From Octopus bimaculoides (Eukaryota): a DNA stretch of 36,640 nt. The first letter of the stretch is position 1. Each line of letters starts with the position of its first letter. Of this stretch, positions 1-36,640 are shown one piece after another. Made by a program: the position numbers and the translations under genes. Location: assembly GCF_001194135.2 (NCBI RefSeq), contig NC_069009.1, positions 531,098 to 567,737 on the forward strand, given 5' to 3'. Below the pieces are notes generated by a model. It made no database searches, was not told where the DNA came from, and saw nothing but the letters and a program-made list of their open reading frames with translations.

Positions 1-359
1 TTTAACGTCCGCTTTCCATGCTAGCATGGGTTGGACGATTTGACTGAGGACTGGTGAACCAGATGGCTGCACCAGGGCTCCAATCTGATTTGGCAGAGTT
101 TCTACAGCTGGATGCCCTTCCTAACGCCAACCACTCCGAGAGTGTAGTGGGTGCTTTTACGTGCCACCAGCACGAAGGCCAGTCAGGTGGTACTGGAAAT
201 GGCCACGCTCAAAATGGTGTATTCTACGTGCCACCTGCACAAGAGCCAGTCCAGCGGCACTAGCAACGATCTTGTTCGAATGTCTTTACATGTGCCAGGA
301 AGGCGTGCTGGGCACAGGTGCCATCACGATTTCACTTTCGCTTGCCCCAACAATCTCAA
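1..359 (-). mobile_element. SINE-like family A ((GAT)n tail, GGAAGGGCATCCAG core)
   Basis: TTTAACGTCCGCTTTCCATGCTAGCATGGG... shared with at least five other copies in the window. Confidence 0.8.
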
Positions 360-1044
360 CCAAATAATTGCTACGAAACAGAATAAATTTCAGAGTAAAC
401 TTCTATCAGATTTATATAAAATTTGTTATTGTGTTCAAAATGGCACTTTAGTACATCAAGAAACAAAAATAAGTTATAGTTCTTTTTCTCACAAAACCAT
501 TTTTAATTAATTTAGAATTAAATTAAAGCACATATGGCATCTAGTTTAAATTAGATGCTAATAAAAAGTTAAGTAATAAATAATGCTTTACCTCAAGTTG
601 AACACTATTTGGAGAAGTTAGCCGACCTCGATCAGTGATTAATACAATAACAGCAGGTTCTAGATAAAATGGACACCAGCCCTGACCAGGATAATGACAA
701 ACATTTCCTTTTCTTTTTCTGACTGCTATTTATTGGGCTATCTACAGTTCTTTTTGACATATTCAGGGTAAATTATATACAGGGTCACAAGAAACAACAG
801 GGAAACAGCAAATGGATGCCTTCTGTCTACAAGTGCTGAGCTACAACTGATGCTTGATGGTAAGTGGTGACTGACATGCCAAGCAGTGCCATGTCATGCT
901 TGAGTGAGAAGGGTCACGGTGGTTAGCTCTTTGTGCACCAAACGACCTCTGTTATGACGTGCTGCATTCTGTGTCATCATTATATATATATGCGAGTAAA
1001 AATAAATACAAAAAAAGGGGTTTTGTATGATTGTGTATAGAGGA

Positions 1045-1502
1045 ATATATTATTTTGTTTAAAAGAGTTCCAACACTGTCTGTTTTTTTTATGTTTTATT
1101 TATATTCCTGCAAAACCAATGTGGGATATAGAATATGGAATATACAATATATAATATAATATACAATATATAATATAAAATAAAAAATATATAATATACT
1201 ATGACAGTCTGTCATACCAGCCATGATGAAATACCACAAGGTATAGAAAATACGTATTCGCCTTTATATACTTAATCCTTTATATTGAACACTCAATATT
1301 TCATCTATTCAATAAGACATATTCCATATATTCAATAAGACATATTCCATATATTCAATAAGACATTCAATACTTTATTTCATAGTACCATCCATTTTTA
1401 TTTTATATTATATATTGTATATTCCATATCCCACATTGGTTTTGCAGGAATATAAATAAAACATAAAAAACAGACAGTGTTGGAACACTTTTAAACAAAA
1501 TA

Positions 1503-1508
<6 letters not shown>
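1045..1508. repeat. Foldback / MITE-like element with about 110-120 bp inverted arms and an internal 23-bp tandem repeat
   Basis: Arms at 1045-1165 and 1398-1508; TATTCAATAAGACATATTCCATA starts at 1306, 1329 and 1352 (last copy partial). Confidence 0.8.
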
Positions 1509-1527
<19 letters not shown>

Positions 1528-1533
<6 letters not shown>

Positions 1534-1746
1534 ACTTGGGGATGGTCATATTGCCAGTTTAGCCAATAAAAATACACGCACTGTATATTTGGTGTTAATT
1601 TGCTTCAGCTTTATTATTACATTACATTAATCCTATTAATAGGATTAATGTAATGTAATATAAAGCTGAAGCAAATTAATACAAAATATACAGTGCGTGT
1701 GTTTTTATTGGCTAAACTGGCAATATGACCATCCCCAAGTACAACA
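1528..1746. repeat. Near-perfect 219-bp palindrome with no spacer
   Basis: TGTTGTACTTGGGGATGGTC...TCCTATT|AATAGGA...GACCATCCCCAAGTACAACA, centred at 1637/1638. Confidence 0.9.
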
Positions 1747-2299
1747 TCTGTTTCAACACACGATTTCACATCAAAAATCTTGCAAAACAAATATATATAT
1801 ACAATAATATAGATTTAATCAAAAGATTAAATGTGGTACTTAAAATGTATGTGGCACCAGAATTTGGTAGGGTAAAAACCAAAATTAAAATCAAGAAATT
1901 TGGTGAATAAAATTTGAAGAAAAGCAACAATGATGTATTAGGTTATAGCAGTACGTACGTTTCGTACAAACTTCATTTATTTATGTAGTGAGAACACCAC
2001 ATAAGATGTGTAATAAAAATGTACTCCTCAGCTGCATAATGGAAGTTCATTTTGTAAATGTGTGCAAATACAAGAGTAGGAGATGAAAAAAAATACCATC
2101 TTGACTGGGCTGTTAATCAACAGTCTATATATATGTATATGTGTGTGTATATGATGACAGTTGCTCAAGTCAGTTTCAATCTGTGTGTTTGAAGAAGACT
2201 TAAGAAGAAAGGAAAAACACTAAGAAGAGCTGCATCTACTTGCAAAGGATGTGTGAATGTAATTAGAATCCAGGTATGGATGTTGCTATGAAGTTGCAA

Positions 2300-2815
2300 T
2301 GGGGACGCTGATGATTTTGATTGTGCAAAGCAATATGTTAGTTGCAGGATATAGGGCATTTATTGTTCTTTCAACTCAAATTCTTCATATGGCATCTTAA
2401 CACATTTTACACCATACAGATAGATCAAGGCAATGGATTTCCCAAAATGTCACATCAAGCTGTAGAGATTTTATTCATTGCTTCAGCTTATCCATATACC
2501 TAAGGACAGCTCTTCCTCTTCTGCGATGTTCTTCCACTCGCTGGCCAAACAGAAGAAGTTTTGGAATGCAGTCCTTTCTCAGTTGAAAATCATGTCCAAC
2601 CCATCTGCATTGAGTTTTCATCAGCATGCTTTGGATACGGGACATGTCACATTTTACTAAGATTTTGATGTCTTATCTAACCATTTTCTTGCATATGTTG
2701 TGCAAACACCACGTGAAAAGTTTCAAGGTTTTTTTTTATTTCTCTGTAGAAGTGAGTCCATGCATCTGCCCCATATGAAAATATACTCAAAATACAAGAT
2801 TTCTATTCACTTATT
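2300..2815 (-). mobile_element. RTE-clade LINE ORF2 C-terminal fossil
   Basis: Minus strand reads KCDMSRIQSMLMKTQCRWVGHDFQLRKDCIPKLLLFGQ...RRRGRAVLRYMDKLK, which resembles the RTE ORF2 C-terminus. Confidence 0.75.
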
Positions 2816-2823
2816 TTAGTTAC

Positions 2824-3151
2824 CAGACATACCGCCTGACTGGCCTCCGTAGGATTTTCGAGCGAGATCATTGCCAGTGCCCTTGGACTGGCTTGTGCGG
2901 GTGGCACATAAAAGACACCATTTCGAGCGTGACCGTTGCCAGTATCGCCTGACTGGCCTTCGTGCTGGTGACACGTAAAAGCACCTACTACACTCTCTGA
3001 GTGGTTGGCGTTAGGAAGGGCATCCAGCTGTAGAAACTCTGTCAAATTTAGATTGGAGCCTGGTGTTACCATCCGGTTTCACCAGTCCTCAGTCAAGTCG
3101 TCCAACCCATGCTAGCATGGAAAGCGGACGTTAAACGATGATGATGATGAT
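2824..3151 (+). mobile_element. SINE-like family A
   Basis: Ends GCGGACGTTAAACGATGATGATGATGA. Confidence 0.8.
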
Positions 3152-3364
3152 ATATATATATACATATCAAATTAAATATACAACCGGAAGAGCTACTACC
3201 TGTTTCATACTGTTACGATACTTGAACAGACATATTTATAAAATGTGCCATGTATCTTAAGGGCTTACAGCCGAATCTGACTGGAACGTGGAGCAGCACT
3301 CTGGCTTGCCAGCTCATGTCACACTTTCCCACCCAAGCCTGCATAGTAGATGGACGCTAAAGGA

Positions 3365-3660
3365 TGATGATGACGAAAACACAACAAAGACAAAAGGAAT
3401 GTCACTTAAAACTTTTATTCATTATTCCCATTCCTTTAATCTCTCAGAACAAATTCCTCAAAAATTCAACACAATCATGTTTAGAAATCAAAGTCATCAC
3501 TGTATTGGTATATTTTGATATTTACATAATACTGGAGCTGATATTCATGGATTTAATATTAACATTGATCAAACTGAAGTTGATAATGTCAAGCTTGAAG
3601 AAGAATAAACCCTGTCTTTTAGCAGACAAAATATTCATAATTGTTGTCCTGTGGTAATAA
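3365..3660 (-). terminator. Conserved 3' module with poly(A) signal, gene 1
   Basis: Minus strand reads GGGAATAATGAATAAAAGTTTTAAGTGACATT followed by a GT-rich tract; AATAAA at 3419-3414. Confidence 0.6.
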
Positions 3661-3699
3661 ATTTTTATATTGTTACTGTTACAGTTGTGTGTGAATACT

Positions 3700-3910
<211 letters not shown>

Positions 3911-5239
3911 TTATGGTTTTTCCCCAGTATGAATATGCTTGTGCTTAGTCAAATGACTATTTCTGGAGAATGATTTACCACAGATGTCACAATGATATGG
4001 CTTCTCTCCTGTATGAATACGTTTGTGCCTAGTCAAGTGACTATTTCTGGAGAATGATTTACCACAGATACCACAGTGATATAGTTTTTCCCCAGTATGA
4101 ATGAGTTTGTGATTAGTCAATTGACTATTTGTAGAGAATGATTTACCACAAGTATCACAATGAAATGCTTTCTCTCCTGTATGTGTAAGTTTGTGTTTTA
4201 TCAACTCTCCACTTTGAGTGAAACATTTACCACAGATACTACAATGATATGGCTTCTCTCCTGTATGAATACGTTCGTGACGACTTACGGAGCTAATATG
4301 AGAAAATGATTTACCACAGATATCACATTGATATGGTTTTTCTCCAGTATGAATACGTTTGTGACTAATCAAGTAACTAGAAGACAAAGATTTATCACAG
4401 ATATCACAATGATATGGCTTTTCTCCTGTATGTGTAAGTTTGTGTTTAGCCAAGGCATCACTCCGGGAGTAAGATTCATCACAGATATTACAATGATATG
4501 GCTTCTCTCCCGTATGTGTAAGTTTGTGTTTAGCCAAGGTGCCACTTTGAGAAAATGATTTACCACAGATATCACACTGATACGGTTTTTCCCCAGTATG
4601 AATACGCTTATGACTAGTCAAGTTACTATTTGTAGAGAATGGTTTGCCACAGATATTACAACGATATGCTTTCTCTCCTGTATGTGTATGTTTGTGTTTA
4701 GTCAGGTTACTATTTATAGAGAAAGATTTACCACATATATTACAACGATATGGCTTCTCTCCTGTATGAATATGTTTGTGACTAGTTAAAGAGCTATTAT
4801 GAGAAAATGATTCACCACAGATATCACATTGATATGGTTTTTCTCCGGTATGAATTCGTTTGTGCCTAGTCACGTGACCATGTTCAGAAAATGATTTACC
4901 ACATATGTCACAATGATATGGTTTTTCTCCTGTATGTGTACGTTTGTGCCTAAACAACTCACCTCTTCGAGAGAATGATTTACCACAGACATCACAGTGA
5001 TGTGGCTTCTCTCCTGTATGTGTACGTATGTGACTGGTCAAGGCACCACTTTGAGAGAATGATTTACCACAGACATTACAGTGATGTGGTTTCTCTCCTG
5101 TATGAATGCCTTTGTGTTTGGTTAAGACTCTTTCTTCAGTGAATGATTTACCACAGATATCACAATGATATGGCTTCTGTCTTGTATCAGGGTTGTTTGG
5201 ATTTCTTAAATTATTCATTAGGAGATAATAATTTCTCAT
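3911..5239 (-). CDS. ZNF gene 1: C2H2 zinc-finger protein, 15 tandem fingers, no effector domain
   Basis: ORF of 28-aa C-x2-C-x12-H-x3-H repeats with TGEKP linkers (finger 10 has a 1-aa deletion). First ATG is at 5239; the track start at 5260 is TTG. Ends GEKP-TAA. Confidence 0.95.
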   Translation of the reverse strand: MRNYYLLMNNLRNPNNPDTRQKPYHCDICGKSFTEERVLTKHKGIHTGEKPHHCNVCGKSFSQSGALTSHIRTHTGEKPHHCDVCGKSFSRRGELFRHKRTHTGEKPYHCDICGKSFSEHGHVTRHKRIHTGEKPYQCDICGESFSHNSSLTSHKHIHTGEKPYRCNICGKSFSINSNLTKHKHTHTGEKAYRCNICGKPFSTNSNLTSHKRIHTGEKPYQCDICGKSFSQSGTLAKHKLTHTGEKPYHCNICDESYSRSDALAKHKLTHTGEKPYHCDICDKSLSSSYLISHKRIHTGEKPYQCDICGKSFSHISSVSRHERIHTGEKPYHCSICGKCFTQSGELIKHKLTHTGEKAFHCDTCGKSFSTNSQLTNHKLIHTGEKLYHCGICGKSFSRNSHLTRHKRIHTGEKPYHCDICGKSFSRNSHLTKHKHIHTGEKP

Positions 5240-5880
5240 ACATATCACAATGACAAACAAGTTTTCATTTCTATGAATATATCTGTGTTCACTTGTGTCA
5301 GTATTTTCAGAGAATAATTTAACACTATGTTTCTTTTATCCGTGTTGTTGCTTAATATCTAAAACGGCAGATTTAAACTGTTAAAACTTTTGTAAACTTA
5401 TCCAAGCTTAATTAACCAAGCAATCACTTCCTCTACATTCCAGTGAAGACAAGTAAATGTTGCTGTTAATTCCATCGTACAAAAGAAATATGTTCTTATC
5501 GTTTGTCGTTGATTTTAATTACAGAAAGAGGTCAATGCTTTGATGAATGTGCCTTATAAATATATGGTCTTCCTTTAACCCTTTAGTGTTCACATTATTC
5601 TGCCATAATTAATGCTTTTTTATCCACATTGTTTTGAACTAATCAAGCATTATCTCATAGCTATGAGATTTTGATGAGGTAGTTGTTCAGTTTAAAAACC
5701 ATATTGTAGGGTTGGTGTGAGAGACCAGATCTGGCCAGTTTGAACATAGAATAGGCAGAATACCTTTGGCCAGATATGGCCGGTTTAAATGCTAAAGGGT
5801 TAATTGATGAAAGTCAGTAGAAAATATCAAAGGTACATCTGAATGAAGAAATTTCCTTTACGTCAACATGATGTGATATT

Positions 5881-5900
5881 CTGAAATAGAAAAAGAGTCA
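5881..5900 (-). promoter_or_regulatory. Splice acceptor of the gene 1 coding exon
   Basis: Minus strand reads CTCTTTTTCTATTTCAG|AATATCACATC; the exon starts at 5880. The same motif precedes all six ZNFs. Confidence 0.75.
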
Positions 5901-5939
5901 GTTAAAGAAGATAATTAAATGATATAGTAATTCAATATT

Positions 5940-6125
5940 CTCTTTTACTCTTTTACGTGTTTGTCATTTGACTGTGGCCATGCTGGAGTACTGCTTTTAG
6001 TCGAGCAAATCGACCCCAGAACTTATTCTTTGTTAGCCTAGTGCTTATTCTATCGGTCTCTTTTGCCGAACCGCTAAGTTACGGGGACGTAAACACACCA
6101 GCATCGGTTGTCAAGCGATAGGTGT
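5940..6125 (-). mobile_element. SINE family C, 3' half
   Basis: Reverse complement matches 9030-9207. Confidence 0.8.
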
Positions 6126-6179
6126 AAAACAACTTGCTGGGAACGAATATGTGTGTGTGTGAGCGTGATGTGTGACGAT

Positions 6180-6333
6180 GTGAAATGTTCCGAGCCCTCC
6201 CCCGCCCCCCCGTTCGCGAGCGCGCATTTTTTCCTTCATATTCGTTCCCGGGGAGGCTTCTCGGAACATTCACATCCTGAATGTTCCAAGGCTTCTCCCC
6301 GCCCCCGCGTTCGCGAGCGCGAGTTTTTTTTCT
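6180..6333. repeat. CpG-rich hairpin module (tandem, runs into a gap)
   Basis: GGAACATTCA-catcc-TGAATGTTCC at 6262-6286; CCCCGCCCCC..GTTCGCGAGCGCG occurs twice. Confidence 0.7.
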
Positions 6334-6696
6334 NNNNNNNNNNNNNNNNNNNNNNNNNNNNNNNNNNNNNNNNNNNNNNNNNNNNNNNNNNNNNNNNNNN
6401 NNNNNNNNNNNNNNNNNNNNNNNNNNNNNNNNNNNNNNNNNNNNNNNNNNNNNNNNNNNNNNNNNNNNNNNNNNNNNNNNNNNNNNNNNNNNNNNNNNNN
6501 NNNNNNNNNNNNNNNNNNNNNNNNNNNNNNNNNNNNNNNNNNNNNNNNNNNNNNNNNNNNNNNNNNNNNNNNNNNNNNNNNNNNNNNNNNNNNNNNNNNN
6601 NNNNNNNNNNNNNNNNNNNNNNNNNNNNNNNNNNNNNNNNNNNNNNNNNNNNNNNNNNNNNNNNNNNNNNNNNNNNNNNNNNNNNNNNNNNNNNNN
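6334..6696. other. Assembly gap
   Basis: Run of N. Confidence 1.
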
Positions 6697-6728
<32 letters not shown>

Positions 6729-6794
6729 TTAGTAAATGGAGTAAAACGTATATGTTAAATGAATTCTTTTAATAATAATAATATATATACGTGT

Positions 6795-7006
6795 GTGTGT
6801 GTGTATGTTTGTTTGTCGCCCCAGCGTCGCTTGACAACCGATGCTGGTGTGTTTGCGTCCCCGTAACTTAGCGGTTCGGCAAAAAGGAGAACGATAGAAT
6901 AAGTACTAGGCTTGCAAAGAATAAGCTCTGGGGGTCGATCTGGTTGACTATAAAGGCCTTGCTCCAGCATGGCCGCAGCCAAGTGACTGAAACGAAGTAA
7001 AAGAGT
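6795..7006 (+). mobile_element. SINE family C, 3' half
   Basis: Matches 9010-9207. Confidence 0.8.
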
Positions 7007-7009
7007 AAA

Positions 7010-7153
7010 TTATACACTACCTGTTATCACGTTTACGGCCTTAAAGTAAATCTTTGTCAACTTACCGTATTCAGATATAAACAGCGACTCAGTGATCGGT
7101 AATTAAATGCACTAATTAATAATTTAGTTGCAGTTAGAAGTGTTGTAGAAGCT
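7010..7153 (-). repeat. Inverted partial copy of the cassette spacer (gene 1 unit)
   Basis: Reverse complement reads CTTCTACAACACTT...TTTATATCTGAATACGGTAAGTTGACAAAGATTTACTTTAAGG. Confidence 0.75.
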
Positions 7154-7169
7154 ACATGACAAGCCTGAC

Positions 7170-8300
7170 GAGTCAGTGCTGCCATCTATTGCAGAATAGA
7201 AGAAATACAATGATGTAAAGGGAAACAAATTCTACAGCATTTCAAAAAACGGTCCAAGTAAACTATTATACGACGTCGAGGGTTCCAGCCTTTATTTCCA
7301 AAATATACATGATTCCAAATGACAGAACAAGTGGGAGTTGATGGAATATCATGTTTTCTATTACAATCTGGTTTTGTTTCCACTCATTACTCTACTCTCA
7401 TTGGTCCATGTAGTTCGACATTCTTCCTTGGCTCTCCGTCGCTTAACGACGTCGAGGGTTCCAGTTGATCCGTTCAACGGAACAGCCTGCTCGTGAAATT
7501 ATCGTGCAAGTGGCTGAGCACTCCACAGACACGTGTACCCTTAACGTTGTTCTCGGGGATATTCAGCGTGACACAGTGTGACAAGGCTGACCCTTTGAAT
7601 TACAGGCACACCAGAAACAGGAAGTAAGAGTGAGAGAAAGTTGTGGTGGAAGAGTACAGCAGGGTTCGCCACCATCCCCTGCCGGAGCATCGTGGAGCTT
7701 TTAGGTGTTTTCGCTCAATAAACACTCACAACGCCCGGTTTGGGAATCGAAACTGCGATCCTATGACCGCGAGTCCGCTGCCCTAACCACTGGGCCATTG
7801 CGCCTCCACTCTCACAGAATGAAACAAAGTACAACACTGAAATGAATCCAACCAGTTAGTAGAGCCATCTATTGGAGAATTTAAAAATATACAATCATAT
7901 AAAGGGAAGAACTGCTACAACACTTGAAACACGTACCATTTAAATAATGAATTAAGGTTTTTAATTACTGGTCACTGAGTTGCTGATTGTATCTGAATAC
8001 GATAAATTAACAATGATATACTTTAAGGTGATAATGGTTAGAACGATAATAATGTAATAGCCATTTTCTCGTCTTAAATAATAACTTCTAAACTGAAATA
8101 TCGATCTGTTGCTTACGAAAACGTATGATCGAATATTACATGTGATATAAATGAGAGTAACGTAGCATAATTAGTAAAATTGAGAGGAAAACGATTAGAG
8201 ACTACCACATTAATTAATGCTGGCCTGTTGTTTATGAAGCACTGATAAAACGGTAAGTTGACAAACGTTTACTTTAAGGTTATATTGATATTAGTAATGA
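7170..8300 (+). repeat. Cassette spacer type A (gene 2 unit), with the motif region duplicated around a SINE
   Basis: GCCATCTATTG at 7181 and 7864; TTACATGTGATATAAA; CGGTAAGTTGAC with GTAAGT at 8253. Confidence 0.75.
7426..7805 (-). mobile_element. tRNA-derived SINE family B
   Basis: Head GGCGCAATGGCCCAGTGGTTAGGGCAGCGG...TTCGATTCCC with A- and B-box-like motifs; multicopy in the window. Confidence 0.85.
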
Positions 8301-8309
8301 TGTTGATGG

Positions 8310-8670
8310 TTTCAAATTTTGGCCCAGGGCGAGCAGGAAGTCGATTACATGGAACCCAGCATTTAATGAGAAGCAAAGTCGAACTCGCTCCTATTTGAAT
8401 TCATGATTTTCTGCCGAGGTGTACTCTGCCTTTCATTCCTTTACGGATGAATACAATAACAATAATGGTAATCTTTTCTAATTTAGGCACAAGGCCTGAC
8501 ATTTGGCGGAAGGGAATAAATCAGTTACATGTATCCTAGTGCTCTACAGCTTTGTAGTTATTTACCTCGAAAGGTGAAGTGGACCTCGGTGGAGTTTGAA
8601 CTTCCAGAGTAAAGACGGACGAATTGATGTTAGGCGTTTTGTCCGGCTTGCTAACGCTTCTGGCAGTAAA
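8310..8670 (-). mobile_element. Old SINE family D remnants
   Basis: AAAGGCAAAGT.GACCTCGG..GAATTTGAAC-type pattern, also at 13070-13200, 19660-19990 and 36045-36200. Confidence 0.6.
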
Positions 8671-8807
8671 TAATAGAATTATATAATAAACCCTTCGAAG
8701 TTACGGTAATCATGTAAAAGCTGGTAAGACACAGGACTGCACCAAGCATGACTGTCTGCTTTGGCAGGGTTTCTACGGCTGGATGACAATTGATGTTGTT
8801 TAATTTA

Positions 8808-9207
8808 CAGGAGTGGCTGTGTGGTAAGTAGCTTGCTTACCAACCACATGGTTCCGGGTTTAGTCCCACTGCGTGGCACCTTGGGCAAGTGTCTTCTACT
8901 ATAGCCTCGGGCCGACCAAAGCCTTCTGAGTGGATTTGGTAGACGGAAACTGAAAGAAGCCCGTCGTATATATGTATATATATATATGTATATATATATA
9001 TATGTATGTGTGTTTGTGTGTCTCCCTCCACCATCGCTTGACAACCGATGCTGGTGTGTTTACGTCCCCGTAACTTAGCGGTTCGGCAAAAAGAGACCTA
9101 TAGAATAAGTACTAGGCTTACAAAGAATAAGTCCTGGGGTCGATTTCCTTGACTAAAGACGGTGCTCCAGCATGGCCGCAGTCAAATGACTGAAACAAGT
9201 AAAAGAG
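8808..9207 (+). mobile_element. tRNA-derived SINE family C (CORE-like CCTTGGGCAAGT motif, internal TA/TG microsatellite)
   Basis: tRNA-like head; 3' end GTCAAATGACTGAAACAAGTAAAAGAG. Confidence 0.8.
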
Positions 9208-9370
9208 AATGTTGAATTACGATGTTGTAAGTATTTAGAGAAATGTAGAAATGCTTCATCTATATACAGAATGTAAAACTTTCAGTGCCTCAATGGATTC
9301 TGACCCATGCAAATGGATGACATTTGCAATGTTGAATTACTATGTCTTTTAAGGATTCTCTTTATCTTAC

Positions 9371-9390
9371 TGCTTCTTTTCGTATTTCAG
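9371..9390 (+). promoter_or_regulatory. Splice acceptor of the gene 2 coding exon
   Basis: TGCTTCTTTTCGTATTTCAG|AATATCACACC; exon starts at 9391. Confidence 0.75.
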
Positions 9391-9804
9391 AATATCACAC
9401 CATGTTGGCGTAAAAGAAATTTCTTCATTCAGATGTGTGTCTGATATTTTTATTGATGTTCATCGATTAAAAGAAGAGCATACATTTATAAGCCACATTC
9501 ATCAATACATCAAGCTCTTTATATAAATAAAGTCTTCGACAATTGATGGGAAAGTATTTCTTCTGGACAATGCAAATTAACAGCAACATTTACTTGTCTT
9601 CACTGTCTGGAATGTAAAGGCGATGATCAATTTACAGGTTAATTAACATTTAATAATTTTACAAAAGATTATATCTTCTGTTTTAGATTTTAAATGAGAT
9701 CACTGATGAAAGAAATATAACATTAAATTATTCTCTGACAATTGTGACACAACTTAACACAAACATTCATAGAAATGAAAAAAACACTATCATTGTGATA
9801 TGGT

Positions 9805-11970
9805 ATGACAAATTATTCTCTCATAATGAATAATTTAGATAAACCAAAAAATACTGATGCAGGAGTGAGGCCATATCATTCTCATATCCATGGTAAATCA
9901 TTTTCTGAAAATGATGTTTTAACTAGTCAACAAAGTACTCACTCAGGAGAGAAACCATATCACTGTGATGTCTGTGGTAAATCATTCTCTGAAAATGGTA
10001 CCTTGACTCGTCATATGCGTACACATACAGGAGAGAAGCCATATCGTTGTGATATCTGTGGTAAATCATTCTCTCGAAGTGGTGCCGTGACTACACACAA
10101 ACGTACACATACAGGAGAGAAGCCATATCATTGTGATATCTGTGGTAAATCATTCTCTCAAAGTTATACCTTGACTACACACAAACGTACACATACAGGA
10201 GAGAAGCCATATCATTGCAATATATGTGGTAAATCATTCTCTGAAAGTGGTCACTTGGCTAAACACAAACCTATACATACAGGAGAGAAGCCATATCATT
10301 GCAGTATCTGTGGTCAATCATTTTCTAGAAGTAGTCATTTGACTAATCATATACTTATTCATACTGGGGAAAAACCATATCAGTGTGATATCTGTGGTAA
10401 ATCATTTACTAAGAATAGCTCTTTAACTAGTCACAAACGTATACACACAGGAGAGAAGCCATATCATTGTAACATCTGTGGTAAATCATTTTCTGAAAAT
10501 AGCAAACTGACTCGTCATAAACATATCCATACTGGGGAAAAACCATATCAGTGTGATATCTGTGATAAGTCATTCTCTCAATTTAATGAATTAACTCGTC
10601 ACAAACGTGTTCACACTGGTAAGAAGCCATATCACTGTAACATTTGTGGTAAATCATTTTCTGTTAGATGTAGCTTAACTACACACAAGCATACACATTC
10701 AGAAGAGAAGCCATACCATTGTGATATCTGTGGTAAATCATTCTCTGTTAGATTTAGCTTAACTATACACAAACATACACATACAGGAGAGAGGCCATAC
10801 CATTGTGATATCTGTGGTAAATCAATATCTCGAAAGAGTAACGTAAATAAACACAAACGTACTCATACAGGAGAGAAGCCATATCATTGTGATATCTGTG
10901 GTAACTCATTCTCTGAGACATCTTCCTTAACTAAACACAGACGTACACACACAGGAGAGAAACCATATCAGTGTGATATCTGTGGTAAATCATTTTCTGA
11001 AAAGAGTAATGAAACTAGACACAAACGTACTCATACAGGAGAGAAACCATACCATTGTGATATTTGTGGTAACTCATATTCTGGAGGATCTTCTTTAACT
11101 CAACACAGACGTACACACACAGGAGAGAAGCCATATCAGTGTGATATCTGTGGTAAATCATTTTCTGAAAGTAATACCATAAATAAACACAAATGTACTC
11201 ATACAGGAGTGAGGCCATACCATTGCGATGTCTGTGGTAAATCATTTTCTAAAAATGCTAATTTGACTACTCACAAATTCATTCATACAGGGCAAAAACC
11301 ATATGACTGTGATACCTGTGGTAAATCATTCTCTGAAAGATCTTCCTTAACTAAGCACAGCCATACACATACGGTAGAGAAGCCATATCAGTGTGATATC
11401 TGCGGTAAATCATTCTCTCTAAATAATCGTTTGAATATTCATAAACGCATTCATACTGGGGAAAAACCATATCATTGTGATATCTGTGGTAAATCATTTA
11501 CTAAGAAAAGCACTTTAACTTGTCACAAACGTCTTCATACAGGAGAGAAGCCATATCATTGTAATATCTGTGGCAAATGTTTCACTCAAAATGGTGAGTT
11601 GATTAAACACAAGCTTACACATACAGGAGAGAAAGCATTTCATTGTAATATCTGTGGTAAATCATTTTCTGAAAATAGCAAACTGACTCGTCATAAACGT
11701 ATCCATATTGGGGAAAAACGATATCAGTGTGATATCTGTAGTAAATCATTTTCTCATAATGGTACTTTAACCTGTCACAAACGTATTCATACTGGAGAAA
11801 AACCATATCAGTGTGATATCTGTGGTAAATCATTTTCTAAGAATAGCACTTTAACTAGTCACAAACGTATTCATACAGGAGAGAAACCATATCATTGTGA
11901 TATCTGTGGTAAATCATTCTCTCAAAACGGTCACTTAAGTAGACATTTGACTAATCATACACAAGTGTAA
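9805..11970 (+). CDS. ZNF gene 2: C2H2 zinc-finger protein, 24 intact fingers plus 1 degenerate N-terminal finger
   Basis: 721-aa ORF. The first unit YHSHIHG...QQSTH lacks both Cys and one His. Ends ...HLTNHTQV*. Confidence 0.96.
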
Positions 11971-11989
11971 CATTATTAATATCAAAATT

Positions 11990-13069
<1,080 letters not shown>

Positions 13070-13070
<1 letters not shown>

Positions 13071-13200
13071 TTATCGACTCCGAAAGGATGAAAGGCAAAG
13101 TTTACCTCAGTAGAATTTGAACTCAGAACACAAAGATGGATGAAAAACTTCTAAGCATTTTGCCTGGTGCAGTCAAAATCATGCTAGCCTGCCACATTAA
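13070..13200 (-). mobile_element. SINE family D fragment
   Basis: TTTTATCGACTCCGAAAGGATGAAAGGCAAAGTTTACCTCAGTAGAATTTGAACTCAGAAC. Confidence 0.65.
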
Positions 13201-13499
13201 TAACACCAACAAGATTAAGCAGAATTATTATATCCTACGTTTTTTAAGTTAGTTGGATGTGAATTGAAAGAGATTTAGCTGTTGTTTCAAGCAGCTACAC
13301 AGACACTCCTTATTTGGTTCTTGATGGAATGACCCAACAGACTGAACTACACTAACACCCAGCTTGTGGATTGGGAGTTGATGAGTTCAGATCTGTTTGC
13401 AAGTGTTTCGTTAAATTGTTGCACAGGACACCTTATCCTGTATTTTCTTTATTTCTTTGCCCGACTGCTCCCTTTTCTTAACCCCCCCCCTTTTAGTAT

Positions 13500-14017
13500 T
13501 CAGATTACTCTATCAAATGCAATGCTTATATGGTGTGCTTGAGAAGACCTGACAAGCCAAGTGAGACCGTAACCATGGCTTTTGCCAGTGCTGTTTAACC
13601 AGCCCATTTAAGAGTACCCTTCAATCATTGGACAATAAACAATGTTTGCAAAGACCTGTTGAGACAAGTGAAATTGGTGATGTGGTCGATGATAGTACCG
13701 CCTGATTGGCACCCATGCCAGTGGAACATTAAAAGCACCATTGGAGCGTGATCATTGCCAGGCCCACTGACTGTTTCTCGTGCCAGTGGCACGTAAAGAA
13801 GTACCATTTGTGTGCGGCCTAACTGGTCCTCATGCTGGTTGCACGTAAAAACACCCACTACACTCTTGGAGTGGTTGGCGTTAGGAAGGGCATCCAGCTG
13901 TAGAAACATTGCCAGATCAGACTGGAAACTTCAGCAGCCTTGTGGTGTGCCAGCCCTCAGTCAAATTGTCCAACCCATGCCAGCATGGGAAGCGGACGTT
14001 AACCGATGAGGATGAGG
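13500..14017 (+). mobile_element. SINE-like family A, longest copy
   Basis: Same core and 3' end, with internal duplications. Confidence 0.75.
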
Positions 14018-14089
14018 TATATATATACATAAATATATGAATATATATATGTGTGTGCGTGTGTGCATATATATATATATATATATATA

Positions 14090-14244
14090 AAGTATTTATT
14101 GACCTTTCTCTTTTAAAAATCGACACGAACTTTCCAGGCTTTAAAAAAAAAACCCCAGTTCTGAGGTGGATTCATTAAACTAAAAGTTCTCCACAGCTGT
14201 GCTGCAGCATGGCCACAGTCAAATGACTGAAACAAGTAAAAGAG
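14090..14244 (+). mobile_element. SINE family C, 3' fragment
   Basis: GCAGCATGGCCACAGTCAAATGACTGAAACAAGTAAAAGAG. Confidence 0.65.
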
Positions 14245-14304
14245 TGAATGTTCGGATGAAACCGAGAGAGAAATAATTAGGCAAAGAAAACCAATGAAGC
14301 GAAT

Positions 14305-14940
14305 TCAGCCAGTAAGTAGCGCCATCATGTGGAGAATCGGGGAAATTTAATCGTTTAAAGGGGAATAACTTCTATAGCAGTGGAAAAGTTGTATATTAAT
14401 GGTGAATTACTATCGGGCACTGACATATAAGAATACGGTAAGTTGACAAAGATTTATTTTAAGGCTGTAATGATTAGATATAGATATATATATATGTGTT
14501 AGAAGTATAATTTCCTATTTGATGTTCGTAAAATCATAGAGATCCAAGAAGTTTATTTTCATAAAATATTTAGTAATGATAAGTGGACCACAATACGAAC
14601 AACGAGTAAAAAGTGAGAAAAATATCGAGTTATTTTGAATAGAGGTTCGCCCTTGGACACATTTGAAAATTGTTCGACAATCCACGGCGAGTACACCAAG
14701 CAAAACAAGTAGCTGAATGTGAGAAGAAAGATCAAACCAGTGTCGTAATTGTATAGCTTTCATTGATTATCTGCTGAGCTGTAAGTATTTCGTTGGAATT
14801 CACAATAAAACGGGGAGCTGGAGGGTGTCTCCGCAAGACATACTAATAGAGACGAAATGAAATTTAAACTAAAACAAATTCGATTTTACGAAGATCAAAT
14901 ACGAAATAATGAATAATAATGTTGAATGGGGAAATATATT
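14305..14940 (+). repeat. Cassette spacer type B (gene 3 unit)
   Basis: Colinear homology with 29408-30020; GCCATCATGTGG at 14321; GTAAGT at 14438. Confidence 0.75.
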
Positions 14941-14973
14941 TCCTTGTCTTTTACAATTATATATATATATATA

Positions 14974-15378
14974 CATCATCATCATCTTTTAACGTCTGCT
15001 TTCCATGCTAGCATGGGTTGAACGATTTGACTGAGGACTGGTGAACCAGATGGCTACACAAGGCTCCAATCTGATTTGGCAGAGTTTCTACAGTTGGGTG
15101 CTTTTACGTGCCACCAGCACGAAGGCCAGTCAGGCGGTACTGGCAACAGCCACGCTCAAGATGGTGTATTTTATGTGCCACCTGCACAGGAGCCAGTCCA
15201 GTGGCACTGGCAACGATCTCGTTCGAATGTCTTTACACGTGCCACCGGCACAAGTGCCAGGAAGGCGACGCTGGGCACAGGTGCCATCACAATTTCGCTT
15301 TCGCTTGCCCCAACAGGTCTTCGCAAGCTGAGTTTAGTGTCCAATGAAGGAGACGACGTTGGAATGGGTGCCAATCGT
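14974..15378 (-). mobile_element. SINE-like family A
   Basis: (CAT)n tail; closely matches 1-359. Confidence 0.8.
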
Positions 15379-15665
15379 CATATATTTATATATATTCTCA
15401 ATATAAAATAGTGTTCATTTAAACACAAGAGAAAACTGCCTTCAAGAAGCAGTTTTTACCACTGAATAGTCACAAATCTATTACAGACATGATGAGAAAA
15501 TATATCAGTGAACCATAATAATTTCTTACCTCTACTGGGTCAGAACAAGTAAAATCTGCCTCCATAAACTGTGAACCATGCAAGCCTTGAAACTATGAGA
15601 ATATTGTTGTTGTAATACTTGCTATGTTGATTTACTGTTTTGTTCTATTTCCTCAATATCTTAAG

Positions 15666-15685
15666 GTTTTCTTGTATTATTTCAG
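15666..15685 (+). promoter_or_regulatory. Splice acceptor of the gene 3 coding exon
   Basis: TTTTCTTGTATTATTTCAG|AATATCACATC; exon starts at 15686. Confidence 0.75.
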
Positions 15686-15996
15686 AATATCACATCATGT
15701 TGGTATAAAAGAAATTTCTTACATCGGATGTGCATTTGATATTTTTATCAACTTACATTGAGTAAAAGGAAGACAATATATTTATAAGGAGCATTCATCA
15801 ATAAATCAACTTCTTTATATAAATTCAATCTATGACAAACAATGCTGAAATATTTCTTCTGTAAAATGGAATTAACAGCTACATTTTTTCATCTGTGCTA
15901 TCTAGAAGGTTAATTTACCGGTTAATTAAGCTTAGATAACGTTACAAAGGAGTTGACAATTTACATTGCTGTTTTAGATAATAATTAACATCACAG

Positions 15997-17481
15997 ATGA
16001 AAGAAACAGCAGAAAATTATTCCTTGGAAATAGTAGATCAACTGGACACAAACTTATTCATAGAAATGACAAATTCTTCTCCTATAATGAATAATTTAAC
16101 TAAACCAAAAAACCCTGATACAGGAGAGATGCCATATCACTGTAATATCTGTGGCAAAACATTCTCTCAAAGGATTTACTTGACTAAACACAAGCGTACA
16201 CATACAGGAGAGAAGCCGTATCATTGCAACATCTGTGGTCAATCGTTTTCTGAATCTTGTAACTTGAAAACACATAAACGTGTTCACACAGGTGAGAAGC
16301 CATATCACTGTAACATTTGTGGTAAATCATTTTCTGTTAGATGTAGCTTAACTACACACAAGCATACACATTCAGAAGAGAAGCCATACCATTGTGATAT
16401 CTGTGGTAAATCATTCATTAAAAATTGTAATTTGAATACTCACAGATTCAGTCATACAGGCCTAAAGCCATATCACTGTGATATCTGTGGTAAATCATTC
16501 TCTGTTAGATTTAGCTTAACTATACACAAACATACACATACAGGAGAGAGGCCATACCATTGTGATATCTGTGGTAACTCATTCTCTGAAAGACATTCCT
16601 TAACTAAACACAGACGTACACACACAGGAGAGAAGCCATATCAGTGTGATGTCTGTGGTAAATCCTTCTCTGTTAGATTTCACTTAACTAGACACAAACA
16701 TATACATACAGGAGAGAAGCCATACCATTGCGATATCTGTGGTAAATCATTTTCTCAAAATGGTAGTTTGACTACTCACAAATTCATTCATACAGGGCAA
16801 AAACCATATCACTGTGATACCTGTGGTAAATCATTCACTGAAAGATCTTCCTTAACTAAACACAGACGTACACATACAGGAGAGAAGCCATATCAGTGTG
16901 ATATCTGCGGTAAAAGCTTTTCCTACACCAGTCACTTGAAAACGCACAAACGTATTCATACAGGTGAGAAGCCATATCATTGTGATACCTGTGGTAAAAC
17001 ATTCTCTGAAAGATATTCCTTAACTAAACACAGCCGTACACATACGGGAGAGAAGCCATATCAGTGTGATATCTGTGGTAAACAATTATGTGATGCCAGT
17101 TATTTGAAAAGGCACAAACGTATTCATACAGGTGAGAAGCCGTATCACTGTGATATCTGTGGTAAATCATTTTCTCAAAATAGTATCATAAATAAACACA
17201 AACGTACTCATACAGGAGAGAAACCATATCAGTGTGATATCTGTGGTAAATCATTCTCTTGTAATAGTCACTTGACTAATCACAAACGCATTCATACAGG
17301 AGAGAGGCCATATCACTGTGATATCTGTGGTAAATCATTTCCTCAAACCAGTGCCTTGACTAGACACAAACGGACACATACAAGAGAGAAGCCATATCAC
17401 TGTGATACCTGTGGTGAATCATTTCTGCAAATGAGTGCCTTAACTAAACACAAACTGATACATACTGAAGAGAAGCCATAA
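15997..17481 (+). CDS. ZNF gene 3: C2H2 zinc-finger protein, 16 fingers
   Basis: 494 aa = 46-aa leader + 16 x 28 aa. Ends EEKP-TAA. Confidence 0.96.
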   Translation: MKETAENYSLEIVDQLDTNLFIEMTNSSPIMNNLTKPKNPDTGEMPYHCNICGKTFSQRIYLTKHKRTHTGEKPYHCNICGQSFSESCNLKTHKRVHTGEKPYHCNICGKSFSVRCSLTTHKHTHSEEKPYHCDICGKSFIKNCNLNTHRFSHTGLKPYHCDICGKSFSVRFSLTIHKHTHTGERPYHCDICGNSFSERHSLTKHRRTHTGEKPYQCDVCGKSFSVRFHLTRHKHIHTGEKPYHCDICGKSFSQNGSLTTHKFIHTGQKPYHCDTCGKSFTERSSLTKHRRTHTGEKPYQCDICGKSFSYTSHLKTHKRIHTGEKPYHCDTCGKTFSERYSLTKHSRTHTGEKPYQCDICGKQLCDASYLKRHKRIHTGEKPYHCDICGKSFSQNSIINKHKRTHTGEKPYQCDICGKSFSCNSHLTNHKRIHTGERPYHCDICGKSFPQTSALTRHKRTHTREKPYHCDTCGESFLQMSALTKHKLIHTEEKP

Positions 17482-17749
17482 CATTGCAAATCTGTGGTAA
17501 TTCAGTTTCTGAAAATGGTGTTTTAACTATACACAAACATGTTTATACAAGAGAGGAACTATGTCATGGTCATATCTGTGGTAACTCATTCCCTCATAGA
17601 CCTAACTTAAACGTACATAAATGCATTCCTACATGAGCAAAGCCATGTTAGTGTGACATTTATGGCAAATCATTTTCTCAAAAAAGCCACATCCATACAC
17701 ATGTGGGTGTTCACCGAACAGGTCTAGCTGCATCAGTGTCAAAGTTTAT

Positions 17750-18050
17750 TACATCAACAATTAAGACTATTCTGTCTGCTAAAAGTCAAGGATTTTTTTT
17801 TCCATCATCAGCTTTTTTACTGTCAATGTGAACCTGAAGTTGTCGTGATCTGTAAACATATCGACTCTGAAATAACTTGATTACTGAATGAATATGCCTG
17901 CTCTTGGATTTTGAGGAATTTGTTAATAAAGAATAAGGAATAAAAAGTTATACTGTAACCATTTTGTGTTTGTTTTGTTATTCTATATCTAAACACTGAC
18001 TCCTCTATACCTTAAATCTCTCAACTGGCACAAATCACACTCCTTCAATA
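17750..18050 (+). terminator. Conserved 3' module with poly(A) signal, gene 3
   Basis: AATAAA at 17939-17944 followed by a GT-rich tract; homologous to the gene 4 and gene 6 modules. Confidence 0.6.
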
Positions 18051-18109
18051 CTATTTTCTCCACTGCCAATTGTGGGAATTTTTGTTTTGCTAGGCACTTG
18101 GTTAATCTG

Positions 18110-18320
18110 TCAGTGCTGTTGTCAAATAAAAAGCACTGGTGCTAGGAAGACAGCAGTAGTGCTGGTGCCATGTAAAGAGATTTTGGTGCTAGTCCCATGG
18201 TGCTATGTAATGAGCACAGGTGCTGATGCCAGGTAAAAACAACTAGCAATTGTACCATGTGAAAAAACTTCTACAAGTGAGGTTGCCTTTTAGAAAGCTC
18301 TGGTGATGGTACCACACACA
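18110..18320 (+). repeat. Degenerate AAAAGCACTGGTGCT minisatellite (old family A interior)
   Basis: Short degenerate repeats; counterpart at 22640-22930. Confidence 0.55.
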
Positions 18321-18339
18321 ATGGGAAATTCGAGAGAGA

Positions 18340-19650
18340 GAAACCCTATCGATTAAAATAACTATTCTGAGCATTCCTACTTAAACGGGTAACGTTTTGT
18401 AGTAGAATATATGAATACACTTTATTCAAATAACTTGGTAGAAATTTGAAAAAACTTCAATCTGAAGCTATTGACGAAATGGGACAAATGCAGCCAGTCA
18501 GCAGAGCCATCTATTGGAGAATTGGCGGAATACAATCATATAAAGGGAAATAACCTCCACAACACTTCAACCTCGTACCATTGGAAATATTAATTACGGT
18601 GATTAAATTACCAGTCATTTGATCGTTGTTTATATCTGAATACGGTAAGTCGGCAAACATTGACTTTGATGTTAATAATGCTACTGATAACGATGTAAAT
18701 AATAGAATTATGTTCACCTCTAGGTGAAACATAGGGAAACATATTTGCTTGTTTTATTTGTTTCCTATGAAATCCTATGACCGACTGTTACATGTGATAT
18801 AAAGTCAGTTATTTTATGAAATGAGAGTAAAGCGGCGCAATTAATTAGTAGAATGAAAGGAAACCGATTGAAGAAAACCACATTAATTAATGTTGTCCTG
18901 TTGGGTTTTATTTAAGCAAAGCGGTCCAGGCGCGCGCACTCGCACGCGCAAATCCGCGCTAGATAGTCGCGACTAGTCGATCCTACAACGACCATCTAGC
19001 GCAAATGCGCAAAACATGTATGAGGGTTTTTTTTTTATTTTTAAACAAAGCAAATAAATTTTCTTTTTTTGAATCTTCCCCATCTTACTCTTAAAACGTC
19101 GTTTTACGTTCTTCCAGGGTGTATTTTGGTGTCACATCTATTTCAGTAATCCCATTGTACGCACTTCAACAATCAGAATTGGTTTCATAAAGTTTTTTAA
19201 TAAGTGGAAGAAGAGTTTCAGAAGAACGGTCAGGTACAAACACTAAAAACCTATTCTAATCCTCTCTATCCCATCCTCCGTTGTATTTGCACATCATAGA
19301 TTCATCTGTTTCTACGATGTGCCCAAGTCCACCAATTTGGTAGGGGTTACGCAAAAGATAGTTACTTGTACTGATACCATTGAACAACCAGTAGATTTTG
19401 AAAGACCGACTTTTTAATGGACTCTTCACCAAAAACAGGTAGTGTATAATTTATTTACTTTGTTTAAAAAAAATTATTTACTTTGTTTAGAAAAGTAGTC
19501 GTAGGATCGACTAGGCACGACTCGCTATTGCGGATGCGCGAGTGCGGACACTGGGCTCCACTCTTCTTGAATAGTACCGTTCTGTTGTTTATGAGACATT
19601 GATAAAACGGTCAGTTGAGAAGGATTTGCTCTTAGGTTATATTAATAATT
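18340..19650 (+). repeat. Cassette spacer type A (gene 4 unit), interrupted by a Merlin element
   Basis: Motif at 18506; GTAAGT at 18645; the spacer resumes after 19587. Confidence 0.75.
18904..19578 (-). mobile_element. Merlin (IS1595/ISXO2-like) DNA transposon, internally deleted
   Basis: GG...CC termini with imperfect TIRs (GGTTTTATTTAAGCAAAGCGG / GGTACTATTCAAGAAGAGTGG). 9-bp TSD GTCCTGTTG / GTTCTGTTG. Minus strand reads IGGLGHIVETDES...FVPDRSSETLLPLIKK...SDC.SAYNGI, with frameshifts. Confidence 0.85.
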
Positions 19651-19659
19651 GGATTGATT

Positions 19660-19990
19660 TCAAACTTTGTCCCAGGGCCAGCAATCTTTGATGCGAGCGG
19701 AATGTCGGTTAAAGAGAACCCAGATTTTCTTGAATGAAATAAAAGACAAAGTTGACCTCGGCCGTTTTTGAACTGAGGACTTAGAATACTTTCTGGGTTA
19801 ATAAAATGATGATGATGATAATGTTGTGTACTTTAGGCACACGGTTTGAAATTTGGCGGGAGGGCGTTAGTCCTGCCACCATGGACTCCGGTGCTCTACT
19901 GCTTCTTATTGTATCAATTCCGAAAGGGGCAGACAAAGACGACCTTGATGGAATTTGAACTGTAAGAGCCAGTATACTGTCGGATTTTGT
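19660..19990 (-). mobile_element. SINE family D remnants
   Basis: Two degenerate copies of the same pattern. Confidence 0.55.
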
Positions 19991-20723
19991 GAGCCCTTCG
20001 AAGTTACAATAATCATATTGAAGTGAAAACACAGAACAACGTTGGAAGAATATACTTCGTTGTGTTAGATCTGTTTTAAAAACACTCCGGAATTGAGTGT
20101 TGCATGTGATCATAAAGTATATAGATAAAAGATTTGGTGGATTAACGGTAGTTCCAAAATGTTAGGTGTACTTTAAATTTAATAAGTGTTTAACTGAACT
20201 AGGGAGATCACTTATGGTTGTCAGATCAACTGTTCTAGTTACCTACGGATCACGATGAGTTAAATTTAAGCAGATAATAATGTGTCTTCGTGCAACAGCT
20301 CTGCGAAATTTTTATGTTGTATAAATCTTTTTTCTGTTTTGGTTTTCTCTTACAACAAAGGTGTTTGACTCGAGCAAAAAAAAAAAACAAAAAAATAGTG
20401 CAATAGATGTACAACAACATGTAGTAAACGAATATGAAAAGAGAAATTAAATTTTGTGACCGGGTGTTAACGTTGAGTTTTCGGATCCTGTGAAATGATG
20501 ATTGTGGAACACCCCACACGCATGTGTGCGTGTACACGTGCACGCACACATATATAAACTCGAACATCAGATGAAATGGGCATGTGTGAGAGAAAGAGAA
20601 GGGCGGGGGTTGTGTATTTGTGTATACATTCATATATAAGAATTTTGGGCTGTGTGCCTAGAGTAGAAAAAAATATTTCCAAAGTTGAATTACTATGTCA
20701 TTTAACTGTCTTCTTTATCTGAC

Positions 20724-20743
20724 TGTTTCTTTTTCTATTTCAG
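20724..20743 (+). promoter_or_regulatory. Splice acceptor of the gene 4 coding exon
   Basis: TTTCTTTTTCTATTTCAG|AATATTACATC; exon starts at 20744. Confidence 0.75.
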
Positions 20744-20944
20744 AATATTACATCCTGTTCACAAGAAAGAAATTACATCGTTCAGATGTGCCATTGATAT
20801 TTTTATCAACTTTTATTGACTACAGAAAGATGATATATTTATAAGGAGCATTCATCAATACATCAACCTCTTTATATAAAACATATTCAGAGAAATGTAA
20901 AAGACTCTTTCATTGTTATATGTACAATAAGTTATTCTCTCATA

Positions 20945-22171
20945 ATGAATCATTTAACCAAACGCAAAAACCCTGATGCAGCAGAGAAACCATATCACTG
21001 TAATACCTGTGGTAAATCATTCTCTCAAAGTGGTCACTTGACTATACACAAGCGTACACATACAGGAGAGAAGCCATATCATTGTAATATCTGTGGTAAA
21101 TCATTCCCTGAAAGTGGTGCCTTGACTAAACACAAACTTACACATACAGGAGAGAAGCCATATCATTGTGACACTTGTGGTAAATCATTCTCTACGAATA
21201 GTCAACTGATTTGTCACAAGCGTATTCATACTGGAGAAAAGCCATATCATTGTGATATCTGTGGTAAATCATTCTCTCAGAGTGGGGACTTGACTAGACA
21301 CAAATATACACATACTGGAGAGAAGCCATATCATTGTGATATTTGTGGTAAATCATTCCCGGAAAAGAAACATTTGACTCGTCACAAATATATTCATACT
21401 GGAGGAAAACCATATCATTGTGATATCTGTGGTAAATCATTTCCTGAAAGTAGTGACTTGAATAAACACAAGCATACACATACAGGAGAGAAGCCATATC
21501 ATTGTGATATTTGTGGTAAATCATTCTCTGAAAATAGTAATTTGATTCGTCACAAACGTATTCATACTGGAGAGAAGCCATATAATTGTGATATTTGTGG
21601 TAAATCATTCTCTACAAATAATTATTTGACTTGTCACAAGCATATTCATACAGGAGAAAAACCATATCATTGTGATATCTGTGATAAATCATTCTCTCGA
21701 AGTGGAGATTTGACTAAACACAAACATACACATACAGGAGAGAAGCCATATCATTGTGATATTTGTGGTAACTCATTTTCTTCCAGTAGTCATTTGAGTC
21801 GTCACAAACGTATTCATACTGGAGAAAAACCATATTATTGTGCTATTTGTGGTAAATCGTTTTCTCGAAATAGCATTTTAACTTGTCACAAAAGTATTCA
21901 TACAGGAGAGAATCCATACCATTGTGATATCTGTGGTAAATCATTCTTCTATAATAGTCAGTTGACTTATCATATACGTATTCATACTGAAGGAAAACCA
22001 CATCAGTGTGATATCTGTGGTGAATCATTTTTTAGAAATAGCGGTTTAACTAGTCACAAACGTGTTCATACAGGAGAGAAGCCATATCATTGTGATGTGT
22101 GCGGTAAATCATTCACTCAAAGTGGTACCTTAACTAAACACAAGTGGACGCATACAAAAAAGAAGCCATAA
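20945..22171 (+). CDS. ZNF gene 4: C2H2 zinc-finger protein, 14 fingers
   Basis: 408 aa = 16 + 14 x 28. Ends KKKP-TAA. Confidence 0.96.
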
Positions 22172-22309
22172 TATTCCAATACCTGTGCTAATTATTTTTG
22201 GGAAAAGTTTGTCAATGTGACATCTGTGGTAAACCATTCTCCCCAAAAAAACGCACATGCATTCACATTTAGGTATTCACAAGTGTAAGTGAATCAAAGG
22301 CAATGTTTA

Positions 22310-22560
22310 TAAAACAATTAATTTTATTTTTCCTGCTAAAAGACTTTTTTTTTCCTCATCATCAAATTTGTCATCCGTAAAAATATTGACTATGAGATAA
22401 CTTGATTACTGAAAATTCCTGCGGTTGAATTTTGAGGAATTTCTTAAAAAAGAATAATGAATAAAAAGTTAGACTAAACATTTTGTGTTTTGTTAATCTA
22501 TATCTAGACACTGACTCCTCTATACTTTAAATTTCTCAACTGGCACAAGTCTCATTCTTT
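22310..22560 (+). terminator. Conserved 3' module with poly(A) signal, gene 4
   Basis: AATAAA at 22460-22465 followed by a GT-rich tract. Confidence 0.6.
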
Positions 22561-22639
22561 AAATACTGATTCCGTCACTCCCAGTTGTACGTTTTTTTTG
22601 TCTTGCAAGGTTCTTGGAGATCATGTCAGTGCTATTTTC

Positions 22640-22930
22640 ATAGCAAAAGCACTGGTGCTGGTGCCATGTAAGGAGACGTGCTGCTTTTGTCATGTAAAAG
22701 GCCTTGGTGCTGGACTCTTATAAAAAGCACTGGTTATGACGCTATGTGAAGAGCACAGGTGTTGGTGCCAGATAAAAGCACTGGTGACGGTATCACATGA
22801 AAAGCTATACTTTGGGTGGTTCCCACGTTAAAAGCACCGGTGCTGATGGCTCGTAAAAACACCTAATGCACTCTGTAAATTGTTTGGTATTAGGAAGTTC
22901 TTCCTGAACTAGAAACCATGCTGAAACAGA
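22640..22930 (+). repeat. Degenerate family A-derived minisatellite
   Basis: AAAAGCACTGGTG units ending in a decayed TTAGGAAG...AGAAAC core. Confidence 0.55.
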
Positions 22931-22939
22931 CAATTGATG

Positions 22940-23480
22940 TGAGAAACCCTGTCAATTAAAATAACTATTCTGAGCCTGGTTACTACTTTAGTGGCTAATG
23001 TTTTGTAGTAGAATATAGGAATACACTTTGTTCAAGTAACTTAGTGGAAATTTGAAAATACTTCAATGTAAAGCTATTGACGAAATGGGACAAAGGCAGC
23101 CAGTCAGCAGAGCCATCTATTGGAGAATTGGTGGAATACAATCATATGAAGGGAAATAACCTCTACAACACTTCAACCTCGTACCGTGGAAAATATTAAT
23201 CACGGTTATTAATTACCAGTCGCTTCATCGTCTTAAATAATGATTTCCAAACTGAAATGTTGATTTGTTTCCTATGAAATCGTATGACCGACTGTTAAAT
23301 GTGATATAAAGTCAGTTATTTTATAAAATGAGAGTAAAGCGGCGCAATTAATTAGTAGAATGAAAGGAAACCGATTGAAGAATACCGCATTAATTAATGT
23401 TGTCCTGTTGTTAATGAGATACTGATAAAAGAGGTAAGTCGACAAGGATTTGCTCTTAAGTTATATTAATAATAATAATG
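22940..23480 (+). repeat. Cassette spacer type A (gene 5 unit)
   Basis: Highly similar to 18340-18900; motif at 23112; GTAAGT at 23434. Confidence 0.75.
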
Positions 23481-23516
23481 ATAATGGTATAACTACGGAT
23501 TTCGGTGAGACTAAAG

Positions 23517-24310
23517 TGTTTGACCCGAGCAAAAGAAAGAAAGAAAAAATAATAATGTGTAGTACATGAATATGAAAAAAAAAAAAAAAAATGCGCGGCG
23601 AAAGAGAGGCTAATCGGAAAATTCACATCGGGGATGTTCCGAGTTTTCTCACCACTTCCCCGTTCGTCGGCGAAATTTCTTTTTCTTCATATTCGTTTAC
23701 TACACATTATTTTACACCTAGTATAGTATTTTTTTATTTCAATTTTTTTTTTTTTTTGACGGGCGTGAATGGGGTGCGGACTCGGATAATTCACGCTATC
23801 CAGTAACTCCACTTCGAAACCCGGTCACAAAAATGAAAAAAAAAAAAAAANNNNNNNNNNNNNNNNNNNNNNNNNNNNNNNNNNNNNNNNNNNNNNNNNN
23901 NNNNNNNNNNNNNNNNNNNNNNNNNNNNNNNNNNNNNNNNNNNNNNNNNNNNNNNNNNNNNNNNNNNNNNNNNNNNNNNNNNNNNNNNNNNNNNNNNNNN
24001 NNNNNNNNNNNNNNNNNNNNNNNNNNNNNNNNNNNNNNNNNNNNNNNNNNNNNNNNNNNNNNNNNNNNNNNNNNNNNNNNNNNNNNNNNNNNNNNNNNNN
24101 NNNNNNNNNNNNNNNNNNNNNNNNNNNNNNNNNNNNNNNNNNNNNNNNNNNNNNNNNNNNNNNNNNNNNNNNNNNNNNNNNNNNNNNNNAAAAAAAAAAA
24201 AATGCGCGGCGAAAGAGAGGCTAATCGGAAAATTCACATCGGGGATGTTCCGAGTTTTCTCACCACTTCCCCGTTCGTCGGCGAAATTTCTTTTTCTTCA
24301 TATTCGTTTT
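23517..24310. repeat. CpG-rich hairpin / palindromic modules flanking a gap
   Basis: TCGGAAAATTCACATCGGGGATGTTCCGA at 23614 and again after the gap. Outer inverted arms AATAATGTGTAGTA..GAATATG / CATATTC.TTTACTACACATTATT. Confidence 0.7.
23851..24189. other. Assembly gap
   Basis: Run of N. Confidence 1.
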
Positions 24311-24511
24311 TTTCTGCCCCCACCTCACCAAATTTGGATGAAAATTTCATTTAAAAATATCTATTTTTCTGTAAGTTATTTTGTAACAATTTCAATTCCT
24401 CAATGGATATTGATCCATGCCAAAATAGGCATTAAATATATGACAATGCTGATGTTGTAATATTTACCATGTTGAATTGATATGTCATTTAACTATCCAC
24501 TTAATTTTACT

Positions 24512-24531
24512 ATGTCTTTTTTCTATTTCAG
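24512..24531 (+). promoter_or_regulatory. Splice acceptor of the gene 5 coding exon
   Basis: TCTTTTTTCTATTTCAG|AATATTACATC; exon starts at 24532. Confidence 0.75.
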
Positions 24532-24729
24532 AATATTACATCATATTGAAATAAAAGAAATTACTTCATTCAGGTGCCTTTGATATTTTTATCAACTTTT
24601 ATTAACTAAAGGAAGACGATATATTTATAAGGAGCATTCATCAATACATCAACCTCTTTATATAAACATATTCAGAGAAATGTAAAAGAGACTTTCATTG
24701 TTATATGTACAATTAATTACTCTCTCATA

Positions 24730-25788
24730 ATGAATAATTTAACTAAACACAAAAACCCTGATGCAGAAGAAAAACCACATCACTGTACTATCTGTGGTAA
24801 ATCATTCTCTCAAAGTGGTCACTTGACTGTACACAAGCGTACACATACAGGAGAGAAGCCATATCATTGTACTATCTGTGGTAAATCATTCTCTGAAAGC
24901 GGTACCTTGACTAAACACAAACGTACACATACAGGAGAGAAGCCATATCATTGTGATATTTGTGGTAAATCATTCTCTGAAAGTAAACATTTGACTCGTC
25001 ACAAACGTACACATACAGGAGAGAAACCATATCATTGTGATATCTGTGGTAAATCATTTCCTGAAAGTAGTGACTTGAATAAACACAAGCATACACATAC
25101 AGGAGAGAAGCCATATCATTGTGATATTTGTGGTAAATCATTCTCTGAAAGTAGTAATTTGATTCGTCACAAACGTACACATACTGGAGAGAAGCCATAC
25201 CATTGTGAGATCTGTGGTAAATCATTCTCTACAAATAGTTATTTGACTTGTCACAAGCATATTCATACTGGAGAAAAACCATATCATTGTGATATCTGTG
25301 ATAAATCATTCTCTCGCACTGGAGACTTGGCTAGACACAAACTTACACATACAGGAGAGAAGCCATATCATTGTGAGATCTGTGGTAACTCATTTTCTTC
25401 CAGTAGTCATTTGAGTCGTCACAAACGTATTCATACTGGGGAAAAACCATATTATTGTGCTATTTGTGGTAAATCGTTTTCTCGAAATAGCATTTTAACT
25501 TGTCACAAAAGTATTCATACAGGAGAGAATCCATACCATTGTGATATCTGTGGTAAATCATTCTTCTATAATAGTCAGTTAGCTTATCATATACGTATTC
25601 ATACTGAAGGAAAACCACATCAATGTGATATCTGTGGTAAATCATTTTTTAGAAATAGCGATTTAACTAGTCACAAACGTGTTCATACAGGGGAGAAGCC
25701 ATATCATTGTGATATCTGCGGTAAATCATTCTCTCAAAGTGGTACTTTAACTAAACACAAATTGGCGCATATAAGAAAAAAGCCATAA
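24730..25788 (+). CDS. ZNF gene 5: C2H2 zinc-finger protein, 12 fingers, close paralogue of gene 4
   Basis: 352 aa = 16 + 12 x 28. Colinear with gene 4 but lacks gene 4 fingers 3-4. Confidence 0.96.
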
Positions 25789-26169
25789 CATTCCAATACC
25801 TGTGGTAACTATTTTTGGGAAATGGTGTCTTAACTATACATGAATATGTATAGTTGATTGAAAAGAAATAAACAACACATCAACACACTTTTTCTCCTGG
25901 TTATTTTTATGTGAAGCTTAAGAAAGTTATACTGTGGAGAATAGGAAGAGTGACCGCAATCAGTACACTGAATAATATATTGGTGGATAGAATGAAGGGT
26001 CACATGTTCGATATTTGAAGGGTGAAGCCCCTCCCCCATGACCCGACGGAGATCTCAAAAAGAACCTCGCCTCTACCCCCTGCAGAATGGACGATTACAA
26101 ATCAGAATAGCGAAGCAGTTTTCTTTAGATCAGTGTCTAGTATGGAGGAAAGGCAATGATTGAAAAGGA

Positions 26170-26316
26170 GAGAAAATGACGTCAGAAAGGGACCGGAAGT
26201 GTTACGGCATGACGTCACCTCAGGAGGCCACAAGTTAAAAACGGCTTTTTTCCTATGGTATCTGTGACGGGGTCAAGTCAGGTATTGGAAACGGTCGTAG
26301 AATAGAATATGTGAGT
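26170..26316 (+). promoter_or_regulatory. Candidate promoter (CRE-ETS-CRE) with short non-coding exon and GTGAGT donor
   Basis: TGACGTCA at 26177 and 26210, CCGGAAGT at 26193, donor AT|GTGAGT at 26311. A homologous block lies at 34840-35045. Confidence 0.55.
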
Positions 26317-26890
26317 ACACTTTGTTGGAATAATCTAGTGGAAATTTGAAAGTTGACGGAATGGGACTAATCCAAACAGACAGTAGTGCCAGCTATTGGA
26401 GAATTAAAGAAATACTAACTTATAGAAGGGAAATAACTTCTGCAACACTTCAAGCAAAGTGAAAGTTAATTATTAATAAGGTTGATCAATTACCAATCAC
26501 TGACTCGTTGTTGATATCTGACTACGGTTAAATTGACAAAGATTTAATCTAAGGCTGTTATGGTGATAATAATAATACTAATAATAATGTAAATAATGAA
26601 ATTACGTGAACTTCTCGATGTTACATTAATTATTTCGAAGCGTAAACATAACAACATTAGGAAAATGTATTTGCTGTCTTAAATAACTGCCAAACTGAAA
26701 TTTTGATCCATGATCGACTGTTACATGTGATTTAAAGGAAATTCATTTGTAAAATGAGAGTAATGTCGCATAATTAATTAGTGAAATGAGAGGAAACCGA
26801 TTGATTAATGTTGTCCTGTTGTTTATGAGGCATAGATAAAACGGTAAGTTGATAAAGATTTACTTTATGGTTATATTAATAATACTAATG
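26300..26890 (+). repeat. Cassette spacer type A (mariner-containing unit)
   Basis: Motif at 26388; GTAAGT at 26844. Confidence 0.75.
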
Positions 26891-26896
26891 ATAATG

Positions 26897-27123
26897 GGTG
26901 GCGCATTGGTTCAGTGGTTAGGGCAGCGAACTCGCGGTCATAGGATCGCGGTTTCGATTCCCCGACCGGGCGTTGTGAGTGTTTATTGAGCGAAAACACC
27001 TAAAGTGCCACGAGGCTCCGGCAGGGGATGGTGTGAGCCCTGCTGTACTCTTTTACCGCAATTTTCTCTCACTCTTACTTCCTGTTTCTGTTGTGCCTGT
27101 AATTCAAAGAGTCAGCCTTGTCA
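26897..27123 (+). mobile_element. SINE family B, 3'-truncated
   Basis: Head and 5' body; breaks off at CTTGTCA. Confidence 0.85.
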
Positions 27124-27130
27124 AGTAATT

Positions 27131-27151
27131 TTTATTGAACTTCTATTTCAG
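27131..27151 (+). promoter_or_regulatory. Candidate splice acceptor upstream of the mariner ORF
   Basis: TTTATTGAACTTCTATTTCAG|AAAATAAAAATG; the ATG lies 9 nt into the putative exon. Confidence 0.5.
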
Positions 27152-27160
27152 AAAATAAAA

Positions 27161-27562
27161 ATGACAGCCCCTATTCTTACTAACGAAATGAAAAGGCATG
27201 CTGTAGTTGTGGCTTTGAATGCTAAGCGTGGTGATTTAGAAATTTCTCGTTTTCTAAAAGTTGCAAGATCTTTCGTTCACAAGATTCGGTGTGAGTTAGA
27301 GAAAGAAGATGGAAATGTATTACCTGTGTCAAAACGTAAAAAACATTCCAAGCGCTCCGATTCTATCAGGACACCTGAATTTATTCAGGAAGTGAAGCAA
27401 AACATTGAAGACAATCCAGGAAAATCAATGAGGTCAATTGCAAAAAAATTTTGTGTGTCAGAAAAAACAATCAGAAATATTGTGCATGAAGACATCAACT
27501 ATAAATCTTACGTGAAGAAAGAAGAAAAGAAAGCTGTTTTATCAGATCCAAAAGACTTTTGA
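27161..27562 (+). CDS. Truncated Tc1/mariner (DD37D/maT-like) transposase N-terminal HTH DNA-binding region, 133 aa
   Basis: MTAPILTNEMKRHAVVVAL...LEISRFLKVARSFVHKIR...RTPEFIQEVK...DNPGKSMRSIAKKFCVSEKTIRNIVHEDINYKSYV has the two-HTH pattern of mariner-type transposases. The resemblance ends near YKSYV. No DDD domain and no TIRs are visible. Family call is from recognition, not a search. Confidence 0.8.
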   Translation: MTAPILTNEMKRHAVVVALNAKRGDLEISRFLKVARSFVHKIRCELEKEDGNVLPVSKRKKHSKRSDSIRTPEFIQEVKQNIEDNPGKSMRSIAKKFCVSEKTIRNIVHEDINYKSYVKKEEKKAVLSDPKDF

Positions 27563-27710
27563 ATATCTAAATATATCAACACAATGATGGGTTTTATGGT
27601 GCTGGATTTTTGAGGAATTTGTTATGAGAGAAGAAAGGAATGGGAATAATGAATAAACGTTTTAAGTGACATTGATTTTGTCTTTGTTGTGTTTTCATCT
27701 TCATCATCAT
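27560..27710 (+). terminator. Orphan ZNF-type 3' module (gene 1/2 subtype) after the mariner ORF
   Basis: GAGGAATTTGTTATGAGAG...GGGAATAATGAATAAACGTTTTAAGTGACATTGATTTTGTCTTTGTTGTGTTTTC closely matches the gene 1 and gene 2 modules; AATAAA at 27652-27657. Confidence 0.7.
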
Positions 27711-27730
27711 CCTAGAAACAGATGAATCTA

Positions 27731-28378
27731 GGATCTATTTTAAAACGGGGGCGCCAGTATTTTCTTAACGAAACACTAACGAAACACTTTGAAACTTGGG
27801 ACACTGGTAGAATGTGTCATATAAAACATCTTTTACTCTTAGTCTTCTTAACAAAAAAAAAAGAAGGAATTCGCAAGTTATTCCATGTTAAAGTTGTCGT
27901 ATTTCTGTAATTTCAACCAATCACTGACGTCTATTCAGCTGAATAGAGTTACTGTTTGGCGGTCATAAAAATGTTATTCCCTGACATATTTCATCCGGTT
28001 CAATCGTAATTTATGCGCATATATTGTTTATATAATAAATTACGCTGTGCGTATCTATGTGTGTAACAATTTTAGAGTTCGGATTCTAGAGTTAGGGTTA
28101 CGGTTACGGTTAACAGTCTAGTTAGGGTTAGGGTGAGGGTTAGGGGATTAATACGATATACACCGTTACAGCGCTAACTGTTTTCAACTGAATAGACGTC
28201 AGTGATTAGTAGAAATTATCGAAATAAGACAATTTTTTACATGAAATAAATTCGAATACAAAAATATTTTTCTGTTCACACAAAATAGATAAGTATACGA
28301 AGTTTGAAAGTCTTTCCGTACCAAAAACACTACATAAAACATAAATGAAAACTGGCGCCCCCGTTTTAAAATAGAACC
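27731..28378. mobile_element. MITE with 28-bp TIRs and 8-bp TSD (Merlin-like termini)
   Basis: GGATCTATTTTAAAACGGGGGCGCCAGT ... ACTGGCGCCCCCGTTTTAAAATAGAACC. TSD TGAATCTA at 27723-27730 and 28379-28386. Inner inverted repeat at 27915-27943 / 28183-28210. Confidence 0.9.
28091..28146 (+). repeat. Telomere-like (TTAGGG/TTACGG)n tract inside the MITE
   Basis: GTTAGGGTTACGGTTACGG...GTTAGGGTTAGGGTGAGGGTTAGGGG. Confidence 0.85.
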
Positions 28379-28637
28379 TGAATCTATGATGTGCAAGCGC
28401 AAATACAACGGAGGATGGGATAGAGAGGATAAAAATAGGTGTTTAGTCTTCAGACCGTTCTTCTGAAACTGTTCTTCTACTTATTAAAAAAATTATGAAA
28501 CCAGGGTCGACTATATATTCTGATTGTTGGAGTGCGTCGTACAATGGGATTACTGAAATAGATGTGACACCAAAAATACACCCTGGAAGAACGTAAAACG
28601 ACGTTGTAAGATGGGGAAGATTCAACAGAAACAAAAT

Positions 28638-28732
28638 NNNNNNNNNNNNNNNNNNNNNNNNNNNNNNNNNNNNNNNNNNNNNNNNNNNNNNNNNNNNNNN
28701 NNNNNNNNNNNNNNNNNNNNNNNNNNNNNNNN
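28638..28732. other. Assembly gap
   Basis: Run of N. Confidence 1.
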
Positions 28733-28767
28733 ATTTACTTTTGTTTAAAAATAGACCCCTCATACAT

Positions 28768-29140
28768 CCAGTGGTTAGGGTAGCGGTCTCGCGGTCATAG
28801 GATCATAGGATCGCGGTTTCGATTCCCAGACCGGGCGTTGTGAGTGTTTATTGAGCGAAAACACCTAAAGTTCCACGAGGCTCCGGCAGGGGATGGTGGC
28901 GAACCCTGCTGTACTCTTTCATGACAACTTTCTCTCACTCTTACTTCCTGTTTCTGTTGTGTCTGTAATTCAAAAGGGTCAGCCTTGTCACACTGTGTCA
29001 CACTGAATATCCCCCAAGAACTACGTTAAGGGTACACGTGTCTGTGGTGTGCTCAGCCACTTGCACATTAATTTCACGAGCAGGCTGTTCCGTTGATCGG
29101 ATCAACAGGAATCCTCGTCGTCGTTAAGCGACGGAGTTCC
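28768..29140 (+). mobile_element. SINE family B
   Basis: Near full length; followed by a shared extension and a second 3' end (to about 29350). Confidence 0.85.
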
Positions 29141-29407
29141 AAGGAAGGAAGGAAGGATGTCGAACTACATGGACCAATGAGAGTAGAGTAATGAGTGGAA
29201 ACAAAACCAGATTGTAATAGAAAACATGATATTCCATCAACTCCCACTTGTTCTATCATTTGGAATCGTGAATATTTTTAAAATATAGGCTGTTCCGTTG
29301 ATCGGGTCAACTGGAACCCTCGACGTCGTAAGCGACGGAGTGCCAACCACAACAATAAGTACACCCGCTTTCTGTCATAGTAACTGGAACTTAATTTTCT
29401 CCTTGGT

Positions 29408-30160
29408 AGCCAGTTAGTAGAGCCATCTCGGGGAGAACCGGAGAAATTTTATCGTATGAAGGGGAATAACTTTTACAGCAGTCGAAAATTTTAATTATTA
29501 ATGGTGATTTAATATCGGACACTGATACGTAAGAATACGGTAAGTTGACAAAAGATTTATTTTAAGGCTGTAAATGATAAAAAGATAGATCATAATAAGG
29601 TGATTTCCTATTAGATGTTCGTAAAATCATAGCGATCCAAGAAGTTTAGGTAATATTTCGTTACTTTATTTGAAGAAAATATTTCATAATTATAAGTGGA
29701 ACATACTACGACCAGCGAGTAAAACGTGAAGGATGAGTTACTTTGAATAGAGTTTCGTCCTGGGCACATTTGAGAATTCTTCAACAGTCCAAGTCGCTAA
29801 ATATGAGAAAGATCGAACCAGTGTCGTAATTGTGTGGCTTTCATTGATTATCTGATGGTCTCGAAGTATTACGTTGGAATTCACAATAAAACGATTAGCA
29901 GGTGAGTGCCCCCACAGGAGATGCTAATCGGGATGAAATTAAATTTAAACGAAAATAAATTTGATTTTACGAACATCAAATAAGAAATGACCAATAATAA
30001 TGTTGAATGGGAAATTATTATGGCTCCTCGGTTTTGGATATTACTTCCAAATTGAAAAGTTGATTTGTTAATTATAAAAGCCTATGTTACGGTTACATGT
30101 GATATAAATTAATTGAATTGGTAAGATGAGAGTAATGCTGTCTATCTAATTGATTGGGAA
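29408..30160 (+). repeat. Cassette spacer type B (gene 6 unit)
   Basis: Homologous to 14305-14940; motif at 29422; GTAAGT at 29540. Confidence 0.75.
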
Positions 30161-30244
30161 AACGAGAGAAAAGCCAGTGAAAAATACAATATTGGTATTA
30201 TTCGATTCTTTCACCCTCACGATTTTCATTAAGAAAAAAAACAA

Positions 30245-30580
30245 AAAAAAACTCGGATTTTTTTGCGTGGAATCGAGTGGTCCTAATATGCTGCAAACTC
30301 CTTATTTTTATACGGAAAAAGGGTCAATATAAACATCTTCACCCGAGAACAAAAGAAAAAATAATAAATAAACCAGCCTGGTGGGTGTTAATAAGTACGT
30401 AGGAAACGAATATAAAAAACAAAAAAAATGCGTGTTGACGACCCTCGGGGTGGATTGGGGACTTTCGGAAAATTCACATGATCTGATTTTCCCGTCATAA
30501 CTTCCGGTAAAATAGATATGAATATTGATTTTTCTTTTTTACGGAATCCCACGTTTTTGGTTATCTAGGATCCGACTCTG
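30245..30580. repeat. CpG-rich hairpin modules upstream of gene 6
   Basis: GGAAAAT-tcacatgatctg-ATTTTCC at 30467-30492, plus two related dyads near 30255 and 30545. Confidence 0.55.
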
Positions 30581-31136
30581 CAAAAAAAAAAAAAAAAAGG
30601 ATCAGAAATCGTGTTTTCAAAATTTCTATTCCATCTTTCTGTGTTCCTTTCTGTTGAAGAGCATAGGCTCGAAACGTCAAAGACTTTCTCTATTCCCGAG
30701 CGTTATACTAATACATCCATTTGTTGTTTACACCACCTGTCTTCGTCTGTTGTTGGTTTTTTTTTCGTAAATTTGCCCACATATATATATATATATATCT
30801 ATATATATGATAAGTTTCTTTCAGTTTATATATACATGTATATGAGTATGTATGTATGCATGTGTGCTACTGTCTTCTTGCCTTACCATTGTGTGATAGT
30901 CGTAAACGAGTATCACTGTCATACAAGCAGTGTGTTTTGTTTTCTGTCTCCCATGTAAATATAACCTGTCAGGAGAATATAAAATGTCACCTTGGAAACC
31001 ATTGAGAGTTGAAAATCTGCCTCAATAAACTGTGAACCATGCAAGCATTAAAAAATCTGCATTGAAATGATGAGAATGTTGTTGTTATACTTACTATGTT
31101 GATTTACTGTTTTGTTCAATTTCCTCAATATCTTAA

Positions 31137-31156
31137 GGTTTTTTATATTATTTCAG
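31137..31156 (+). promoter_or_regulatory. Splice acceptor of the gene 6 coding exon
   Basis: TTTTTTATATTATTTCAG|AATATCACACC; exon starts at 31157. Confidence 0.75.
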
Positions 31157-31507
31157 AATATCACACCTTGTTGGCAGAAAAGAAAGTTTTTACATTGACT
31201 AAAGGAAGACGACATATTTATAAGGAGCATTCATCAAAATCTATGACAAACATTGGTGAAATATTTCTTCTGATCAATGGAATTTATCAGCAACATTTTT
31301 TCCTCTACGGTGTCTGGAATGGTCACTTTACAGGTTAATCAACCTTGGATAACATTACAAAGGAGTTGACAGTTTACATCTGCTGTTTTAGATAATGAGG
31401 AAGATCTCCAATAAAAGAAGCATAGCATTAATTTATTCTCTGAAAATACTAACTCAAATGAACACAAACATATTCATAGAAATGAAGAAAACATTGTTGT
31501 GATATGT

Positions 31508-33007
31508 ATGACAAATTATTTCTCCATTATGAATCATTTACCTAAACCAAAATACCGTGATACAGGAGAAAAGCCATATCACTGTGATATCTGTGGTAAA
31601 TCATTCTCTCAAAGGAGTGACTTGACTAGACACAAGCGTACACATACAGGAGAGAAGCCATATAGTTGTGATATCTGCGGTAAATCATTCTCTGTGTCCA
31701 GTAACTTGAAAACACACAAATGTATTCATACAGGTGAGAATCCATATCAGTGTGATATCTGTGGTAAATCTTTTGCTGTTAGATATAGCTTAACTAGACA
31801 CAAAAATACGCATACAGGAGAAAAGCCGTACCTTTGCAATATCTGTGGTAAATCATTCACTGAAAATAGTAATTTGACTGCTCACAGATTAATTCATACA
31901 GGTGAGAAGCCATATCACTGTGATATCTGTGGTAAATCATTCTCTGTTAGATTTAGCTTAACTATACACAAGCATACACATACAGGAGAGAGGCCATACC
32001 ATTGTGATATCTGTGATAAATCATTCTCTGCTGGTTTTCAGTTAACAAAACACAAACAAATACATACAGGAGAGAGGCTATTCAATTGCGATACCTGTGG
32101 GAAATCTTTCTCACAAAGTTGCGAGTTGAGTAGACACAAACGTGTTCATACAGGAGAGAAATCATATCATTGTGATATCTGTGATAAATCATTCTTTCAA
32201 GGTAGTGACTTGACTAGACACAAACGTACACATACAGGAGAGAAGCCATATCATTGTGATATCTGTGGTAAATCATTCTCTCAAGGTGGTGTTTTGGGTA
32301 AACACAAACTTACACATACAGGAGAGAAGCCATATCATTGCAATACCTGTGGTAAATCATTCTCTATATCCAGTAACTTGAGAATACACAAACGTGTTCA
32401 TACAGGTGAGAATCCATATCACTGTGATATCTGTGGTAAATCGTTCTCTGTTAGATGTAGCTTAACTAGACACAAACTTACACATACAGGAGAGAAACCA
32501 TACCATTGTGATGTCTGTGGTAAATCATTCACTGAAATTCGTAATTTGACTACTCACAGAACCGTTCATACAGGTGAGAAGCCATATCACTGTGATATCT
32601 GTGGTAAATCATTCTCTCTTAAATTTCACTTAACTAGACACAAACATACACATACAGGAGAGAGGCTGTTCCATTGCGATATCTGTGGTAAATCTTTCTC
32701 TCTAAGTTGTCACCTAAGTAGACACAAACGTGTTCACACCGGAGAGAAGCCATATCACTGTGATATCTGTGGTAAATCATTCTCTCGTAATAGTCACTTG
32801 AATATACACAGATGTACACACACAGGTGAGAAACCATACCATTGTGATATCTGTGGTAAATCATTTGCTCAAAATAGTAATTTGACTACACACAAATTCG
32901 TTCATACAGGGCAAAAACCATATCACTGTGATATCTGTGGTAAATCCTTCTCTGTTAGATTTCGCTTAACTAGACACAAACATACACATACAGGGGAGAA
33001 GCCGTAA
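31508..33007 (+). CDS. ZNF gene 6: C2H2 zinc-finger protein, 17 fingers
   Basis: First ATG at 31508 (track start 31499 is GTG). 17 x 28-aa units, ends GEKP-TAA. Confidence 0.95.
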
Positions 33008-33660
33008 CATTGCAATATCTGTGGTAAATCATTTTCCCAAAATGCTAGTTTGACTACTCACAAATTCATTCATACAGGACAAGATCCATATCTCTGATAT
33101 TTGTGGTAAATGATTCTCTGAAAGACATTCCTTAACAAAACACTGACATACACACAGAGGAGAGAAGCCATATCAGTGTGATATCTGTGGTGAGAAATTT
33201 AATTTTACCAGTCACTTGAAAATGAACAGACGCATTTATACAGGCAAGAAGCCATATCAGTGTGATATCTGTGTTAAATTGTGCTCTATTAGTAGTCACT
33301 TAATTAAACACAGATGTACAGACACAGGAAAGAAGCCATATCAGTGTGATATCTGTGGTAAAATGTTTCCTAATACCAATTACCTGAAAATGTGCAAACG
33401 TATTCATACAGGTGAGAGTAAATCAATCTCTAGAAATAGTCACTTGATGAAACATAAAAGTACACATACAGGAGACAAGCCATATCACTGTGTTATCTGT
33501 GGTATATCATTTCCTCAAATGAATACCTCGACTACACACAAACGGATACATGCAGCAGAGAAGCCATAACTTTATAATACTTGTGGTAGTTCATTTTTTT
33601 GAAAATAGTGTTTTATCTAAACACAAACGTGTTAGTGCAAGAGAGAAATATGTCATGGTC
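33008..33660 (+). pseudogene. Decayed zinc-finger tail of gene 6 (about 7-8 fossil fingers)
   Basis: Finger pattern continues past the stop with frameshifts and stops. It ends AAEKP-TAA at 33569, followed by sequence homologous to that after the gene 3 stop (17482-17575). Confidence 0.85.
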
Positions 33661-33851
33661 ATCATCATTTAACGTCCGCTTTCCATGCTAGCATGGGTTG
33701 GACGATTTGACTGAGGACTGGTGAAACCAGATGGCTATACCAGGCTCCANNNNNNNNNNTGGTGAAACCAGATGGCTATACCAGGCTCCAATCTGATTTG
33801 GCAGAGTTTCTACAGCTGGATGCCCTTCCTAATGCCAACCATTCCGAGAGT
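33660..33851 (-). mobile_element. SINE-like family A, 3' fragment with a 10-N gap
   Basis: CATCATCATTTAACGTCCGC... Confidence 0.8.
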
Positions 33852-33854
33852 CAA

Positions 33855-34055
33855 TGTAAACCTCAAATTTGTCATCATCTGTAAAAATATTGACAACTTG
33901 ATAACTGGAAATTTCTGTAGTATCCTTGAATTTGTTAATAAAAACATAATGAATAAAAAGTTAGACTGTAACCGCTGTGTGTTTGTTTTATTACTCTATA
34001 TCTAAGCACTGTCTCCTCTGTACCTTAAATCTTTGACTGGCACAATTCACACTCC
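33855..34055 (+). terminator. Conserved 3' module with poly(A) signal, gene 6
   Basis: AATAAA at 33952-33957 followed by a GT-rich tract; homologous to the gene 3 and gene 4 modules. Confidence 0.6.
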
Positions 34056-34517
34056 TGTACAGTTTGTCGACTGGTGGGCACAGATTTGAAAAAGCTGGAT
34101 AAGATAGACCACGTGGGTTCGACAGCATGTTGCTTTTGGTCAGGACGGTCAGACTCGATGCCACCAGGCAGAGCATTTGCAAGGTACTGGGGAAGTGCAA
34201 CATGTGCCAATTTATCGATTCTGCAGCCAGGGCACACAAAACAAGTGAGATTCGGGTGGAAGAAAACTGCAGGTGACCAGCCATTGACGTCATGCACTAT
34301 CGGAGAAAAGTATACCTCTTAATGGTGGATGGCTTTATTGAGAGAAATCAGAGCGGTAACTGCTGCCAATTTGGCAGAAGTGCTGAAAATAGTGTTTGTG
34401 GAAAGTGGTCCCGTCTCGCAGAGACATATCCTAGTGCAAATGGAGACATCTGAGCATGGTGCTGCAGCGGCTGGAGTAATACGCATATGTTAAATGAATT
34501 CTTTGATTTCCGACATA

Positions 34518-34800
34518 TAACATGCAAGTGGTTGAGCACTCCACAGACACGTGTACCCTTAACGTAGTTCTCGAGGAGATTCAGCGTGACACAGTGTGAC
34601 ATGGCTGACCCTTTGAATTACAGGCACAACAGAAACAGGAAGTAAGAGCGAGAGAAAGTTGTGGAGGAAGAGTACAGCAGGGTTCGCCACCATCCCCTGC
34701 TGGAGCCTCGTGGGGCTTTTAGGTGTTTTCACTCCAATAAACACTCACAACGCCCGGTCTGGGAGTCGAAACCGCAATCCTATGACCACGAGACCGCTGC
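34518..34800 (-). mobile_element. SINE family B, partial
   Basis: Matches 7500-7790. Confidence 0.85.
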
Positions 34801-34839
34801 GCGTCCACCAGTGTCAAGTGTAGAGGAAGGACAATGATT

Positions 34840-35045
34840 GGAAATGACGTGAAAAAAAAAAGGGGGCCGGCAGTACGTCAACATGACGTAACCTCAGGAA
34901 GTCAGAGGTTTTATTTATTTAATTATGGGTTTCAGCCAAGTGGCTGTGGTCATGCTGGAGCACCAGAAGACGATTTCATTCTAGCGGTATCAGCGACAGG
35001 GTCAAGTCCTGTGATGGAAAGGGTCGTGGAGTAGAACATGTGAGT
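34840..35045 (+). promoter_or_regulatory. Second copy of the candidate promoter / exon 1 / donor
   Basis: TGACGT at 34845, TGACGTAA near 34884, CCGGCAGT and CAGGAAGT, donor AT|GTGAGT at 35040. Confidence 0.5.
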
Positions 35046-35650
35046 ACACTTTATTAAAATAATCTGGTGAAAAATTGAAAAAACAAAGGTGCAGTTGTTG
35101 AAAGAATGGGACAAAGAAACGGAACGGAAACCAAGCAGTCAGTAGAGCCATCTATTGGAGAATTCAAGAAATACAATCATATCAAGGGAAATAACTTCTA
35201 CTTTACTTCAACCTCGGTCCAGTTAAATTATTAAGGTGATTGAATTACCAATCACTGAGTCGTTGTTTATATCTGAATACGATAAGTTGACGAAGATTTA
35301 CTCTAAGGTGATAATAACACTAATAATAAAGTAATTATGTGAACCTCTCGATGTTACAGTAATTATTTTGAAGCGGAAACTTAACAATGTAAGGAAAATA
35401 AGTTTGCCGCCTTAAATACTGACTTCCAAACTGAAATGTTGAAATGCTGCTTCTGAAACCCTCTGATCGACTGTTATATGTGATATAAAGGAAATTGATT
35501 TGTAAAGTGAGAATAATACATGATCAATTAGTTAAATGAGAAGAAACCGATCGAAGAATACCACATTAATTTATATTGTTCTGTTGTTTATGAAACACTA
35601 ATTAAACGGTAAGTTGACACAAATTTACTTTAAGGTTATATTAATAATAG
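35030..35650 (+). repeat. Cassette spacer type A (start of the next unit; gene presumably beyond the window)
   Basis: Motif at 35147; GTAAGT at 35609. Downstream 36040-36400 is homologous to intron parts of units 2 and 4. Confidence 0.75.
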
Positions 35651-35659
35651 TAATGATGG

Positions 35660-36016
35660 AGGTGCAATGGCCCAGTGGTTAGGGCAGCGGACTCGCGGTT
35701 TCGATTCCCAGAGTGAGTGTTTATTGACCGAAAACACCGAAAGCCCCACGAGGCTCCCGCAGGGGATGGTGGCGAGCCTTGCTGTACTCTTCTACCACAA
35801 CTTTCTCTCGCTCTTACTTCCTGTTTCTGTTGTGCCTGTAATTCAAAGGGTCAGCCTTGTCACACTGTGTCACGCTGAATATCCCCGAGAACTATGTTAA
35901 GGGTACACGTGTCTGTGGGGTGCTCAGCCACTTGCACGTTAGTTTCACGAGCAGGCTGTTCCGTTGATCGGATCAACTGGAACCCTCGTCGTCGTTAAGC
36001 GACGGAGTGCCAACAA
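35660..36016 (+). mobile_element. SINE family B
   Basis: Head with small deletions; full 3' end. Confidence 0.85.
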
Positions 36017-36044
36017 AATACAGTACAATAATAGTAATGATGAT

Positions 36045-36200
36045 GGTTTCAAATGTTGGCTCAAAGCTAGCAATCTTTCATGGAACCCAGTATTTCTAAA
36101 AAGATGAAAGACAAAGTCAACCTGGTCCGTTGTTGAAGTTAGGAGACTGACGAAATGCCGTTCAGTATTTTGTCCGGTTTGCTAACGCTTCTGGCAGTAA
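36045..36200 (-). mobile_element. SINE family D remnant
   Basis: Shares GTCCGG.TTGCTAACGCTTCTGGCAGTAAATAATAGAATT with 8640-8680. Confidence 0.6.
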
Positions 36201-36417
36201 ATAATAGAATTATATAAACCCTTCGAAGTTACAGTAATCATATCGAAATGAAAACAGAACAACACTGTTGTTTTTAAAACCACCCCAGGGTTGAGTTTTA
36301 TGTGATATAAAGTAAATAGATGAAAGATTTGGTGGATTAACGGTAATTCAAAATTTTCTATGACTGCGTTTCTGATAATGTAGATTACGATGATGATACT
36401 TTTCAGATTATGTAGAT

Positions 36418-36640
36418 CAGGGGTTTTCAAACTTTTTGACTTGCGGACCCCTTTATATTTCAGGCTTTACCTTAGGGAACCCCTTATAAACGCTTATGAA
36501 ATTTATACATAAATATTTGCTTAAAATAACATATTTTTACATTATGTATAAACCAGGGGTTTTCAAACTTTTTGACTTGCGGACCCCTTTATATTTCAGG
36601 CTTTACCTTAGGGAACCCCTTATAAACGCTTATGAAATTT
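36418..36640 (+). mobile_element. hAT-type terminal sequence, tandemly duplicated (136-bp period)
   Basis: CAGGGGTTTTCAAACTTTTT at 36418 and 36554 resembles hAT/Charlie-type TIR starts. Confidence 0.6.

Follow-up and report, generated by a model that had tools for sequence, protein, structure and literature searches.

A maT-like transposase DNA-binding fragment joined to a zinc-finger 3′ module in an octopus C2H2-ZNF cluster

We show here that positions 27121-27565 of the analysed stretch of Octopus bimaculoides DNA (36,640 nucleotides, hereafter the window) are a fragment of a maT-like (DD37D) Tc1/mariner DNA transposon, joined to the 3′UTR and poly(A) module of a C2H2 zinc-finger (ZNF) gene. 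The transposon leader, the open reading frame (ORF) behind it and the ZNF 3′ module together form a unit that also occurs at one locus in O. vulgaris and at two loci in O. sinensis. Comparison of these copies leads us to a reading that we hold with about even confidence, namely that ZNF transcripts may include the unit as a conserved 3′ exon or UTR of transposon origin.

The features of the locus, in window coordinates, are the following.

24730-25788, plus strand: finger exon ORF of ZNF gene 5, 352 aa, the upstream partner of the unit in the sister species
25840-25846, no strand: left breakpoint, where the conserved gene-5 3′ flank stops at ...aactatac and downstream-type pre-promoter sequence starts
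25847-26141, plus strand: pre-promoter segment, whose sister homologue lies about 5.5-6 kb downstream of the unit
26177-26215, plus strand: CRE-ETS-CRE promoter-like block, with its only window paralogue at 34809-34910 (71%)
26216-26316, start approximate, plus strand: putative non-coding first exon, ending at the donor GTGAGT (26311-26316)
26317-26896, plus strand: intron-like cassette spacer with a second donor-like GTAAGT (26844-26849)
26897-27123, plus strand: SINE copy, 3′-truncated, forming the right breakpoint, with tca microhomology to the unit
27121-27160, plus strand: transposon 5′ leader, with acceptor at 27141-27151 and AATAAA at 27154-27159
27161-27520, plus strand: transposase residues 1-120 in the native frame from the native ATG (tblastn 72.5% identity, E=4e-51)
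27521-27562, plus strand: ORF tail EEKKAVLSDPKDF and stop, transposon sequence read out of frame past a deletion of about 22 nt
27562-27711, plus strand: ZNF-type 3′UTR and poly(A) module, with AATAAA at 27652-27657 and 81-88% identity to the 3′ flanks of genes 1 and 2

An earlier note on this DNA had described 26170-27710 as a standard ZNF cassette whose finger exon is replaced by the DNA-binding domain (DBD) of a mariner transposase. The individual elements that it listed are all present: the CRE-ETS-CRE block (TGACGTCA..CCGGAAGT..TGACGT), the two donors, the 3′-truncated SINE, an ORF of 133 codons plus stop (27161-27562) and the poly(A) signal. The block is unique in the window, with no match among 100 shuffles, and at the homologous place O. 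vulgaris carries a MITE instead of it. The cassette is nevertheless not a standard one, as the block, the first exon and GTGAGT occur only at 26.1 kb and 34.8 kb, and the other cassettes have a degenerate ATGAAT or AGGAAT at the donor spot. The start of the first exon is approximate, taken from a reading of the sequence; the exon has a paralogue at 34986-35055 (83%) and contains a short upstream ORF that stops before the GTGAGT donor. A candidate start codon at its very end was rejected, the G being part of the donor and the exon non-coding. The spacer shows 66-76% identity to window positions 18403-18871, 23009-23487 and 34986-35650 and to O. vulgaris locus L008 (17681-18295). The SINE is about 90% identical to four other copies, and its truncation was judged against the full copies at 28769-29150 and 35651-36000, of which the latter sits, at full length, at the same position in a paralogous spacer; ARAGORN detected no tRNA in it. 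Finally, the 3′ module (27562-27708) matches the 3′ flank of gene 1 (3522-3363, minus strand) at 81% and that of gene 2 (12196-12306) at 88%, lying 226-389 nt past the stop codons of these two genes, where no transposon is present. By eye the module (region ...PAEDDVIWFFSDEK) looked like a continuation of the transposon, an origin that was rejected by local alignment against shuffles (z -0.3 to 1.9).

To which family did the transposon belong? The earlier assignment to the helix-turn-helix (HTH) N-terminus of a Tc1/mariner transposase is right in that the ORF holds a complete bipartite HTH DBD of this superfamily, but wrong in the narrower attribution to mariner, as the family signature is DD37D (maT) with the Pfam domain DDE_3. 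The ORF is 60-73% identical to the transposase N-termini that it matches. There are 35 homologues at E<=1e-3, and the best ones outside octopus (59-73% identity) continue into the DDE_3 domain. Intact relatives and two decayed elements have the FSDEK...QQD-37-D spacing and score above the Pfam DDE_3 threshold, and the 37-residue spacing is found in four of the five intact relatives as well as in the conceptual translation of element L003. The test for mariner proper (Transposase_1, 34-residue D-D) failed, full-length relatives matching DDE_3 only and with the 37-residue spacing. The relatives of the parent element share the DD37D triad and the bipartite HTH with the maT / DD37D family (bioRxiv 10.1101/2022.10.13.512200), and maT relatives have terminal inverted repeats (TIRs) that begin CAGGGTGCG and adjoin TA. 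Compared with them, the window copy is a non-autonomous stump with an internal deletion. The earlier observation that neither TIRs nor a catalytic domain are visible holds under searches for both: the catalytic triad D...D-37-D is absent from the window copy, tblastn finds nothing past residue 142, no inverted repeats surround the unit, and the family TIR consensus has no match in the window at up to 3 mismatches. A decayed TIR in the 150 nt upstream of the O. sinensis unit was also considered and rejected (z -0.3 to 0.2, against 6.6-14 for true TIR pairs).

Residues 1-120 comprise HTH1 (helices at 8-49), a basic linker and HTH2 (helices at 72-112), and an AlphaFold2 model of the ORF contains two three-helix bundles with pLDDT >90 in both. 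The top Foldseek matches of the model are PAX6, Mos1, the SETMAR DBD (PDB 7s03) and the Tc3 DBD, with probabilities of 0.97-1.0 and E values of only about 0.01-0.06. At the sequence level, Pfam HTH matches to the ORF are below gathering cut-offs, and a profile search of PDB sequences returned generic HTH matches only, at E>=0.03.

The leader is 100% identical across all four octopus copies, and the identity in 4/4 copies extends over the first 84 nt, that is, the leader and the start of the ORF. Its acceptor TTCTATTTCAG is the same 11-mer that precedes the finger exons of genes 1, 4 and 5, so the earlier description as a ZNF acceptor is accurate for these letters, but the match is limited to the 11-mer and about six more bases. 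Because related elements from other organisms (L003, L004 and L005) carry the same T-rich ...YAG/AAAWTAAYA-ATGACA leader, we assign the acceptor to the transposon's own leader. The native transposase ATG stands 9 nt past this strong 3′ splice-site-like sequence, and a transposon-borne acceptor directly before the ATG is among the features exploited in known transposase captures. At the other end, the junction that had been placed at about 27520 does mark a break, which is the internal deletion of about 22 nt and not the end of the transposon. By tblastn, transposase residues 130-142 continue in a different frame at 27526-27564. The tail of the ORF is thus transposon sequence with a shifted frame, and the true junction between transposon and ZNF 3′UTR lies at about 27560-27570. 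The deletion and the frameshift are common to all four octopus copies. Peptides encoded by the ORF include FLKVAR and SDSIRTPEFIQEVK.

At L008 of O. vulgaris and at L001 and L002 of O. sinensis, the unit follows the stop of the gene-5 orthologue at a distance of about 205 nt, and this interval contains neither a promoter nor an intron nor a SINE. Collinearity of these loci with the window covers genes 4-5 as well as the sequence that follows the unit. The gene-5 orthologues (352 aa in O. vulgaris, L008 8698-9756; L001 9847-11301 in O. sinensis) align without gaps at 91.9% CDS identity. The synteny check that had been proposed for related octopus genomes thus came out positive among the three closely related species compared, with the window, L008 and L001 collinear and their truncation points shared. 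The unit predates the species split. A replaced finger exon is not supported, as the sister-clade unit follows an intact one, and since the unit lies behind the gene-5 stop there, the module of the gene-1/2 type is gene 5's own 3′ end. The resemblance to genes 1 and 2 on which a separate seventh cassette had been proposed is real, but the cassette is not. A recent double-deletion accident, suggested as a further possibility, does not fit the presence of the doubly truncated fragment, with identical junctions, in O. vulgaris and at two O. sinensis loci.

In the window genome, a 1.28-kb piece consisting of the pre-promoter segment, the promoter-like block, the first exon, about 600 nt of intron and 227 nt of SINE parts gene 5 from the unit, whereas O. 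vulgaris and O. sinensis carry at the left breakpoint a 150-nt segment that runs straight into the unit. The pre-promoter segment shows 81% and 72% identity to L008 16077-16251 and 16584-16680, and identity to L001 18004-18607. The juxtaposition of promoter and intron with the unit is specific to the O. bimaculoides genome or its assembly. Among three reconstructions of the rearrangement, by a tandem duplication with a deletion, by two deletions or by a three-breakpoint transposition, there is no clear favourite; the SINE at 28769 shares no more than 89% identity with the truncated copy, which speaks against a recent duplication.

How would such a unit have arisen and persisted? We infer that the transposon landed in the 3′UTR of the ancestral gene 5, downstream of its stop and ahead of the poly(A) module; the unit has since travelled with ZNF duplications. 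As the 1.28-kb piece now precedes it, the unit in the window genome presumably lies inside the first intron of a transcription unit starting at about 26.2 kb. It could serve as a distal 3′UTR or an alternative 3′-terminal exon of ZNF-cluster transcripts and might be retained for RNA-level reasons, such as 3′-end formation or UTR regulation. Selection on the protein would then be weak or absent, and the open DBD frame a by-product. In favour of this reading are the constraint on the leader and 3′ module, comparable to that on the ORF, the weak protein-level signal and the disrupted O. sinensis copies described below. The intact ORF in the window and O. vulgaris, dN/dS values below 1 against the sisters, third codon positions that have changed most, a dN equal to that of the neighbouring ZNF gene and predicted models that code the ORF all count against it.

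Predicted gene models do use the unit. The O. sinensis model XP_036370217.1 splices into exactly the leader acceptor, a predicted "ZNF 22-like" model joins fingers to the ORF, and the ORF is counted as coding in the gene models of O. sinensis and O. vulgaris (predicted: XP_036370217.1 and CAI9743754.1). Where the O. sinensis model has its ATG and its donor, the window reads ATA and GA instead. The exact 133-aa ORF was not found in a collection of 15 billion proteins, there is no record of a protein containing it for the window species, and a literature search returned no description of this locus.

With 8% against about 20% divergence, the unit evolves about three times more slowly than adjacent non-coding DNA. 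Between the window and the sister clade it is 92% identical, compared with 77% for the end of the gene-5 intron and 83% for the 5′UTR (Fisher P=1.6e-7). Divergence amounts to 0% in the leader, 6-15% in the 3′ module and 6-7% in the ORF, so that the non-coding parts are constrained about as much as the ORF. Within the ORF, third codon positions have changed most (4/8/11 by position), and the dN of the unit (0.056-0.066) equals that of the adjoining bona fide ZNF gene (0.052). A proposed dN/dS comparison gave about 0.4-0.6, with a protein-level constraint that is no more than suggestive. Pairwise omega between window and sisters is 0.29-0.45 and below 1 in every comparison, while 15 synonymous and 23 non-synonymous changes are reconstructed by parsimony from the four copies (about 73% non-synonymous expected), an omega of about 0.57 with P ~0.06; simulations gave P 0.03-0.17. 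In DBD codons 8-112, 12 changes are synonymous and 13 non-synonymous (binomial P ~0.02).

Two other explanations of this constraint have to be weighed. It is unlikely, in our estimate, that the unit codes for a domesticated protein, a catalytically dead, DNA-binding-only maT derivative made either as a stand-alone 133-aa product or as a ZNF fusion through the transposon acceptor, as in KRABINER or SETMAR; such a protein would bind maT TIRs or TIR-derived sites in a sequence-specific manner, and in the window lineage the unit would have gained its own promoter and 5′ exon. A complete bipartite HTH that folds confidently, the native ATG close behind a perfectly conserved acceptor, the identical leader and start, the slow evolution of the unit relative to its flanks, an omega of 0.3-0.57 with the DBD counts given above, and the splicing of the O. 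sinensis and "ZNF 22-like" models all speak for it, as does the ORF itself, which O. vulgaris and the window share intact at 133 codons. On the other hand, two copies out of four are disrupted by a nonsense or frameshift change, both in O. sinensis. Codon 57 of L002, a younger duplicate and perhaps a dispensable copy, is a TGA. In L001 an extra T (+1, position ~11811) shifts the frame at codon ~108; it extends a run of Ts in an assembly of long reads and may be an assembly error. Further points against a protein are that O. vulgaris and O. sinensis differ by 1 synonymous and 5 non-synonymous changes (branch omega ~1.3), that the selection tests give borderline results and depend on each other, that the tail is out-of-frame junk with 12.5% divergence, that the ATG and donor of the O. 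sinensis model are missing from the window, that the upstream context differs by species, and that the window species has no protein model.

Less probable again is a neutral relic, a dead transposon remnant without function at any level, whose conservation would be an artefact of a low local mutation rate or of a benchmark inflated by paralogous alignments in a fast-turnover tandem array. Orthology in the ZNF array is indeed uncertain, with genes 4 and 5 both best matching the same O. sinensis gene, tree-conflicting site patterns suggest gene conversion, 30-50% of simulations with the observed number of substitutions leave the frame open by chance, and two copies are disrupted. However, the benchmark sequences are contiguous with gene 5 and collinear, three measures of divergence agree with each other (gene-5 dS 0.245, intron 23%, 5′UTR 17%), and the O. 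vulgaris and O. sinensis units are 1.2% apart, against 4.6% for the 260 nt upstream. A last alternative, to which we give the least credence, concerns only the juxtaposition of promoter and intron with the unit: the link between intron and SINE would be a mis-join via the repeated SINE in a gapped short-read scaffold, and the real neighbour of the unit would differ. The junction borders a 227-bp repeat with at least five window copies, N-gaps are nearby (28639-28733 and ~23.85-24.2 kb), and neither sister genome has the arrangement. Against a mis-join, 24.4-28.6 kb is contiguous without Ns, the join of gene 5 to the pre-promoter segment (25840-25846) is in unique sequence, and the join of SINE to unit must be real because it is outside the repeat.

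The locus invites comparison with known transposase captures. Similar to KRABINER, which combines bat ZNF112 with the Mlmar1 mariner (Cosby et al, bioRxiv 10.1101/2020.05.07.082677), a Tc1/mariner element lies in or beside a C2H2-ZNF gene, and predicted transcripts join upstream host exons to the transposase DBD. However, KRABINER keeps a full-length transposase and has gained a KRAB effector, and its expression, TIR binding and repression have been shown experimentally, whereas here only the DBD survives, with no effector attached, is known from predicted models, and is broken in 2/4 copies. As in SETMAR, the primate fusion of SET with the Hsmar1 transposase, a DBD is kept at a fixed locus past the loss of mobility; the SETMAR transposase, in contrast, comes from mariner proper (DD34D), retains a modified catalytic domain, is fused to SET and is under clear purifying selection. 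Drosophila CG4570 and cag (PMC13548663) likewise consist of the HTH module alone, without DDE/D or TIRs, and are syntenic across species, but their ORFs are intact in many species, expressed and under significant purifying selection, compared with three close species, borderline selection and disrupted copies for the octopus unit. A full-text literature search found no report of such a transposase capture in cephalopods. That the locus represents a capture in progress is a doubtful proposition: a maT DBD exon with the transposon's own acceptor would have stayed conserved for ~34 My at the 3′ end of a C2H2-ZNF gene in octopus, and in the O. bimaculoides lineage a rearrangement would have put it behind a promoter and 5′ exon of its own. 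It would yield a regulator that binds TIRs as a stand-alone protein, or else a dominant-negative maT inhibitor.

In conclusion, the unit bears on the interplay between two features of octopus genomes, their huge C2H2-ZNF expansion and their heavy transposon load. In vertebrates, host genes, often KRAB-ZNF genes, have repeatedly captured transposase DBDs via an acceptor carried by the transposon. The octopus locus holds the raw ingredients for such a capture together with clear sequence conservation, which makes it a cheap and concrete candidate. If it is instead a conserved piece of 3′UTR, it would show how a transposon fragment turned into a stable part of ZNF transcripts and was spread by duplication.

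The region downstream of gene 5 holds, with high confidence, a conserved, maT-derived transposon stump that consists of the DNA-binding domain only, lies at the 3' end of a C2H2-ZNF gene and has been rearranged in the window genome. Reading 25900-28000 together with the ORF list bore out the earlier note's inventory of promoter-like block, donors, SINE, acceptor, ORF and AATAAA:

26177-26215, TGACGT..CGGAAGT..TGACGT pattern, single occurrence in the window (0/100 shuffles)
26311, GTGAGT donor, from sequence reading
26844, GTAAGT donor-like site, from sequence reading
26897-27123 (+), SINE, ~90% match to four other copies, ending early at 27123
27141-27151, acceptor TTCTATTTCAG, the same 11-mer preceding the finger exons in genes 1, 4 and 5
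27161-27562, ORF of 133 codons
27562-27708, 3' module, matching the gene-1 and gene-2 3' flanks
27652, poly(A) signal AATAAA

The ORF has 35 homologues. It starts at the transposase's own ATG, since the non-octopus homologues (59-73% identity) begin with the same M-x4-LT-x-EMKRHAV motif and run past window residue ~118 into ...MRKGQFMS...FSDEK.... AlphaFold2, given 25 sequences, predicts two three-helix bundles (8-49 and 72-112, pLDDT >90) joined by a basic linker, with the PAX6 paired domain, Mos1, the SETMAR DNA-binding domain and the Tc3 bipartite domain as closest structural matches. Decayed elements of other organisms (L003, L004, L006) have TIRs that start with TA followed by CAGGGTGCG, ~90-100 nt 5' of the ATG. 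Translations of the decayed elements and four of five intact relatives show D-91-D-37-D spacing and match Pfam DDE_3, and none of these matches the mariner Transposase_1 domain. The label "mariner" is right at the superfamily level only, because DD37D defines the maT family (bioRxiv 10.1101/2022.10.13.512200). The window contains neither a TIR nor a catalytic region.

By tblastn, transposase residues 1-120 correspond to 27161-27520 and residues 130-142 to 27526-27564 in a different frame, so that ~22 nt are missing between them, the final 13 codons read transposon sequence out of frame and the stop codon falls at the transposon/3'UTR junction (~27560-27570); the 3' module has no similarity to the transposon. 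The 40 nt 5' of the ATG belong to the transposon itself as its leader, and related elements carry a like one: ttatgctttag/aaaataataATGaca in L003, ttatttttcag/aaattaacaATGaca in L004 and tttttttag...ATG in L005. ZNF acceptors agree with it in the 11-mer and in a few bases after that, no more, which undoes the identification of this site as a ZNF acceptor.

Among proteins, the ORF product is closest to two O. sinensis models, with which O. vulgaris CAI9743754.1 (133 aa) forms a cluster. We compared the window with two O. sinensis loci (L001, L002) and one O. vulgaris locus (L008). L001 and L008 are collinear with it across gene 4 and its 3' flank, the spacer, gene 5 (89%; 352 aa in window and O. 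vulgaris alike), the transposon unit (27121-27711, 92%) and the repeats 3' of it. Because all four copies share the 5' limit, the internal deletion and the transposon/module junction, the fragment must have arisen once, before the species split; O. bimaculoides and the sister clade separated ~34 My ago, O. vulgaris and O. sinensis ~2.5 My ago (PMC10700109). The unit starts ~205 nt past the ZNF stop codon in 3/3 sister-clade loci. The module subtype had been taken to mark a separate seventh cassette; this argument fails, because the sister-clade gene-5 orthologue bears exactly such a module.

How did the unit come to lie behind a promoter-like block in the window? Directly 5' of it, the sister-clade loci have a 150-nt segment in place of which the window has 1.28 kb (25840-27123), whose parts correspond to O. 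vulgaris and O. sinensis sequence 5.5-8 kb downstream of the unit, before the next ZNF gene. The promoter block with its first exon and GTGAGT donor is no standard part of the cassettes: in the window it occurs at 26.1 kb and 34.8 kb only, the donor position reads ATGAAT or AGGAAT in the other cassettes, and the O. vulgaris sequence is ATGAGT, adjoining a MITE. With the 1.28 kb in front of it, the unit in the window probably lies in the first intron of the transcription unit starting at ~26.2 kb. This order would stem from a rearrangement in the lineage or, with lower probability, from a mis-join via the SINE, whose copies at 28769-29150 and 35651-36000 extend beyond the point where this one ends; an assembly artefact is quite unlikely.

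The GTAAGT read as a second donor is part of a motif, acGGTAAGTTGAyAAAGATTTAyttta.gg followed by ataataata..., found in nearly every cassette spacer (7039-7071, 14432-14464, 19579-19649, 29533-29573, 35276-35329) and twice in the unit's own (26520-26590, 26840-26897). The SINE family has a tRNA-like head (no ARAGORN match) and four further window copies at 7579-7807 (-), 28769-29150 (+), 34597-34800 (-) and 35651-36000 (+); the 26.9-kb and 35.65-kb copies occupy the same position in paralogous spacers, so the insertion is older than the spacer duplication. Directly 3' of the unit lies a MITE-like element (27722-28387) with inverted repeats 27730-27761/28348-28379 (94%) and 27850-27951/28175-28276 (73%) and central TTAGGG-like, telomere-type repeats (28092-28146). 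Its relatives form tandem units in L001 (14507-15101) and an insertion in L008 (~16810-17686) with a comparable ttagggttagggg stretch (~17355-17385). An ~85-bp sequence, ggggttttcaaactttttgacttgcggacccc...cttatgaaattt, occurs twice at the window end (~36419-36500, ~36554-36640). L002 10001-20201 (O. sinensis CM016885.1, 18.9 Mb) is an uninterrupted tandem array, ~10 kb long, in which near-identical C2H2 fingers are broken by several frameshifts; it terminates just 5' of a second unit copy.

Is the unit merely a relic? Between window and sister clade it differs by 8%, compared with 23% for the orthologous gene-5 intron end and 17% for the gene-5 5'UTR (Fisher P=1.6e-7 against adjoining gene-5 non-coding sequence; gene-5 dS = 0.245), and between O. 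vulgaris and O. sinensis by 1.2%, compared with 4.6% for the 260 nt upstream. The unit is therefore under constraint, which disfavors a neutral relic; we consider the latter unlikely. Constraint extends to the non-coding leader (0% divergence) and the 3' module (6-15%) in addition to the DNA-binding-domain codons (6-7%), and the frameshifted tail diverges by 12.5%.

That the unit encodes a genuine DNA-binding-only or fusion protein is possible but doubtful. Tests at the protein level are no more than suggestive. Omega in pairwise comparisons is 0.29-0.45, substitution-placement simulations give P 0.03-0.17, and a parsimony count across the four copies yields 15 synonymous changes and 23 non-synonymous ones (one nonsense included; ~73% non-synonymous expected). 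Codon positions 1, 2 and 3 carry 4, 8 and 11 changes. Between O. vulgaris and O. sinensis, 5 changes are non-synonymous and 1 is synonymous. Codon 57 of L002 is TGA, an additional T near codon 108 of L001 may be a long-read assembly error, and the frame stays open by chance in 30-50% of trials at the observed substitution number. No protein record of the window species contains the ORF. Codons 96, 108 and 118 of the unit alignment join L001 and L002, or L002 and O. vulgaris, against the species tree; this hints at gene conversion between the two O. sinensis/vulgaris-clade loci.

Two predicted O. sinensis models resemble a KRABINER-type capture. XP_036370217.1 starts at an ATG just within the gene-5-orthologue exon and joins a weak donor, CTG/GTATTT, exactly to the tttcag/aaaataaaaATG acceptor; neither ATG nor donor is conserved in the window. 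The second combines three fingers with the ORF and terminates at the L002 nonsense codon. At L001, gene models of 915 aa and 436 aa extend >18-22 kb over several ZNF cassettes, and such predictions suggest long transcripts splicing between cassettes in the cluster. The leader also holds a canonical AATAAA (27154-27159), 2 nt 5' of the ATG; its sister-species counterpart, ~240 nt 3' of the ZNF stop codon, could provide the ZNF gene with a proximal poly(A) signal. We give roughly an even chance that the unit is a conserved 3' exon or UTR that is transcribed, with an open frame that is only incidental.
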